Positions 1-64,000 of a stretch of 64,000 nucleotides of DNA are shown here, in pieces. Positions within the stretch are counted from its first letter, which is position 1. Every line of letters starts with the position of its first letter. The notes under the pieces are model-generated. The model was not told where the DNA came from. It saw only the letters and a list, made by a program, of their open reading frames with translations, and ran no database searches. The translations under genes were made by a program, and so were the position numbers. The stretch comes from an uncultured Nitrospiraceae bacterium (GTDB lineage Bacteria; Nitrospirota; Thermodesulfovibrionia; Thermodesulfovibrionales; SM23-35). Location: assembly GCA_963727775.1 (NCBI GenBank), contig CAVSHB010000001.1, positions 320,001 through 384,000 of the forward strand. Direction: 5' to 3'.

Positions 1-216
1 AGCATTCTCTGTTAAGTAGTACAAATGTCCCACTACAATAATACTTCCTTTTCTTAGACTGCCAACAGTAATCCATCTCTCATCGAAATAATCGAATCTT
101 TTGTCCAGAATGGATACATGGAGAGGATCATCAAATACCTCTGCTACATAATCGAATGATATGCCATGCTTTCTTATGTTCTCTTTATTCTTATTTGCAT
201 CCCATTTAAATTCCAT
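1..216 (-). CDS. brnT: BrnT-family (DUF497) ribonuclease toxin, 3' end runs off the window
   Basis: Manual translation from ATG at 216: MEFKWDANKNKENIRKHGISFDYVAEVFDDP...DERWITVG; the FxWDxxKNxxNxxKHGISF start is typical of BrnT. Not in the ORF track because it is partial. Confidence 0.85.
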   Translation of the reverse strand, partial: MEFKWDANKNKENIRKHGISFDYVAEVFDDPLHVSILDKRFDYFDERWITVGSLRKGSIIVVGHLYYLTENA

Positions 217-497
217 GCTTAGTTACATTTTAAGATAAAGTAACAACAGTGTCAATACAATCTGCTTCAGCGGTATACAGCCTTTAGTATTTATTCCCAT
301 TAATAATCAGCAGATTTTCTGACCCATCCAAGCACGTTGACTTCAGGAAGCACATCTCCGTGTATAGTACGGCCAGAAGACCGGTGCTATGGGTGATGGC
401 TTAGCTCAAAAAATAAGGTGTCCGAACTGCGCGGAATATCCACTTTATCTCGTCACTCATCGCAATGACAATTAAGTATATTTTATAATATCTTCAA

Positions 498-1469
498 ATG
501 TCACTGTTTGCATCTATCGACGTCGGTTCCAATACATTGAGGCTCCTGATTGCCGGGATTGAAGAGAACAGAATAATTAATGTATTCTCCGACAGGAAGA
601 TAACGCGTCTCGGCAATAAGGTCTCAACGACCGGGCGGCTTCAGGATGAAAATATCGAAGTCTCGATTGCTGCACTGAAGGAATTCTCAGCCCGGATCTC
701 CGAATACGGCGTTGCTCATATTAAAGCTGTTGCCACGAGCGCCTTGCGTGAAGCGGTAAACTCCGGGTCCTTCATTAAGAAGGCCTTTGAGGACACGGGC
801 ATATCCGTTGAAGTAATTTCAGGAGACAGAGAAGCCGGGCTTACTCTAAAAGGTATCCTCTCTTCATTTTGTGGGTCCGATCTCCGGATACTACCTTCCG
901 CCTTCATCATCGATATCGGGGGAGGGAGCACGGAATGGATCCTCTATCGGGACAAGCATCTTGTCGATATGGGAAGTATCCCGGTAGGTGTGATTAAGCT
1001 TACCCATGATTTTATCAAAACAGACCCTGTCGCTATACATGACCTTAATGGGCTGACTGCTGAAATTGTTTCGGTATTGGACAATCTAAAAATGAAAATC
1101 GCACGACATGTGCGCAGAGATATGCTTTTTATAGGTACCGCCGGGACCTTTACTACTATCGTCGCTATCGACCTCGGGCTCGAAACCTATTCAAGGGAAA
1201 AGATACATCTGCACAAACTGCCTTTAGCCGGATTGCGGGATATGGGGGAGCAACTTACGGCCCTCTCATTGGAAGAAAGGAAAAAAATCGTGGGGCTTGA
1301 ACCTGAGAGAGCAGACTTGATTATACCCGGCATACTATTTACAATTAAGATCATGGAATATTTCGGTTTTAATGAATTAACGGTAAGCGATTACGGGCTG
1401 CTTGAAGGAACTTTGTTGGACCTGAAGGAGGGAATTGGAAAAAGTATTTCAGAGGCCGAAAAGCCTTAA
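498..1469 (+). CDS. ppx: Ppx/GppA family exopolyphosphatase
   Basis: IDVGSNTLRL, ATSALREA, DIGGGSTE and GTAGT motifs of the ASKHA Ppx/GppA family. Confidence 0.9.
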   Translation: MSLFASIDVGSNTLRLLIAGIEENRIINVFSDRKITRLGNKVSTTGRLQDENIEVSIAALKEFSARISEYGVAHIKAVATSALREAVNSGSFIKKAFEDTGISVEVISGDREAGLTLKGILSSFCGSDLRILPSAFIIDIGGGSTEWILYRDKHLVDMGSIPVGVIKLTHDFIKTDPVAIHDLNGLTAEIVSVLDNLKMKIARHVRRDMLFIGTAGTFTTIVAIDLGLETYSREKIHLHKLPLAGLRDMGEQLTALSLEERKKIVGLEPERADLIIPGILFTIKIMEYFGFNELTVSDYGLLEGTLLDLKEGIGKSISEAEKP

Positions 1470-2184
1470 AAAGGAACCGTTCAGATATTGTCCGGGGTGC
1501 GGTCACAGTCTCATTCACAGGATGATCGCCGAATGTATAGACACTTTAAATATCAGGGAAAAAGTTGTGGGGATCGCTCCTATCGGGTGCGCCGTATTTG
1601 CCTACGATTATTTTAATTTTGATGTGCTCGAGGTCGCGCACGGCAGGCCGCCGGCCGCGGCAACCGGTCTTAAACGCGCCATGCCCGACAGGATAATCTT
1701 TTCATATCAGGGTGACGGTGACCTCGCTGCAATAGGAACAGCCGAGATAATCCACGCTGCCAACAGGGGTGAAAATATCTCTGTGTTTTTTGTGAATAAT
1801 GCGACATACGGCATGACCGGAGGCCAAATGGCGCCGACTACCCTCCCGGGCCAGAGGACAACAACAACACCCTCCGGCAGAGAAGTCGGGAAAGAGGGCT
1901 ATCCATTACATATCTCTGAACTCCTTGCGACAATTGAAGGGGCTTCTTATATTGCCAGGACTTCATTAGATTCATGCAAGAACGTAATAAATACAAAGAA
2001 AGCTATAGCGAAGTCATTAATGTACCAGATAGAAGGCAGAGGGTTCAGTCTTGTGGAGATACTTTCGCCATGCCCCGTGGACTGGAAGCTTACGCCAAAG
2101 GACGCGCTGGCATGGATCAAAAAAGAAATGACTTCCGTGTTTCCCCTCGGTATTTTTAAAGACAATTTCAAGGAGAGCGGATAA
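1435..2184 (+). CDS. 2-oxoacid:ferredoxin oxidoreductase beta (TPP-binding) subunit
   Basis: YCPGCGH, HGR, GDGD...NN, YGMTGGQ and SPCP motifs; TTG start. Confidence 0.9.
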   Translation: MEKVFQRPKSLKKEPFRYCPGCGHSLIHRMIAECIDTLNIREKVVGIAPIGCAVFAYDYFNFDVLEVAHGRPPAAATGLKRAMPDRIIFSYQGDGDLAAIGTAEIIHAANRGENISVFFVNNATYGMTGGQMAPTTLPGQRTTTTPSGREVGKEGYPLHISELLATIEGASYIARTSLDSCKNVINTKKAIAKSLMYQIEGRGFSLVEILSPCPVDWKLTPKDALAWIKKEMTSVFPLGIFKDNFKESG

Positions 2185-2733
2185 CTGGAAACCAGGATAA
2201 TAATCGGCGGGTTCGGCGGTCAGGGCATACTCTTATTCGGGAAAATACTTGCTCATGCGGGGATGATCGAAGGCAAAGAGGTAACGTGGTTCCCTTCTTA
2301 CGGGGCGGAAGTGAGAGGAGGGACTGCAAACTGTACCGTGGTTGTCTCAGACGAACTGATAGGCTCCCCCGTCGCCGCAAGTCCCGACATATTAATAGTA
2401 ATGAGCGACGCGTCTCTGAATAAATTTTTGCCGAAACTCAGACAAAACGGCCTTCTGATGTTCGATTCCTCTTTGATCAAGGGGCCTGTTACGCGTACCG
2501 ATGTCGAAACCGTCGGAGTGCCCGCGACAGAAATATCGAGTCAGGCCGGCAATACTAAAGCAGCCAATATGGTCATGCTCGGCGCATTTATCAAGAAGAC
2601 GGGAATATTAAATGAAGCTTCCGTGTTTGAAGCAGTCGAAAGTTCGATGCCGGCCGGTAAAAATAAGAGCACTGAGAATAATAAAAAGGCCGTTAATGAA
2701 GGGATAAGGTTTATTGAAGACAAGAAAAGCTAA
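2185..2733 (+). CDS. 2-oxoacid:ferredoxin oxidoreductase gamma subunit (probable CTG start)
   Basis: The frame upstream of the called ATG (2263) encodes ETRIIIGGFGGQG, the conserved gamma N-terminus; PSYGAEVRGG and NMVMLGA motifs; AGGAG at 2171-2175 lies 9 nt before CTG at 2185. Confidence 0.88.
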   Translation: METRIIIGGFGGQGILLFGKILAHAGMIEGKEVTWFPSYGAEVRGGTANCTVVVSDELIGSPVAASPDILIVMSDASLNKFLPKLRQNGLLMFDSSLIKGPVTRTDVETVGVPATEISSQAGNTKAANMVMLGAFIKKTGILNEASVFEAVESSMPAGKNKSTENNKKAVNEGIRFIEDKKS

Positions 2734-3166
2734 GATATCCGACCTGAAGCAGGTCCAGAAGCTTATAAATGATTTTGCAAAACGCGAGCAGATGATCCCA
2801 AGATCCCTGAATGAGCTTTATGAAACCGTGAGGGATTTCTTTGTATGTGAGGCCGACGGGAAAATATGCGGGGTCTGCGCCCTGCACATCATGTGGGAAG
2901 ACCTCGCAGAGATCCGCTCACTCGCAGTTGACGGTAAATATCAGAAAAAGGGCTTGGGCAGAAATCTTGTCAGGCAATGTCTCAAAGAGGCAAGGGCTTT
3001 AGGTATGAATAAGGTCTTCGCACTTACATACCGGCCTGAATTCTTCAAAAAACTGGGTTTTGCCGGTGTCGATAAGGCAAGCCTTCCTCAGAAGATATGG
3101 GGAGACTGTCTGCGCTGCCACAAGTTCCCCGAATGCGATGAGCACGCTGTCATCATAAACCTGTAA
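2714..3166 (+). CDS. argA: Short GNAT N-acetylglutamate synthase-like acetyltransferase
   Basis: AEIRSLAV, GLGR, FALT, LPQKIWGDC..C..FP.CDE motif typical of short ArgA. Confidence 0.8.
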   Translation: MKTRKAKISDLKQVQKLINDFAKREQMIPRSLNELYETVRDFFVCEADGKICGVCALHIMWEDLAEIRSLAVDGKYQKKGLGRNLVRQCLKEARALGMNKVFALTYRPEFFKKLGFAGVDKASLPQKIWGDCLRCHKFPECDEHAVIINL

Positions 3167-3171
3167 ACCTG

Positions 3172-3333
3172 TTACCAGATCTTTTCGAAAGAGTCCTTCG
3201 GCGCACCGCAAACAGGACAGACCCAACCGTCAGGAAGCTTTTCAAAAGGAGTTTCAGGAAGCACGCCGTAATCCGGGTCTCCGGTTTCAGGGTCGTATAT
3301 ATATCCGCAGACCGTGCACCTGTATTTATCCAT
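3172..3333 (-). CDS. Rubredoxin (53 aa)
   Basis: Manual translation [53 protein letters not shown]; two CxxC motifs; below ORF-track cutoff; overlaps the hisI stop. Confidence 0.95.
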
Positions 3334-3661
3334 TCTTATCTCCTTTCTCAATACTCCTGAAGAAACATGTCTTGTTCCCCGTATGACAGGCGCCGGAACC
3401 GTGTTGGATTACCTTAACAAGCAGTGTGTCCTCATCGCAGTCATAGAGGATCTCCTTTACCTCCTGGACGTGCCCGGATGTTTCCCCTTTCTTCCAGTAT
3501 TTCTGCCTCGACCGCGACCAGAAATGTGTGAACCCTGTATCAAGGGTCATCTCAAGCGATTTTCTGTTCATGTAGGCCATCATCAGTATATCCCCGGTTT
3601 TCACATCCTGGATGATAGCGGGTATTAAGCCTTTGTCGTCATATTTCAATTCAGGTATCAT
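3326..3661 (-). CDS. hisI: Phosphoribosyl-AMP cyclohydrolase
   Basis: [27 protein letters not shown] and ACHTG motifs. Confidence 0.95.
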
Positions 3662-3682
3662 TAGCTCATCTCCATTTTTTAT

Positions 3683-4165
3683 TTACAGTTTATATCCTAT
3701 CTTTCTCAGGAATTCTTTTCTATGCGCCTTGTCCTCGGGCATTTCCACTCCTTTAGGGGGAAAACCGTCTATTACGCCGAGCACGCCTCTGCCTTGGGAT
3801 GTTGCTGCAACGATCACCTCAATCGGGTTTGCAGTCGCACAGAAAATCCCGCATACCTCCGGACAATTTTTTATCCGTGTAAGGACATTAATGGGAAAAG
3901 CATTCTTAAGGAGGATGCAAAAGACATGGCCGGCGCCTATTTCCTGCAGGTCCTTTACGCAGTAACTCACGAGGTCGGCATCATTCCCCTCTGTCCTTAT
4001 CAGGCAAGGTCCTGAAGCCTCTGTGAATGCAGCGCCGAATTTTGCCTGGGGGACGGTCGTCACTATGATTTCATAGAGATCTTCTATGGTTTTAATAAAA
4101 TGTGTCTGCCCCAGGATAATATTACACCCCTCGGGGATATCTATCTTGATTGTCTTCAGCTCCAT
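3683..4165 (-). CDS. Adenosine-specific kinase family (DUF355) protein
   Basis: NIILGQTHFIKT, FTEASGPCL, FCATANP, GRGVLGVIDG; ATG 4165 follows AAGGAGG. Confidence 0.85.
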   Translation of the reverse strand: MELKTIKIDIPEGCNIILGQTHFIKTIEDLYEIIVTTVPQAKFGAAFTEASGPCLIRTEGNDADLVSYCVKDLQEIGAGHVFCILLKNAFPINVLTRIKNCPEVCGIFCATANPIEVIVAATSQGRGVLGVIDGFPPKGVEMPEDKAHRKEFLRKIGYKL

Positions 4166-4277
4166 ATCTGCCTCCTTATTCAATGTGACTGATGAATCCG
4201 GACTTATTTTGCTATGATATAATGAAAATAAATTTTTCTTTATGTCAAGCCTTAAAAATTAAGAGATAACTCATATA

Positions 4278-4883
4278 ATGAAAGCAAATAATTATAAATT
4301 AAAAGATATAAGGCAAAGATTGTTACCCCTTTCCGCCTTTCACTTTTTTCTTTTGATTTTCCTGCTGCTCTCATACACCCCCGCTGATTGTATGGAAATA
4401 ACAGGGCCGGAGGTAAAAGTGCAGGACAAAGACATCTACGTTACAACATCCCTTTCGCTGGAAGAGAATTATTTGCGGGAAATAAATAACGGGATAAAAA
4501 AAGAGTTCAGGTTTTATATAGACATCTTCAAGGTATGGAAAATTTGGCCTGATGAGTTCGTACTGAGTAAATCTTTTACAAGGACTATGAAGTCCGATCC
4601 CGTAACAATGGAATATATCGCGACATCGAGTGATGGGAGCACTTTAATACAGAAAAGGTTCAAATCGTTTGAATCGATGACAAGATGGGCTTTAAGCATC
4701 AATAACCTGAAGGTCGCAAATATGCGGGATCTCGATCCTGGAGTTTATTTTGTCAGGGTGACTGTTGAATCAAAAGTAAGGAAATTGCCCCCTGTTATAG
4801 GTTATTTTATGATTTTCTTGCCTGAAAATGAATTCAAGATCACGAAAGATTCTCAATATATCTCTGTCGGTACCGCTAAATGA
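4278..4883 (+). CDS. DUF4390-like exported protein preceding ntrY/ntrX
   Basis: Hydrophobic signal segment; position directly upstream of an NtrY/NtrX-like pair; start uncertain. Confidence 0.6.
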   Translation: MKANNYKLKDIRQRLLPLSAFHFFLLIFLLLSYTPADCMEITGPEVKVQDKDIYVTTSLSLEENYLREINNGIKKEFRFYIDIFKVWKIWPDEFVLSKSFTRTMKSDPVTMEYIATSSDGSTLIQKRFKSFESMTRWALSINNLKVANMRDLDPGVYFVRVTVESKVRKLPPVIGYFMIFLPENEFKITKDSQYISVGTAK

Positions 4884-6916
4884 AAGGTTCACGCTTTAAC
4901 ATCTTTCTAATCACCATATTCCTTCTAATCACTGTAGCTTTCGGGGTAGAGCTACATTACATGAGGCTTGAATCCTTGGCTTTTCCCATAAGGCTCGCTC
5001 TGCTTTTACTCCTTAACCTGACGATTATTGCTTTACTTGTCCTGATGTTTTTTGTGGCCAAAAGCATCGTGAAACTTTATTTCGAGAGAAAGTACAAGAT
5101 TCTCGGTTACAAGTTTAAGACAAAACTTGTCATTACACTTGTTGTCCTGACATTGATACCGGCTGCTTTTCTCTTTTTTGTAGCAAGCGGGCTCATCACC
5201 AGTTATATCGACAGGTGGTTTTCTCCGCAGATAAAACAGCCTTTGCTCAGTTCAATCGAAATCGCAAAAACATTGTATGAAATCGAGAGACAAAAAACCC
5301 TTGATTACGCAAGAACACCCCATGCAGGAAAGACAAGCACGGAAAAGTTTACTGTCAGGCATCTCTCCGAGATGCCGAAAGACGCTACGGAAACAGTAAA
5401 GGCCGCCTTTGACGGCAGGGAGGGCACTGAAGTCATATCCGATGACAAAGGAGACATTATAAGGGCGGTTGTCCCGGCATTTAAAAACAGCAGGATGTCA
5501 GGCGTACTGATAGTGGAATCTATGATCCCGGGAAAGATTACCAGGAACGTTGAAAATATTAAGGACGCATATGAAAACTACTTAACGCTTGAGACGTGGA
5601 AGATGCCGATAAAAGCGAATTACCTCTCGATTCTCGGTTTTCTTACTGTAATTGTAGTCTTTATGGCCCTCTGGATAGCCCTTCGAATTTCGAAGGGGAT
5701 AACCGATCCCATACAGATCCTTGCGCAGGCAACGGAGGCGGTTGCGGCCGGGAACCTCGATACTAAAGTTTCGATCGACAGAGAAGACGAGATAGGGCTC
5801 TTGGTAACTTCATTTAACCACATGGTAAAAGAATTGAAAGAAGCGGAAGAATCGCTTCAGTCCGCCTGTCTTGTGTCGGACAGGAGGAGACTTGTTATCG
5901 AGAATATCCTTGATAACATAAACTCGGGCGTTGTAATGCTCGATACAACCGGGGCTGTCCGGGTGATCAATAAACGCGCGTGTTCAATCCTGGATATAGA
6001 TCCTGAGCAGATGGTCAACAGGAATTACCGGGAGCTCATTTCCATAATAAAATCCGAAGAACTCCACAAGCTTGTCGGCAGTATTGAAGGCCGTGAATTC
6101 AAGCCCGTCAGAAAAGAGATCAAGGCGGTCATCGGAAATAAAAAAGTGATACTCCTGATCTTTATAACGAGTCTCAAAGATTCCCAGACATATATAGGCC
6201 TGCTCGTTGTCTTCGATGATCTCACGGAGGTCATAGAAGCTCAGAAGGCGCTGACATGGCAGGACATAGCCAGAAAGATAGCGCATGAGGTAAAAAATCC
6301 GTTGACCCCCATTAAGCTCTCGGCGGAGCGCATGATTAAAAAATGGGAACATAAAGACCCTGATTTCGGAGAGGTGTGCCAGAGGTCTGCAAGGACCATA
6401 GTAAAAGAAGTGGACAGCCTCAAAAGGCTGGTTGACGAGTTTTCAAAATTCGGGAAGATGCCCGAAATACACAAGACGCCGACCTCCATCCCTATGGTGA
6501 TAGACGAGGTCGTCAACCTGTACAAAGATTTCAATAACATCGAGATACGCGTTTCTGCGCCGGACAACCCGCCTCCGGCGGAGCTGGACGGGGAACAGTT
6601 CAGGCGGGTTTTGATCAATATCTTTGACAACGCCATACAGGCGATGTCGAACAGGGGCAGGATCGATGTGGAGCTGAGTTTTAATACGCCGTCGAATATG
6701 GCATATATAGAAATCGCGGACAATGGCCCCGGCATTAAAGATGAATACAAGGAAAAATTGTTCCTCCCGAATTTTTCAACCAAAAAGGACGGCACCGGCC
6801 TTGGACTCGCGATAGCAAACAGGATTGTAAAAGAGCACGGGGGAAATATAAGTATAAGGGACAACTCGCCTCACGGCACTGTATTCACATTAGAGGTCCC
6901 TGTAAAGGAGAGTTAA
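4880..6916 (+). CDS. ntrY: NtrY-like membrane sensor histidine kinase (HAMP-PAS-HisKA-HATPase)
   Basis: Multiple TM segments, HAMP, WQDIARKIAHEVKNPLTPIKLSAER H-box, GTGLGL. Confidence 0.85.
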   Translation: MKGSRFNIFLITIFLLITVAFGVELHYMRLESLAFPIRLALLLLLNLTIIALLVLMFFVAKSIVKLYFERKYKILGYKFKTKLVITLVVLTLIPAAFLFFVASGLITSYIDRWFSPQIKQPLLSSIEIAKTLYEIERQKTLDYARTPHAGKTSTEKFTVRHLSEMPKDATETVKAAFDGREGTEVISDDKGDIIRAVVPAFKNSRMSGVLIVESMIPGKITRNVENIKDAYENYLTLETWKMPIKANYLSILGFLTVIVVFMALWIALRISKGITDPIQILAQATEAVAAGNLDTKVSIDREDEIGLLVTSFNHMVKELKEAEESLQSACLVSDRRRLVIENILDNINSGVVMLDTTGAVRVINKRACSILDIDPEQMVNRNYRELISIIKSEELHKLVGSIEGREFKPVRKEIKAVIGNKKVILLIFITSLKDSQTYIGLLVVFDDLTEVIEAQKALTWQDIARKIAHEVKNPLTPIKLSAERMIKKWEHKDPDFGEVCQRSARTIVKEVDSLKRLVDEFSKFGKMPEIHKTPTSIPMVIDEVVNLYKDFNNIEIRVSAPDNPPPAELDGEQFRRVLINIFDNAIQAMSNRGRIDVELSFNTPSNMAYIEIADNGPGIKDEYKEKLFLPNFSTKKDGTGLGLAIANRIVKEHGGNISIRDNSPHGTVFTLEVPVKES

Positions 6917-8260
6917 ATGACAGAGTTCAGCGTACTGATAATAGATGATGAAGAGGGAATCTGTGAAAGCCTTTCGGGGATATTTGAGGATGAAGGTTAT
7001 TCCGTTCTTACGGCAAATTCGGGGGAAGAAGCGCTCAAGGGCTTAAGGGAACAGACCCCGGATTTGATACTGCTCGATGTTTGGCTCACGGGCCTTGACG
7101 GTATTCAAACCCTCAAGGAAATAAAAGACATGAAGCCGGACATTCCCGTCATCATGATTTCGGGCCACGGGAATATAGAACTCGCCATTACGGCCACGAG
7201 GATGGGGGCGTATGATTTTCTTGAAAAACCGCTCTCACTCGAAAGGGTCCTGCTGGTTGCGCAAAGGGCACTCGAAAAAAGGGTACTTGAAATAGAAAAT
7301 ATGTCCCTGAAAAAAGATCTGATAAGAAAATGGAAACTCGTCGGGAATTCCGCGAAAGTGGTCCGGCTCAGGGAGGAGATCGATAAAGCCGCGAAGAGCA
7401 ACGGCAGGGTGCTGATACTCGGTGAGAGCGGCTGCGGCAAAGAGCTTGTCGCGCATATTTTACATGAACACAGTAACAGAACGGATAAACCCTTTGTAGA
7501 GATGAATTGCGCGGCGATACCGCAGGAACTCATCGAGAGCGAACTGTTCGGCCATGAAAAGGGTTCTTTTACCGGCGCATTCGAAAGGAAGAAAGGTAAA
7601 TTTGAACTCGCGGATGAAGGCACTTTATTCCTCGATGAAGTAGGCGATATGTCTCTTACTACCCAATCAAAGGTGCTTCGCGTTTTGGAAACGCAGGAAT
7701 TCCAGCGTGTCGGCGGCAGCAAAAGCATAAAGGTGGATGTCAGGATTATTGCGGCTACGAACAAGGACCTTATTGAAGAAGTGAAAAAGGGAAACTTCCG
7801 GGAAGACCTCCTTTACAGGCTCAATGTCATTCCGCTTGAAGTGCCTCCTCTCAGAGAAAGGAAGGGCGATATACCGATTCTTGTTAAACACTTCCTCGAT
7901 CATTTTGCTGTGGAATACGGACAAAAACCGAAAACGATAACACCGGACGGATTGAATATGCTCGAAATCTATGACTGGCCCGGAAATATCAGGGAGCTTA
8001 GGAATGTGATAGAACGGCTTGTTATCATGACTCCATCGAATACTGTAACAGCCAGGAACATTACTATCGGCGAGTCGGCCCCCTCAGACTATTTCGCCTT
8101 CAACACATTAAAAGAGGCCAGGGAATTATTCGAAAAGGACTTTATTGCAAAAAAGCTTGAAGAAAATAACTGGAACATCTCCAGGACCGCTGAGATACTC
8201 GATATCGAGAGAAGCAACCTGCACAGGAAAATCAAAGCATACGATATTAAGACGCCATAG
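6917..8260 (+). CDS. ntrX: NtrX-like sigma-54-dependent response regulator
   Basis: Receiver domain, GESGCGKE Walker A, GSFTGA, Fis-type HTH. Confidence 0.85.
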   Translation: MTEFSVLIIDDEEGICESLSGIFEDEGYSVLTANSGEEALKGLREQTPDLILLDVWLTGLDGIQTLKEIKDMKPDIPVIMISGHGNIELAITATRMGAYDFLEKPLSLERVLLVAQRALEKRVLEIENMSLKKDLIRKWKLVGNSAKVVRLREEIDKAAKSNGRVLILGESGCGKELVAHILHEHSNRTDKPFVEMNCAAIPQELIESELFGHEKGSFTGAFERKKGKFELADEGTLFLDEVGDMSLTTQSKVLRVLETQEFQRVGGSKSIKVDVRIIAATNKDLIEEVKKGNFREDLLYRLNVIPLEVPPLRERKGDIPILVKHFLDHFAVEYGQKPKTITPDGLNMLEIYDWPGNIRELRNVIERLVIMTPSNTVTARNITIGESAPSDYFAFNTLKEARELFEKDFIAKKLEENNWNISRTAEILDIERSNLHRKIKAYDIKTP

Positions 8261-8262
8261 TC

Positions 8263-9828
8263 ATGTCACTTAAGAAAAAAATAACGCTCAGTTTTCTTAT
8301 TAGTATAAGCATTATAATTATTCTCGCGGCGTTCGAATACAGCAATTTCATAGAGATCAGGCGGGAAATCAGGCATCTGGAGATCACCGATAATATAAGG
8401 AGTAAATCTCTCCAGTTGAGACGACATGAGAAAAACTATTTTCTTAATTATTCAAAGGCCAAAGAAGAGTCTGAAGCAGTACGGAAATACATCTCTGAAC
8501 TGAACGGCATCATCAACGCAGGTTCCGCCGGCAGTCTGCCCATGTATGATCTGAAGGCGTCCATAAAGGAATATGAGCAAAGGTTCAACAGGATAGAATC
8601 ATCTTCGAAGGATCTGTCGAAAGAATTTGAGGCAATAAAAAATTCCCATTCGAAATTCCATGAATATTTTCCGCTCATCGAATCGATCCTGATAGAGCAT
8701 CCACTCCAGGGCGCCGAATTGCTCCAGAAAATGTTTTCACTCTCTTCAGATAATAAACTCATTCCAGGTCTTAAAGAACTCGATCTGCAAATAAGCGCGC
8801 TAAGAAAAAACGGGGAAAATATCCTGGTGGTATCGGAAGAACTGGACAAGCACGCCAGAGAATATGTGGATAAGACAATCCATGTATCACAGCTTGCGAT
8901 CTTTATATTTTTCCCTTTATTCTTTATCACGGGGATAGGGACAATATTCTTTTTTAACAGGGACGTTGTTAACCGTCTGAAAGCCCTTATCGAGGTTGTA
9001 GAAAAGACAGGTAAGGGCAGTTTCTCGAAAGTGTACCTTTCGCCGGCAAACTGGGGCAGCAATGATGAGGTATCGACACTGATCCGGAAGTTCAATGAAA
9101 TGGAAGAACAACTTGTCCAGAGGGCAAAGGAACTCGACAAAAAGAACAAAGAATTATTTCAGGCCAAAAAACTGGCTGCCATCGGAACATTGGCGTCCGG
9201 GGTGGCGCACGAGCTGAATAATCCACTCAACAACATCTATATTTCTACGCAGGTTTTGGTGAGGGAAGTGGGAGCCGCCTGCCCTCCGGATATAAAGGAG
9301 GTAGTGTCCGACATCCATAGCCAGACCCTCAGGGTCAAGAATATCGTGGGCGATCTTCTCGAATTTGCCCGGGGGAGGGAGCCTAAGGTGAAAGCAGTGG
9401 ATTTGAGAGATCTTATTGCGAATGCATATAAATTTGCCGGAAACTCCATCAATACGGAAAAGATAAGGTTCGTGCTCGATTCCGATATGGAAGGCTTAAT
9501 TATTCATGCGGACCCTGAACAGATGGAAAGGGTTTTCATCAACCTTTTTACGAATGCGGTTGAGGCGATGTCGGGCGAAGGCGAGTTGACGGTTAAAGTG
9601 TCGAACGAGAATAATCTTATAATAATTGAAATATGTGATTCGGGAAAGGGAATGTCCGTGGAGGCGCAGGAAAAGATCTTCGAGCCTTTTTATACAACAA
9701 AAGATAAAGGCACGGGGCTTGGACTTGCCATCGTTTTTAATATAATAAATAAGCATAACGGCAATATAAGCATTCAAAGCGAAGAAGGGAAGGGAACTAC
9801 CTTTATTATTGCCCTTCCGAAAGGTTGA
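8263..9828 (+). CDS. HAMP-domain sensor histidine kinase
   Basis: Two TM segments, GVAHELNNPL H-box, N/G1/F/G2 boxes. Confidence 0.9.
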   Translation: MSLKKKITLSFLISISIIIILAAFEYSNFIEIRREIRHLEITDNIRSKSLQLRRHEKNYFLNYSKAKEESEAVRKYISELNGIINAGSAGSLPMYDLKASIKEYEQRFNRIESSSKDLSKEFEAIKNSHSKFHEYFPLIESILIEHPLQGAELLQKMFSLSSDNKLIPGLKELDLQISALRKNGENILVVSEELDKHAREYVDKTIHVSQLAIFIFFPLFFITGIGTIFFFNRDVVNRLKALIEVVEKTGKGSFSKVYLSPANWGSNDEVSTLIRKFNEMEEQLVQRAKELDKKNKELFQAKKLAAIGTLASGVAHELNNPLNNIYISTQVLVREVGAACPPDIKEVVSDIHSQTLRVKNIVGDLLEFARGREPKVKAVDLRDLIANAYKFAGNSINTEKIRFVLDSDMEGLIIHADPEQMERVFINLFTNAVEAMSGEGELTVKVSNENNLIIIEICDSGKGMSVEAQEKIFEPFYTTKDKGTGLGLAIVFNIINKHNGNISIQSEEGKGTTFIIALPKG

Positions 9829-9833
9829 TCAGG

Positions 9834-11165
9834 ATGGCTTTTAAAATACTGGTAGCTGAGGATGAAGAAATAACATTAAAACACCTGCTTTCAACCCTGC
9901 AAAAAGAGGGGTATGAAGTCTCAGGCGTAGGTAACGGTCGGAAGGCTTTTGAGAGTTTAGAGAAAGAGCATTTCGATCTGCTTATAGCCGACATAAAGAT
10001 GCCCGGGCTCACTGGGCTCGAAGTTCTGCAGAAAATAAAAGAGAAACATATAGAAACCGAGGTCATAATCATAACCGGCTATGGCAGCATAGATTCCGCC
10101 GTGGCGGCCATGAAGCAGGGCGCTTATGATTATATCGCGAAACCGTTTAATCTTGATGAACTGCTTTTAAAGGTCATGAAAATCTTCGAGGAGACCAACC
10201 TGAAGAAAGAAATCATTGCATTAAAAACGTCCTTAGGCGCGAACAGCAAGATCTCTGGAATCGCAAAGAGCGAAAGCATGAAGAAGATATTCGGTATCAT
10301 TGAAAGCATACAGGATTCCGATTGTGACGTTATGCTGACAGGAGAAAGCGGTGTCGGCAAAAGTCTTATTGCGAGACTGGTCCATTCAATCAGCCAAAGG
10401 AAAGAGAAACCTTTCCTGTCGATAAATTGCGCTACCTTCACCGAAAATCTCCTTACCAGTGAATTGTTCGGCCATGAAAGGGGGGCTTTTACCGGCGCGG
10501 TCACGACTAAGCAGGGACTGCTGGAGATCGCGGACACGGGGACCATCTTTCTTGATGAAATATCGGAAATATCGACAAGCTTACAGGCAAAATTGCTACA
10601 TGTAATAGAAGACGGAGAGTTCTTCAGGGTTGGCGGCACAAGACCTCTAAGGGTTGATGTAAGATTTATCGCGGCAACCAACAGAAATATAACTGCCCTC
10701 ATATCCGAGGGAAAATTCAGGGAAGACCTTTATTACAGGCTGAATGTAATGGAAATCCATGTCCCGCCTTTGAGGGAGCGCAGGGAAGATATCGAACCTC
10801 TCAGTAAATATTTCCTGGGAAAGTACCTCCCGAAATCGAGCAAAAAAATAACCGGCTTTACAAAAGAAGCTATGGGGATATTGATGAACTATAGTTTCCC
10901 GGGAAACGTCAGAGAGCTTGAAAACATTATCGAAAGGGCGATAATCCTTGAAAAAAGTTCCATGATTACCGCCGAAAGTCTGCCCCAGGGTCTACAGCTG
11001 TTCCAGATTGAAACACTATTGCCGGGTAATATCAAACCCATCGATGAATTGAATAAAGAGTATGCAGAAAAAGTAGTAGAGATGCTCGGCGGCAATAGAT
11101 CGAAGGCTGCAGAGCTTCTGGGGATATCACGAACAAGCCTGTGGAGAATATTAAAAGAAGAATAG
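9834..11165 (+). CDS. Sigma-54-dependent response regulator (NtrC/AtoC family)
   Basis: Receiver domain, GESGVGKS, GAFTGA, C-terminal HTH. Confidence 0.9.
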   Translation: MAFKILVAEDEEITLKHLLSTLQKEGYEVSGVGNGRKAFESLEKEHFDLLIADIKMPGLTGLEVLQKIKEKHIETEVIIITGYGSIDSAVAAMKQGAYDYIAKPFNLDELLLKVMKIFEETNLKKEIIALKTSLGANSKISGIAKSESMKKIFGIIESIQDSDCDVMLTGESGVGKSLIARLVHSISQRKEKPFLSINCATFTENLLTSELFGHERGAFTGAVTTKQGLLEIADTGTIFLDEISEISTSLQAKLLHVIEDGEFFRVGGTRPLRVDVRFIAATNRNITALISEGKFREDLYYRLNVMEIHVPPLRERREDIEPLSKYFLGKYLPKSSKKITGFTKEAMGILMNYSFPGNVRELENIIERAIILEKSSMITAESLPQGLQLFQIETLLPGNIKPIDELNKEYAEKVVEMLGGNRSKAAELLGISRTSLWRILKEE

Positions 11166-11227
11166 CGTTCACCGCTGTTCAAATCTGAAACATTCATTTG
11201 CCTCTCCTTTTTTTAACTTCCTTTGTA

Positions 11228-11260
11228 TTTCAATGAGTTACAAGCAGGCATCTTTATTGC
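11228..11260 (+). promoter_or_regulatory. Sigma-54 promoter with upstream IHF-like site
   Basis: GG-N10-GC (AGGCATCTTTATTGC; GG 11247-48, GC 11259-60); TTTCAATGAGTTA at 11228-40 is one mismatch from the IHF consensus WATCAANNNNTTR. Confidence 0.75.
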
Positions 11261-11300
11261 TTTCTATGTAGTTAATCAATTACAGGAGGCAAACACAAAG

Positions 11301-11795
11301 ATGAAAAAAAAGCTGTTGTTCATTACTTATTCTGATGCACATTCGGATGAAGGGCTTTCATATGTCATCGAACTCGCGAAGGTCATGAACGAAGATTTAA
11401 TGATTTTCTTGCTCAGGAAAAAGCAACTTTCGAGAAAATTTGATGATTTGATGACCGCGGTAACTTTTGCAGAGGCGAATGAACATAAAACAGCAAGAGA
11501 GACCATAACGGAAGATTACGAGAACATCAATGAGAACCCCGAGAAGAAGCTTTCAGGTCTTTTTGAAAAATGCCGGGAATCAGGGATTGATGTTGACGTA
11601 TATTCATCAAAATCTGACGCCGCTTCAGCAATAGAAAAATATTTCAAACGCAGAAACGGGGTAGACATAGTTTTGTTAAGTCCGAATGTTACCGACAACA
11701 GTAATTTTACAAAGAGAAAACTTAAAAGACTTTCAGACATAGTCGCGAGGCCGATAGTAACTATAACAAGACAGCCGGCTGCTGTCCCGATCTAA
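11301..11795 (+). CDS. Hypothetical protein with USP-like layout and AVTFAEA motif
   Basis: AGGAGG before ATG 11301; first gene of the TSUP operon. Confidence 0.6.
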   Translation: MKKKLLFITYSDAHSDEGLSYVIELAKVMNEDLMIFLLRKKQLSRKFDDLMTAVTFAEANEHKTARETITEDYENINENPEKKLSGLFEKCRESGIDVDVYSSKSDAASAIEKYFKRRNGVDIVLLSPNVTDNSNFTKRKLKRLSDIVARPIVTITRQPAAVPI

Positions 11796-11813
11796 AAAAG
11801 GGGGGGAAATATT

Positions 11814-12731
11814 ATGTATCTCTACTTGCCTGTAGCTTTAACCAGCATTAACATTTTAATACCGGTCGGACTCGGTCTAATTGTGGGGCTGCTTTCAGGG
11901 TTGTTTGGAGTCGGCGGCGGATTTTTGATGACACCGCTCTTGATAATGTTCGGCATTCCGTCTACAGTTGCCGCGGCCACAGACTCTAATCAGATTGTCG
12001 CAGCTTCCGTTTCCGGTACTTACGCGCACTGGAGAGTCGGCAATGTCGATTTCAAGATGGGGTTATACCTCCTTGTAGGAGGTTTTCTGGGAGGACTTCT
12101 TGGAGTCGAGTTCATTAAGGTCCTACGGGCAATGGGGAACGCCGACTTTGTAATCAAGATCACTTATGTGCTGATGCTCGGCATAGTCGGGGCTTACATG
12201 TTCATTGAAAGCATCCAGAGCCTGAGGAGTAAAAAGTCAGCAAATGTGAAGGAAGAAAAAGACTCGGCAATTGCAAGATTTCTCAAGTCCCTGCCTTTGC
12301 AGACCCGGTTTGAAAAGTCCGGGGTAACGCATTCTACCATAGTACCGGTTTTCCTGGGAGGCCTTGTGGGGATACTCGCTGCGATAATGGGTGTCGGCGG
12401 CGGTTTTCTCATGGTGCCGGTGATGTTCTATATTTTGAAGATGCCCATGCATGTTATTGTCGGAACAAGTCTTTTCCAAATCCTATTTACCTGCGTTGAG
12501 GTCACATTTCTCCAATCCTATACGAATCATACAGTCGACTTCGTGCTCGCAGTTTTATTGTTACTCGGATCGACGGTCGGAGCCCAGGTTGGGGCTATCT
12601 TTGGGCGTAAATTAAAGGCGGACCAGCTCAAAGTATTTCTTGCCGTAATAGTCCTTATTGTAACTGTAAAGATAATTTCCGAGCTCACTTTGAGTCCGTC
12701 ATTGCTTTTATCACAAGGAGGGGGGCACTAA
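11814..12731 (+). CDS. TSUP / sulfite exporter TauE/SafE family permease
   Basis: Two GVGGGFL repeats, highly hydrophobic. Confidence 0.9.
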   Translation: MYLYLPVALTSINILIPVGLGLIVGLLSGLFGVGGGFLMTPLLIMFGIPSTVAAATDSNQIVAASVSGTYAHWRVGNVDFKMGLYLLVGGFLGGLLGVEFIKVLRAMGNADFVIKITYVLMLGIVGAYMFIESIQSLRSKKSANVKEEKDSAIARFLKSLPLQTRFEKSGVTHSTIVPVFLGGLVGILAAIMGVGGGFLMVPVMFYILKMPMHVIVGTSLFQILFTCVEVTFLQSYTNHTVDFVLAVLLLLGSTVGAQVGAIFGRKLKADQLKVFLAVIVLIVTVKIISELTLSPSLLLSQGGGH

Positions 12732-13522
12732 TGAAGACTCACGGTTTAATAAGCAAAACTCTAGTTATTTTTCAAATGCTGATGGTATCTTCACTTTTCC
12801 TGTTCGTGGGCATGGCATCCGCGCAGTTAACGGCAAAGGCAAACCACGACCATATAACAGTAGACTTTTTTTATCATGGAAGCACGGTCAGTGTAAGAGG
12901 CATCTCTGATCCCGGCGCCGATTTGATTATTAAGATTACATCCGAGGAGGGGCATAATACACTGCGCAAAAAAGGTAAGGTAGGAGGATTCTTATGGATG
13001 AATGTGGGAGAACTCCAAATCGAGCATGTCCCGACTTTATATGCCGTCCATAGCACGAAGAAAGTGGAAGATATATTAAGCAAGGATGAATTGAACAAAT
13101 ACGTCCTTGGATATCCGTCACTGGAAAACCATGTCAGTATGAATGTTTCGGATGACGCAGAGAAGAACAAGTGGTTTAATGAATTCTTGAAGTTTAAAGA
13201 ATCTTCGAACCTCTACACGTCAAGCACAGGAAAGATTTCCTTAACTGAAAACAAAGGTTTACAAAATTATTACATATTGACTCAATGGCCGTTCCAGGCC
13301 CCTCCTGGAAATTACACGGTCACCGTATACGCGGTCAAGGACAAAAAGGTAATTGAGACCGCCACCTCAAGTGTATTCGTGGAACAGGTGGGCCTGGTGA
13401 AATCATTTGCCGGTATGGCGAAGAATAATGCGGCGGTGTACGGGATCATATCCATTCTGGCGGCGCTGAGCGCCGGATTCGGCGTAGGATTGGTATTCGG
13501 AAAAAGCGGAGGCGCACATTAA
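12731..13522 (+). CDS. TIGR02186-like conserved membrane-anchored protein (TSUP partner)
   Basis: RKKGKVGGFLWMN motif, N- and C-terminal TM segments, translationally coupled to TSUP. Confidence 0.7.
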   Translation: MKTHGLISKTLVIFQMLMVSSLFLFVGMASAQLTAKANHDHITVDFFYHGSTVSVRGISDPGADLIIKITSEEGHNTLRKKGKVGGFLWMNVGELQIEHVPTLYAVHSTKKVEDILSKDELNKYVLGYPSLENHVSMNVSDDAEKNKWFNEFLKFKESSNLYTSSTGKISLTENKGLQNYYILTQWPFQAPPGNYTVTVYAVKDKKVIETATSSVFVEQVGLVKSFAGMAKNNAAVYGIISILAALSAGFGVGLVFGKSGGAH

Positions 13523-13523
13523 T

Positions 13524-14387
13524 ATGTATCAAAACATAGTAATTGCCTACGACGATTCGGAATGTAGCAGGGCCGCCCTTTTAGAGTCATCGCACTGGAT
13601 ACAAAGGCACGGCGGGAAAGCGGTGCTCGTCCATTCGGTGTTCTTTGATGAGGAAGAGTTTGTCATTGCCCCTGGCCAGAGAGAAAAGCGCTTTGAATTA
13701 GGGAAAAAGATATGCTATCAGACCAAAGAGAAAGTGTCGGCAGAATTCGGTTTAAACGGGAGCCTGGATGCCGTCATCTGTGAAGGCGAGCCGCATGATA
13801 CCATCGTGGAAGTTGCGCGGGCAAAGAATGCAGACCTTATCGCAATGGGTACTCATGGAAGAAAGGGGCTGAAGAAATTGTTCATGGGAAGCGTGACGGC
13901 GCGGGTTATTGCCAGTTCCCCGTGCGATGTCATGATAGTAAAAAAGCCCTGCGCAAATTGCACCGGAAAATATGCGTCCATACTCGTTTCTTTTGACGGA
14001 TCGGAATTCAGCAAAAAAGCTTTGGTGCGCGCATGCGAATTAGCGAAGATTGACAATTCCAACCTAAGGGCGTTCTATGTCGTCCCCCGGTATGAAGAAA
14101 TGATTGAGTTTTTCTCATCGAGCGTTATAAGGGAAAATCTTCGCCATGAGGCAGAGGACGTCATGGAAATAGCAAAAACGATCGCAACGACGCAAGGTGT
14201 GAAGATAGATACTGAAGTTGCGGAGGGCGACGAAGCAGAAAAAATCATAGAGAAAGCGAAAGGGCTGAAAAATGACCTGATTATTAGGGGAACTCACGGA
14301 TGGAGAGGTATTAATAGGGCGATCATAGGCAGCATTGCGGAGAGAGTAATAATCAATGCTCCCTGCCCTGTATTGGTAGTCAAATAA
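13524..14387 (+). CDS. Tandem universal stress protein
   Basis: Two USP domains (IAYDDS, MGTHG..G...MGSV, CPVLVV). Confidence 0.9.
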   Translation: MYQNIVIAYDDSECSRAALLESSHWIQRHGGKAVLVHSVFFDEEEFVIAPGQREKRFELGKKICYQTKEKVSAEFGLNGSLDAVICEGEPHDTIVEVARAKNADLIAMGTHGRKGLKKLFMGSVTARVIASSPCDVMIVKKPCANCTGKYASILVSFDGSEFSKKALVRACELAKIDNSNLRAFYVVPRYEEMIEFFSSSVIRENLRHEAEDVMEIAKTIATTQGVKIDTEVAEGDEAEKIIEKAKGLKNDLIIRGTHGWRGINRAIIGSIAERVIINAPCPVLVVK

Positions 14388-14402
14388 AAAGGAGAGTGCA
14401 CA

Positions 14403-14822
14403 ATGAATAATTACAGAAAAGTTGTTATTGCAGTGAACGGGGACAAAGATGTCCTTATCCAGGGGTTGAGACTCGTTCATAACGAGAAATGTGATGTTAC
14501 CGTTGTAAAGGTAATTCCACACTATGAAGGTGACCTGAGCATGGTAGGTGTTGGAAATCTTGGTTCCGTGCTGAACAGCAGCTCGAAAGAAGAAATCTCT
14601 GAGATAACTGAGATCGCGAAAACGGAAGGCGCAAAAGTAAAAATAAGATTGGAAGAAGGCGATATCGATAAGAAAATTGTGGAGGCTGCCGAAGAGGAAA
14701 GGGCTGACCTTATAATTATGGGTGGTAAAAAACATAATTTTATCGAAAAACTCCTTGACCTGGATACTATTGATAAGGTTACCGGACATGCATCTTGTCC
14801 CGTGTTGTTAGTAAATAGATAA
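14403..14822 (+). CDS. Universal stress protein
   Basis: ADLIIMG and ASCPVLLV. Confidence 0.85.
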   Translation: MNNYRKVVIAVNGDKDVLIQGLRLVHNEKCDVTVVKVIPHYEGDLSMVGVGNLGSVLNSSSKEEISEITEIAKTEGAKVKIRLEEGDIDKKIVEAAEEERADLIIMGGKKHNFIEKLLDLDTIDKVTGHASCPVLLVNR

Positions 14823-14863
14823 GAATAGTTTTTAGCATACTTATTGGACGTATTGCCACAATA

Positions 14864-15058
14864 GTTGCAATATGCAACCTTGCCCCTTTGTTTGCAACTG
14901 TTGTGCAAACGTCTGCCCGACCTTAAGGATCTCACTCCCTGAATATTTATAATTGCAATTTGCAACAATTGTATCAACCTCGCAACGCTTTTTAAAACCT
15001 CTACATTTCAATAATATCAACAACTTACGTGTGTGTTATGGCGTGGCATAAAATTTGT
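14864..15058 (+). promoter_or_regulatory. Sigma-54 promoter region with palindromic enhancer-like sites and an IHF site
   Basis: GTTGCA-ATA-TGCAAC (14864-78), GTTTGCA-N7-TGCAAAC (14890-910), ATTGCA-ATT-TGCAAC (14952-66); exact IHF consensus TATCAACAACTTA (15015-27); TGGCATAAAATTTGT, GG-N10-GT (15044-58). Confidence 0.7.
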
Positions 15059-15100
15059 TATACAAAGTAATAACAAAATCAAAACTATAAGAGGGAAACA

Positions 15101-15378
15101 ATGGATGTAAAAGAGTTGGTAGCACAGTTTGAGGAAATAATGTCTGCCGCTGCATTTGCGGAAGCCGGGGCATTTGATGACGCAAGAAAATTCCTCAGGG
15201 AAAGAAAGGTGCTGCTTGTTCTGACCGGGATGGAGTCGGACATGAAAGCGGCGAACTCATCGTTATAGATTCCGAGGATATCGGGCCCCGCGCTGAAGAC
15301 GGTCAAAAGGCGGAACTTAATGAGTTGAATAACCTGCAGTGCCCTGTTGTTTTGGTTTCAGGGCAGGCGAGGCTGTGA
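15101..15378 (+). pseudogene. Frameshifted / internally deleted paralog of the 11301 protein
   Basis: MDVKELVAQFEEIMSAAAFAEAG...KVLLVLTG stops at 15268; another frame continues LIVIDSE...LQCPVVLVS to TGA 15378. Confidence 0.6.
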
Positions 15379-15406
15379 AAAATATTTTTCGTATAAGGAG
15401 GGGTTG

Positions 15407-15730
15407 ATGGGAAACGATCATGGAGCAGCAAAGAAGAAGCCGGTTGGTAAGATGGTGTTGTACGGGATAATGTCGGTAGCCCTTTATGCCGCAATGTTTT
15501 CGTACCAGGGAGCTGTCACGGCATATTTCACGAGAGGGGCGTGGTATGCTGCATTGCCGATTGCAACAGCGTTTGCGATCTCTTTCATTCACGGCGGGTT
15601 TACTAATTATTTCTGGTCTGTGCTGGGCATTGAAGCGACTAAAAAGGCTCTGCGTCCGAGAGTTGAAGAGAAACGCACTTACGACGTAGAACGTCCAAAG
15701 ATTCAACCTCGCCTGAGAGCAGAGTTATAA
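15407..15730 (+). CDS. Small two-TM membrane protein preceding TSUP
   Basis: AAGGAGG RBS, two hydrophobic helices. Confidence 0.7.
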   Translation: MGNDHGAAKKKPVGKMVLYGIMSVALYAAMFSYQGAVTAYFTRGAWYAALPIATAFAISFIHGGFTNYFWSVLGIEATKKALRPRVEEKRTYDVERPKIQPRLRAEL

Positions 15731-15748
15731 GAAAAGGAGGGATGATAG

Positions 15749-16834
15749 ATGCATGATATGGTACATGAAGCAGTAAAGTTTATCGATTTAAATTCCATGA
15801 ATGTTGCATATCTTTTTATTGTCGGTTTCATCGGCGGGCTCGTAAGCGGATTTATCGGTTCAGGCGGCGCCTTTGTTCTTACGCCCGGGATGATGAGCAT
15901 AGGAGTGCCGGGACTTGTGGCAGTTGCAAGCAATATGTGCCATAAGTTTCCGAAGGCATTGGTCGGAGCTATTAAACGCGCCAGATATGGCCAGGTGGAT
16001 GTCAAGTTGGGCCTCGTCTTTGGTGTGTTTGCCGAGGCAGGTGTGTTCTATGGCGCCCATGTCCAGGAGAACATAAAGAAAGCCTTCGGTGACGCGGGTT
16101 CAAACCTTTATGTGAGTGTTGCTTTTGTTGTGGTGCTGGCTGTTGTCGGGGGGTTAGTCCTCCGTGACGCGGTGAAGACTTATAGATCAGGCAAGGCAGA
16201 TGAAGAAGAAAAGGTATCAGATATAGCCAAATGGGTCCAGTCCGTGAATATCCCCGGGACTATGGTCTACTTTAAATGCCTGAAGGCAAAGGTTTCTGTC
16301 CTTTTCATTATCCCGCTTGCTTTTGCAACCGGAATGTTGGCAGCTACTATAGCTGTCGGAGGTTTTATAGGTGTGCCTTCGATGATTTACGTTCTCGGTG
16401 CGCCAAGTCTAATGGGCTCTGCTACGGAACTGGTTGTAGCGTTTGTGATGGGGCTCGGAGGTTCATTTAAATACGCGCTCCACGGTCTTGTTGATATACG
16501 CTTAGCGGCCATTATCCTCGCAGGTTCCCTTTTCGGAATACAGCTTGGCGCTATAGGGACAACATATGTTAAGCCCTTTATGATAAAGTTCGTAATGGGC
16601 CTTATCATGGTTATTGTTCTCTTTAGCCGCGCCCTAATGGTCCCGGTCTATTTGTCGGAGTTAGGCCTGATACAGAAACTGAGCGATGGCGTTATTACGA
16701 TATTGAAAAACACCAGTTTCGCTATTATGGCATTTGCACTTCTCACCGGGGCATTTATCGTGCTTCGAGGTATGTGGCAGGGACGCCGGGCTGAACGCGC
16801 ATTGGCTGAACAAGAATCGCTGGAACACGTTTAG
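15749..16834 (+). CDS. Second TSUP / TauE/SafE family permease
   Basis: GFIGSGGAFVLTP and AVGGFIGVP repeats. Confidence 0.9.
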   Translation: MHDMVHEAVKFIDLNSMNVAYLFIVGFIGGLVSGFIGSGGAFVLTPGMMSIGVPGLVAVASNMCHKFPKALVGAIKRARYGQVDVKLGLVFGVFAEAGVFYGAHVQENIKKAFGDAGSNLYVSVAFVVVLAVVGGLVLRDAVKTYRSGKADEEEKVSDIAKWVQSVNIPGTMVYFKCLKAKVSVLFIIPLAFATGMLAATIAVGGFIGVPSMIYVLGAPSLMGSATELVVAFVMGLGGSFKYALHGLVDIRLAAIILAGSLFGIQLGAIGTTYVKPFMIKFVMGLIMVIVLFSRALMVPVYLSELGLIQKLSDGVITILKNTSFAIMAFALLTGAFIVLRGMWQGRRAERALAEQESLEHV

Positions 16835-16845
16835 TTAGGGGAAAA

Positions 16846-17706
16846 ATGGGACGCTATAGAAAAATTCTCGTTGCGATAGACGGTTCGGAATTAAGCCTGC
16901 ATGCGCTAAGAGAATCTCTCAAGCTCGCGGCAGACGAAAAAAGCTGGGTGACTGTTGTTTCAGTTGTCCCCTCTTATGAAGGTGATCTGGGATCATTGTG
17001 GATAAATAATATTAAGGATTCTATGAGAAAGCCCTGTGCACTGGCTATTTCAGAGGCCGAAAAAATAGCCAAAGAAGAGAGGGCTTTGGTTAAGACTGTC
17101 TGTGAAGAAGGTGAAATATACGAAAAGATTGTCGACCTTGCCGATGCGGAAAACTGTGATGTTATAGTGATGGGCAGAAAAGGTATGAGCCGCCTTGAAA
17201 GGACCCTCATCGGAAGCGTCACCGCAAGGGTCATCGGCAATACATGGAAGGATGTTCTCGTGGTCCCCGAAGGCGTTGCAACAGGCTGGAAAAACATCCT
17301 TCTTGCGACCGACGGTTCCCGTTACAGCGAGGCCGCAACAAACAGAGCTATAGAACTTGCCAAATCCTATGGCGGGTATTTGAAAATTGTATCTGTTGTG
17401 GACATACCGCCTGAGTTTTATTCACACATAAAAGCATTAAAGGCGGCGGATGAACTTATTCAGAAAGCAAAAGGAGTTGTCGCGGCTGTAAAGAATAAGG
17501 CCGAAGAGCAAGGAATAAAAACCGATACATTTGTAAAAGAGGGTGAGGCGTCGAAAGTAGTAACAGATCTTGCCGGGGAACAAAATGTCGATGTAATCGT
17601 TATAGGCTCGCACGGTCGGACCGGCCTCAGGAGGCTTCTTATGGGGAGCGTTGCTGAAAGTGTAATCGGGATTGCCTCATGCCCTGTGCTCGTGACACAT
17701 ATCTGA
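16846..17706 (+). CDS. Tandem universal stress protein
   Basis: VAIDGS, GSVT, ATDGS, GSHGRTG..LMGSVA, CPVLV. Confidence 0.9.
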   Translation: MGRYRKILVAIDGSELSLHALRESLKLAADEKSWVTVVSVVPSYEGDLGSLWINNIKDSMRKPCALAISEAEKIAKEERALVKTVCEEGEIYEKIVDLADAENCDVIVMGRKGMSRLERTLIGSVTARVIGNTWKDVLVVPEGVATGWKNILLATDGSRYSEAATNRAIELAKSYGGYLKIVSVVDIPPEFYSHIKALKAADELIQKAKGVVAAVKNKAEEQGIKTDTFVKEGEASKVVTDLAGEQNVDVIVIGSHGRTGLRRLLMGSVAESVIGIASCPVLVTHI

Positions 17707-17714
17707 TTGTCCGC

Positions 17715-17752
17715 GGGTGTAATAAGGCGTGAATCCGCGACTTATTACACCC
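17715..17752. repeat. REP-like hairpin after the USP operon
   Basis: GGGTGTAATAAG ... CTTATTACACCC 12-bp inverted repeat, no U-tract. Confidence 0.5.
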
Positions 17753-17831
17753 TGCATCCTTATCTCTTAACCTGCACTATTCATAAAATTGCCGACTGTC
17801 ACCAAGCTTTTGCATCCCCATGTCCTACGGT

Positions 17832-17937
17832 TAATGGCGGACACGGAATTTTCGCTTATTCTCGGTCGTCCCGACCTCCGAGGTAAATTCTTTCTTCGAA
17901 AGAATTTAAAACCGCTCAAATACTGCGTTCGCCATTA
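17832..17937. repeat. Structured ~105-bp palindromic element; related core at 45463-45502
   Basis: 16/20 terminal inverted repeat (TAATGGCG...CGCCATTA) with two internal hairpins. Confidence 0.55.
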
Positions 17938-18248
17938 TTGACCCACAAACTGCTATAGGAAATGTCACGACGAATATCGGAGTCCGACCCAGCGTGCCAC
18001 TCGGTCCGATTTATTACTGCCACCTGTTCCGGACCAAATCTGCCACCTTGGCATGGGGAAGTCTGAACTTCGAATAAGCGTTATTCCGCTGCGAAGTTGC
18101 GGAATAACGTGTGGAGAACATCCTATAGTGCCTCCTGTCAAGACAAAAAACATCTGGGAAATTTACTTAAATATCAATGATCGTTATCCGAGATCTTGCA
18201 AGAACAATAGTCTGCCGTACGTCCATCTGGACGATAGTATTTTTTCTC

Positions 18249-18427
18249 GACGCACTCTCTCACTACAATCGAACTTGATCTCTGATAGTTACGTTTATCC
18301 GACGTGTTCCGCATTGAGCGTACCGCCCATCATCCCTTATCCAGACTCTCAAGTTCAGTGAGAGGCCCTATATTGTTCTCCACGAGGTCTTTCGCCTCAA
18401 CTAAGCCAAGCTCGGGCTCTCTGCGTC
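18249..18427 (-). ncRNA. Putative bridge/seek RNA of IS110 element 1
   Basis: Two stem-closed internal loops; GGCTTAGTT (18407-399) and GTGGAGAAC (18383-75) match the two halves of the reconstructed target. Confidence 0.7.
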
Positions 18428-18496
18428 TTGTTTTTGGGGCCTCCAGAACAGAAACGGCTTCACAGGAAGCCCTCAGTTAAGTTCTTTTGATGTGGC

Positions 18497-19789
18497 CTAT
18501 ATTTGGATATCCCCCTTATTGAGATATTTTGGATCGAATAGCTCCTTCTTTTTCATCAAGGTCCATGCGATAACCAAAAGCTTTGCGGCTATCTTTACAC
18601 GCATCTTCGTACTAATTCCCTTTTCCCTCTGCCGACCTCTGAGCTTATTGGTGTAATAAATCGTAAAATCTTTGTTATGAAAGGAAGCGATTAGAGCAGC
18701 CTGATATAAGGCGTAGCGAAGATCGGCTTTCCCTTGTTTGGAGATTACCGGCGTTACGCTGTTTGAAGTCTTTCCGCTTCGCTCCGCGCAAAGGTCGAAA
18801 CCAGCCATCTTCAGGACCTGCTTGTCGCTCGTAAAGCGAAAGGGATTACCTATCGCCCCGAGAACCTTTGATGAGACATCCGGCCCAAAGCCAGGGATAC
18901 TCAAAAGGCATGGGTATTCCGGAAACTGTAGGCACATATCCTCTATTTTATCTTCCACCTCTTTGATCGTCTCTCGCACCTGATTAAGCATGGATACCAT
19001 CACCTTCGCCTCGAACGGCACTGCGTCTCCTACATAACATCCAATGGAATCAGGGGCTATCTGCCAGATCGCCTGCAGCAGCTTTTGTTGGGCAATATTC
19101 ATTCTGCTGAGGGCAACGTGCCTGCGGAATTCATCGAATTCCATCCCGGCGATCACCGAGGGATTAAGACAGCGGCCGACTACGGCCAGGCTCACCGCTG
19201 GGCCGAAGTGGCGGTCCATTTCAGGGAAATACTGGGCCAGAAGCTGATTGCGGATGCGAACCCGGAGGCCATGTTCCTCTTTCTTGAGTCGTCTCTTTAA
19301 GGAAAGGAGATTCCTCAGATCCCGCATCTTCGGATCCGGATATTCATAGAATAGGAATTTCCCTTGGGAAATGAGGTCGGCTACGTTAGAGGAATCCTTG
19401 GTGTCGTGCTTATCCCATCTGCCATCCAGAAGCGTGCGGTTGTTTTTTACTGCCGTCCCCGCTACCAAAACAACCATATGCCCACACTTAATAAGATGCT
19501 CTCCCAGAGGCTTATGGTAATTGGCTGTGGGCTCAAGACCAAAGACCACCTTTGTAAGGTCATGCTGGACCTTAAGCGCTTCTGTCAGCGTCAGCAGTTT
19601 CTCGAATCCTTCAATCGTGTTGTCAAAGATCACTCCCTTGTGCAGCGTTTTGCCGTTAGCCGTGCCGAAAAAGGCATTGTGCTTCTCTTTAGCCACGTCG
19701 ATGCCGATGATCAAATACTGATCGGAGCCACGTATCTCTTTCTTGACTTGTCGAAACTCCCTAAGTCTGATACCATCTACTTGTTCCAT
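18497..19789 (-). CDS. IS110-family recombinase/transposase
   Basis: GIDVAK, GLEPT, KHDTKDS (DEDD RuvC-like), SIPGFG, RSGK, ISKQG. Confidence 0.95.
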   Translation of the reverse strand: MEQVDGIRLREFRQVKKEIRGSDQYLIIGIDVAKEKHNAFFGTANGKTLHKGVIFDNTIEGFEKLLTLTEALKVQHDLTKVVFGLEPTANYHKPLGEHLIKCGHMVVLVAGTAVKNNRTLLDGRWDKHDTKDSSNVADLISQGKFLFYEYPDPKMRDLRNLLSLKRRLKKEEHGLRVRIRNQLLAQYFPEMDRHFGPAVSLAVVGRCLNPSVIAGMEFDEFRRHVALSRMNIAQQKLLQAIWQIAPDSIGCYVGDAVPFEAKVMVSMLNQVRETIKEVEDKIEDMCLQFPEYPCLLSIPGFGPDVSSKVLGAIGNPFRFTSDKQVLKMAGFDLCAERSGKTSNSVTPVISKQGKADLRYALYQAALIASFHNKDFTIYYTNKLRGRQREKGISTKMRVKIAAKLLVIAWTLMKKKELFDPKYLNKGDIQI

Positions 19790-20187
19790 AGAAACCTCCT
19801 GTCAAAAGAATTTTGTTTCTCCATAAACTTATTCTTACAGGAGGTTTCTATTTTTTAATAGCTATAAAATTAGTCTCCCTTATGATTGAATGGGGAAGTT
19901 TGATCTTATGCCATTTCTATATATAACTAAGCCGGTGCGCCGGATATGGGGATTCGATTAATTCTCCCGGAACTTTTTCTATCGAAGAGGATATGGTTTA
20001 TGGAGCATCTGTCTTATTTTGATCTGCATGAGATCATCCTGATACGAAAATTGAGGCTGAGATTGCGACCATTGCAGCTGGATAGTATCCCAAGGTCTGA
20101 TTTCAGACAATAGGGGAGCATAGCGAAACAGGATGCTGTTTTCGCAGGTTGATAGAGCTATGATTTTTGAGCTATCGCCGGTGTGCA

Positions 20188-20436
20188 TCAGTATCGATCC
20201 GGAGGGCTATTGCACCTGGAAGGGAGCAAATACTCAATCGTGACCATTGTGCCCTTCTTGCAAACCGGGCAGGTATTGATATCGATACCGTAGATTCTGA
20301 GCAACTGATCCTGCCAGGTCTCTGATTTTTCTTCTTCTTCTTCTTTTGTTTCGGTTTTACAACTGCCGATGAGCTTACGGCATAGCGCGATGTTGTCTTT
20401 ACGCTTTCTGTTTGCGAGGAGTCCGAAGTGCCTGAT
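20188..20436 (-). pseudogene. IS91-type transposase C-terminal fragment
   Basis: IRHFGLLANRKR...CPVCKKG...PP; joins FVRIR of the 23864-24458 fragment in frame when the RIT is removed. Confidence 0.85.
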
Positions 20437-20535
20437 TTATGTTATATATTCACTTATGTTGCGTCGTTTGTGAAAGGCCTTGTTATTGCACAATGTCATC
20501 GTTAACGACACAACATAAGTAAATCCCTCTTCGGG

Positions 20536-21531
20536 TTAAAGTGCTTTTAAGAATGCCATCAACCCCGGCTGATCTTTCCACCGTCTTGATTGCTCTGAAG
20601 TAAATATCTCACAGTGGGCAAGTGCCTTTGCCTTCATTTCGAGATCGACCTCAGCATAGACATTTGTGGTATCTAGCGACACATGCCCCAGCCATGCACG
20701 GATTGTATTAATATCCACACCTGCGCGAAGAAGGTGAACTGCGCAGGAATGACGAATTATATGTGCACTGACTCTTTTCGTTCTCATTGAGGGGACTTTG
20801 TTGCTTGCTTTGATAACATAACGCCTAACGAGGGCATGAATGCCGAAGCGAGTGATTGTCTGCCCCCGACAGTTGAGGAAAACCTGTTCGCTATCCTGGC
20901 GATCGGCAATGAGAGTGCGTAAAGTATTGGCTGTTAAAGACCATAAAGGACAGATTCGTGTCTTGCCTCCCTTGCCTTTAATCTTGACTGAAAGCGAATA
21001 ATCCAGGTCGAGATCGTCTACAGTCATATTCGCAGCTTCATGGGCGCGGGCGCCAGTATTGTAAAGAAAAAGAAGTACGGCATAATCTCTAAAGCCTTGT
21101 TTGGTGGAAGTAACGGGAGCATTAAGCAGGGCATCCATTTCTTGTTTGTCGAGATAAGACATCGCAGCCTTTGCAGTTTTTTTGAAAGGGATAGCTCTGA
21201 TCTGTCCACACCAGATGATGTGTTCCGGACATCGTTCGCCGATAAAACCGGCGAGGGCGTGAATTGCGGCAAGGCGCTGGTTGCGAGTGGCTATAGAACA
21301 GGATCGATGCTCCTCTATATAAAGCAGAAAAAGACGAATTACCTCAGGGGATATATGCTCTACAAGCAGCTTGTCTATAGGTTTTCTGACCTTCTCAGCG
21401 ATGAAAGGGAGCATCAAGGCCAGAGCATCGCGATAACTGGATTGTGTATTTAGCGACAGATTACGCTCTTCCACCAAGTATTCCATAAGGAAGCGTCGCA
21501 CCCAATATCCGATAGAAGTTACGTTAGACAT
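20536..21531 (-). CDS. RIT tyrosine recombinase C
   Basis: TGAR, GKGGKTR, HIIRH, WLGH, NVY catalytic residues. Confidence 0.9.
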   Translation of the reverse strand: MSNVTSIGYWVRRFLMEYLVEERNLSLNTQSSYRDALALMLPFIAEKVRKPIDKLLVEHISPEVIRLFLLYIEEHRSCSIATRNQRLAAIHALAGFIGERCPEHIIWCGQIRAIPFKKTAKAAMSYLDKQEMDALLNAPVTSTKQGFRDYAVLLFLYNTGARAHEAANMTVDDLDLDYSLSVKIKGKGGKTRICPLWSLTANTLRTLIADRQDSEQVFLNCRGQTITRFGIHALVRRYVIKASNKVPSMRTKRVSAHIIRHSCAVHLLRAGVDINTIRAWLGHVSLDTTNVYAEVDLEMKAKALAHCEIFTSEQSRRWKDQPGLMAFLKAL

Positions 21532-22468
21532 GATTCACGTCCGATAGAACATAATGTTCAAAACGCAAATTTGCTTCCCGCAAAAGATCAGGAGTCATGC
21601 TCAAATAGCATTGGGTCTCCGCCACATCAGTATGGCCCAAATAGGTTGATAATTGAGGCAGCAAGCGCTGGACATCAGCGCCTTCCCGGTACCAGGCTTC
21701 AAGACGGTGAACTGAAAAAGTGTGACGAAGGTCGTGAATCCTGGGATAGTATCGAGTGCCGTCCCGGCGAGGCATCCCGGATAGGTTTCGCAAACGACTG
21801 AAAGTTTTTTGCATGCGGCCATAGGATAAAGCGTGGCCAGTGCGTGTGGCAAAAAAGGCGGAATCTTCCTTAAGTCGGCAGGGCAACAGTCGCCTTTTTC
21901 CCAGATAGGAGTCAAGGTGGTCAGTTAACCGAGGGCCGATGGGTACGAGACGTGTCTTATAGAATTTGGTATTGCGCACTGTGATAAGGCTATCCGAAAC
22001 GTTAACATCAGCAATCGTTAGAGAAAGCGCTTCGCTGATACGAAGGCCTGTTCCATAAAGGGTAAGCAAAATGGTTCGGAAGGTGGTTGCCTGAAGAGGA
22101 CTTATTGGGGATTTAAGCGAGTTGGTAGCGGAAAGGAGGCGGTGCAGTTCCTCGGTGGTGTAAATATATGGTTCCAGAGTCGCCGGACGTTTAGGTACCA
22201 TCTTTGGAAGCGGAGACTTGTCGATATGACCATGGGTCAGAGCAAAGCGATAGAAACCACAGAGGACTTCATACTTCCGGTGCCAGAAGGTAGTGATCGG
22301 ACCTTCACCTGCAAGGAATGCTGCTGCAGTATCGGGATTAACTTCTTCGATCTCTATATTGCCCATAGCTTTGCAAAAAGATCTGAGTACCACAGCATCA
22401 GACCGGTAACACATACCAATGGACTGTTTTAGCGACACATACTCGGTAACAAGTTCTGAGAGTTTCAT
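21524..22468 (-). CDS. RIT tyrosine recombinase B
   Basis: TGLRISEA, TKFYKTR, HDLRHTF, LSTYLGH. Confidence 0.9.
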   Translation of the reverse strand: MKLSELVTEYVSLKQSIGMCYRSDAVVLRSFCKAMGNIEIEEVNPDTAAAFLAGEGPITTFWHRKYEVLCGFYRFALTHGHIDKSPLPKMVPKRPATLEPYIYTTEELHRLLSATNSLKSPISPLQATTFRTILLTLYGTGLRISEALSLTIADVNVSDSLITVRNTKFYKTRLVPIGPRLTDHLDSYLGKRRLLPCRLKEDSAFFATRTGHALSYGRMQKTFSRLRNLSGMPRRDGTRYYPRIHDLRHTFSVHRLEAWYREGADVQRLLPQLSTYLGHTDVAETQCYLSMTPDLLREANLRFEHYVLSDVNHV

Positions 22469-23706
22469 TCCAGCCCTCCCATATCAAACTTAGCTACCTC
22501 GCGAAGACCTGACAGATTCACCTTGGCATAGATCCTCGTGGAGAGAGAACTTCGATGCCCTAGGTGATCGCCGACCTCCTTGAGGGAGAAGCCCTCGGCA
22601 ACCAGGTGGGCGGCGCACGCATGCCGCAATGAGTGGGGCCCATGATGGTGAGTGCGTATCCCGAGCTTCACCATTCTGTTACTGACCACAGGATAAAGTG
22701 CTCCTAATGAAAAAGGACGATATGGGGGCAAGAGAGTGAGAAATATCTCTCGATATGAAGAGTGGGGACGCACTTCCTGTAAATAGCGGATTATCGCGTT
22801 GCCTACTATTGGGATCAATGGGTATGTTTGTCTTCCTCTCAGCTTAACTCGGGGTACCGACATAAGTCTCTGTTCCCAGTCGATATCGTCAAGCCTGAGA
22901 GTTGCTACCTCAGTTGATCTCAACCCATAGATCGCAAAAAGCATCACGATGGGTTTGTCTCGTATGTCACTGGCTTGATCTGTCTCCATGCTCTCTATCA
23001 AGAGTCTCACGTTTCCCCAAGATGGTCCCGACGGCAATTGTTCTTGGGCAAAGATACGAGGGCCACGTATATCGGGGGCGATTGAAGACGAACACCACCC
23101 CCGTGAAGCCGCGTACTTGAAAAAGGCCTTCAGCGCGGTCGCCATGTGTTTAACCGATATGCGACAATTGCCCTTGTCACCGTAATGGGTAAGAAACGCG
23201 TCAATATCTTTGAGGCAAACGGCTGAGATATCACAACTCCGAGTGCCATACCAGCGTAGAAACCGTTCAACGTAAGAGCAGTTCCCTCGGATAGTCTGAG
23301 AAGTGAACCCTCGTTCGTTCTTCATCCATGTCCTGAAATCTTCAAGCAAATGACCAAACGGAATGGAAGTATCTTCTCTCCAACAGCCCAAAAAACGTAG
23401 CCACGATCTTGCTGCATTGACAAAGCGACTGCGAGTACAGTGCGGATTAAGCGCTTTTCCCCAATATCGTTCCCGTTCTGTCCATCCTCGGGCGACAGCT
23501 TCGACCTGATTCAGGGTTACTCCGTTTTCAAAAGAAATACGTAGCTTCTTTGCGACCCATAAAAGTTCTCGCGCAATGTTCTGTAAAGTCGAGAGAGAAT
23601 ATCCTTCTTGCTCGCAGTGCTTAAGATAACGCTCCCTCTCCTCTTTGTACGGGGCCTTCTTGTGACGGGATAGAATTGAGAGTTTTGTGTAAAGCTTTTC
23701 AAACAT
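22465..23706 (-). CDS. RIT tyrosine recombinase A
   Basis: YGLRSTEV, HSLRH, HLGHR, IYAKV; likely ATG at 23706 after AGAGGAGG. Confidence 0.9.
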   Translation of the reverse strand: MFEKLYTKLSILSRHKKAPYKEERERYLKHCEQEGYSLSTLQNIARELLWVAKKLRISFENGVTLNQVEAVARGWTERERYWGKALNPHCTRSRFVNAARSWLRFLGCWREDTSIPFGHLLEDFRTWMKNERGFTSQTIRGNCSYVERFLRWYGTRSCDISAVCLKDIDAFLTHYGDKGNCRISVKHMATALKAFFKYAASRGWCSSSIAPDIRGPRIFAQEQLPSGPSWGNVRLLIESMETDQASDIRDKPIVMLFAIYGLRSTEVATLRLDDIDWEQRLMSVPRVKLRGRQTYPLIPIVGNAIIRYLQEVRPHSSYREIFLTLLPPYRPFSLGALYPVVSNRMVKLGIRTHHHGPHSLRHACAAHLVAEGFSLKEVGDHLGHRSSLSTRIYAKVNLSGLREVAKFDMGGLE

Positions 23707-23863
23707 GACCGGACCTCCTCTAATAGAGACTTTCCAGCCATATAACGGCAATTACTTATGTGTTGTCAAATCAAAAATAATCATTGCAAATTAAGAAAAT
23801 TGACTGACTTCACAACATAAGTGAATACATAACATAAATCAGGTTATGTGTTTAAGCACATAA

Positions 23864-24458
23864 CCTGATGCGCACAAATCGATGCGGAAGCACATGAAGA
23901 AGGAACCTTCTTATGAACTCATCGGCCTTAAGAGTCATGATCTTTTGTTTATCACCATCGGCATAGTCCCGCCAGCGGAAGGAAACATTGCCGTCTTCAA
24001 CGTTTAGGACACGATTATTACTGATAGCAATCCTGTGGGTATATCTGCCCAGATACTTGAGGACACCCTCGGCGCCGTCAAAAGGCGGCTTGCAATATAC
24101 AACCCACTTCTTATGGTAGAACTGTCCTCTGAACACCTCAAAGGTTCCGGGGTCTTTAAGATGACGGATACCGCCAGGGAAGATAAGATCACCTGATTCA
24201 AACCTGTTTTTGAGATGGTCCAGGAACTTGCCCCTGAACAATGAGGACATAACCCTTACAGGCATGAAAAAACCTTTCCTGCACGATACCCAATGTTTTC
24301 CATCAGGTGACAATCCGCCGCCGGGTACGACACAGTGAATATGGGGATGATCCATAAGGTTTTGTCCCCAGGTGTGAAGGATGCCGATAAAGCCTGTATG
24401 TGCGCCGAGGTGTTTCGGATTATTGGAGAGCTCCATAAGTGTCTCGGAGACTGCCTGA
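23864..24458 (-). pseudogene. IS91-type (HUH) transposase central fragment, N-terminus deleted
   Basis: LHTWG, HPHIHC (HUH), YLGRYTHRIAISN, RRFLLHVLP. Confidence 0.9.
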
Positions 24459-25127
24459 GCGTATGTGGGCTTACTGGTTTTGTTATGCCGGCGCGCTCTT
24501 TGGCCTCAACGAATATCTGTCGTATTGTACTTAGACATACATGAGCTCCTTCCTTTTGTCAAACAACCAGTCTTTCGGACGATATTCTCTCCAGTATTGC
24601 CTCAGACACTCAAGAGCGGTCTGAGACAGGATGGTGTAACGGTCTTTGCCCCCCTTGCCTTGCTGAACTCTTACCATCATCCGCTTGCTGTCGATATCGC
24701 TTACCTTAAGGTGTGCTGTTTCGCTTATCCGGAGGCCTGCAGAATAGGTAATCGTCAGGATCGCCCGGTGCTTTAGATTCTCCATGACGGAAAGCAAAGT
24801 CTTGACTTCTGCCAAATCCAGAACCACAGGAAGTTTGTTTTTCCCTCTGGGACAATGAATCTTCTCCACGACCTCTTCCCGTTTTAACGTGTGCTTATAT
24901 AGAAACTTCAAACCCTGGTAATAAAACCGGTATGTCCCCTTGGCCAACTTCCGTTCGTTCAAAAGATACAGCAAATACTCTCTGAGTTCCTTCTCTCCAA
25001 GTTCCTCCGGCGACTTGCCGAAGTACTTTGCATAATTGCTTACTTCCCTCAGATAAACCTTTTGGGTCTTGGGGGTAAGTCCCTTCAACTGAAGCTCTGC
25101 CAACATCTGTTCTCTCAATGTGCTCAT
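24452..25127 (-). pseudogene. Tyrosine integrase, frameshifted and truncated
   Basis: YSAGLRISE, QGKGGKDR; frameshift near 24560, after which GQKEGAHVCLSTIRQIF...VSPHTLR follows, then fusion to the transposase. Confidence 0.85.
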
Positions 25128-25466
25128 ATCCAATCTCCTTTGAATCGATATGCGCCGACGAAGGCCGACGGGGAAACAAAGGAAATTGTAAAAAGACTTC
25201 GATTGTTCAACAAGGGGGGGAATAGCAGACTAACTTCTACAACTCAGAAAAAGGTCTATCTTATCCAGAAAAGGCTCACGCCTCGTTAACCACCGCGCAG
25301 CGGTTTAGTTCTTCGGTACAAACTCTTCATGAGTTGCCGCTTCGCATAAATGTGGAGCTTGCTATATTGTTGTAGAGTTAGGCCTTGTTAAAGAAGGCTA
25401 TACTCTTTCTTGATTCAGACCAATGTGCGAGTTGGTTAAATCCAAACCAAAGAAAGGAGTATAGCC

Positions 25467-26729
25467 ATGAAGAAGAGTAAAACAAAAAAGTTTAAAGTAG
25501 TCAATGGTAGAACGATGATTGTGACAGCTGATATGGGAAAGGATAGACATTTTGGATACTGGCGCTGTCCGGACGGAAGCGATGTGAAGCCCTTTGCCTT
25601 CTGGAACAACGGCAGGGGTTTCCAAGAGTTCTGGGATCGTGTATCTTATGCCAAAAAGCTCCATAACATCGAAGATATTGTTTTTGGATACGAGTCCACC
25701 GGGCCGTATGCCGAACCTCTTGTTCATTTCATGCGTGCGAGAGGCGTACACATGGTACAAGTAAGCCCTATGCACACTAAGAGGCTTAAGGAGCTTCAGG
25801 GTAATTCGCCGAACAAGACCGACCAGAAAGACCCAAAGGTTATCGCTGATATTATGGCACTTGGCCACGCCCTGACTGTAGTGATCCCGGAAGGTCCAGC
25901 GGCCGAACTCAGGAGGCTCACTCAGGCCAGGGAAAGGAGCAACGAGCGTTATGTATCCCTGGTGAACCAGCTCCAGAGCTTGCTTGCGATTATCTTTCCT
26001 GAGTTTTTGCAGGTAATGAAGGATGTAAAGACGTTGACTGCCCGATATCTCCTTGCGCAGTGCCCAGCACCCAAGGATATTGTCGCGTACAGTCTTGATA
26101 ATTTGAGTGCAACGATCAATAAGGTCAGCCGCGGAAAGCTGAAGGAAGATCGCGCCAAGGCCCTCTATGAGGCTGCAACAGCTTCTATAGGTGTAACCGA
26201 AGGCATGACGAGCATTATACGTGAGATAAGAGAACTTCTTATCGCCATGGACGCTGCTGAGTCCTTTACCGGGGATCTGGAAAAGGAAATGGGGTATTAT
26301 CTGAAGCAGATTCCCTACAGTGGCTCGATCCTCTCGATAAAGGGGATTAAAGAGGTTACCACTGCCGGTCTTATCGGTGAAGTGGGTGATTTTCGGAAGT
26401 TTCAAACCCTCTCCGAGATCCTAAAGCTCGCAGGGCTGGACCTTTATGAGATCAGTTCTGGCCAATACAAGGGGAAGCGACGCATATCTAAGCGAGGCCG
26501 TCACCTGCTGCGTAAACTTTTGTACTTTGCCTCGCTCAACACAGTCCGCAGAGGTGGAATAATGCACGATCAATATCAAAAGTACCTTGAGCGGGGCATG
26601 CCTAAGACCAAGGCGCTGATCGCCGTAGCAAGAAAACTTCTTGGAATCATATTTGCTGTTGTGCGTGACCAAAGTGTATACAAAAAAGATTTCTCTATAG
26701 TCTCACTTCAATACCAGGAGGCTGCATAA
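25467..26729 (+). CDS. IS110-family recombinase/transposase
   Basis: ADMGK, GYEST, KTDQKD (DEDD), SIKGI, SSGQ, ISKRG. Confidence 0.95.
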   Translation: MKKSKTKKFKVVNGRTMIVTADMGKDRHFGYWRCPDGSDVKPFAFWNNGRGFQEFWDRVSYAKKLHNIEDIVFGYESTGPYAEPLVHFMRARGVHMVQVSPMHTKRLKELQGNSPNKTDQKDPKVIADIMALGHALTVVIPEGPAAELRRLTQARERSNERYVSLVNQLQSLLAIIFPEFLQVMKDVKTLTARYLLAQCPAPKDIVAYSLDNLSATINKVSRGKLKEDRAKALYEAATASIGVTEGMTSIIREIRELLIAMDAAESFTGDLEKEMGYYLKQIPYSGSILSIKGIKEVTTAGLIGEVGDFRKFQTLSEILKLAGLDLYEISSGQYKGKRRISKRGRHLLRKLLYFASLNTVRRGGIMHDQYQKYLERGMPKTKALIAVARKLLGIIFAVVRDQSVYKKDFSIVSLQYQEAA

Positions 26730-26743
26730 CTTATAGTATTGGC

Positions 26744-26908
26744 GTGTAAGCGGGGAGATTACCGACCTGATACCTAAGGCGGCTGAGCCGACCTTCATGC
26801 GGAGCTTGTAACTCCCCGCTTGCACCTTAGTCTCGATTAAGCAAGGTCAGGGCTCTGTTGAGACCCTCGAATTACCAGTGTCAGGCAAGGTGCTACACCA
26901 AAGACTAA
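26744..26908 (+). ncRNA. Putative bridge RNA of IS110 element 2
   Basis: Hairpin 1 internal loop has ACCTGATAC and ATGCGGAG matching the target; hairpin 2 loop has AGCAAG and ACCAG matching the donor junction. Confidence 0.8.
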
Positions 26909-27329
26909 AGTGACTTCCTCCTAATGGAGATGGAAGTGAGAAGGTTGATATAAGGTTAAGTGAAAGGAGCCAAGAGGAGGCATAAAAAAGAGAAACGCCG
27001 AATCCAGGGGATACCGTAATATGGGTCATGCTGAGATAATCGATCCTATAGCTTTCTACGAAGCCGCTTTTTCAGAATTGGCTCTCAAACATGCAGAATG
27101 GATTACGTAATGAGACAAGGGATCTGGGGGCAAAGAACGAAGCAGAAACCATTGAAGCCAGGAAACCTTAGTAGTGGCTTGTCTCTATCAGAGGGGAGTT
27201 ACTCCGTAAAAAGTTCTTGACAATAATAAACCAGTATCAGGTGGACCTCGCGGTGGCCGGGTTCTTCAGAACGTATCGAGTGGGTCAGATAACCTTTTCA
27301 TAAGGTCTCCACTTTGGTAAAATAATGTC

Positions 27330-27515
27330 ATGGATTTATTTAAATCATTCACTTTTAAATGGTGGCAGGGAAGCTTTTTCAAATTATCCATGATTTCGCT
27401 TGGAATCATCTTGGGTGTCTACTTCCAAACATTCTTCCTCAAGTGGATCGTTATTGTGACAATTATTTTTATTGTGCCTGCAATCTATCTTTTCCGCGTA
27501 TGGTGGAGGCAATGA
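27330..27515 (+). CDS. Small two-TM hypothetical membrane protein
   Basis: 61-aa hydrophobic ORF; TAAAAT ends 6 nt before the ATG. Confidence 0.55.
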   Translation: MDLFKSFTFKWWQGSFFKLSMISLGIILGVYFQTFFLKWIVIVTIIFIVPAIYLFRVWWRQ

Positions 27516-27598
27516 CTTAGCTAGCTGCTTCACGCTGAAAGTGGATGTTGAATAATTGATTGTAATGCGTTAATGAACGCAATACTTAATATTTTGAT

Positions 27599-28192
27599 CT
27601 ACTTACTTCTGCGAGAGGCTTTCATCTTTTCACTGCCCTTATCCGCGTTCGCCTTCGCCTTAGAAGAGTATAGGAGGGTACGCATTAGTCCTGTTCTGTT
27701 ATCAACACCTGTTTTTATATAAATGTTGCTCAGATGGTCCTTTACGGTTTGCTCAGATATCTCAAGATCCTCAGCAATTTCAATTTTATTACGGCCGTCA
27801 AGAACTCTTCTAAGAATATCGTTTTCTCGCCTCGACAGCCTGAACTGTTGTCGGACTTCGTCCATGTTCAGCTTATTGGAAATGGTTTCTTCAATAATGA
27901 CAAGATAGATAATTGGATCCGGTTTATCGTAAGTATAGATCCTGAATATCCAATGGCTCGGGGAACCTCTGAATTTCTTTGTGAAACATATTTCTCCGGG
28001 GAATAGTTCGTTTAATCTCCCGCTGTCGATGGCATCGAATATCCTGTTTTTGATAATTGTTATTTCAGCGGGAAGATCGAACCGGCCAAGAAAGCTGGTT
28101 GCCTTTTTGTTCGTGTAAAAAATGCTCTTTCGATTGAAGATTATCAGACCTATGGGGAGTTTTTTCAGAATAAACTCTATCTCTTCGTTCAT
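27599..28192 (-). CDS. LuxR-type HTH transcriptional regulator
   Basis: LSRREND...IAEDLEISEQTVKDHLSNIYIK. Confidence 0.85.
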   Translation of the reverse strand: MNEEIEFILKKLPIGLIIFNRKSIFYTNKKATSFLGRFDLPAEITIIKNRIFDAIDSGRLNELFPGEICFTKKFRGSPSHWIFRIYTYDKPDPIIYLVIIEETISNKLNMDEVRQQFRLSRRENDILRRVLDGRNKIEIAEDLEISEQTVKDHLSNIYIKTGVDNRTGLMRTLLYSSKAKANADKGSEKMKASRRSK

Positions 28193-28340
28193 TCTCTTCC
28201 TCTCTTTTTTATGTTAACTATATCATTTTCAGGAATGAAAGAAAATGTCTTTTTACGTGAAACGACCCGACGGGAATAACCGGAATACGCAAGAGTGCCA
28301 AAAGATCACTGGCTATTCGGATCTAATGACCCGGAGAAAT

Positions 28341-28580
28341 TCAGTTCCTTGACCTCTTGAAATCCCTTAGATCGTCAGGATCAAGCACTATACTCCTGCC
28401 TATCCTCCGCGACTTAAGGGACCCTTTCTTTACCCATCGCCTGACTGTGATGTTCGCAACATCGAGATACTCAGCGGCCTCCTTTATCGTAAAGGGCTCA
28501 TTGAGGTCTTCAAACACTTCTGCGTGAGTGTAAGTATCCTTTTCAAAGCCCTGCCTTGCAATTACCGTAAAAAGCCTCTC
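28341..28580 (-). pseudogene. 5'-truncated excisionase-type HTH (HTH_17) protein, possible antitoxin remnant
   Basis: Manual translation ERLFTVIARQGFEKD...FTIKEAAEYLDVANITVRRWVKKGSL...; no plausible start seen for the N-terminal part. Confidence 0.65.
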
Positions 28581-28651
28581 CGATAAACCGAACCGATATA
28601 TGTAAAAAATGTATAATATATGAAGCAGTTAAAAAGGGGGTGAGCTATAAA

Positions 28652-28852
28652 ATGTTCGGTACTCAGGATATAGTCCTTATCGGGATAATAGTTGTTGTGC
28701 TGTTTGGCGCAACCAAATTGCCCCAGTTGGGGAAGGGGTTAGGCCAGGCAATAGGAAATTTCAAAAAATCCATGAATGAACCTGAAAAGTTGGAAGAAAC
28801 AACAAAAGACAGCTCGGAAAATGAAGAGACACAGAAAAAGGAAAGTGAATAG
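28652..28852 (+). CDS. tatA: Twin-arginine translocase TatA/TatE subunit
   Basis: VVLFGATKLPQLGKGLGQAIGNFK. Confidence 0.9.
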   Translation: MFGTQDIVLIGIIVVVLFGATKLPQLGKGLGQAIGNFKKSMNEPEKLEETTKDSSENEETQKKESE

Positions 28853-29812
28853 ATGAACAAGAAATTCCTTAAATCAGTATCGCTCATAACAGCCCTGCTG
28901 TTTATAAGCATTGCCGTCTTTGAACTTGACGCTTTTGCGAGGGCAGGCGGCGGTAGGTCTTTCGGCAGCAGGGGCTCGATGAGTTATTCCTCTCCGAGCC
29001 GATCGTATTCCGGTCCTTCAAGACAACAGGCTGCACCATCTCCTGCGCAGCCTTCATCGCCTCAGTCGCCGGGCGGCGGTTTTATGAGGAGTTTCGGTGG
29101 AGGGTTGCTCGGCGGGATGGTAGGCGGGATGCTCTTCAGGAGTCTCGGTTTCGGTGGATATGGAGGCGGGTTCGGCGGCAGCGGCATAGGCATCTTTGAA
29201 ATCCTGCTGATTTTTGCAATCGGGTATTTCATAATCAGAACAATCAAAAGAAACAGAAGGGAAGCGAATCTTTCCTACCAGACTTCGTCTCAACAGGGAG
29301 GTTACCGGACGGAAGGCTTCCCCGTAAATGAGAACAGCGGACAAGCATATAAAGAAGATATTTCCGTCGGGATATCGCATGTCCGGCAGTTTGATCCATC
29401 TTTTGACGAAGACCGCTTTAAAGACACTGCAATGGATATTTTCTTCAAAATCCAGGGGGCCTGGATGAACAGGAATTTGTCCCCGGTAAACGGCTTATTG
29501 ACAGCTGATATGAGGTCTATTTTCCAGGAGGATATCAACTCTCTGTTAAGAGAAAAAAGGGTGAACAGACTCGAAAACATCGCGGTAAGGAGCGTTGAAA
29601 TTGCCGAGGCCTGGCAGGAAGCAGGACAGGATTTTATTACGGTCCTTTTTCGGGCAAACCTCCTGGATTATACTACGGATGATATAACGGGAGAAGTTGT
29701 CGCAGGGAGCAAAACAGACCCTGTAAAATTTGAGGAATACTGGACTTTGACGAGGACGGTAGGAAATAACCCCTGGAGGCTTTCAGCGATTCAGCAGACA
29801 CAAAATAGTTAA
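28853..29812 (+). CDS. Tim44-like domain protein
   Basis: ARAGGGRSFGSRG, Gly-rich TM region, FEEYWTLTR..WRLSAIQQ. Confidence 0.85.
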   Translation: MNKKFLKSVSLITALLFISIAVFELDAFARAGGGRSFGSRGSMSYSSPSRSYSGPSRQQAAPSPAQPSSPQSPGGGFMRSFGGGLLGGMVGGMLFRSLGFGGYGGGFGGSGIGIFEILLIFAIGYFIIRTIKRNRREANLSYQTSSQQGGYRTEGFPVNENSGQAYKEDISVGISHVRQFDPSFDEDRFKDTAMDIFFKIQGAWMNRNLSPVNGLLTADMRSIFQEDINSLLREKRVNRLENIAVRSVEIAEAWQEAGQDFITVLFRANLLDYTTDDITGEVVAGSKTDPVKFEEYWTLTRTVGNNPWRLSAIQQTQNS

Positions 29813-29825
29813 ATAAGTAATAAAA

Positions 29826-29881
29826 TGTCTCAAATAAAAAACCCATCGATTTAAATGTCGACGGGTTTTTTATTTGAGACA
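29826..29881. terminator. Long bidirectional hairpin/terminator
   Basis: 19-bp perfect IR TGTCTCAAATAAAAAACCC / GGGTTTTTTATTTGAGACA. Confidence 0.7.
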
Positions 29882-29917
29882 ATTATGTTGGCTTGGTATA
29901 AAATCATTATAGGTTCT

Positions 29918-32479
29918 ATGGACAATAATCTTGACATCAAAACCATCCCGGGCCTATCTAATGCCGAAGCAGTCCGAAGGCTGAAAACAGAGGGCTACAA
30001 CGAACTCCCGTCTACTAAAAAGCGCAGTGTCTTTGCAATCGCATTTGAAGTGGTGCGCGAGCCGATGTTTTTGCTTTTGATTACCGGCGGGGCAATATAT
30101 CTCTTGCTGGGTGATATACGTGAAGCGGTAATGCTGCTCAGTTTTGTGTTCGTTGTCATGGGCATTACTCTCTATCAGGAACGCAAGACTGAGCGGGCTT
30201 TGGAGGCCTTGAGGGATTTATCAAGCCCGCGTGCCTTGGTAATAAGAGATGGCGAGCAACAGAGAATTCCGGGCCGTGAAGTAGTACGGGGAGATATTAT
30301 AGTGCTTTCCGAGGGCAACAGGGTGCCGGCGGACGCGGTAATAATCTCCTGTGTAAGCCTGTCCGTTGATGAATCTCTGTTAACCGGAGAATCGGCGCCT
30401 GTGAGAAAAACCTTGTGCGATGGGACCGCCGGGATGTCGCCTCCGGGAGGTGATGATTTGCCTTCTGTTTACTCAGGGACTTTGACGGTCAAAGGGTTCG
30501 GCATTGCCGAGGTCTGGGCAACCGGCATGAATACCGAAATCGGGAAGATAGGCAAGGCGTTGCAGACAATCGAACCCCAGGAGACCCCATTGCAAAAAGA
30601 GACCAGGCAACTCGTGCGGAATCTTGCCGTTGTGGGCTTGGTGCTTTGTATACTGGTGATTACGGTGTACGGACTCACCAAAGGTAACTGGCTTAACGGG
30701 CTTCTGGCGGGCATAACTTTGGCGATGGCAATGTTACCGGAAGAATTCCCTGTGGTGTTGACCGTTTTTCTGGCATTAGGAGCATGGAGGATTTCCCAAA
30801 GGCGGGTCCTTACCCGAAGGATACCTGTAGTAGAAACACTCGGGTCAGCCTCTGTCTTATGCGTGGACAAAACCGGGACCTTGACTTTAAACAGGATGTC
30901 GGCACGTAAAATATTTTCCCGCGACAAATTTCATGATTTGGACCAGCGGGACAATAGTCTTCCCGAAAATTTCCATGAAGTCATAGAATTCAGCATGCTG
31001 GCAAGCCAGGTATCCCCTTTCGACCCAATGGAAAAAGCCTTAAGGGAATTAGGCGGGAACGCCCTGTCCGGGACCGAGCATCTCCATACCAACTGGACGC
31101 TGGTGCAGGAATATCCCCTGTCGCAAAACCTGATGGCGATGTCGCGCGTCTGGAAATCACCCGACAGCAGAAATTATATTATCGCTTCAAAAGGCTCTCC
31201 GGAAGCCATTGCCGACATATGCCATTTGGATAAAAAACAACTTCAGGGGTTATTAGGCCATATCAATTCTATGGCTGAGGAAGGTCTCAGAATAATCGGG
31301 GTGGCCAAGGCCGAATTCAAACAGACAGACCTCCCCGGTGAGCAGCATGATTTTAAATTTGAATTCCTGGGGCTCATCGGATTGGCAGACCCGATTCGTC
31401 ACGGTGTTGCCGCAGCAATCAAGGAATGTTATACCGCAGGCATCAGGGTCGTCATGATTACCGGTGATTATCCTGTTACCGCTCAAAATATAGCGGGACA
31501 GATAGGGCTTAAACAATCGGACGGAATCATTACAGGCTTAGAACTGGAGGCAATGAACGATTTAGAACTCGGGGAACGCATCAGGACAGCCAATATCTTT
31601 GCTCGGGTTGTCCCGGAACAAAAGCTGCGCATTGTAAATGCCCTCAAAGCCCATGGAGAGGTCGTTGCCATGACGGGGGACGGTGTTAATGATGCAGCAG
31701 CCTTGAAATCCGCACACATAGGCATAGCAATGGGAGGGCGCGGTACCGACGTGGCCCGTGAGGCTTCTTCCATAGTGTTGCTGGATGATGACTTTTCTTC
31801 TATAGTGCAGGCTGTTAGAATGGGGCGCAGGATTTTCGATAATCTAAAAAAAGCGATGGCCTATATATTTGCAATCCACATCCCCATTGCCGGGATGTCG
31901 CTGCTCCCCGTCCTTTTCAATTGGCCTCTGGTGCTGCTGCCTTTCCATATAGTTTTCCTTGAACTGATCATCGACCCGGCATGTTCAATCGGTTTTGAAG
32001 CCGAGCCTGAAGAACCCCATATAATGGACCGGCCGCCGCGTAATTTACTGGAGCCTCTGTTTGAAAAACGAATCATCGTATTCAGCGTGCTGCAGGGGTT
32101 AGGTGTATTGCTTGTTGTTTTGGCTGTTTTTCTCATTGCGATGTATAGGGGACAAAGCGAACAGGATGCCCGCGCCCTCAGCTTTACCACGCTTATTGTT
32201 GCGAATCTCGGCTTAATATTAACGAACCGCTCATGGTCACGTACTATAATAAATACCCTGCATCAGCCTAATACCGCGCTTTGGGGAGTATTAGGCGGAG
32301 CATTGTTTTTTTTGTGCATGGTACTCTACATCCCGTTTTTGAGAGAAATGTTTCATTTCAGCCGGCTGCATGTTGTTGACCTGGCTATCTGTTTTTCTGC
32401 GGGGATTATAAGTATTATTTGGTTTGAAGGCTTTAAGATGATGAATAGCCGTCAAAATAAAATATCTTTTAAGAGCTGA
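29918..32479 (+). CDS. Cation-transporting P-type ATPase (P2-like)
   Basis: TGES, PEEFP, DKTGTLT, KGSPE, TGDGVND. Confidence 0.95.
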   Translation: MDNNLDIKTIPGLSNAEAVRRLKTEGYNELPSTKKRSVFAIAFEVVREPMFLLLITGGAIYLLLGDIREAVMLLSFVFVVMGITLYQERKTERALEALRDLSSPRALVIRDGEQQRIPGREVVRGDIIVLSEGNRVPADAVIISCVSLSVDESLLTGESAPVRKTLCDGTAGMSPPGGDDLPSVYSGTLTVKGFGIAEVWATGMNTEIGKIGKALQTIEPQETPLQKETRQLVRNLAVVGLVLCILVITVYGLTKGNWLNGLLAGITLAMAMLPEEFPVVLTVFLALGAWRISQRRVLTRRIPVVETLGSASVLCVDKTGTLTLNRMSARKIFSRDKFHDLDQRDNSLPENFHEVIEFSMLASQVSPFDPMEKALRELGGNALSGTEHLHTNWTLVQEYPLSQNLMAMSRVWKSPDSRNYIIASKGSPEAIADICHLDKKQLQGLLGHINSMAEEGLRIIGVAKAEFKQTDLPGEQHDFKFEFLGLIGLADPIRHGVAAAIKECYTAGIRVVMITGDYPVTAQNIAGQIGLKQSDGIITGLELEAMNDLELGERIRTANIFARVVPEQKLRIVNALKAHGEVVAMTGDGVNDAAALKSAHIGIAMGGRGTDVAREASSIVLLDDDFSSIVQAVRMGRRIFDNLKKAMAYIFAIHIPIAGMSLLPVLFNWPLVLLPFHIVFLELIIDPACSIGFEAEPEEPHIMDRPPRNLLEPLFEKRIIVFSVLQGLGVLLVVLAVFLIAMYRGQSEQDARALSFTTLIVANLGLILTNRSWSRTIINTLHQPNTALWGVLGGALFFLCMVLYIPFLREMFHFSRLHVVDLAICFSAGIISIIWFEGFKMMNSRQNKISFKS

Positions 32480-32486
32480 ATATAAA

Positions 32487-33056
32487 ATGATGTCACTCGA
32501 GGCATTGGTAACAACATATGGTTATTGGGCGTTGCTTATCGGGACGTTCTTTGAAGGAGAGACGATACTAATTATAGGAGGGCTCACAGCGCACCTGGGT
32601 TACCTTGATTTGCGGATTGTAATACTGGTTGCATTTATCGGGAGTTTTTCGGGAGATCAATTCTATTTTTTCCTCGGGCGTTTTAAAGGCCCGGTCCTCC
32701 TGTTAAAACATCCTGAATGGCATAAGCGTGTGAGTAAAGTCCATCAACTCATCGAGAGGTATCATGACTTCATAATGCTGGGGTTCAGGTTTGTATACGG
32801 GATTCGTATTTTGACCCCTATCGTACTTGCAATGAACAAACGCGTCAGAACAAGCCGTTTTGTCATATTCAATGCCATCGGCGCCGTAATATGGTCAGTC
32901 GGAGTTGCAGGGGGAGGATATCTGTTCGGGCGTGCACTGGAAATTGTTCTCAAGGACATCAAACGCTATCAAATCGGTGTGATAGTGATAATTTCTATTG
33001 CAGGTACTGTGATTTGGATCATTCATAAGTACAGGGAGAGAAGGAAGGAACCGTAA
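32487..33056 (+). CDS. DedA family membrane protein
   Basis: GTFFEGE, GDQFYFFLGR, RFVYGIR. Confidence 0.9.
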   Translation: MMSLEALVTTYGYWALLIGTFFEGETILIIGGLTAHLGYLDLRIVILVAFIGSFSGDQFYFFLGRFKGPVLLLKHPEWHKRVSKVHQLIERYHDFIMLGFRFVYGIRILTPIVLAMNKRVRTSRFVIFNAIGAVIWSVGVAGGGYLFGRALEIVLKDIKRYQIGVIVIISIAGTVIWIIHKYRERRKEP

Positions 33057-33105
33057 TTATCTTTTTTATAATTTCGATACTGCCATGCAATATCCCGCGC
33101 AACAA

Positions 33106-33861
33106 TTATTTCACTATGCGTTTTCTCATAAGTCTGAAAGGATAGGGGGCAAGCAGGGCGGCGACGACTAATACCCAAACTATATCCCATCCCGGCGCCG
33201 AAACTTTCCCGGACGCGAACCCTCTGCAAATGTTTACGAGGTGGTAGAGCGGTGTAAAAAAAGCTATCTTTACAACTACAGCCGGCAGATTGTCGAGCGG
33301 GAAGAAGATACCTGAAAAAAGGAACAGCGGGGTCATAAACAGCGTATAGAAATAATTAAAGGAATCTATACCGGGCACTATTGCGGTGAATATGACCGAT
33401 ATCTCGGCAAAGATAAGCCCGCTTATGAAAAGAATCGGGATGGCCAGGATTATCAATGGGGAATCAGCAAGTCCGAACACGGATATGACAATAATAATTA
33501 TCGTGCCGTAAAGTAGGCTCTTTGTTGCTCCCCATATGAGTTCGCCTGCCACAAGATCTCCGATATTGACAGGCGTTGCGAGTATCGCATCGAATGTCTT
33601 TTGATAAGTCATCCTTACATAGGTGCCATACGTGCATTCATAGATCACGGCAAACATTGAAGAAGACGCGATGATTCCCGGAGCTATGAATTTAACATAG
33701 GGCACGCCGTTTATTTCCTTTACAAATGCGCCGAGACCAAGCCCCATGGCTGCAAGGTACAGGACCGGTTCGACGAAATTTAGGGCGATACTTGACTTAT
33801 ACAGCTTTGTATAAACCGTTAGATGCCTCTGCCAGACCCTGAATGCACGCTTAATGTTCAT
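33106..33861 (-). CDS. ABC-2 permease (NodJ-like)
   Basis: FIAPG, ILATP, PLFLFSGIFFP. Confidence 0.88.
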   Translation of the reverse strand: MNIKRAFRVWQRHLTVYTKLYKSSIALNFVEPVLYLAAMGLGLGAFVKEINGVPYVKFIAPGIIASSSMFAVIYECTYGTYVRMTYQKTFDAILATPVNIGDLVAGELIWGATKSLLYGTIIIIVISVFGLADSPLIILAIPILFISGLIFAEISVIFTAIVPGIDSFNYFYTLFMTPLFLFSGIFFPLDNLPAVVVKIAFFTPLYHLVNICRGFASGKVSAPGWDIVWVLVVAALLAPYPFRLMRKRIVK

Positions 33862-33871
33862 AAGTATTCCC

Positions 33872-34603
33872 TCAGTCCTTAAGCGCCTTGCCTGTTAATT
33901 TTAGATACACCTCTTCCAAATCCCCTCCGTGAAGACCCATGAGGTTCGATGGAGTATCTATAGTTATTATCTTTCCTGAATCCATGATCGCCACCCTGTC
34001 GCAGAGGATTTCGGCTTCCTCCATATAATGAGTGGTGAGGACCAGTGTTGTATTTTTTGCTTTGAGACGGTCCAGCTTGTCCCATACGGAACGCCTGCTG
34101 TGCGGGTCGAGTCCGGTGGTCGGCTCATCAAGTATCATGAGCTCGGGATTATTGATCAATGACCGCGCCAGTATCAGCCTCCTCTTCATTCCTCCCGAGA
34201 GGCTGCCGATCTTCACATTTGCTTTTTCCTTCATTTCAACAAAATCGAGAAGTTCCCACGCCAAAGGCGAGGAAACCTTTTTCGGGATATCGAAGTACCG
34301 CGCATATACAATGAGGTTTTCAAGGACATTTAGATCCGGATCGAGATTGTCGTCCTGCGGCATGACGCCTATCCTTGCTTTAATCCGGCCCGGGTCTTCA
34401 ACGACGTTTATCCCGAATACCCTCAGGTCCCCGGATGTCGGAGGCATAAAGCAATATATGGTGCGCATTACCGTAGTCTTTCCGGCACCATTCGGTCCCA
34501 GAAACCCAAAACATTCTCCACTGAAAATTTCGAAATCCACTGCATTCACAGCTCTGAAGGAATCATAATCTTTGGTCAGTGCCTTTGCGCTTACTATGGT
34601 CAT
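33872..34603 (-). CDS. ABC transporter ATP-binding protein (NodI-like)
   Basis: GPNGAGKTT, LSGGMKRR, LDEPTTGLDP, TTHYMEEA. Confidence 0.9.
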   Translation of the reverse strand: MTIVSAKALTKDYDSFRAVNAVDFEIFSGECFGFLGPNGAGKTTVMRTIYCFMPPTSGDLRVFGINVVEDPGRIKARIGVMPQDDNLDPDLNVLENLIVYARYFDIPKKVSSPLAWELLDFVEMKEKANVKIGSLSGGMKRRLILARSLINNPELMILDEPTTGLDPHSRRSVWDKLDRLKAKNTTLVLTTHYMEEAEILCDRVAIMDSGKIITIDTPSNLMGLHGGDLEEVYLKLTGKALKD

Positions 34604-34702
34604 AGAACCATTATAGTCATGCCCGGACCCTTTATCAATTCGGTGTATAATTTGCAATCTTTTTCTATCGGAATAAGAAGTATTTGCACCGGGATATAAT
34701 TA

Positions 34703-34790
34703 ATGCTGAAGGAAGGTTGTTGTGTGCCGGTAATTCATGCCGTTCCCAGATGGCGGAAGAGTTTGCTCTGGAAATCGGCAAGGCTGCTTG
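34703..34790 (+). pseudogene. Remnant of arsenate reductase ArsC / LMW-PTP
   Basis: CAGNSCRSQMAEEFALEIGK (Cx5R P-loop) from 34723, out of frame with ATG 34703; rest missing. Confidence 0.7.
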
Positions 34791-34795
34791 CTCAG

Positions 34796-34999
34796 CTAAA
34801 CTTTTCTTAATACTTTTGACAAGAATATAGGGCAATTGTCGTAGTTGTCTGTTCCGCAGCAATTGTCCCTTTTCTGGTTATCGATTGCCATTGATGAGAA
34901 TGAGGCCATACATACATTAATGCCGTTGTATGGACATACCGTCTCGTGGCTACCGTATCTTGCTTGCTCTTGATGACCTGTGTAGATATTCATATCCAC
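34796..34999 (-). CDS. Small Cys-rich hypothetical protein
   Basis: AAGGAGG RBS; CP-x6-C...CC-x6-CP; preceded by a Pho-box-like site. Confidence 0.7.
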   Translation of the reverse strand: MDMNIYTGHQEQARYGSHETVCPYNGINVCMASFSSMAIDNQKRDNCCGTDNYDNCPIFLSKVLRKV

Positions 35000-35012
35000 C
35001 TCCTTTGTTAAG

Positions 35013-35055
35013 ACTTTATCAAAAGGATATTACATGATTATGAAAGAAAGGTTAA
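35013..35055 (-). promoter_or_regulatory. Pho-box-like site 1 with -10 element
   Basis: 11-bp-period units at 35029/35040/35051; TAAAGT 10 nt downstream on the minus strand. Confidence 0.75.
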
Positions 35056-35098
35056 ATTTTGAATTGAAAAGAAGAAGATTACCAGCATGTTTGACAAG

Positions 35099-36331
35099 TT
35101 ATTGAGGCATGTAGTAAGCAAGTCTGGCTTTTATGCTGTTTGCGAATCTATATCTCCATGATAATATGCCGGTCTCAGGACATGGCGACAGCATTGAATC
35201 CTTGCCGATTATGTATCTGTTTCCTCTCCATACAACCGTGGTAGACAATATAGGCGCAAACCAGATCAGACCGATAATGATGTCTTTGACCGGTGATAAG
35301 AAATACAGCAGGAAGCTCATTTTTGTTTTTATCTTTTTGCCGATATAGAAATCGCCCAATATTTTTATCGAGCTTACACCTGCCGCAAAAACCAATGTTA
35401 TCCTGGATGGCTCCCATAGAAATATCGGGAGAACAGACATAAACACGGCATTACTGAACAGTTCGGAAAAATACCTGATGCCGCCGATTTTCCATCTTAG
35501 CTTTCCCCATCTCGTATGCCTGTTGATGAATTTCCTTATGCCCCAATATTCGTTCACATTCTTGATAATATGATTGGACAAAATAACCTTCTTCCCCATT
35601 TTATGCATCTTTTGCCCGATCAGGTAATCTTCGGCAAGTACGTCTTTTACCGCTTTAAATCCGCCGATGGCTTCAAAGTCCTGTTTTTTCATAAGCATGG
35701 ATTTTCCAACAACACAGGGCATTTTAAGGAGTTTGTCCAGAAGGCAGACGCCGCCCAGAACAAAAGAATTCAGGTGCAGGTTCTCAAAGATCGAGCCAAA
35801 AGTGCGGCCTCCCGTCCCTTTTATCATATTGCTTACCAATCCTACTTCAGGATCTCGCATAGTGCTAACGATCTCCCGCAGGTAATTCTTATCAACAATG
35901 ACATTGCTGTCACTTATAAGAATATGCTCAAACCTCGCAATTTTGTATGCGGGGATAAGATTGTTGACTTTCGGATTAAGGCCGGCGTTGCATCGTTCCA
36001 CTATGATGGTAATATCCTTATCAGGATATTTGTCTTTTATCTTCCTTGCCACCTTATACGCGGGGTCATTTTGGTCCCGGAGTGAAAATATGACCTCATA
36101 TTCAGGATAATCCTGCATACAGATACTTGCAAGGTTATCGAATAGATTATCATCAAGTCCTTTGAGAGGTTTAAGGATAGAAACACCGGTCGGAGGCAAA
36201 GGTACATCTGTGCTTTCCTCTCCTCTGTTTTTACATTTTCCCTGCAGTGTTGCCCGGACCGCCCATATCTGAAGTCCATACCCGATAAGTCCCAGTGCGG
36301 CTACGCCCGCAAAAATCAAAAATATCTCCAT
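35099..36331 (-). CDS. Ceramide glucosyltransferase / HpnI-like glycosyltransferase
   Basis: SILKPLKG, GLNPKVNNL, ISDSN, LAEDY, RHTRW, VVWRG. Confidence 0.85.
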   Translation of the reverse strand: MEIFLIFAGVAALGLIGYGLQIWAVRATLQGKCKNRGEESTDVPLPPTGVSILKPLKGLDDNLFDNLASICMQDYPEYEVIFSLRDQNDPAYKVARKIKDKYPDKDITIIVERCNAGLNPKVNNLIPAYKIARFEHILISDSNVIVDKNYLREIVSTMRDPEVGLVSNMIKGTGGRTFGSIFENLHLNSFVLGGVCLLDKLLKMPCVVGKSMLMKKQDFEAIGGFKAVKDVLAEDYLIGQKMHKMGKKVILSNHIIKNVNEYWGIRKFINRHTRWGKLRWKIGGIRYFSELFSNAVFMSVLPIFLWEPSRITLVFAAGVSSIKILGDFYIGKKIKTKMSFLLYFLSPVKDIIIGLIWFAPILSTTVVWRGNRYIIGKDSMLSPCPETGILSWRYRFANSIKARLAYYMPQ

Positions 36332-36344
36332 CTGTTCTCCTTTC

Positions 36345-37037
36345 TTAATTTCTAAATAAAGTTATCGCGACGCCCTTGTTATGCCTGATACACTGTTTTA
36401 TTGAACCAATATCTTTTTCGCAATTCAGCAGGGTCTTCCATGAATAAACATGCCGCGGCCTGTGGAAATCACTGTTTGCGATATAGGGATACTTCTTCAG
36501 GCTTATCACATTGAACACATCATCTCTATTGGCAATCTCCCAGGCATCGATGTATTTGGCATACTTTTCCCTGTTATTCCACAGGAAGAGCGTGTCACGT
36601 ACGGCCATTTCCGAACTGTAGTGCGGATGACAGGCGATGATCAGTGCATCCTGCTGTTTAGCTTCAAGGAATATCTTTTCATAATCCCAGCAAGCAGGTA
36701 TAAACTTCCTTATGTTGAGTATGAGGATATGAGCGGACTTATCAGAAGTGAGGTGGTTTTTGGTAATCTCAACTCCCGGGATTACGAGCATTTGATATTT
36801 GTCCCACGCCCTTTCGGCTTCCCGCCCGACATGAGACATGTAGTCGTTGAAATTGTCCTCCGTGACCGAGAATCTGAAACGGTTTGCGAGTTTTCCGAAT
36901 GAATTGTCTCCGCTCACTACGTGGTCGGTTATGGCGATAACATCAAAACCGGCCTGTCCGAAGAGGTCAACTGCCCTTCTCAACTCTACCGAGCCGTCAG
37001 AGTACTTCGTGTGAATATGAAAATCACACAGTAACAT
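36345..37037 (-). CDS. PHP-domain phosphoesterase
   Basis: DFHIHT..SDG, ITDH, PGVE, CHP, NSDFH. Confidence 0.88.
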   Translation of the reverse strand: MLLCDFHIHTKYSDGSVELRRAVDLFGQAGFDVIAITDHVVSGDNSFGKLANRFRFSVTEDNFNDYMSHVGREAERAWDKYQMLVIPGVEITKNHLTSDKSAHILILNIRKFIPACWDYEKIFLEAKQQDALIIACHPHYSSEMAVRDTLFLWNNREKYAKYIDAWEIANRDDVFNVISLKKYPYIANSDFHRPRHVYSWKTLLNCEKDIGSIKQCIRHNKGVAITLFRN

Positions 37038-37044
37038 TAATAAG

Positions 37045-37098
37045 ATTATAAATTTTATTAATTACAGGATTATGAAAAGAAGGTTAATATTCTGTTAA
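37045..37098 (-). promoter_or_regulatory. Pho-box-like site 2 with -10 element (probably leaderless)
   Basis: Units at 37061/72/83/94; TATAAT 10 nt downstream, ATG 7 nt after it. Confidence 0.8.
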
Positions 37099-37116
37099 AA
37101 ACTGATAATTTCAGAC

Positions 37117-37521
37117 TTATGAAAGGCTTAAATAAAAAGCTACCTTTTCCGTCAGATCAAAAACATTGCCATTTTCCGTCAGATCAAAAACATTGCCCTT
37201 GCATATATATCCATGCACTCCGGACTCAACCACAGCCGTTCTCAGGCTGTCTTCATCGTTGGAGGAATGAAAAACAACAGGTATATGTTTTGTGCCGCCG
37301 TTTGTCAGGATCATACCGGACAGTTTGATGCCTGAGAGGCAAGGCATATTAATATCCAGAAGGACAAGATCCGGCTGAATTGTTTTTACGAGATTTGTTG
37401 TGCCGACCCACATATGGTGTGTAAACACCTCATATCCTTCATTCTCCAATATTTCTTTTACAGTGACGAGAAGGTTTGTGTCATCGTCGACGACAAGTAT
37501 CTTTTTCTTAGTTTTCTCCAT
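37117..37521 (-). CDS. Single-domain response regulator
   Basis: ILVVDDD, LLDINMP, ICK. Confidence 0.85.
   Translation of the reverse strand: MEKTKKKILVVDDDTNLLVTVKEILENEGYEVFTHHMWVGTTNLVKTIQPDLVLLDINMPCLSGIKLSGMILTNGGTKHIPVVFHSSNDEDSLRTAVVESGVHGYICKGNVFDLTENGNVFDLTEKVAFYLSLS
37145..37197. repeat. 27-bp-period tandem duplication within the receiver gene
   Basis: TTTTCCGTCAGATCAAAAACATTGCC at 37145-70 and 37172-97. Confidence 0.95.
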
Positions 37522-38707
37522 ATGTTTCCTCCATGCTCGCCGCCGGTTTTAAAGGCAATGAGACTTCAAACGTTGTACCTTTACCGAATATGCTCGATAC
37601 ACTGATGCTGCCCCCCAGGATGTCCGTAAGGTTTTTGCAGATTGAAAGGCCGAGCCCCGTCCCTTCGTGTCTTTTGGTCATCGTATCTTCCAGCTGGCTG
37701 AAAGCAGTGAAGAGTTTTTCGAGGTCCTCTTCTCTTATCCCGGGGCCGGTATCACTGACGGATATCCTCAATTTGTCTGCGCCGTTAAAGAGGTACAAAA
37801 TAATCACACCGTTGTCGGTAAATTTCGCGGCATTACTCGTAAGATTGATCAATATCTGGCGGACCTTAATCGGATCGGACAGGAAAAACAGAGGGCCGTC
37901 ATGAGCAACTACTTGAACACTGACAGGCTTGTTACCCAAAAGAACACGGGTATTTTCAGCAACTTCACGGAGCAGCGCTCCCATATCGAAATATTCATTA
38001 AGAACTTCCATCTTGCCCGCCTCGATTTTCGATAGGTCGAGGATGTTTGTCACGATGGTCCTGAGATTGGTTGCACTTGACATCATAAGTGCAAGGCGGT
38101 CTTTCATCTGCCCTATGGCCCCTTTCTCATGAGACACTTTCAAGAGTTCGGTCAGCATAATAATCGCATTTACCGGAGACCGGAGTTCATGGGTAACGTG
38201 AGCGATAAACTGGGATTTCATCTCGCTCATCTTTTCGAGTTCCTTTGCCTTTGCGTGGACCAGTTCTTTTTGCATAATGCTGTTGGCCAGCACGTTGCTC
38301 TGTTGGACTACCATCTGCTTTACCGACAAAAGTCCTTTGTAGCGACCATCATCATCTACCACGATGATATCATCGTAAATGTCATGCGACGGTCTCTCCA
38401 GCGCCCTGTCCATGGCAATATCAAGTCTTTCCCGTTCGTTAAATACAAGCGGAGACGTGTCTGCGATTGCACTGATCGGCTTTTTCCCGTAGACTTCAAA
38501 TCCGTATCGTTTAAATACAGTCAAAAAGAGTTTCGGCCTCGTGATAAGTCCTTCGACATTCTTGTCTTTGACCAAAGCCAAGGCCTCGATATTTGAATCC
38601 TGGAAAAATCTGTCTGTAACATCTTTGACAGGCACATCCGGCGAAATATATTTGTTTGAAGTAATAAGCTTGCCGACTACCGATGATTCTGAATCAGATA
38701 CTGACAT
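37508..38707 (-). CDS. Soluble CBS-pair histidine kinase
   Basis: N-terminal CBS-like repeats, no TM, THELRSP H-box, NAAKFT, DTGPG, GTGLGL. Confidence 0.85.
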   Translation of the reverse strand: MSVSDSESSVVGKLITSNKYISPDVPVKDVTDRFFQDSNIEALALVKDKNVEGLITRPKLFLTVFKRYGFEVYGKKPISAIADTSPLVFNERERLDIAMDRALERPSHDIYDDIIVVDDDGRYKGLLSVKQMVVQQSNVLANSIMQKELVHAKAKELEKMSEMKSQFIAHVTHELRSPVNAIIMLTELLKVSHEKGAIGQMKDRLALMMSSATNLRTIVTNILDLSKIEAGKMEVLNEYFDMGALLREVAENTRVLLGNKPVSVQVVAHDGPLFFLSDPIKVRQILINLTSNAAKFTDNGVIILYLFNGADKLRISVSDTGPGIREEDLEKLFTAFSQLEDTMTKRHEGTGLGLSICKNLTDILGGSISVSSIFGKGTTFEVSLPLKPAASMEETYGEN

Positions 38708-38763
38708 GTATTATCCTCCTCGGCGACGAAATTATCTTAATTACCTCGGCAGTGTTGAACAAT

Positions 38764-38818
38764 ACTATAAAGTTTTTTTAATTACAGGATTATTAAGGTA
38801 AGATTAAATGTCTGTTAA
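38764..38818 (-). promoter_or_regulatory. Pho-box-like site 3 with -10 element
   Basis: Units at 38781/92/803/814; TATAGT 11 nt downstream. Confidence 0.8.
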
Positions 38819-40059
38819 AATGAAGACCTGCTTTTTATAAGATATGAATAATATGTTGCGGCATCGGTCGGCTTGCGTTCGAGTGTCTCAAAATCCACCT
38901 TATAAAGTCCGAAGCGGGCGTCGAGACCCTGAAGCCATTCATAATTGTCGATCAGCGACCAGTAGAAATAGCCTTTCACATCTATCCCGTTTCGTATGCA
39001 TTTTTCAACAACATCGATATGCGCTTTCATAAATTTTATCTTCTTCCTGTCATTGCGGGTTGCGATCCCGTTTTCGGTGATGATTAACGGGACATTGAGC
39101 TTTGACGCATATCTCAGCACTTTTTCAAGACCGCGGGGGTGTATTTCCCAACCCATATCAGTCAGTCCATATCCGTCGATGTCCCGGTGTCTCAGTTCGA
39201 TCCCCATTTTTTTGAAAGGGTTGAACCTTATATGGACCCTCGTGTAATAGTTGACGCCGAAGAAATCCAGCTTGCCCTTTATCGGAGCGGCAATTTCTAT
39301 GGCCTTACTGAATGGAAATTTTACACGCAAAGAGCCTGTGATAAACGCGTCAAGGAGCGAGTGATTGTAAAAGTATTTTGCGATCTTCGAAAGCAGTCTG
39401 TCGAGCGGGTTCCATCTATGCCATGGCGCCAGAGCAGCCATATTATGCGCCACGCTTACCAGTGCATCCGGTATGTTAGAATGGATAAAGTCATATGCTT
39501 TCCCGTGACATACGAGAATATTTTCCAAGGCCTTTATTGCAAATGCAGCATCTCTAATGCCCGGCGGCATGCATCCTTCAAGATATCCGCCTAATATAAG
39601 CACATACGGCTCATTAAAAGTTATCCAGTAACGGACTCCTTTTATTGTGGAGACGATCTTTTCAGTATATGCCAAAAACTTTTCGATAGATGCGTCTTCA
39701 TGCCAGGGATATTTTTTGATGAACCATAGCGGATGTGTGAAGTGATGCAGCGTAATCATGGGTTCTATATTATTTTCGGTCAGTATGTCCACTATTTCCT
39801 GATAATGCGCTATCGCTACGGTATCCCAAAGATTTTCCTTCGGTTGTATACGACTCCATTCAATCGAAAACCGGTACGCGTTTACTCCGAGATCTTTCAG
39901 GAGATTCAGGTCTTTTTTGTAGAGATAATAATGGTTTGTTACATCAGGGTTTGCATCCAGTATAGAGTCCCAGGACGTCCAGTCCGCATAGGGAGAGCCT
40001 TCGAGCTGGAAGGCGGACGTTGCAACACCCCAGAGGAAAGGATCTTTTCTTGTCGACAT
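38815..40059 (-). CDS. Glycoside hydrolase family 1 (beta-glucosidase-like)
   Basis: FLWGVATSAFQLEG, RFSIEWSRI, TFNEP, ITENG, WSLIDNYEW. Confidence 0.95.
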   Translation of the reverse strand: MSTRKDPFLWGVATSAFQLEGSPYADWTSWDSILDANPDVTNHYYLYKKDLNLLKDLGVNAYRFSIEWSRIQPKENLWDTVAIAHYQEIVDILTENNIEPMITLHHFTHPLWFIKKYPWHEDASIEKFLAYTEKIVSTIKGVRYWITFNEPYVLILGGYLEGCMPPGIRDAAFAIKALENILVCHGKAYDFIHSNIPDALVSVAHNMAALAPWHRWNPLDRLLSKIAKYFYNHSLLDAFITGSLRVKFPFSKAIEIAAPIKGKLDFFGVNYYTRVHIRFNPFKKMGIELRHRDIDGYGLTDMGWEIHPRGLEKVLRYASKLNVPLIITENGIATRNDRKKIKFMKAHIDVVEKCIRNGIDVKGYFYWSLIDNYEWLQGLDARFGLYKVDFETLERKPTDAATYYSYLIKSRSSF

Positions 40060-40084
40060 TAATTTGTTTAACCGTGCCTTTCTA

Positions 40085-40118
40085 ATAAAAAAAGCCCTCC
40101 CGGGAAGGGGGGGAGGGC
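40085..40118 (-). terminator. Intrinsic terminator after the porin
   Basis: GCCCTCCC...GGGAGGGC followed by a T-tract on the minus strand. Confidence 0.65.
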
Positions 40119-40148
40119 GAAGGGAAAGCAGTGCTTTTTATCTGGTAA

Positions 40149-41429
40149 TTAAAAAGCAACTTGCAAGGTGAGCTGGATTCTTTTGTCGTCCGACATGCCG
40201 GACTGCTTGTAATTCACGGTATCATAGTCAAGTAGCACCATATTCTTGTGCGGTTTATCTATGTAATATGCGACGCCGCTTATAAACCTTGCGTTCCAGT
40301 CATTTTTGATATTTGTGTTAGGGTCGAAATGGTCATATCTTCCGATCAAGCTGAATCTGTTAACGGGGTCTTTAAACATATCGTAGAGTTTCAATTCGGT
40401 AAAGAAAGAATAGCCTTTTTTCTCATTTGCATCGGCGCCGTCTTGGCGGCCTTTGCCCCAAAGATATTGACCTGTCAGGACAAAGTACTCATGCTCAAAA
40501 CTCGCGAATGCTAAATTTGTTTTCCAATCCGGCTCTGCGCTCGTATTACCTTTTCCGGTAATCCCGAAGTAGGTGAATTGAAGTCCCGGAATAATGTCGG
40601 GCAAAGGCCTCACAGTCACCCTTCCTTCGAAAACTTTGTTTTTGTTGTTCTCAGTCGCAGTATAGCCTCCGCCGTTGTACACGCCCGCCTCAATACTCCC
40701 ATAACGGCCGGGATGAGCGGAGTTTACATTCTTCTGATAGTCTTCGTCTACATATCCTCCCAAGAGGGTTTCAAAAGTCAGACCGTAGTCGGCTGAAACC
40801 AAGATGCCGTTTCTTTCGATGAACATGGTATCCTGCATGCGGTAGTAGTTTAGATTTTCTTCAAAGTCTTGCCACGGTACGGGCACTTCACCCCACTTTA
40901 GAGTAGGCTTGGTCAGAAATGCTATATCAGGGATATTAAATTGACCGTAAATGTACTTAAGCCTCAGAGTTAGAGAACCATTCATGTTGTTTGTTGAATC
41001 TTTCATGGTCGTCACATCCGAGGTTATCCGGGCCTGGAACCATGGCAAAAATTCCTTTTCCACGGTCAAATAACCGCGCTTTACAGCGAATGTGTTGAAT
41101 CTTGTATCTGCGTCGCCCGTGTGTCCTGTTTCTCCGTTCTGATAAGAAAGATACCAGAGACCTCCTATTTTGAACCCCTTGAGTGCCTTCGCAATCTTAC
41201 CGAGATCTTTCTTTTCCTCTGTTGATACTTCGGCAGCCTTCTGTTCGCCTGCCGGTTCCTTTTCCATCTCCTTCATGACCGACTTGGCCTCCTGTTCGGT
41301 CAGAATCCCTTTCTCAACAAGCTTCTTTAGGATCGGGTCCGTAATGTCCGCAGCCATCGCTGCCCCGGCCAATAGTAGCAGGCAGCATAGACTTAAAACT
41401 AAACATAAAACTGACACACCTCTCTTCAT
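40149..41429 (-). CDS. Outer-membrane porin, possibly phosphate-selective (OprO/OprP-like)
   Basis: Signal peptide, LVEKGILT N-terminal segment, beta-strand pattern, terminal LQVAF; adjacent to phoR. Confidence 0.7.
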   Translation of the reverse strand: MKRGVSVLCLVLSLCCLLLLAGAAMAADITDPILKKLVEKGILTEQEAKSVMKEMEKEPAGEQKAAEVSTEEKKDLGKIAKALKGFKIGGLWYLSYQNGETGHTGDADTRFNTFAVKRGYLTVEKEFLPWFQARITSDVTTMKDSTNNMNGSLTLRLKYIYGQFNIPDIAFLTKPTLKWGEVPVPWQDFEENLNYYRMQDTMFIERNGILVSADYGLTFETLLGGYVDEDYQKNVNSAHPGRYGSIEAGVYNGGGYTATENNKNKVFEGRVTVRPLPDIIPGLQFTYFGITGKGNTSAEPDWKTNLAFASFEHEYFVLTGQYLWGKGRQDGADANEKKGYSFFTELKLYDMFKDPVNRFSLIGRYDHFDPNTNIKNDWNARFISGVAYYIDKPHKNMVLLDYDTVNYKQSGMSDDKRIQLTLQVAF

Positions 41430-41503
41430 TCTGCGTCCTCCTCTTAATAGATTTGATTGACATCTTCCACGAAGAATTACATTGCGTTATGCTATTGCAG
41501 ATT

Positions 41504-41557
41504 ACTTTACGGCGTGAATGTTACAGGAGTATTAAGGAAAGGTTAATTTTAGGTTAC
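41504..41557 (-). promoter_or_regulatory. Pho-box-like site 4 with -10 element
   Basis: Units at 41520/31/42/53; TAAAGT 10 nt downstream. Confidence 0.8.
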
Positions 41558-41609
41558 GCTGAAAAAAGCAGAATAATTATTAAGGTCTGTCATCAACTAC
41601 ATTCTTTAG

Positions 41610-43382
41610 TTAAACAACAGGGCATAGAATTTTGACTGTAGTTCCTGTTCCCTCGGTGCTTTCGATCTCCATTTCCCATCCCTGCGCCTTTACAAGATGT
41701 TTTACGATCGCAAGGCCGAGCCCTGTGCCTCCAAGCTCTCTTGAACGTGCTCTATCGACCCTGTAAAAGCGCTCCCCGAGACGTGAGAGATGTTTTCTGG
41801 GTATGCCCATGCCGGTATCTTCTATGGAGATCTCCACAGCGGGAGAGAGGGTCGATGAATCAATGTCTTTCTTTCCTTTTTGAACTTTTACCGTTACTCC
41901 TCCGGCTTCAGTAAATTTAATTCCGTTGTCTACAAGATTGAGGAGAATCTGAACGAGCCTGTCCCTGTCAGCCTCTAATTCTATAATGCCGGCAGGCAGC
42001 ATTTTCTTTAAAAAGAGCTTTTTTTTGTCGGCCTTATCTCTCAAGGTCGTGAAAACGCTGTCAATGATTTCATCGAGGTTCACGATTTTCTTTTCTATCT
42101 TTATATCTCCGAGTTCGATCCTTGAGAGAGCGAGGAGATCATTGACCAATGAATTCAGGCGTTCGCTGTTGTTCTTTATACTCTCAAGAAATTTAAGGGC
42201 ATTTTCCTTATCTTCTAAAGCCCCTTCAAGGAGGGTCTCTGCAAACCCTTTTATTGCTGTGATAGGCGTCCTGATCTCATGAGAAACATTGGCCACAAAA
42301 TCTTTCCTGACCTCTTCAAGTTTCCTGAGCCTTGTAATATCATGGAATGTCAGGACGATACCCGATATTTCACCTTGTAAAGCAAAGGGGGCCGCGGTGG
42401 TCAGCAGATAAAGCTCCCTGGGATAGGCGACCTCGATCTCACGGGATACCTTTTCCCCCCTTTCGGCAATGCTTTCGACTATGTCCATGAGTTCCGTTTT
42501 TCTTAAGGCCTCCAAGAGTGTTTTGCCCTCAATGCCTGAATAGTCAATCCCGAAGAGGTTGTTCAGAGCTGCGTTTCCCATAATTATCTTGCCTTTGGCA
42601 TCCGTCAGGACCAGCCCGTCCGACATATTCTTCAGTATCGCCTCCATCCGGGTTTTCTCTTCCTCGCTCTGCCGGAGCCTTAGGCCGAGATTCCGGGCCA
42701 TATCGTTTATGTTTTCCCCGAGTTCTCCCAGTTCATCTTTTCCTTTCAATAAAAGTCTTTTCCTGAAATTCCCGGCTGCCACCTCCCTGGAAAAGGCGGC
42801 AATCTCTTCAACGGATTTTGTTATCCTCCTCGTCTGTATCAAACCGAATACAACTACAACGAATGAGACCGCAAGTGACGCCACGATGATCTTCATCCTT
42901 ATGACATTCATTGCGCTATCAATATCATGGAGAGGAATGGAAAGTCTTAGAAAATATTTGTCCTGATTGTTATGGAATGTAATCGCAAGATAGAACAGGT
43001 TTCTCTGAATAGTTTTGCTGAAGCGAATGGAACTCCCGACATCGCCAATCTCGGCGTCTTTGATCTCCGGTCTGTTCAGGTGGTTCTCCATCTTCTCGGA
43101 AGGCTCGTCCGAGTCCCCCAGAACCAGGCCGGTATTGTCTATTATGGTGATCCTCGCCCCTGTTGTTTCTTTATACTTTTTGCAGAAACCATCGAGGTTT
43201 CCTTCGAAAGAAGACGGTATCTGCCCGGCTATTAAACGGGCCTGTATTAAAATACTTTTCCTAAGGTTCAGGATATAATTATTTTTAATGGAGCTCGATA
43301 GGTAGAATTCGAGTGAAATGAGAAGCAGCGCGGCTATGAGAAGATAGGCAATGAAGACCTTTCTGAACAGAACATGTTTCAT
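41610..43382 (-). CDS. phoR: Phosphate regulon sensor kinase
   Basis: ENHLNRPEI, HAMP, PAS, DFVANVSHEIRTP, ERFYRVDRARSRELGGTGLGL. Confidence 0.9.
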   Translation of the reverse strand: MKHVLFRKVFIAYLLIAALLLISLEFYLSSSIKNNYILNLRKSILIQARLIAGQIPSSFEGNLDGFCKKYKETTGARITIIDNTGLVLGDSDEPSEKMENHLNRPEIKDAEIGDVGSSIRFSKTIQRNLFYLAITFHNNQDKYFLRLSIPLHDIDSAMNVIRMKIIVASLAVSFVVVVFGLIQTRRITKSVEEIAAFSREVAAGNFRKRLLLKGKDELGELGENINDMARNLGLRLRQSEEEKTRMEAILKNMSDGLVLTDAKGKIIMGNAALNNLFGIDYSGIEGKTLLEALRKTELMDIVESIAERGEKVSREIEVAYPRELYLLTTAAPFALQGEISGIVLTFHDITRLRKLEEVRKDFVANVSHEIRTPITAIKGFAETLLEGALEDKENALKFLESIKNNSERLNSLVNDLLALSRIELGDIKIEKKIVNLDEIIDSVFTTLRDKADKKKLFLKKMLPAGIIELEADRDRLVQILLNLVDNGIKFTEAGGVTVKVQKGKKDIDSSTLSPAVEISIEDTGMGIPRKHLSRLGERFYRVDRARSRELGGTGLGLAIVKHLVKAQGWEMEIESTEGTGTTVKILCPVV

Positions 43383-43385
43383 TAT

Positions 43386-44084
43386 TTATTCATCGGTGAA
43401 TGAATAACCTATCCCCCGCATGGTCCTTATATATCTTGGATGCGCCGGGTCTTCCTCGATATTGGCCCGCAATCTCCTGATGTGCACATCCACTGTCCTC
43501 GGTTCAACATAGGCCTCATCCCTCCAGACAAAATCAAGAAGCTGGTTTCTGCTGAATACTTTCCCTCTTCTTTCAGCAAGGAAGAGCAACAGTTTAAACT
43601 CTGTCGCACTCAGCTTGATGTTCTTCCCTCCTATAGTAACGGTATACCGCTCCCTGTCTATTTCAAGCTCTCCTATTTTCAATATCTTTTCCGTTACAGG
43701 TTTTTCTCTTGTTCTTCTCAGAACGGCCTTGACCCTTGCAACAAGCTCTCTCGGGCTAAAAGGCTTGCCCATGTAATCGTCTGCTCCCATTTCGAGTCCG
43801 AGTACTTTGTCCACTTCTTCTCCCTTTGCGGTGAGCATAATAACAGGCAGTCCGGCAGTCTTAGGATCGTTCCTCAATATGCGGCAGAGATCAATCCCCT
43901 GGATCCCGGGCAGCATGAGGTCCAGCACAATTAGGTCGTATTTCCCTTTTCTTATCTTTGATAGGGCTGATTCTCCATCCGGGGATGAATCAACTGTGAA
44001 ACCTTCTTTTTTTAAATTATAGGAGACAAGCTCTACAAGATCGGCCTCATCGTCAACGATAAGGATATGTTTAGGTAAATCCAT
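43386..44084 (-). CDS. phoB: Phosphate regulon response regulator
   Basis: OmpR-type receiver plus wHTH with RTVDVHIRRLR. Confidence 0.9.
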   Translation of the reverse strand: MDLPKHILIVDDEADLVELVSYNLKKEGFTVDSSPDGESALSKIRKGKYDLIVLDLMLPGIQGIDLCRILRNDPKTAGLPVIMLTAKGEEVDKVLGLEMGADDYMGKPFSPRELVARVKAVLRRTREKPVTEKILKIGELEIDRERYTVTIGGKNIKLSATEFKLLLFLAERRGKVFSRNQLLDFVWRDEAYVEPRTVDVHIRRLRANIEEDPAHPRYIRTMRGIGYSFTDE

Positions 44085-44208
44085 GCTATATTTATAGCAT
44101 ATTGACATTTTGTGCGCAATCATTTCGGCAGGCTGTAATTATGGTATATACTTAAAGGGTCTTATTATGAGACTGTTAATATCAAAATGACGAAGGCAGC
44201 GGTGTATA

Positions 44209-45438
44209 GTGGAAGAGATTAAAAAACTTTCGGGGATCAAAGAGATTGCCGAGACAGCCGAACTTCTGTTGGCCTCCAGGGGAGAATATCAAAAGACAAT
44301 AAACATCATTGTCGAAAGCGCCATAAGAATATCCGGCGCGGACAGAAGCTGCCTGATAATAGGGAACAAGAAAGATGAGCTTGTAATTAAAGCAGGTTGC
44401 CCGCAACATTGTCATGGGATTGATGAAAAAGTCACTCCTGAGACAGGAGAAAAGTTTTTAAGACAGGTGATGAGCGCTGAATCTGTCGTTTTGGTCACGA
44501 ACCCCTGCGAGGACCGCCGCGTTGCTTATATGAGAGACCTCGCGACAGCCTGTAATGTTTCTTCAATATTGTTTTTGCCCCTGTCTTCTGAAGGCGAGCC
44601 GATAGGAGTTCTGGTTTTTGATTGGGTCGGCGGGAAAAAGATATCCAAAGATATTATTGAGAACATAAAACTTTTAGGCCGCCTGGCCTCAACCGCAATA
44701 GGCATGGAATATAAAGGCCGTAAGGAGCAGGAGAGAATATTGCAAGATGAAAAATTGCGCGTACTCGGCGAACACTCCTCACAGGTCGCGCATATAATTC
44801 GAAACAGTCTGCTGATAATAGGGGGATATTCAGGAAGATTGCTGAAATATTTATCAAAAGAGTCGAAATATGGAAAATCCAAATTCGACGGCGAGTTCAT
44901 CGAGACATTGACGGACAGTGCCGAAATAATCGACAATGAATCAAAGAAACTTGAAAGGATAATTAACGATATTTTAACTTTTACGAGTTTTAAAGAGCCT
45001 GTCCTGGGGTCCTATGATATTAACAGGTTCATCGAGGAAGAGTTGGCGCGGACAGTTATGGACGGGCCTAAACCGGTGATGAAACTGAGTAAGCGTTTGG
45101 ACGGGATGCATACTGCTTTTGATAAGAATATGCTCTCGATATGCATCGCTGACCTTATTCGTTATGTTGCAGGGGTCTCGGCTTCAAAAATTCTGGTAAA
45201 AACCAAACTGAAACCAAAACAGAAAGAGATAGTGATCTCTGTCATTCACAACGGAAAACAAATTCACCCTTATATGAGAAAAGATATATTTTCTCCGTTT
45301 GTTACATCGGAGATAAACGGTACCGGGCTGGGTTTGGCGAATGTCCAGTCTATTATCAGGAGCCATGGCGGGGACATTTCTGTTTTAAGCGGAGAGCTGA
45401 CGGAGTTCAGGATTACCCTTCCTCTAATAAAAATTTGA
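44209..45438 (+). CDS. GAF-domain histidine kinase with degenerate ATPase boxes
   Basis: GAF region, VAHIIRN H-box, GTGLGL; N and G1 boxes non-canonical. Confidence 0.75.
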   Translation: MEEIKKLSGIKEIAETAELLLASRGEYQKTINIIVESAIRISGADRSCLIIGNKKDELVIKAGCPQHCHGIDEKVTPETGEKFLRQVMSAESVVLVTNPCEDRRVAYMRDLATACNVSSILFLPLSSEGEPIGVLVFDWVGGKKISKDIIENIKLLGRLASTAIGMEYKGRKEQERILQDEKLRVLGEHSSQVAHIIRNSLLIIGGYSGRLLKYLSKESKYGKSKFDGEFIETLTDSAEIIDNESKKLERIINDILTFTSFKEPVLGSYDINRFIEEELARTVMDGPKPVMKLSKRLDGMHTAFDKNMLSICIADLIRYVAGVSASKILVKTKLKPKQKEIVISVIHNGKQIHPYMRKDIFSPFVTSEINGTGLGLANVQSIIRSHGGDISVLSGELTEFRITLPLIKI

Positions 45439-45672
45439 CGTCGAAATTTATGGGTGCCGGGAGATACAGTATTTGCGCTCATTCTCGGGCTTTGCCCTCC
45501 GATTGAGCCGCCATAAAAATTCACTTGTTGACTTTTATTAACAGAATGTGTCATCATTAACATTGAAGTTTCAGAAGTTTTTGTAAAGATGAGGCCACAA
45601 AGACTTTTAGCTTTGTGGCCTTTTTATTGTGGCTATTCTGAGATTTTAGTTTATAAGTAAGGAGGGGAAAAG

Positions 45673-45873
45673 ATGTCAAAAGGAACGGTAAAGTGGTTTA
45701 ACGAATCCAAGGGTTTTGGCTTTATCACAAGAGAAGACGGCAGCGACGTGTTTGTCCACTATTCTTCGATCCAGGGCAACGGATTTAAATCCCTTGTCGA
45801 AGGTGATTCCGTCAGCTTTGATACTGAAAACGGCCCAAAAGGTCTTAAAGCTATCAACGTAACAAAAGAATAA
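45673..45873 (+). CDS. cspA: Cold-shock protein
   Basis: GTVKWFN.SKGFGFI, DVFVHYS. Confidence 0.95.
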
Positions 45874-45882
45874 TCGACCGCT

Positions 45883-45916
45883 AAAAGTCCCCCTAATAAT
45901 TAGGGGGACTTTTTTA
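45883..45916 (+). terminator. Intrinsic terminator after cspA
   Basis: AAAAGTCCCCCTAAT...ATTAGGGGGACTTTTTT. Confidence 0.8.
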
Positions 45917-45953
45917 TTGTGCGCCCGGCAGGACGCAGACCCTTGGAGGTGAA

Positions 45954-46331
45954 ATGGTACACAGACAGAATTATGTGGAAAACATGGAGCAGAACAAACA
46001 GCGCAAACTCGCAGCCGGTTTAATCTCTGAATGTTTCCCAAAAGTCTCGGACATAGTCATTCATATGACATACTACCAGAAAGCTGCAAATCCGGTCATG
46101 ATGAACCGGATCATTAATTTCTGGCCTTCACAATACGCTTACTTTAATATGGATTGCATGATAAAAGGCTGCGTTGACGGCGGGTTTGATCTTACTTCAG
46201 TGATTGCTAAAATGATCAAAAACCGCAAAAAGTCTGAAAAGGGAAAACTTACCTGTAACGGCAAAAGCGATACCCTGTCTTCAGACCATGCAAGCGTTAC
46301 ATATCAGATTAACGTAAAGTACAGCGGCTGA
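45954..46331 (+). CDS. Hypothetical protein with Cys motifs
   Basis: GGAGGTG RBS, 125 aa, CxxxxC..GGFDL motif. Confidence 0.65.
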   Translation: MVHRQNYVENMEQNKQRKLAAGLISECFPKVSDIVIHMTYYQKAANPVMMNRIINFWPSQYAYFNMDCMIKGCVDGGFDLTSVIAKMIKNRKKSEKGKLTCNGKSDTLSSDHASVTYQINVKYSG

Positions 46332-46385
46332 ATAAATAGCACTTCCCGCAATAAAACCCTGCTGATTCTTCAGAAATAAGCTGCT

Positions 46386-47174
46386 TTACACGGCGACGCA
46401 GGTTAATATCCTGTAATGCAGATAAGCGCAGAAACCATCCCTCGTGAGCATGAAAATGTCTTCCTTTTCTCCGAAGCATTTCACCAGTTCATCGCGCATT
46501 TCTGAAAGGCGGCGTTTACCGAGCCCGTAACGCTTTCCCAAATCCTGTGATGTCAGCGGCAACGCAGGCGCAGGGACGATTGATTTTATACTCCATCCCG
46601 CTTTCTTCAGACATCTGCAAAGGTATTCAGCGGTAGGATACCATTTATCTGTCCCCATATAATCATAGAGCCTGTTCAGACTACGGGCATCTCCGTCGTT
46701 TTTGAAGCAGGCCGTTTGATGTACAAAAAACTCACCCCTTTTCATTTGAAAACGCAGATGCCGCAAGGCAGGCATAAGGCCATCCTTCCCGTGATAATGG
46801 AGAGCGGAGCGCATCATAAAAAGAAAACGCCTGTCCTGCATTCCGGTATCTTCGCGTCTGAATGCATCGACCGCTTTATTGATCGGCACGATGCGGTCAT
46901 GCTGCGATATGTCGAGTTGTTTTTGCGACATGTCGAGATTCACGAGATGTATCCCGGAGTCTATTCTCCGCTTAATCAGCTCGCGGAGCAGGAAGCCGGT
47001 ACCCCCACCGATATCTACGACGACCCCGGGTCTTGATATATCGATAACTTTCAGCAGCACATCAATAAAAGGGGCTGCGACCGACGGGTCGGAAAAGTAC
47101 CCGCCGTGCATTATATGCCACCGAGAACCATGTATCCCAAATTCCTTACTGATCCGGTCATGTATTTTGGTCAT
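46386..47174 (-). CDS. Class I SAM-dependent methyltransferase
   Basis: VVDIGGGTG motif I, LVNLD, ALHY. Confidence 0.75.
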   Translation of the reverse strand: MTKIHDRISKEFGIHGSRWHIMHGGYFSDPSVAAPFIDVLLKVIDISRPGVVVDIGGGTGFLLRELIKRRIDSGIHLVNLDMSQKQLDISQHDRIVPINKAVDAFRREDTGMQDRRFLFMMRSALHYHGKDGLMPALRHLRFQMKRGEFFVHQTACFKNDGDARSLNRLYDYMGTDKWYPTAEYLCRCLKKAGWSIKSIVPAPALPLTSQDLGKRYGLGKRRLSEMRDELVKCFGEKEDIFMLTRDGFCAYLHYRILTCVAV

Positions 47175-47332
47175 ATGAAATATCGAAGCCTCATTCCTAT
47201 ATTAACCCGAAAAATGCGTTTGCTATAGGCATACCTATAGAGTCAAGCCTATCAAGGCATTGGCTGATTTGTCGATATAAAAGCTAATACTGATGCTGTT
47301 TCTTGTTCCACCTCCTGAAAATTATGTTCTTT

Positions 47333-48715
47333 TTATCTAAATGCAGTGCAATTACCAAAACTGGGGGGAAAGTATTGTCCCACGCGGTTAAAGAGGTAGC
47401 GCAGTTTTGATCGTACTTTCTGCGTAAAGACAGAAATCCGCAATACAGGTTTCCTTCCATCCCATCCTAATTGGGCTGGAAGGACAAGATACTTGTACCG
47501 TAAGGTTTTCAAACGTTCTGTCTTTTCTTTTTGACCGAGTATCTGATGCCTGAACAGGACAAACAGATTGTAGATGAATACCCGAATAAGCATAGCCGCC
47601 TCCGTTGAGTAGAAATACTTCATCGAGAACCCGCCGAGTGCAAAATCCTCTTTCAGTTCCTTGATGGTATTCTCATCGTTCGCCCTATGCCTGCATTGCT
47701 TCCATACCTCATATGTAGAATCATGTGAATTGGTTATCCATACGCTATAACGATAATGCCCTGTATCAAACTCATCTCCGAAAAGAGACAACTCTTTTCC
47801 CATCGCGTGCGGTCTCTTCTTGACATCCTGGCGCACTGCAATAAACCTCCTGTCGATTATCCACTCTACATGCTGGAAGAAGAACTCAGTGATCCATATC
47901 CCTTCTTCTACCTGTGCCCAGTTTTGTTGTGCGTAGATTATCCTCTGCAGCGGACGATATAGGCGAGCAGCTATGATATATACTAATTCTCTCTTCTCAA
48001 GCAGTTCGATGAACTCCCTAAGATAAAATCCACTGTCTGCAATAATGCCCTTGATATCGATATGACCGTTGATCCTCTGCCATGTGGATTCAAAAAATCC
48101 AATAATGTTGTTCCATGACATCACGTTGCCGGGGCGGTTCCAAAGATTTATCACATACTTGTTTCTGTTAAGAAATGCCAGAAGCGGGCTGTGGCTACCA
48201 CGGCCCTTCTTCTTCGGGTTATATCCCCTCTTGACTCCCTCCTGTTTTCCGTATCGCTCAAGGACTGTAGAATCGAACGTCAACCAGTCCTCTTTGAGCT
48301 CTTTCCAGGGGATCAATCTCTTCAAGTATCCCCATAATCCCTCCGACATCTCTTCCACTTCCTTCAGTTTTCTGATCTTCCTGAAAAGCCTGCCCAATGT
48401 CGTCGAGGCGATAGGAAGCCTCTTCACTGCAAAAAGATCGGTGAAAATCTCCTGCCAACCAAGATAAAGTAGATGAGAAAACCTGCTGCCTCCCGCATAG
48501 ATCAGAAGGATGTATGCCAATACCTTGCTGTATATCCCCATTCCATTGGGTGAACTCTCATGGATCGGAATCACCTCTTGCAAAATTCCTCTCAATTTGA
48601 TCTTTTCAAAAAATGCAGCCAATAAACTGAATCCCCCATATGCCGTCATCTTCTTCTCCGTAAATCCAATCCTTACTTTATTTATTTCGATCTTTGTGCT
48701 ACATTTTGACTGCAT
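47333..48715 (-). CDS. IS1380-family transposase
   Basis: TAYGG, FDST, YGKQEG...GYNP, ADSGF, RANDENTIKELK. Confidence 0.9.
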   Translation of the reverse strand: MQSKCSTKIEINKVRIGFTEKKMTAYGGFSLLAAFFEKIKLRGILQEVIPIHESSPNGMGIYSKVLAYILLIYAGGSRFSHLLYLGWQEIFTDLFAVKRLPIASTTLGRLFRKIRKLKEVEEMSEGLWGYLKRLIPWKELKEDWLTFDSTVLERYGKQEGVKRGYNPKKKGRGSHSPLLAFLNRNKYVINLWNRPGNVMSWNNIIGFFESTWQRINGHIDIKGIIADSGFYLREFIELLEKRELVYIIAARLYRPLQRIIYAQQNWAQVEEGIWITEFFFQHVEWIIDRRFIAVRQDVKKRPHAMGKELSLFGDEFDTGHYRYSVWITNSHDSTYEVWKQCRHRANDENTIKELKEDFALGGFSMKYFYSTEAAMLIRVFIYNLFVLFRHQILGQKEKTERLKTLRYKYLVLPAQLGWDGRKPVLRISVFTQKVRSKLRYLFNRVGQYFPPSFGNCTAFR

Positions 48716-48826
48716 ATTTCTATTCTCCTTTCGTTTAGAGTTGATGGTCGGGTAAACCTATTGATTCTAATACGAAAGGAGAATTTCTTCGGGGATATTA
48801 TTTTAGGTCAACTGCACTTTTTGGGT
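47333..48826 (-). mobile_element. IS1380-family insertion sequence
   Basis: DDE transposase with imperfect IRs (AGTGCAATTACCAAAA near 47345-60; TTTTAGGTCAACTGCACT near 48801-18); exact ends uncertain. Confidence 0.7.
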
Positions 48827-48934
48827 TAATGCATTTCATCATAGAAAAAAATAAAAGAGGCTATGGTGATTAGAGGCCTAGTGTCAAATAGGATTATTGG
48901 GGTGGTAGCTGTGAGCTGTCAATATAAAAACTTT

Positions 48935-50041
48935 CTATTTCTCGGCGGCTGTAAAAAGGTCCTTTATCTTTTCTTTAAAGGACTTTGCTACTTCATCCCC
49001 GTTTATACGCGCAAATTCTTCGAGGAGTTCTTTCTGCCTGGGAGTGAGGCTTTTCGGAACGTCTACATAAATTCTTACGAACTGGTCTCCTCTTCCGTGA
49101 GCGCCAAGCTTCTGGATGCCTTTGCCTTTCAAATGGAATATCTTGCCTGAAGGCGTACCCGATGGGACTTTGAGCTTATATGTGCCTTCGATGGTCGGGA
49201 TTTCGATTTCAGCTCCGAGGACCGCTTGGGGAAAGGAAACGGGCACATCGCAATAAAGGTCATTGCCGTCTCTTTTAAAGAACGGGTGTTCTTCAATGTT
49301 CAGATAAATATAGAGGTCGCCATGGGGCCCGCCGTGCAGCCCTATCTCTCCCTCACCCGATACCCTGAGTCTTGAGCCTGTATCGACGCCTGCCGGCATC
49401 TTTACGCTTAAGCTCTTGAATTTCCTGATCTTGCCCTGACCCTTGCAAGTCTTGCACGGGTCCGTAATGATCCTCCCTGCGCCCCGGCACTTGTCGCAGG
49501 TCCTGGAGATACTGAAGAAGCCCTGCTGGACCCTTACCTGTCCCGCGCCTTTGCAATTCGGGCATGTAACAGGTGTCTTCCCCGGCGCGGAGCCGGTCCC
49601 ACCGCAGTCGGCGCAGTCTTCCCACCTCGGTATCTCAATAGTCTTTTCCGCGCCGAAAGCCGCTTCCATAAGTGTGATATCAAGGTCGTATCTAAGATCA
49701 TTGCCTTTGGTTGGTCTCGTCCTGCGTTGTCCCGTGAACGTACCGAAAAAATCGCCGAAGATGTCTTCAAAGATATCACCGAACCCTGCGCCGAAGGGGC
49801 CGCCGTATCCGGCGCCAACACCTTCTGCCGTTCCGAACCTGTCGTAATTTGCCCTTTTCTCAGGATCGATCAGGCAAGAGTATGCCTCGTTTATCTCCTT
49901 GAATTTGTCTTCCGATTCTTTGTTGTCGGGATTTCTGTCAGGGTGGTATTTTAGGGCAAGCTGTCTGAACGCCTTCTTTATATCAGCTTCAGCCGCATCC
50001 CGTGAGACCCCGAGTAATTCGTAATAGTCCTTCATATTCAT
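48935..50041 (-). CDS. dnaJ: Chaperone DnaJ
   Basis: HPD J-domain, G/F region, four CxxCxGxG repeats. Confidence 0.97.
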
Positions 50042-50077
50042 ATCTTGTCAATTATAAGATTTGTATTCCTAAAAATT

Positions 50078-50123
50078 CACCCCCCTAAAATCCCCGTTTG
50101 GTAAAGGGGGATTTAGAGGGGTG
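50078..50123. repeat. REP-like palindrome between dnaK and dnaJ
   Basis: CACCCCCCTAAAATCCCC...GGGGATTTAGAGGGGTG. Confidence 0.6.
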
Positions 50124-50206
50124 GTCTATTTATCTTTTAATAATCTCCACGCACCATTTTTCTTAAAAGAGTGACATAGGGGGATTACTAAACGTTATTT
50201 TTAATC

Positions 50207-52138
50207 TTACTTTTTCTCCTTATCAACGTCTTCAAACTCGGCCTCAACGACTTCTTCTTCAGGACCCTTTGCGCCTGCCTGTGCCCCGGCGGCCCCCCCC
50301 GAAGGTCCGGCACCGGCGCCTGCATGCTCTCCCGCGCCTTTGTACATGTGTTCCGCCAGTTTATGCGACTTGTTCGAAAGATCTTCTACCGCGGATTTTA
50401 TCTCAGAAGCTTCGGTGCTCGTGTCTTTCAGCTTTTTGCATTTCTCGATCGCCTCTTCAATTTCTTTCTTCTCCGATTCGTTCAGCTTATCGCCGTAGTC
50501 TTTAACGGATTTTTCTACTGAATAAACGAGCGTATCAGCCTCGTTCCTTGCCTCGGCAAGCTGTTTCTTCTTCTTGTCGTCTTCAGAATGCGACTCCGCG
50601 TCACGCATCATCTTCTTTATTTCTTCTTCTGTAAGTCCGCTTGTCGCGGTTATTCTTATAGACTGTTCCTTGCCTGTACCGAGGTCTTTTGCAGATACAT
50701 GCAATATGCCGTTTGCGTCAATATCAAAAGTGACTTCAACCTGGGGGACACCTCTGGGCGCAGGCGGAATACCTATAAGTTCAAAATTGCCGAGCAGCTT
50801 ATTGTCCGAGGCCATTTCTCTCTCACCCTGGCATATCTTAATCGATACGGCAGGCTGGTTGTCTGATGCGGTAGAGAATACCTGGCTCTTCTTTGTCGGG
50901 ATGGTTGTATTTCTGTCTATTATCTTTGTGAATATGCCGCCGAGCGTTTCGATGCCGAGTGATAGGGGAGTAACATCGAGCAGCAACACCTCTTTCACAT
51001 CACCTTTAAGGACGGCAGCCTGAATGGCCGCGCCGACTGCGACTACCTCATCAGGATTCACAGTCTTGTTGGGCTCTTTACCGAAGAAGCCCTGTACCGT
51101 CTGCTGTACCTTGGGGGTCCTTGTCTGGCCGCCGACAAGCAGTATTTCATCGATGTTCGAAGGAGAAAGGGCGGCATCGGCTAAGGCATTTTTGCAAGGG
51201 CCTAAGGTGTTCTCGATAAGGTCTCCGACGAGTTGTTCCAATTTTGATCTTGACAGTTTCATAAGCAGGTGCTTCGGGCCTGTTGCATCGGCAGTCACAA
51301 AGGGCAGGTTTATCTCCGTATCCATAGCGGTGGAAAGCTCTATCTTCGCCTTTTCAGCAGCTTCCTTAAGTCTCTGCAATGCCATCTTGTCGCTTTTAAG
51401 GTCTATGCCCTGATCTTTCTTGAATTCTTCAACCATCCAGTCCATGACCCTTATATCAAAATCGTCACCGCCCAGGTAGGTATTTCCATTTGTGGATTTT
51501 ACCTCTATGACGCCTTCGCCGATTTCGAGTACGGACACATCAAACGTTCCGCCGCCGAGGTCATAAACACTGATTTTTTCCTCTTTTTTCTTGTCCATGC
51601 CGTATGCCAGTGAAGCGGCTGTCGGCTCGTTTATTATTCTCAGGACATTCAGTCCGGCGATCCTTCCAGCGTCTTTTGTCGCCTGCCTCTGGCTGTCGTC
51701 AAAATAGGCGGGGACTGTAATAACAGCTTCCGTCACCTGCTCCCCGAGATAATCTTCGGCTGCCTGTTTCAGTTTCTGGAGGATCATCGCAGATATCTCG
51801 GGCGGCGAATACTGTTTGCCTCTTATGTCTACCTGGGCGTCTCCGTTCGAGGCTTCAACAATCTTGTAGGGAAGTCTCTTCTTTGCGTGGTCAACTTCCG
51901 GAGTGTTGAATTTCCTTCCCATAAGCCTCTTTATGGAAAATATGGTATTCTCGGGATTTGTTATCGACTGCCTTTTTGCAATCTGTCCGACGAGCCTTTC
52001 TCCCTTATCGGTAATGGCCACAACCGACGGTGTCGTCCTGGCCCCTTCCTGATTCGGAATTACTACCGGCTCACCTGCCTGAACGACAGCAACAACAGAG
52101 TTCGTAGTTCCAAGATCTATGCCGACTGCTTTCCCCAT
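50207..52138 (-). CDS. dnaK: Chaperone DnaK
   Basis: [23 protein letters not shown]. Confidence 0.98.
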
Positions 52139-52139
52139 A

Positions 52140-52748
52140 TTAAAGTTCCTCCTCTGCAATATTAGTTGTATTTATTTCTTCCTCCGTCCCTTCTTTTTCC
52201 GAAGCTTTCGGTTTTGCCGATACAGCGACCAGGGACGGCCTTAAGACTTTATCTTTCAACATGTATCCCTTTCTAAAGTCTTCCACCACTACATTTTCTT
52301 CCATATCTTCGCGCTCGACCTGAGACATGGCATGATGCACCATAGGATCAAAGGGTTTCCCCTCAGCCTCTATCTCGGTCAGTCCGAATTTCTCAAGTGT
52401 CTTCCTGAGTTCTTTTAGCGTGATTTCAACTCCCTGGACAAGACCGGAGGAGACATCGTTCGAGGCATGTTTCAGCGCCAAATCAAGATGGTCGATAAAA
52501 GGCAGCAGGTCATAAAGAAGATTTTCATTGCCGTATTTTATGATCTCTTCTTTGTCCCTGTTCACCCTTTTCTTGTAATTCTCAAATTCGGCATACAGTC
52601 TCAGATATTTGTTATTCATCTCCTGGACTTCGGCTGCCAGGCTATCCTGCTCATCCGAAGCCGATTTTTCAATGGCCTCTGCCTCGCGGGATTCATCTGC
52701 TTCATTGCCGGAGACGAGTTTGTTTTCGTTTACTTTATGCTTGCCCAT
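52140..52748 (-). CDS. grpE: Nucleotide exchange factor GrpE
   Basis: [21 protein letters not shown]...VLRP..V.V. Confidence 0.95.
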
Positions 52749-52750
52749 TT

Positions 52751-53785
52751 TTACCTTATTGTAAGCATCCTGGTAATAAACTTCGCAGTATTTTCTACTA
52801 TATAAATCGCGTCTGCATAATTCATCCGCGTAGGGCCGATTATCCCGACAACACCGATCTGCCGACTGCCCTCCCTGCAGGGAGAGACAACCACACTCAG
52901 CTTTTTCATCTCGTCAGTTGAATTTTCAGAGCCGATCAATATCTGGACCCCGTCCGCTTCCGATAGTCCGTCAAGCAGTTTGATGATAGTGTGTTTGTCT
53001 TCAATGGCCTTTGATAACTCTTTTATCTTTTTAAGATCAGAGAATTCCGGAAGATCGAGGACCTCTGATAACCCTGCTACAAAGAGTTCGCCGAACGGGA
53101 AATAAAGCGCCTCCTTGCATATAGTCATCGCCCTATAAATAAGCCTGTCGCAACTCGTTTTTTCCTTTGACATCTCTCTTAAAACTTTTATCCTGACCTC
53201 ATCGAAACTATATCCCGAAAATTCGGAATTCAGGTAAGCGGCAATCCTGTTGAGGTCCTTCTGCGAGATATCAGGATCAACCGATATGACCTTGTTCTTG
53301 ATCTGTCCTTCATCCGTAAATAATACCGCAGCTACCGCATCGGCTTTATATTTTAAAAGGTTGATCCTTTTGAAGGTCGTCATATCGGGCAGCGGGGATA
53401 TCGCAACCCCGAGATAGTGGGACAATATCGACAGGCTTCTTGTCGTCTCATTGAGCAGCATGTCGATGTCATTTCTTAATGTTTCAAGTTTTCTGTAAAG
53501 ACTCTGGAGCGCCTCCATATCTGAAGAATAATCTCTTTCCACCGCCAGCGAATCCACATAAAATCTGTACCCCATATCCGTCGGGACCCTCCCGGCTGAG
53601 GTATGCGGCTGCGTGAGGAACCCCATCTCCTCAAGGTCCGCCATTATGTTCCTTATCGTGGCAGGGGAAAGGCCGAAAGAGTATCTTTTTGTTACAACCC
53701 TTGACCCTACCGGGTCAGGGAAATTAATGTAACTCTGGACGACTGCACACAGAACTTTTTTGCTTCTTTCACTGAGCATTTGCAT
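52751..53785 (-). CDS. hrcA: Heat-inducible repressor HrcA
   Basis: PVGS, SPATIRN.MADLE, PHTSAGRVPT, IGPTRMNY. Confidence 0.97.
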   Translation of the reverse strand: MQMLSERSKKVLCAVVQSYINFPDPVGSRVVTKRYSFGLSPATIRNIMADLEEMGFLTQPHTSAGRVPTDMGYRFYVDSLAVERDYSSDMEALQSLYRKLETLRNDIDMLLNETTRSLSILSHYLGVAISPLPDMTTFKRINLLKYKADAVAAVLFTDEGQIKNKVISVDPDISQKDLNRIAAYLNSEFSGYSFDEVRIKVLREMSKEKTSCDRLIYRAMTICKEALYFPFGELFVAGLSEVLDLPEFSDLKKIKELSKAIEDKHTIIKLLDGLSEADGVQILIGSENSTDEMKKLSVVVSPCREGSRQIGVVGIIGPTRMNYADAIYIVENTAKFITRMLTIR

Positions 53786-53786
53786 T

Positions 53787-53813
53787 TTAGCACTCTCGAT
53801 GGTCAAGTGCTAA
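53787..53813. promoter_or_regulatory. CIRCE element
   Basis: TTAGCACTC-N9-AAGTGCTAA (one mismatch) directly before hrcA; TTGACA at 53844-39. Confidence 0.95.
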
Positions 53814-53902
53814 TAATTTAACAAGTAACTGATAGGCGTGTCAAGGGTACGGATTGAATATAAGGCCAAATCAGGGCTCTCCGCGTGATCATAAATTTAG
53901 TT

Positions 53903-55705
53903 TTAGTCCGGCATTTCTTCTTCGCCTCCGTTACCGGAAGCCTCATGTTTCATAAGCTTTTCACAGCGAGCCAAATATAAGCGGACGACCGCATCGTCCG
54001 GATAATGATTGGACAGCGACGAGAATATCTCAAGCGCCTCGTGGTTTTTCCCGTCAAAATACAACGTTATACCGTACTCCAGGGCTTCTTTACTCATATC
54101 CTTCTTCTCAAGAATGCGGACCGGGTCGGCGTCGTAAACCTCATACAGAGAAACGGGAACATTTTTACCTTTGACCTGCACTTTATCCAGAAAACGGATA
54201 TGATATTTGTCCGGGTCATTGAGGTTGTCCAATGTCTCCCTGCTTATAATGACCGATACTTGGTAGAATTTTGTAAGTTTTTCCATGCGGGAGCAGATAT
54301 TTACGGCATCCGAGATGACGCTTCCATCCATACGCTCGTCTTCACCGATGGCACCGAGCATAAGTAGGCCGGTGTGAATGGCGATACCTATCTTGATCGG
54401 CTGATAACCCGAAGACACCCTGTGCTCGTTATACTCATCCACCCTCCTCAGCATGGTGATCGCCGAGGTCACAGCGTCGTCGGGTCCGCCCGGAAAGAGG
54501 GCCATAATCCCGTCGCCGATATATTTGTCTATAAAACCATTGTATAGGCGGATTGCCGGTCCTACGCGGCTGAGATAGCTGTTTATGAAATTGAAGGTCT
54601 CTGCAGGCGTCATGCTTTCCGAAAGCGTGGTGAAAGCCCTGATATCGGAAAAGAGGATAGTCATCTCCTTCTGTATCTGGTCGCCGAGCTGGACATCGGA
54701 GATGCTTTCCTTATTCAGAAACTCCAGGAATTTCCTTGGGACGAATCGGCTGAAAGAAGCAAGCAGTTTTTCGAGCGTTGCGGCATAATTCTGAATAGTC
54801 TCCGCCATGTAGTTAAGACTAAAGCCGAGCCTGCCTATTTCGTCATTGGACCTGATGGAAGAGCGGGCCGAAAAGTCTTTTCGCACATAGAGCTGGACTA
54901 CTCCGTCAAGGGCGAGGATGCCCCTCGCAAAAGTGTTTCCGAGGATGATGGATATGATCAGCGACAGGACAAGTGATATTCCTATGATGATCAAAGAGGT
55001 ATTTCGACTCGCGGTCAACGCCGCATCCACGTTGGCATCAATGACATCTATGCACAGTACAGCCAGCAATGTGCCTGAATGATCGTCTATTATCGGCGCG
55101 TAGGCAGAGATGGAGCGTACTTTATAAACAGGGTCATAAAAGGATTGATCTTCGACCAGAGCTCTCTTTTCGCGGACTGCACGCCAGAATACGGGGAATG
55201 TAGAGGCATCGAAAGGCGAGTTAAATCGGGATATCTGCTGAGTCGACTGCCTGTCCCCCGGCAGTTTTTTCAGGTCCGAAAGGGTATCGGCGTCAGCGAC
55301 ATAACGCGGAATTCCCTTATCTGTCGGACGGACTATATATGCATAGCGTATAAGCCGTCTCTCGATATCCCGGACTCTGTTCAACTGGTCCGAGATTGCT
55401 TTGAAATCCGCGGATTGTTCAACAGAGCCTGCCTCCTGACCGGACAACTGAGTGCCCATTCTGCTTGTCAGTCGTGAGAGTGTTGGCCTATCGATGAGAT
55501 AACTTCCCAGTTGTGCTATGTTGTTTGTTCTTTCCTTAATTTCCCTGAGCATACTGGCGTGCAGCACCTGATATGCGGAAATGGACAATACAGAGCTAAC
55601 AATGGCAGTAAAAAGGAAAAAGGCAAGTATGACCTTAAACCTGAACCCGAAGGACAATTTATCCTGCCCTTCTTCCACAGTCCGCGAGCGGAGGTTATTT
55701 AGCAT
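53903..55705 (-). CDS. Membrane adenylate/guanylate cyclase (HAMP + class III domain)
   Basis: TILFSDIRAFT, IDKYIGDGIMALF, SDAVN..SR. Confidence 0.92.
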   Translation of the reverse strand: MLNNLRSRTVEEGQDKLSFGFRFKVILAFFLFTAIVSSVLSISAYQVLHASMLREIKERTNNIAQLGSYLIDRPTLSRLTSRMGTQLSGQEAGSVEQSADFKAISDQLNRVRDIERRLIRYAYIVRPTDKGIPRYVADADTLSDLKKLPGDRQSTQQISRFNSPFDASTFPVFWRAVREKRALVEDQSFYDPVYKVRSISAYAPIIDDHSGTLLAVLCIDVIDANVDAALTASRNTSLIIIGISLVLSLIISIILGNTFARGILALDGVVQLYVRKDFSARSSIRSNDEIGRLGFSLNYMAETIQNYAATLEKLLASFSRFVPRKFLEFLNKESISDVQLGDQIQKEMTILFSDIRAFTTLSESMTPAETFNFINSYLSRVGPAIRLYNGFIDKYIGDGIMALFPGGPDDAVTSAITMLRRVDEYNEHRVSSGYQPIKIGIAIHTGLLMLGAIGEDERMDGSVISDAVNICSRMEKLTKFYQVSVIISRETLDNLNDPDKYHIRFLDKVQVKGKNVPVSLYEVYDADPVRILEKKDMSKEALEYGITLYFDGKNHEALEIFSSLSNHYPDDAVVRLYLARCEKLMKHEASGNGGEEEMPD

Positions 55706-56053
55706 CGGGTTTGAGAACCCCTAAGCGGAGTAACTATCAATTGCGATCACCCCTATTATTTCCGAAAATAGAGCAAAGCGTTGAAATACAAAATTACAAT
55801 GCTTGACAATAATTATACCAAGTTGGGGAAGCCTTTTGTCCCTTTCGTATGAGTAGGGAAAATTTTACAGAAGAGAAGGCTGCAGCTTGGTCACAGATTA
55901 GGTATATTTTATTGATCTCTGATTGCACTGACCACAATTATGTCAGACTGCTCGGATGTTTGTTTCAGAAAGGCATGTTTCCGGTTTGATCCTTCCTGAA
56001 AGCTGCACCCCGCGATTGTGATATAATTGTACGGAGTACAAGTGGTAATAACC

Positions 56054-56179
56054 ATGATACATAATGTAAAAGCAGAAAAGGAAATTGAAACAATCCTATT
56101 GCATCTCGAACAGCAGAACGATCTCATGCTCAAGATTCTTCATCATTTGGAAAAGGGGAGCCGAGAAACTAAAGACTGA
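56054..56179 (+). pseudogene. Possible C-terminal remnant of a DUF1003-like protein
   Basis: NVKAEKEIETILLHLEQQNDLMLKIL resembles DUF1003 C-terminal coiled segments (from recall only). Confidence 0.35.
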
Positions 56180-56479
56180 AATTTCGAAAGACAACTTTAT
56201 GTACGCAGCAACTTTCAGCAGGGCACATTGCCAATAAATGAAAATCGTTAACAACATTCTCTACATTGGTGCTCTCACTCGAGGTAAGTTGTCCGGAGAA
56301 CCGAGTTGAACCGATACGATCCAGTCGGCTTGCCCCCCGATAAAAGGTGACGGGAGTGAGCGGGCTCCGTACAGGGAAGAGTATCAAAAAGAAGGCGACG
56401 ATATCCAAGTTGTATGACCAAGTCAATGCAGCCCTCGACCAAGGTATACCCCAACTTCTAAGCTCCGAGCAGCAGGACC

Positions 56480-57347
56480 TTAGAAGCGAAATCCCATACC
56501 CGCCCCGAAGTAATGGGTGAAGCCGCCTAGATCTCCGGCAAGGCGCACTCCTGCCTCCAGATCCACCACCCAGCAGGGCATGATCAGGTACTGGACGCCG
56601 CCGTCCGCGTTGTAGCCGGCACCCTTGCTCGGCCCGGTGCTGCTCTGCCCAAAAATTTCACCGAAGAACTGAAGTCGCTCTACAGGTTGCCAAGTAGCGA
56701 CAAGATTGGAAATGAGACTCGTGAAACGTCCGTCCCCTGCAAGCACTGGAGTAGTCTGCGAGCTTACGCCGAGCTGAAGGGAGAGCCCTACCTGCTCGCT
56801 CAGGGCATAGGAAGCTATGCCGTTAAAAGCCACGCCAAGGCCCCGACTTCCGAAGGCGGAATCCCCCAGATGGCAGTGTGAACAGGGCTTCCACAGCACC
56901 AAGCCAATACCGGGTATAGCCCAATTCGTGCTTAAAGCCGAGTGTTACAGCAGAAGAGCCGGAAATCTCTTGAGCCGGACCGACCGAAATAGCGTGAGTC
57001 CTTTGTCGGTTATAATTGGGGGGAAGAAGGACGAACTCGTTCCTGCCGGGAAGGCCAAAGCGCACCTCGGCCTGGGGATAATTGTCTGCCGTGCCACCAC
57101 CGAGCCCCCTCAAGTTGGCGTATTGGGAACCCATTTCCAGCACGAATTGTCCCGAAGGGACCACACAGGAGCTGTCTGAGACCGTCGGGCGGTCCACGAT
57201 GGCAAGCAGGGCCGATGGGCCCGAGCAAGGGTTAGGGATAGCAGTCTCCTGCTCTTCAGCATAAACCTTCCCCCAGACCGCTAACAGGACTATGAGAGCG
57301 AAAGAGACCCGAACCACACAGCACACGATCAACCCTTCCTTGGCCAT
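56480..57347 (-). pseudogene. Frameshifted outer-membrane 'transporter' (MetA-pathway-like beta-barrel)
   Basis: Signal peptide and DRP motif in 56823-57347 continue in 56480-56902; +1 G in the G5 run (C5 at 56863-67); terminal GFRF. Confidence 0.8.
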
Positions 57348-57435
57348 TCTCCCTCATCTCGCATTTCTTCAAGCATCGTCCGAGACAATTCCCATATAGG
57401 CGATGTAAAAAATATACCCTCTGCTTTTGACACTA

Positions 57436-57790
57436 TTATACAGCGTCAATATAAACTATGAAGCTATCCGCAAGCTTCCTTCCTCTTCTAAGGAAGATGA
57501 TGTGCTCCGCTTTTATTTTATTTACCTCTGTTATAAATGATGTTAGATCGATCTCTGTCTTTTCCCAATCTTTTGGCCTTGTGTTCACGACATGCAGTTT
57601 TTGGCGGAAACCGAATTCGAACCCGATAGGCATCATGAGACCTGCTGAAAACAGAGATGAGAAAAGGTATCTCTGTTTGAGCCCGTCTATGTTACCGTTC
57701 AATTCCTCGTAAAGCCTCACTGTATCGTGACTTTCAGAAAAACTGACGGAAGGGACGATGTCCCGTGTGAGATCATACTGCTGTATTATC
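57436..57790 (-). pseudogene. C-terminal remnant of an alpha-amylase (GH13)-family gene
   Basis: The frame extends upstream of the called GTG: PSVSFSESHDTVRL...LMMPIGFEFG; SHD region-IV-like motif; N-terminal part absent. Confidence 0.6.
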
Positions 57791-58621
57791 CACCCCGGAG
57801 ATCATATCAAGAATCCTTTTGCGGGCTTCGTCGAGTAATTCCGCGGGCTGCGGCCACTGTTCAAGAATTATAGAGCCTGAAAACCCGCGTTTCTTTAAAC
57901 GCGCTATGAGTCCCTTTATCCCCGCCGGGTCTGTTCCGGCAGGTCCCGTAAAGATCGGCAGGTGGCTGTCGTAATCCCCGTAGTTTTCGTGAAGATGTAT
58001 ATGAATAATCGGCGTTTCGGGATCAAGCAGATCGATGTACCTGAGATAGTCGTTCCGCGTCGAATTGCATAGGTTGGCATGTCCGATGTCGAGGCACATG
58101 CCGATAGCAAAGTTGTGATGAGAATGGAGTTTGTTAAGATATTTGAACAGCTTATTGAAATCTTGAGGGGTTGTATCGAAAGTATTTTCTATGGAAAGTT
58201 TTATCTTGGATTGAGATAGGATCTTCGCCAGCGGCAAGATCGCTTCGGCATAAGCTTCGATACCCTCACCGGTATAAAAATGGATATTGAAAAGCGTAGC
58301 GCTTATGTCTTTGGCAAACTCTATGTCCTTCCAGTAGCGTTCAGCCGATGCTTGTATTAACGGTCTTGCATGGATAGACATATGAACGGAAAGGGAGATG
58401 TTCTTTGTGGCCGCGGTTTCTCTGATGACAGCCCTGGTCGTTGCAGGGATATCCTCCACAGTCCATCCTTCACCCGATTCTTTTTTGTCCGGGAGCCACT
58501 CAAAGGCATCGAAACCATGAGCCGCGGCGTATTCGAAAGGCAGTAATATGGGAACGGCAAAAAAAGAGGTTTGATTGCCGATGCGGACCTTCATTGCTGT
58601 CATAAAGACCTGCGTCGGCAT
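57773..58621 (-). CDS. Sugar-phosphate isomerase/epimerase (AP endonuclease 2 TIM barrel)
   Basis: SIEN, LDIGHA, HIHLHEN...DSHLP, ILE. Confidence 0.8.
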   Translation of the reverse strand: MPTQVFMTAMKVRIGNQTSFFAVPILLPFEYAAAHGFDAFEWLPDKKESGEGWTVEDIPATTRAVIRETAATKNISLSVHMSIHARPLIQASAERYWKDIEFAKDISATLFNIHFYTGEGIEAYAEAILPLAKILSQSKIKLSIENTFDTTPQDFNKLFKYLNKLHSHHNFAIGMCLDIGHANLCNSTRNDYLRYIDLLDPETPIIHIHLHENYGDYDSHLPIFTGPAGTDPAGIKGLIARLKKRGFSGSIILEQWPQPAELLDEARKRILDMISGVDNTAV

Positions 58622-58664
58622 AATCTGATAGGTCTTCTACGGTGCGTATTCAATTTTGAGACCC

Positions 58665-59678
58665 TTAATAAGCGCTTTTTAATAATCCCTTTAATTCAAT
58701 GAGGGTTTTGAAAACCTTCTGCGTTTCTTCAATGCTCCTTGACCCGGTGCCGCACGACGGCGTCAACAGCATTTGCGACAACAAGAGGTCTCCGGGCAGC
58801 AACTTTGATAACCGCTCAATCCCGACATCAAAGCGTTTCTTTATTGAGGAGGCATCTTCTCCCATGATAGCTTCGGTTGTCGGGACGATCCCCCATGCGA
58901 GATAGCCGCCATTTCTCAGAAATCCGGCGAATTCCGCAGGGTATATCGAGACTGTATCGAGATAATCATAGGCGTCGAAGCTGATGACATCGGCCCCGCT
59001 GTTTATTATCAGAGGCCAGTCAGCCTTACTGCAGCAATGAATGCCGGGAATGCCGCCTGCCTGTTTAATGGAATCCGAAGTTTCTCTCAGAAGCCTCAGC
59101 GCCTCATCGGGGGCTACGCCGATATAACTTGAGCTGCCGAGGGCGGATAGGATAGGCTCGTCAATGAAGATAATCACCTGATCGGCGGATTGCTTCAGCA
59201 GTTCGACCTGCCATCTTATTTTGGCCTTTAGGACCAAAAGAGAAATCTCCCGCAGTTCCTCGTCAAAATAGATAAGCCTGTTTCCCGAGTCTTTGAGTCC
59301 CAAGGTAAAAGTCAAAGGTCCGGTAACGTGTCCTTTAAGGAATTGAAAATGTCTGTCTTTTATCATCCCCAAAAATGTGTGAAGCCCTTTTGCAAATGTC
59401 GCCGAAACGGCAACCTGCCGGTCTTCAGTATAAGTCTCGTAGAAATTTGTTAGGTCGTCTCCGTGTCCTCTATCAATCCAGACGGTCTCCCTTGTTTCGT
59501 TGATCTTTAAAAATGGGATGCCTTCTGAAAACTGGGGGACCATCGATTCAAGGAATGATAATGCGGGCAACTGCGGCCAAAAAGGGATATCGAATGTTTC
59601 GAGCACAAGTCTGCATGCTTCCTCGGGGTCGGTATGAGGAAGACTTCCAATGCCGGTTGTTAAAAATGGAGTAAACAT
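58665..59678 (-). CDS. Cobalamin-independent methionine synthase (MetE C-terminal)-like protein
   Basis: TGIGSLP, WPQLP, TGPLT, IDEP, GIHCC, TPSCG. Confidence 0.8.
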   Translation of the reverse strand: MFTPFLTTGIGSLPHTDPEEACRLVLETFDIPFWPQLPALSFLESMVPQFSEGIPFLKINETRETVWIDRGHGDDLTNFYETYTEDRQVAVSATFAKGLHTFLGMIKDRHFQFLKGHVTGPLTFTLGLKDSGNRLIYFDEELREISLLVLKAKIRWQVELLKQSADQVIIFIDEPILSALGSSSYIGVAPDEALRLLRETSDSIKQAGGIPGIHCCSKADWPLIINSGADVISFDAYDYLDTVSIYPAEFAGFLRNGGYLAWGIVPTTEAIMGEDASSIKKRFDVGIERLSKLLPGDLLLSQMLLTPSCGTGSRSIEETQKVFKTLIELKGLLKSAY

Positions 59679-59695
59679 CTGTCTCAGGTTCGGTA

Positions 59696-59739
59696 TTTTT
59701 AACAGGTCCGCCCCTTTCAAGGGGCGGACCTGTTAAAAA
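59696..59739. terminator. Bidirectional intrinsic terminator
   Basis: TTTTTAACAGGTCCGCCCC-TTTCAA-GGGGCGGACCTGTTAAAAA. Confidence 0.85.
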
Positions 59740-59754
59740 GGTCATATAAAATAC

Positions 59755-59853
59755 TTATTTACTTTTTCTTCTCTGGAATTTTGTCTTCTTCCTCAGCTTA
59801 TCGTGTTTATGCTTGCTCATTTTCTTTTTGCGCCATTTTTTAACGTTTCCCAC
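59755..59853 (-). CDS. bS22 / AURKAIP1-COX24-like small basic ribosomal protein (32 aa)
   Basis: MGNVKKWRKKKMSKHKHDKLRKKTKFQRRKSK; GAGGAGG RBS, GTG start, own terminator. Confidence 0.85.
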   Translation of the reverse strand: MGNVKKWRKKKMSKHKHDKLRKKTKFQRRKSK

Positions 59854-59935
59854 TCATTCACCTCCTCATATTAAGTAAACAGTAAACAGCTAACAGTAGA
59901 CAGGTAAAAAATATTGTTTTGTTGCTGAATACTGT

Positions 59936-62900
59936 TTACCGTCCACTGCCTGCTGTATTCTTTTTATATTCTCTCGCCTGGTCCATGAATGCCTCGATCT
60001 GCATCTCTGTTGTCGCTGATTCAGTCCCGTCATACGGTATGCTGATGCATGGAATCCCGTAGTCCCGGGTAACGCCTCTCAGGATTGCGGTAACAATAGT
60101 GCCCGGCATACAACCGAAAGGCATGGCATTTATGATCCCTGAAGCCCCTTTGTCTAAAAGATCGATGCTTTTCCCGATGCTTAAAACAGCCTCGCCCTCA
60201 AAAGAGCTATGTATATACGGTGAAGCCTTCTCAAGAATCTCTTCCGTCGCAGGTTCTTTCAGTGTCTTCAGAAATCCCTTAAAAAACTTTGCAGATTTAT
60301 GCTCTATCCTTAGCTGGAAGAACCTTTTCAGGAGAAAATTAATAATAGCAGACTTTTCCTTTTTTAACAACGCCTTCTTTAGACCCATCAGGTTTACATA
60401 GTAAATCCATTCCTCCGCAGGGGCGAGCCATACCTCACCGCCCAGCGCCTCAACCTTTCTTACAAGGTTTTCATTGGAGAACTTATGGGACCTGACAAAT
60501 ATCTCCCCGACTATCCCGATCAACGGCTTTCTGCCATTCTCCCTCGGCATATCCTCAAAATCTTTTCTCATTTCACCAAGGATCACTTCCAGTTTACCGT
60601 TATTGCTCGTTAATGACCGGTATAATTTTTTTAGATAATTCCGGTAAAGCTCGTCTGCAGAACCCTTGCTTTTTTCATATGGTCTTGTCTCATGAAGGCT
60701 CTTTGTAAGAAGTTCGTAGGCGATAATACCCTTCCATGCATGCATCGTAAAATCTTTTCCGACAATACCGAGGTCTTGATAAAAGGTTGTGTCCTGATTC
60801 GGTGAAAAAATCGGGACATCATTATAACCGAGTGTGTCAAGGACAGACCTATGAAAGACGTTATACTGGCCGAATCTGCATGGACCTGTGCCTGAAGGCA
60901 TGAAGAATGCGCTTTTCCCGGCAGTAAAGTCAGGTTCAAGCACCTTCTTTAACATGTCGCCTGTGGTGACCGCGCAAGGGTAACATTCCTTCCCGGAGAC
61001 ATATTTCTTGCCGAGGTCTGTTGTTTTTTTGTCGGATTCCGGGAGAACTTCCGCCTCTACACCGCAATGCTCGAAAGCGGCCGCAATTGCAAATGCGTGG
61101 TCCGACATGCGGGGGATGTAAACAATGCGCCCCCTGCCGAGTGATGTCTGGACATGTGAAGGTTTTCCCTGAGACTCGCGGCTTCCGGCGGCTTGCAATA
61201 CGGGTTCAGGTTGACGGTGTGATATGCTGTCAAGGAACGCCTCGCACCGCGTGATAGCGCCTGCATCGGCGCTGTGTTCATCGATCTCTATATGGAGGAA
61301 GGGTTTCTCTCCCATTTCTTTCTTGAAGTATTTCAGAATGAAAGAGTCGGGGCCGCAGGAGAAATTGCCTATATAAATTGCATAGAGGTTTTTCATGCCT
61401 TTGATAAACCGGGCGGTTTTTAATATCTTTTGCCCTGATCTCCAGTACATATTCGGCCATTCATCGTCTATTGAACGGCCTTCCAGCGGCAGGAAGTCAA
61501 AAGGGATTGACTGTATGCCGAGGTCTGCAAGTTTGCTCGGTATCTCAAGATTTACCCCGCTGTCGAGGGCATTGTAAGCCCTCCCGACGATAACGATTGC
61601 GTTGTCCTTCAATGAAGACAAGACTTCAGCGCTTTTTGCTTTTATTGCATCGGAAAATCTGTCCTGTGCGCTAAATGCCATATCTATTGCCTTTGATATG
61701 CCGGACCTTTTCAGCCTGAGCGGTTTGAAAGAACGCACGATTTCATTCGTCAGAAATTTTTTCCCGTGCTGCAGATCTACAACAGGCGCAATAACCCGAA
61801 TGGCGTCAAATGCGATCCGCGATACATAAGGGATTGATTGGGTATAGGGGCATGACAATCCTGTGCCTTTTTCTTCGGGATTATTAAGGTTAATAAAACT
61901 CGGCAGGAAAACGGCGTCGACATTTTTATCGAGCAGATACTGGATATGCCCGTGCGCGATCTTTACAGGGAAACAGGCTTCCGACAATACCCGCTCCAGT
62001 CCGAGATTAACTACCTGCCTGTTTGTCTTTGGAGACACCACCACTTCAAACCCGAGTTCCCATAGAAGTGTAGTCCAGAAAGGAAGGTAATCGTGAAAGA
62101 AAAAGATGTAGGGAATTCCAATTTTAAATTTTAAATTTTGAGTTTTGAGTTTTGAGTTTTCTTTTCGCTCTTCGTGCTCTTTCCATAACATTTCATCCCT
62201 GAACGAAAAGAGGTCAGGAAGGCCGGAGGTCTTTCTTTTCCTTATGTCATATTTTTCGCATCTCCCGCCGTAGAACAGAAAGCCTTGTTCACCGACAATC
62301 TTCACCCTGTTTATTTCACAGATATTCGGACACCCCTTGCACTCAAAAGACGATATCTCGTAAGGCCGCTGCGAAAGCTCAAACCCCTTAAAGGTAGTGA
62401 CGCGGCGACCTGTCCGTTCCCCCGTGCCTCCGTTTCCCCGTGCCTCTGATCCCTTATGTCCTTTTATCTCTGCGTCATTGCTTTTCATATGCTTCATGGC
62501 GATCATGGCCATGCCGATTGCTCCTGTAACATCATGGTCGGGAGGGACTGTTATATTTGCGCCGAGATATTTTTCGAAGGCGGCCACAACAGACTTGTTA
62601 AAGGCTACACCGCCCTGAAAGAATATATTTTTGCCGATCTTTTTCCCTGCAACGACCCTGTTTATATAATTCTGCACGATGGAGTACGCAAGTCCCGCGA
62701 GGAGGTCGTTCCTGTCGGCGCCCTTCTGAAGGTTTGCAAGCAGAGAATTCTCCATAAACACGGTGCACCTCTCCCCGAGCCTGCACGGATTTTTCGCAGA
62801 TAACGCATGCTGTTCGAACTCGCCTTTTATCGAGATATTCAGCTTCTCCGCCTGCTCTTCAAGAAAAGATCCCGTGCCGGCAGCACAGGCCTTATTCATC

Positions 62901-64000
62901 TCGAAATCAACGATGACGCCGTTTTCCAATGAGATGTATTTTGAGTCCTGGCCCCCGATCTCGAATATGGTGTCCACGTTTCCATCTATGAAAGCAGCTG
63001 CCGTAGCCTGGGCTGTAATCTCATTTTTTACAATGTCCGCGCCGACATAGTCAGCAATCATGTATCTGCCTGAGCCTGTAGTGCCGACCCCCAGGATCCT
63101 GACTTTGTTCGATATCTCATCTCCAATTTCCGCAAGCCCCTGTTTGACTGCATCAATGGGTCTTCCCGCAGTCATAAGGTATCTTTTAGCCAGGAGTTTT
63201 CCCTGCACATCAATAACAGCAAGATTGGTGCTGATAGATCCGATATCAATTCCGAGCCAGGCATCGATGAGTCCTGAGCCCTGGTCCTTAACGCCGGGGG
63301 CAGCAACATCGCCATGTTCTTTTCTTTCTAATCTCCCCTCGCGCTCCTTTGCTAAAATAGAGGCGAGGTGTTTACTTGCAGGTAGTGGATTCGGCTGATG
63401 ACTGACGGGCGATGACCCATTACCCAGAGGCGGATATCCCTCATCCGACGGCCTGTATGAGTTGAGAAAATTTTCAAGCAACACGATATCGAACCGGTTG
63501 GCGCTTCCCGTATGTATATTTTTCAGCGCGGCGCCGATCGCCCCCATGAGCGCGTAATCCTCAGGTACCAATAGATCATTAAGGCCGAAGATTTCCTTAA
63601 AGGCCCTCACCATACCGCTGTTTGCGGCAACTCCTCCCTGGAATGATACAGGAGGGATGATTTTTCGTCCCCTTGATATGGAACCTTTAAAATTCCTTGC
63701 AACTGCAAAACAGAGACCTGACACAATATCTTCGATAGGGGTCGCGATCTGCTGGAGATGGATCATATCGGACTTCGCGAATACACTGCACCTGCCTGCA
63801 ATCCTCGGAGGCCGCTCCGATTTAAGAGCCATGGCGCTCAATTCTTCTAGCGTGAGACGAAGCCTTTCCGCCTGCTGGTCCAGAAATGAACCGGTGCCTG
63901 CAGCGCACACGGAATTCATCGAGAAGTCTTTTATGGAGCGTCCGTTTTCACTCAAGAGGATGAGTTTTGAATCTTCTCCGCCCATCTCGATTATTGTCTT
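59936..64000 (-). CDS. Acyl-CoA dehydratase activase-related protein (two BadF/BcrAD ATPase domains + DUF2229-like), 5' end outside the window
   Basis: GGEDSK, CAAGTGSF (twice), GIDIGSIST, TTGSGR, PFGCMPG. Confidence 0.9.
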   Translation of the reverse strand, partial: KTIIEMGGEDSKLILLSENGRSIKDFSMNSVCAAGTGSFLDQQAERLRLTLEELSAMALKSERPPRIAGRCSVFAKSDMIHLQQIATPIEDIVSGLCFAVARNFKGSISRGRKIIPPVSFQGGVAANSGMVRAFKEIFGLNDLLVPEDYALMGAIGAALKNIHTGSANRFDIVLLENFLNSYRPSDEGYPPLGNGSSPVSHQPNPLPASKHLASILAKEREGRLERKEHGDVAAPGVKDQGSGLIDAWLGIDIGSISTNLAVIDVQGKLLAKRYLMTAGRPIDAVKQGLAEIGDEISNKVRILGVGTTGSGRYMIADYVGADIVKNEITAQATAAAFIDGNVDTIFEIGGQDSKYISLENGVIVDFEMNKACAAGTGSFLEEQAEKLNISIKGEFEQHALSAKNPCRLGERCTVFMENSLLANLQKGADRNDLLAGLAYSIVQNYINRVVAGKKIGKNIFFQGGVAFNKSVVAAFEKYLGANITVPPDHDVTGAIGMAMIAMKHMKSNDAEIKGHKGSEARGNGGTGERTGRRVTTFKGFELSQRPYEISSFECKGCPNICEINRVKIVGEQGFLFYGGRCEKYDIRKRKTSGLPDLFSFRDEMLWKEHEERKENSKLKTQNLKFKIGIPYIFFFHDYLPFWTTLLWELGFEVVVSPKTNRQVVNLGLERVLSEACFPVKIAHGHIQYLLDKNVDAVFLPSFINLNNPEEKGTGLSCPYTQSIPYVSRIAFDAIRVIAPVVDLQHGKKFLTNEIVRSFKPLRLKRSGISKAIDMAFSAQDRFSDAIKAKSAEVLSSLKDNAIVIVGRAYNALDSGVNLEIPSKLADLGIQSIPFDFLPLEGRSIDDEWPNMYWRSGQKILKTARFIKGMKNLYAIYIGNFSCGPDSFILKYFKKEMGEKPFLHIEIDEHSADAGAITRCEAFLDSISHRQPEPVLQAAGSRESQGKPSHVQTSLGRGRIVYIPRMSDHAFAIAAAFEHCGVEAEVLPESDKKTTDLGKKYVSGKECYPCAVTTGDMLKKVLEPDFTAGKSAFFMPSGTGPCRFGQYNVFHRSVLDTLGYNDVPIFSPNQDTTFYQDLGIVGKDFTMHAWKGIIAYELLTKSLHETRPYEKSKGSADELYRNYLKKLYRSLTSNNGKLEVILGEMRKDFEDMPRENGRKPLIGIVGEIFVRSHKFSNENLVRKVEALGGEVWLAPAEEWIYYVNLMGLKKALLKKEKSAIINFLLKRFFQLRIEHKSAKFFKGFLKTLKEPATEEILEKASPYIHSSFEGEAVLSIGKSIDLLDKGASGIINAMPFGCMPGTIVTAILRGVTRDYGIPCISIPYDGTESATTEMQIEAFMDQAREYKKNTAGSGR

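Follow-up and report, generated by a model that had tools for sequence, protein, structure and literature searches.

Members of the IS110 family, including the IS1111 group, are known to aim at other mobile elements, and IS4321/IS5075, ISKpn4, ISPa11 and ISEc21 are established examples in the consulted sections of PMC11187229. The same sections describe sub-terminal inverted repeats of 11–13 bp, lying 7 and 3 bp inside the ends, for the IS1111 elements. For IS621, the consulted parts of PMC11208160 and PMC13626964 provide the basis, by homology, for a circle, a junction promoter and an RNA-bridged strand exchange.

In the window (the whole stretch of 64,000 nucleotides analysed here, G000:C1:320001-384000; C1, C2 and C3 are contigs of the same genome), an IS110 element sits in a hairpin-plus-GGYTTA-GT motif that occurs at both ends of an element carrying an integrase and an IS91 transposase. 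It is likely, with a probability of roughly 0.85, that the IS110 element was led there by a predicted bridge RNA spelling this motif. Judged from the sequences, IS91-family ends would be an addition to the known list of targets. Integrase-bearing members of the IS91 family are listed in ISfinder, and in other bacteria elements of this family spread resistance genes. The literature searched yielded no report of an IS110 element aimed at IS91 ends (supplementary target tables, subscription papers and ISfinder/TnCentral lay outside that search), nor any paper on integrase-bearing IS91 ends.

Family assignment and boundaries of the IS110 element

Read rightwards from 17706, the window holds the IS110 element and, in order, the 3′ part of an IS91 transposase, an RIT-type element with three integrases, the middle portion of the same transposase, a tyrosine recombinase that is truncated, and a second, unrelated IS110 element. 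The family of the latter (25349-27243) has three further copies in the genome, one of them with the left flank of the window copy. The sequence at 17832-17942 belongs to a family of palindromic repeats that occurs dozens of times in the genome.

The IS110 transposase (430 aa, 18497..19789, minus strand) scores above the cut-offs for both PF01548 and PF02371 and reaches 168.8 bits against a cut-off of 140 for NF033542. In the alignment to IS621/ISCro4, D31, E86, the D-x-x-D in the region of 129-132 and a Ser near 338 fall on the catalytic motifs of IS621, giving the N-terminal DEDD RuvC-like domain and C-terminal Ser domain of the IS110 family. Its nearest named relatives are from Nitrospirota. 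An inverted repeat (19793-19808 / 19838-19852) that is similar to TTGACAGGAGG of the right end takes in the ribosome-binding site of the transposase, a possible means of translational control.

The element spans 18120..19925 (minus strand), that is, 1806 bp between two GT cores, the right copy at 18118..18119 and the left at 19926..19927. Long terminal inverted repeats are absent, and one of the two short cores is the element's own, as in the IS110 family generally. The preliminary description had read a 3-bp GTT core from the AAC repeat at 18117-19 and 19925-27. However, the right junction in homologues is GT-C, GT-A or GT-G, the left junction being GT-T in ends that were located with a GTTATAT pattern. 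Because the right junctions vary after GT, the duplicated core is GT (AC at 18118-19 and 19926-27), GTT is ruled out, and the third letter belongs to the element. The length to be deleted to restore the empty site is 1808 bp with either core.

These boundaries were fixed by copies with differing flanks, namely the independent copy C3:109137-110959 and the variants on C2 and at C1:292 kb, together with homologue junctions. The same copies dispose of an alternative boundary at a TCC repeat, which had been named as grounds for doubting the targeting and which none of them uses.

The non-coding DNA measures 377 nt downstream and 136 nt upstream of the transposase, which is the layout of the IS1111 group. 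Inverted repeats of 11–13 bp were not found in sub-terminal position, the only sequence common to both ends being the 5-bp TATAG, 4 bp inside each. Since the 3′ RNA is present but these repeats are absent, we classify the element from its sequence as an IS110 family member and do not file it as IS1111; the proposed parallel with IS1111 members holds as an analogy, but not as membership.

By analogy with work on IS621 and ISEc11-type elements, the element would form a circle in which TTGACA (18136..18141, minus strand), the predicted −35 box, is joined to TATATA (19920..19925, minus strand), the predicted −10 box. TTGACA lies 17–18 nt before the first base after the core of the joined left end in 80 of the 89 elements with both ends, a conserved spacing, and the conservation of TATATA is partly by construction, left ends having been located by a TATATA-type motif. 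The junction promoters of IS621 and ISEc11/ISEc21 have a like arrangement in the consulted parts of PMC11208160 and PMC11187229. No circle junction was seen among the contigs of four sequencing runs, and contigs are unable to show its absence.

A predicted bridge RNA whose guides covary with the flanks

The core of the predicted bridge RNA (18249..18427, minus strand) lies in the 3′ non-coding region and consists of an outer stem, a target loop and a donor loop. Its 34-pair structure, assessed in 32 hand-picked homologues, has 96.2% of cells paired and 15 pairs with two-sided changes, a result reached by 0 of 500 shuffles; RNAalifold gives further evidence for the core. Among these 32 homologues neither target-loop helix has a two-sided change. 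A single-sequence fold of the non-coding region is not significant (z −1.18), and the bridge RNA region has no match in Rfam.

On the minus strand, GGCTTAGTT (18407-18399) and GTGGAGAAC (18383-18375) are separated by a GAGG/CCTC hairpin (18398-18384), and AG.CCC / GGG.CT closes the loop. For both 9-mers to occur by chance in the 377-nt region, the expectation is about 2e-6 under uniform composition. A second loop holds GGATG (18335-18331) and TAAC (18291-18288), the predicted left and right donor guides. All motifs of the target loop are found where they had been placed previously, but two base pairs of the closing helix given earlier are in conflict with the donor arm's basal stem, and it is in the latter that compensatory changes are found.

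A tblastn-confirmed scan for relatives gave 80 genome loci and 80 metagenome loci. Their 3′ regions form a single scaffold with two variable stretches, one on either side of the GAGG/CCTC hairpin. In the genome set with the own-genome copies added (49 distinct pairs on the left, 51 on the right), guide–flank matches on either side were more numerous than in any of 5000 permutations, a test that is inflated by kinship of the sequences. Switches of the guide with a matching switch of the site are also visible by eye in L020, L061, L066, L077-L084, L087 and L094.

For the left target guide (TGGCTTA plus the GT core, 18400..18408, minus strand), all seven positions covary with the left flank. For the right target guide (GGAGA plus AC, pairing with GT-TCTCC, 18375..18381, minus strand), matches at positions 1-7 are 49, 50, 47, 32, 22, 18 and 10 of 51 against permuted values of 28.5, 29.4, 26.6, 18.2, 13.2, 17.4 and 10.0, so that positions 1-5 covary with the right flank and 6-7 do not. 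Two 9/9 guide matches had been claimed earlier; both are present and the guides do covary with the flanks, but since covariation beyond the core is confined to positions 1-5, the two final letters of the right match are scaffold and about 7 of its 9 letters act as guide.

The donor guides also lie where they had been described, and they remain predicted. For the left one (18331..18335, minus strand), GGATG becomes GTATT in one clade as the donor changes from AGGAT to AGTAT (donor end TATAGTAT), which counts as one event. The right one (18288..18291, minus strand) is nearly invariant, with the single case of L020, in which TAAC becomes TATC and the left junction is GATAT. A structured non-coding region with target and donor loops covarying with target and donor is itself a feature of the IS110 family.

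The target is an internal part of the host end

The host is assigned to the IS91 family by its Y2 HUH transposase (PF04986 and NF033538), which is broken in the window and whole in L006. Its 3′ part (20188..20436, minus strand, the stop-side coordinate being approximate) was identified by translation and has a C-terminus of the L006 type. The middle part (23852..24436, minus strand) lacks the N-terminal ~120 aa and scores 242 bits for NF033538 against a cut-off of 125. A tyrosine recombinase (PF13495 and PF00589; 24531..25133, minus strand) is truncated to 200 aa from the 311 aa seen in L006.

The transposase is split by the RIT-type element (20431..23869, minus strand), with three PF00589 genes and inverted 6-bp sites at 20431, 23838 and 23864. 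This element and its counterpart at C3:215054-218465 occupy the same 6-bp site of the IS91 transposase in opposite orientations. It is bounded by inverted 6-bp sites, with a 20-bp palindrome alongside, and the difference may be due to inversion by its own recombinases or to two insertions. A deletion junction at 24452 fuses the integrase with the middle portion of the IS91 transposase. Identity to the C3 copy is only 77% in the integrase half of the window host and 99% in the rest, and for this reason the window host is regarded as a mosaic.

Both host ends carry palindromes. At the downstream end, which would be the oriIS side by analogy with the IS91 layout in the consulted part of PMC13181058, the inner part (19928..19943, minus strand) consists of a hairpin, CCGG-loop-CCGG, followed by GGCTTA, the left half of the target. 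The outer part (18071..18117, minus strand) comprises the linker, a long hairpin (18080-18108) and the terminus (18071/18072), and the IS110 insertion now parts the two downstream-end palindromes by 1.8 kb. The long hairpin was considered as a REP that the host had entered, an idea dismissed by its being part of the host end in un-invaded elements. The upstream, terIS-side end (25290..25311, plus strand) has a hairpin and GGTTTA-GT-TC, a second target motif that is unoccupied here; this far end, GCGGTTTAGTTC, terminates at 25311. At 11 downstream ends the adjacent tetranucleotide always has C as its last letter, but it is GTTC or GTCC in only two. Upstream ends (25290-25315 in the window, and L171-L200) usually continue with T-A or T-C past GTTC, even in identical copies with different flanks, which could reflect either a preference for certain targets or a terminus that varies.

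When the intact L006 IS91 transposase was used as query, 20 of 101 genomes gave matches and 28 non-own loci were returned. At these public IS91/integrase loci, several of which come from the same genomes, the motif CGGYWHMGTYC was present at the downstream end in 22 of 26 scorable cases and at the upstream end in 13 of 16, the background being 25 in 20000 random 120-nt windows. The downstream order is motif, linker, long hairpin and terminus, the last 47–48 bp from the core. Three identical G023 copies diverge exactly at this terminus, and the three own-genome copies do likewise at 18071. The empty site genuinely belongs to the interior of the host end, and its un-occupied allele can be read directly in a public contig (X3 record 17) and in L171/L172. 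The empty site reconstructed previously was therefore real, being present in un-invaded host elements, but with GT and not GTT as its core. The view that the guide spells a conserved terminal motif of the host needs a similar adjustment: the motif does occur at both ends, but the downstream site is subterminal, about 47 bp inside.

The right guide of the window element fits the local host allele TCTCC, which was found in 0 of 22 un-invaded downstream ends, and its G could also pair with the common T of the host alleles. Overall the window site matches the guide at 13 of 14 positions, the miss being a possible wobble.

Close relatives occupy either end of the same type of host

If the guide directs insertion, relatives with the same guide should be found in the same host ends. 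Of the public elements, 79 have both a guide and a left flank of 300 bp or more; among these, an integrase or Y2 match within 600 bp was found for 4 of 4 elements with a GGYTTA guide and for 0 of 75 with other guides; the four form one clade, so that such counts are not independent trials. This bears out the expected enrichment of the flanks for integrase+IS91 ends. We rely on the gene-based count, as a test by sequence pattern is partly circular (the end pattern includes guide letters). L146 was dropped from the counts for a mis-parsed guide, and 61 of the 160 public loci had no parsed guide or lacked 20 nt of left flank.

The four relatives with a GG(C/T)TTA left guide (L006, L086, L091 and L160) all lie in the hairpin+GGYTTA-GT motif beside an integrase or IS91 transposase, the first three at the upstream host end and L160 at the downstream end, like the window element. 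A fifth case, L207, was found from the IS91 side and has the left end of this IS110 in the same place; the locus (G036, L186/L207) supplies one of the four downstream ends without an intact motif and instead carries the IS110 left end and first codons at the same GT. The nesting of one mobile element in a motif of another, as first proposed for the window, is thus repeated in the public data. In L091, a single short contig, the ends are swapped, the IS110 having the host upstream-end hairpin on its left (330-375) and the host downstream terminus on its right (2170-2220); inversion between two motif copies, either occupied or inverted, would produce this arrangement. L073 was left out despite its IS91/integrase neighbours; there (1290-4000) the nesting is reversed, an intact integrase+IS91 element with extra palindromes interrupting an IS110 transposase of the same clade.

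In a tree built without the named reference elements, the GGYTTA-guide elements make one subclade (6 rows, SH-aLRT 91), and this means one origin with several separate insertions. The subclade is rare, since the GGYTTA-type guide pattern was found in 0 of 150 relatives and, in 400 genomes of the phylum, once, by chance, inside an unrelated gene. Searching 316 other genomes of the order with the junction pattern gave five matches (L006 again, L207 and three by chance), a control pattern giving four.

Copies in the same genome and alternative explanations

The genome itself holds four near-identical copies and two variants. Three copies are nested and have both flanks in common: the window, C1:1571830 to the contig end, and C3:218.9-220.8 kb. 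They may represent one insertion event, and an explanation that we hold tentatively, though as a serious one, is that the IS110 element is a passenger and not a parasite, inserted once and copied three times by rolling-circle movement of a host that works with IS110 inside. The window, C1:1571830 and C3:220825 copies indeed carry the same IS110 and host end, with flanks that differ exactly at the host terminus, and the window and C1-end copies are identical over 2369 bp. On the other hand, the C3 nested copy and the free copy at C3:109 kb have three SNPs in common that are absent from the other two nested copies, which would fit separate insertion or gene conversion; the SNPs are ambiguous between one host-copied event and three events. 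A target-specific element would fill every host copy anyway, and the RIT element interrupts the host transposase in both complete copies, this transposase being already broken in this genome by RIT and a deletion. The explanation concerns the consequence of the insertion and is compatible with guided targeting of the host ends.

Two side observations concern the C3 contig. A 308-bp segment, 96% identical between its two copies, begins exactly at the host terminus at C3:220826-221133 and after unrelated sequence at C3:82695-83003. A mini-element at C3:224026-224083 is composed of the terminal 49 bp of the host end plus the tip of that end in inverted orientation. It amounts to one guide's left half-site joined to another guide's right half-site, as might result from template switching at AAC or IS110-mediated exchange.

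The flanks of the fourth copy, C3:109137-110959, are not those of the other three: it is inserted behind the stop codon of an ordinary ORF and in no IS91 element. Insertion at unrelated sequences had been put forward as evidence against targeting, and this applies to one of the four near-identical copies, at a site that still matches the guide at 12 of 14 positions. No free GT-core site in the genome matches better than 12/14, and seven other 12/14 sites are free. The copy, with no IS91 gene near, suits the idea of opportunistic matching, in which the guide is a 14-bp sequence without any special tie to IS91 and the host ends are just its commonest perfect match; the mechanism of IS621 is likewise sequence-only in the consulted part of PMC11208160. 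We consider this improbable, since 5 of 5 public insertion sites are in host ends and sister guides strike three separate parts of these ends. Mechanistically it is the same as the preferred reading and differs only in denying selection for the host.

The sister guides are those of the two variants and their relatives. In the truncated C2 variant (95% identical) the guide reads GGTTTA-GT-TCTTC, equal to the host upstream-end sequence at 25290-25315; the site of this variant is not classable because its left flank is lost. In the C1:292 kb variant (89% identical) and in L088 the guides read AATAAGC-GT-CATTC, and both elements occupy small palindromes built from the host terminal hairpin. The guides of the subclade therefore appear, from their sequences, to address three separate parts of the same host ends.

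Slightly less probable still is targeting led by structure, with the recombinase favouring extruded hairpins or single-stranded HUH-element ends and the guide only fine-tuning, for every IS91-end site does follow directly on, or lie within, a hairpin, and the ISKpn4 and ISPa11 sites are described as potentially folded in the consulted part of PMC11187229, but many homologues follow other guides at sites without an evident hairpin (e.g. the six copies L079-L084) and the C3:109 kb site has no host hairpin.

Guided targeting of the host motif is the reading we prefer. By homology to IS621, the circle junction (AGGAT-GT-TATA) would be bound by the donor loop and the host motif by the target loop, with strand exchange at GT carried out by the DEDD/Ser recombinase. 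The motif is present at each host end, in inverted orientation, so that a single guide would address two sites in every host copy; and as targeting goes by sequence, an occasional near match elsewhere is used.

A possible preference of the wider clade

Outside the subclade, 79 of 99 elements have CCC-type right guides. A RAYT-like Y1 gene lies within 700 bp of 13 of the 75 CCC-type elements with enough flank and of 0 of 21 others, mostly at 30–110 bp from the gene start or stop; this count used five queries taken from the same loci, found by Pfam over 92 of 118 flanking ORFs. One of two RAYT-like proteins tested was above the NF047646 cut-off. These data support, but do not prove, a clade-wide taste for HUH-element ends.

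A broader proposal, which we put at somewhat below even odds, is that the whole IS110 clade is specialised on HUH-transposon ends. A common guide, xxxxxAC-GT-CCC, would lead to RAYT-like Y1 ends; one Nitrospirota subclade would have rewritten it to IS91/Y2 ends and then diversified it to cover the upstream end, the subterminal motif downstream and the terminal hairpin, following the host alleles down to single letters. If so, a host occupied at both ends would carry IS110 copies in inverted orientation, and these would flip its interior or mobilise it, a behaviour suggested by L091.

Comparison with known systems

The elements described here form a natural series, 79–95% identical and with three in one genome, that keeps the same scaffolds while the guides differ in step with the sites, and this renders guide rewriting of bridge RNAs testable. 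The series also offers a GT-core recombinase with a predicted 3′ RNA and a natural 7+2+5 target. An element lodging in ori/ter regions of the IS91 family is of interest, resistance genes being spread by this family elsewhere; we make no claim of an effect on the host or of a link to resistance here.

Compared with the consulted descriptions of IS621/ISCro4 (PMC11208160; PDB 8wt6, 9t56), the DEDD and Ser domains align, and a two-loop RNA with left and right target and donor guides, a 2-nt core, a 7+2+5 target and a predicted junction promoter are found in both. The differences are that the RNA is 3′ of the transposase here and predicted from sequence, that the core is GT and not CT, that the protein has 430 aa against about 330, and that the target is an IS91-type end rather than a REP.

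With the IS1111-type elements aimed at mobile-element ends, our element has in common a 3′ non-coding region and a motif repeated at both ends of the other element, but its host is an IS91-family element, predicted to move by rolling circle, its site is subterminal at one end, and the 11–13 bp sub-terminal inverted repeats are missing. Like ISKpn4/ISPst6 (attC), ISPa11 and ISPpu9 (REP) and ISEc21 (IS3 transposase codons), as presented in the consulted part of PMC11187229 and in an abstract on ISPpu9, it has guides for mobile or repeated sequences; unlike them it uses another host, and a single clade has several guides on one host's ends and, in the outgroup, apparently addresses RAYT-like elements.

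The host resembles IS91, IS801 and IS1294, as covered in the consulted part of PMC13181058, in its Y2 transposase above the NF033538 cut-off, its subterminal palindromes and the GTTC beside the upstream-end palindrome; in two of three G023 copies, GTCC or GTTC stands next to the downstream end. The host differs from them in carrying an upstream tyrosine recombinase in place of orf121, and in repeating the hairpin+GTYC motif inside the downstream end.

Follow-up and report, generated by a model that had tools for sequence, protein, structure and literature searches.

Does the IS110-family element in this stretch of DNA (the window, 64,000 nucleotides from an uncultured Nitrospiraceae bacterium) carry an RNA that guides its recombinase, and what kind of site would that RNA address? 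The first-pass annotation, made from the letters of the window, had proposed an intact and naturally programmed RNA-guided recombinase, and guide, handshake and fold covariation now speak in favour of that proposal. Our reading, to which we give a probability of roughly nine in ten, is that the element is an intact, multi-copy member of IS110 whose guides covary with insertion sites across relatives, and that a bridge RNA likely guides its recombinase into a 16-nt intergenic repeat that was there beforehand. The mechanism is already known from bridge RNAs and seekRNAs, and the element is a further RNA-guided IS110 system.

Results

Element, recombinase and relatives

Four copies of the element are present in the genome, differing by one or two bases over 1875 bp and identical in their RNA regions, which suggests recent movement; the ends, whose divergence between copies would have counted against the proposal, are identical in all four. 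An AG core stands at both ends in the four copies and in homologs while the empty motif sites hold one AG, as scarless insertion implies. The recombinase is of the DEDD/Ser type, combines PF01548 with PF02371 and scores above the NF033542 cutoff. Alignment to IS621 (8WT6) places its catalytic set at D22, E76, D119, D122 and S331-G332, and D22, E76, D119, D122 and S331 align with residues called catalytic in the accessible text on IS621 (PMC11208158). The element is intact, as annotated: its reading frame is open and none of the five catalytic residues is missing. One substitution, G209S, is private to the window copy; position 26091 is G in the remaining three copies as well as in contigs of three sequencing runs. 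Among assembled contigs from seven runs no end-to-end junction of the termini appeared, a result that says nothing either way on circles or expression.

A genome scan identified 75 homologous loci with 32–73% identity, mostly in Nitrospirota and Deltaproteobacteria as judged by record titles, and a protein search returned 3,886 matches, the best named one from Dissulfurispiraceae (78%). Among homologs the element ends are almost invariant, the same end motifs recurring as in the window. The right-end pattern gave six non-self genome matches, one of them a true relative, a pattern scan of metagenomes found one locus whose flank stops after two bases, and the element was absent from all 32 viral matches checked. 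A gene-less remnant of a close relative (L161, G357:C116:3367-3804) retains only the donor loop and right end, the latter at the guide-perfect flank TATCAGGTG. The genome of the window also holds an interrupted paralog (L091, C2:272832-276067) with 46–48% identity, built on the same RNA scaffold. Short repeats are likewise the insertion sites of other lineage members (L021-L028, L046, L069; L030-L036; L047, L048, L052), and in one genome all ten lineage copies carry the same G-A mismatch beside the core.

The right end measures about 503 nt here, against about 190–395 nt in homologs. Its segment 26917-27047 is 69% similar to sequence ahead of an IS3-like frame, so labelled by eye, in G031 (L081; E 2.5e-4), and may possibly be a captured fragment. 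The leader hairpin is conserved, and its predicted masking of the ribosome-binding site would extend to transcripts from the junction promoter. Upstream (window 20431-25310) lies an IS91-like unit of integrase and Y2 transposase that is interrupted by a RIT-type element with three recombinases and inverted repeats of 44 nt (20431-23843). The IS91-like unit ends 45 bases short of the IS110 element, on its left, and there abuts the truncated target unit.

Table 1. Features of the element, its predicted RNA and its target repeat (window positions unless a contig or locus is named).
Feature	Position	Strand	Basis or remark
Whole IS110-family element including both AG cores	25356..27234	+	1875 bp between cores; ends common to four genome copies
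Truncated end of about 256-nt unit, ending in target motif	25311..25349	+	cut off by end of IS91-like element
Left target half and core, ATGTGG-AG (other copies ATGCGG/CTGCGG-AG)	25349..25357	+	copy comparison
Left donor half CTTGCT and predicted −10 box TATATT (25363-68)	25358..25368	+	predicted circle-junction promoter
Left arm of short, imperfect sub-terminal inverted repeat	25365..25373	+	8/9 with 27220-28
Leader hairpin, predicted to hide recombinase ribosome-binding site	25396..25466; arms 25396-405/25456-66	+	fold; arms visible in homologs
IS110 recombinase, 420 aa	25467..26729	+	PF01548 and PF02371; NF033542; IS621 8WT6 alignment
Predicted bridge RNA, ends approximate (about 160 nt, two loops, 3′ of gene)	26739..26901	+	fold, alignment, shuffles
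Target-binding module	26748..26821; outer stem 26748-62/26808-21, inner 26776-83/26787-95	+	97–100% of cells paired
5′ target guide ACCTGATAC	26765..26773	+	covaries with right flank; predicted pairing to + strand right of core
3′ target guide ATGCGGAG	26797..26804	+	matches left flank and core; covaries with left flank
Predicted target-loop handshake CT	26805..26806	+	complementary to two donor bases beside core
Donor-binding module	26822..26893; outer stem 26822-37/26880-93, inner 26849-55/26860-67	+	alignment, fold
Donor guides AGCAAG and ACCAG	26840-45 and 26874-78, within donor-binding module	+	
Predicted donor-loop handshake TG	26879..26880	+	first base covaries with first right-flank base
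Extra non-coding right-end sequence	26902..27216	+	present in close relatives L092 and L157; without second bridge RNA
−35 box TTGACA (27217-22), right repeat arm (27220-28), right donor half AAACC, AG core	27217..27234	+	sequence
Right target half TATCAGGTG (TAGAAGGTG in other three copies)	27235..27243	+	copy comparison
About 256-nt units, genome G000	C1:785952-785697, C1:489734-489986, C1:1358580-1358319, C3:264074-263885		
Further about 256-nt unit/motif loci	L106, L116, L167, L169-L171, L173		

A predicted two-module RNA in the right end

Every loop motif that had been read from the sequence lies where it was placed, and the region 26744-26908 folds at z = −4.1. In 20,000 dinucleotide shuffles of this region the 9-nt match to the right flank arose nine times and all four matches together never; taken singly the remaining matches are weak, the 7/8 left-flank match arising 1,043 times, the donor 6-mer 1,201 times and the donor 5-mer 4,360 times. 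Across 35 distinct homologous RNAs, from which the two-module structure was itself drawn and which therefore somewhat favour it (one further locus, missed by the pattern, was dropped), 97.1% of cells are paired and 30 of 43 pairs show compensatory changes, against 34–49% pairing in slid controls. Compensatory changes are seen in all three helices of the target-binding module.

The second hairpin of the first-pass annotation, TTAGTCT/AGACTAA, did not survive this comparison: its helices are paired in only 61% and 41% of cells, and the pairs specific to it do no better as a set than shuffles (102/500). The donor loop is closed instead by 26822-37/26880-93 (95.5% paired, 10 of 14 pairs compensatory), a stem that begins with bases also claimed by the four outermost pairs of the first hairpin as originally drawn. 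Rfam gave no match within 24000-29000, and a search for an internal promoter for the RNA found none, with four predicted sites against 2.6 expected. Further guide candidates were discarded: a second guide for TAGAAGGTG, as the RNA profile matches once per copy and in the C2 paralog, which has other guides; a guide look-alike at about 27052-60, which is shared with the differently guided L092 and is thus not a guide; and the invariant ACCTTC, which is an arm of the inner stem.

In the IS621 CT-strand convention the 5′ target guide corresponds to the LTG and the 3′ target guide to the RTG. The target-loop handshake, to which we assign its role by analogy with the accessible account of IS621 (PMC11208158), is CT in 27 and begins with C in 41 of 48 distinct RNAs.

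Guides and handshake bases covary with the flanks

Target loops could be extracted from 78 loci, and the covariation of loops with insertion sites was assessed with relatedness ignored throughout. On the left, agreement of the 3′ guide with the six bases adjoining the core scores 4.26/6, permuted data giving 1.94 ± 0.20 (31 guides, 66 flanks); on the right, complementarity of the 5′ guide to the seven adjoining bases scores 5.44/7, permuted data giving 3.24 ± 0.21 (32 guides, 55 flanks), a one-base shift of register being allowed in real and permuted data alike. Neither score was reached in 20,000 permutations, relatedness again being ignored, and the crossed control was not significant (4,431/20,000). 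Left position 6 is hardly read (13/66 flanks), and pairing of the 5′ guides to the core is incomplete. The base past the right match is G in 46/55 flanks, opposite an invariant C that lies past a purine which is probably bulged.

The base after the ACCAG donor guide equals the first right-flank base in 33/37 elements (against a permuted proportion of 0.547 ± 0.061, with 0/20,000 permutations reaching it, relatedness ignored), and this covarying pair of positions is the relation reported for IS621 in the text available to us (PMC11208158). The donor guide matches are conserved, but the donor itself is almost invariant, so that donor-guide covariation rests on one compensatory paralog (C2:272832), set against two breaks (L013, L016); in that broken paralog the donor change is mirrored in the donor guide, and the target guides, which differ from those of the window copy, fit its own flanks (left 8/8).

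Joined end to end, the termini would form a predicted sigma-70 promoter. The annotated TTGACA-N17-TATATT junction proved general, its 17-nt spacing being kept in 62/62 loci with both ends found (out of 79 examined, repeated copies included), and all 62 conform to the consensus TTGAC(A/T)-17-TAT(A/G)(T/A)T.

The target and its occupancy

The target had been given as ATGTGG-AG-TATCAGGT. This holds at the window copy and fails as a description of the other three, which all read TAGAAGGTG and carry two guide mismatches. The left flanks of the four copies are ATGTGG (window), ATGCGG, CTGCGG and ATGCGG; the left guide matches 8/8 at two of the other copies and 7/8 at the third and at the window copy, while the right guide matches 8/8 at the window copy only. 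A given 16-mer is expected 0.001 times in the genome, so three such sites are not random.

A search for empty sites found the empty target motif in 8/56 genomes of the family against one control match. Ten motif matches against two control matches were counted in 200 genomes of the order, four of which were shared with the 56-genome family search. Five genomes chosen for a match yielded 22 motif and 4 control matches with two mismatches allowed; a further count over five chosen genomes gave 9 against 0, two of these genomes having none. In the phylum at large the motif is not enriched, 300 genomes yielding 1 match to it and 6 to the control. The 16-nt target repeat is thus enriched in the host's family and order, not in the wider phylum. 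The motif occurs in G023, a single-contig genome in which nothing matches the element. At 31 empty sites, a sample biased by the searches toward some variants and including a few chance matches in genes, right-flank positions 3–4 read TC 14 times, GC 9, GT 4, GA once and otherwise 3 times. The empty sites and their TC majority indicate that the guide fits the commonest variant and that the repeat pre-exists insertion, and a pre-existing 16-nt intergenic repeat is the likely target. The GA variant is missing from the closest empty sites in this genome. One site, C3:558807, is empty although it has one effective mismatch; it differs at position 2, a predicted handshake base. In related elements, contigs end (runs X6, X7) or diverge (X3) exactly nine bases past the core, as expected if several copies share that half-site.

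Discussion

How the element would move

By inference from IS621, ISEc11 and CazIS110-1, the joined ends would yield a circle with a sigma-70 promoter, from which a transcript crossing the gene into the right end would give the RNA of about 160 nt. By analogy, two recombinase dimers would take part, one keeping the target paired to the target loop and the other keeping the circle junction paired to the donor loop. Strands would be exchanged next to the AG core, which reads CT on the opposite strand, and the handshake bases would favour insertion. The target loop would read about 5–6 bases left of the core and eight to its right, plus the conserved G.

Three copies occupying the TAGA variant are most readily explained by mismatches at right-flank positions 3–4 being tolerated, as apparently they are, and this tolerance is our main reading of that occupancy. 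It seems somewhat unlikely that an equally RNA-guided element had the shared TAGAAGGTG carried along or homogenised, by half-match or direct strand transfer or by gene conversion into the nine flanking bases, so that the sequence was not chosen three times. Three unrelated right flanks do share the rare GA variant, sites elsewhere with the downstream sequence of copy W2 read TATC (L106) or TAGC (L167), and half-match and direct-transfer routes, beside copy-out, are described for the family in the accessible parts of recent preprints (10.1101/2025.10.25.684509; 10.64898/2026.08.31.748434; 10.64898/2026.08.14.744561); yet TAGA is one change from the common TAGC, and G442 offers an empty site that reads TAGA. 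Moreover, a guide-perfect flank with the same ends is seen both at the window copy and at the relative in G357, and the assembly contains no tandem or extended junction.

A true preference for TAGA, exerted through a tandem G-A/A-G mismatch pair or by a protein reading features of the repeat beyond pairing, is distinctly unlikely, being drawn from only three events in one genome. Such a tandem pair is a stable RNA motif, the geometry would set RNA 5′-GA-3′ opposite DNA 5′-GA-3′, and mismatches of the G-A type make up 15 of the 71 right-guide mismatches in homologs. For ISPpu10 a target stem-loop adds specificity, according to the available text (10.64898/2026.03.19.712850), but here a left half-site hairpin is visible at W1 and W2 and not at W3 and W4. 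A reading in which the loop matches arose by coincidence or survive as relics, with protein–DNA contacts alone selecting the site, is very improbable, since single short matches are indeed common by chance but guide–flank, handshake and structural covariation is not accounted for in that way.

The repeat that is targeted

The identity of the 16-nt repeat that tolerant guide pairing would address is the most novel lead. It is mostly intergenic, and its left and right flank families occur in several combinations. A non-coding unit of about 256 nt with two TTCGGGAC(A/G)AA boxes sits between motif-like copies, and in G357 and G077 motifs in the same direction bracket gene blocks (L176 1904/3607; L164 843/4507). 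This arrangement resembles the core of a site-specific recombination site, and the repeat may be such a site. A more ambitious version, which we regard as doubtful, would cast it as the crossover core at which an undescribed site-specific system of this bacterial order rearranges blocks of genes together with the roughly 256-nt non-coding cassette, with the IS110 RNA programmed to ride those sites and possibly carrying flank bases; IS1111-attC elements on integrons offer a parallel for an IS110 lineage riding on repeat sites.

Searches for a known counterpart returned little. Rfam on six target-motif loci gave a tRNA and a sub-threshold group II intron match, both away from the motif; the repeat had no plasmid and no viral-contig match, a literature search on it found nothing related, and no tyrosine-recombinase match was obtained in eight motif regions with four window proteins as queries, a search confined to tyrosine recombinases. 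An attC site is disfavoured because most sites lack GTT after the motif. Poor conservation of the right sides tells against a group II intron end, and stops and shifts seen by eye among copies tell against a coding remnant. Two further multi-copy intergenic repeat families of about 150 bp occur in the genome (for example C1:490453-490600 and C1:782370-782520).

Relation to known RNA-guided elements

Bridge RNAs have been predicted in 85.7% of IS110 and 93.0% of IS1111 elements in ISfinder, with a right-end location in the IS1111 group (accessible parts of PMC11208160), and reversed guide order, natural reprogramming and targeting of attC and REP sites are described for IS1111, together with IS110-group exceptions that have a downstream non-coding region (accessible parts of PMC11187229). 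To these the present element adds a lineage for which no test was found, with 420-aa recombinases, a right-end RNA, a near-fixed donor and about 30 natural guides; its target loop appears to read some 16–17 bp, the guides being long to either side of the core, and the reversed layout retains handshake pairing. A literature search combining IS110, bridge RNA and Nitrospirota found no paper, the donor motif AGCTTGCTATA is absent from the searchable parts of the supplement to PMC11208160, and a screen of 72 IS110 orthologs, of which part of the report was available (10.1101/2025.05.14.653916), may include a relative. The lineage could reasonably be entered in ortholog screens, and its natural variation lends itself to working out rules for mismatches.

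As far as the available texts describe them (PMC11208160; PMC11208158; 10.1101/2025.05.14.653916), IS621 and IS622 (ISCro4) share with this element the DEDD RuvC and Ser domains, a two-loop RNA with four guides, a CT core (read from the minus strand in the present case), handshake bases placed behind the 3′ guides (predicted here), a junction sigma-70 promoter (predicted here) and insertion into a repeat. The element differs from them in its weak sequence similarity (E 1e-7), in a recombinase of 420 aa against about 326, in the right-end location of its RNA, which is oriented opposite to the CT strand, and in longer guides on both sides with a conserved G beyond the 5′ guide (46/55 flanks).

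With the IS1111-type seekRNA elements ISEc11, ISKpn4, ISPst6 and ISPa11, in the accessible account of them (PMC11187229), it has in common a non-coding region 3′ of the gene, a top-strand complement that precedes the bottom-strand match, natural reprogramming and the targeting of repeats (attC, REP). In contrast to IS1111 as described there, the recombinase has 420 rather than 330–350 aa and a GL-P----S(t)G motif without the proline, the inverted repeat is imperfect (8/9 or 9/11) rather than near-perfect over 11–13 bp and is shorter in homologs, the repeat offsets do not give 7 and 3 bp, and the RNA is a simple two-loop molecule with a clear donor loop. As the layout is IS1111-like but the repeat length and protein size are not, the element is best filed, on length and motif resemblance rather than a tree, as an IS110-family member with a 3′ RNA.

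Within the IS110 group, the C-terminal domain and the motifs round the last two catalytic aspartates look like those of the ISChy2/ISCsa4/IS650/IS653 cluster in such sequences as are printed, a placement that, from comparison by eye, is a lead only; the nearest plasmid matches are Firmicutes IS110 proteins with 31–34% identity. Two multi-copy elements, in what is available of the reports on them, come close to the present one: CazIS110-1 has a two-loop RNA of about 170 nt (10.1101/2025.10.25.684509), and ISPpu10, like the element described here, inserts into a conserved intergenic repeat (10.64898/2026.03.19.712850).
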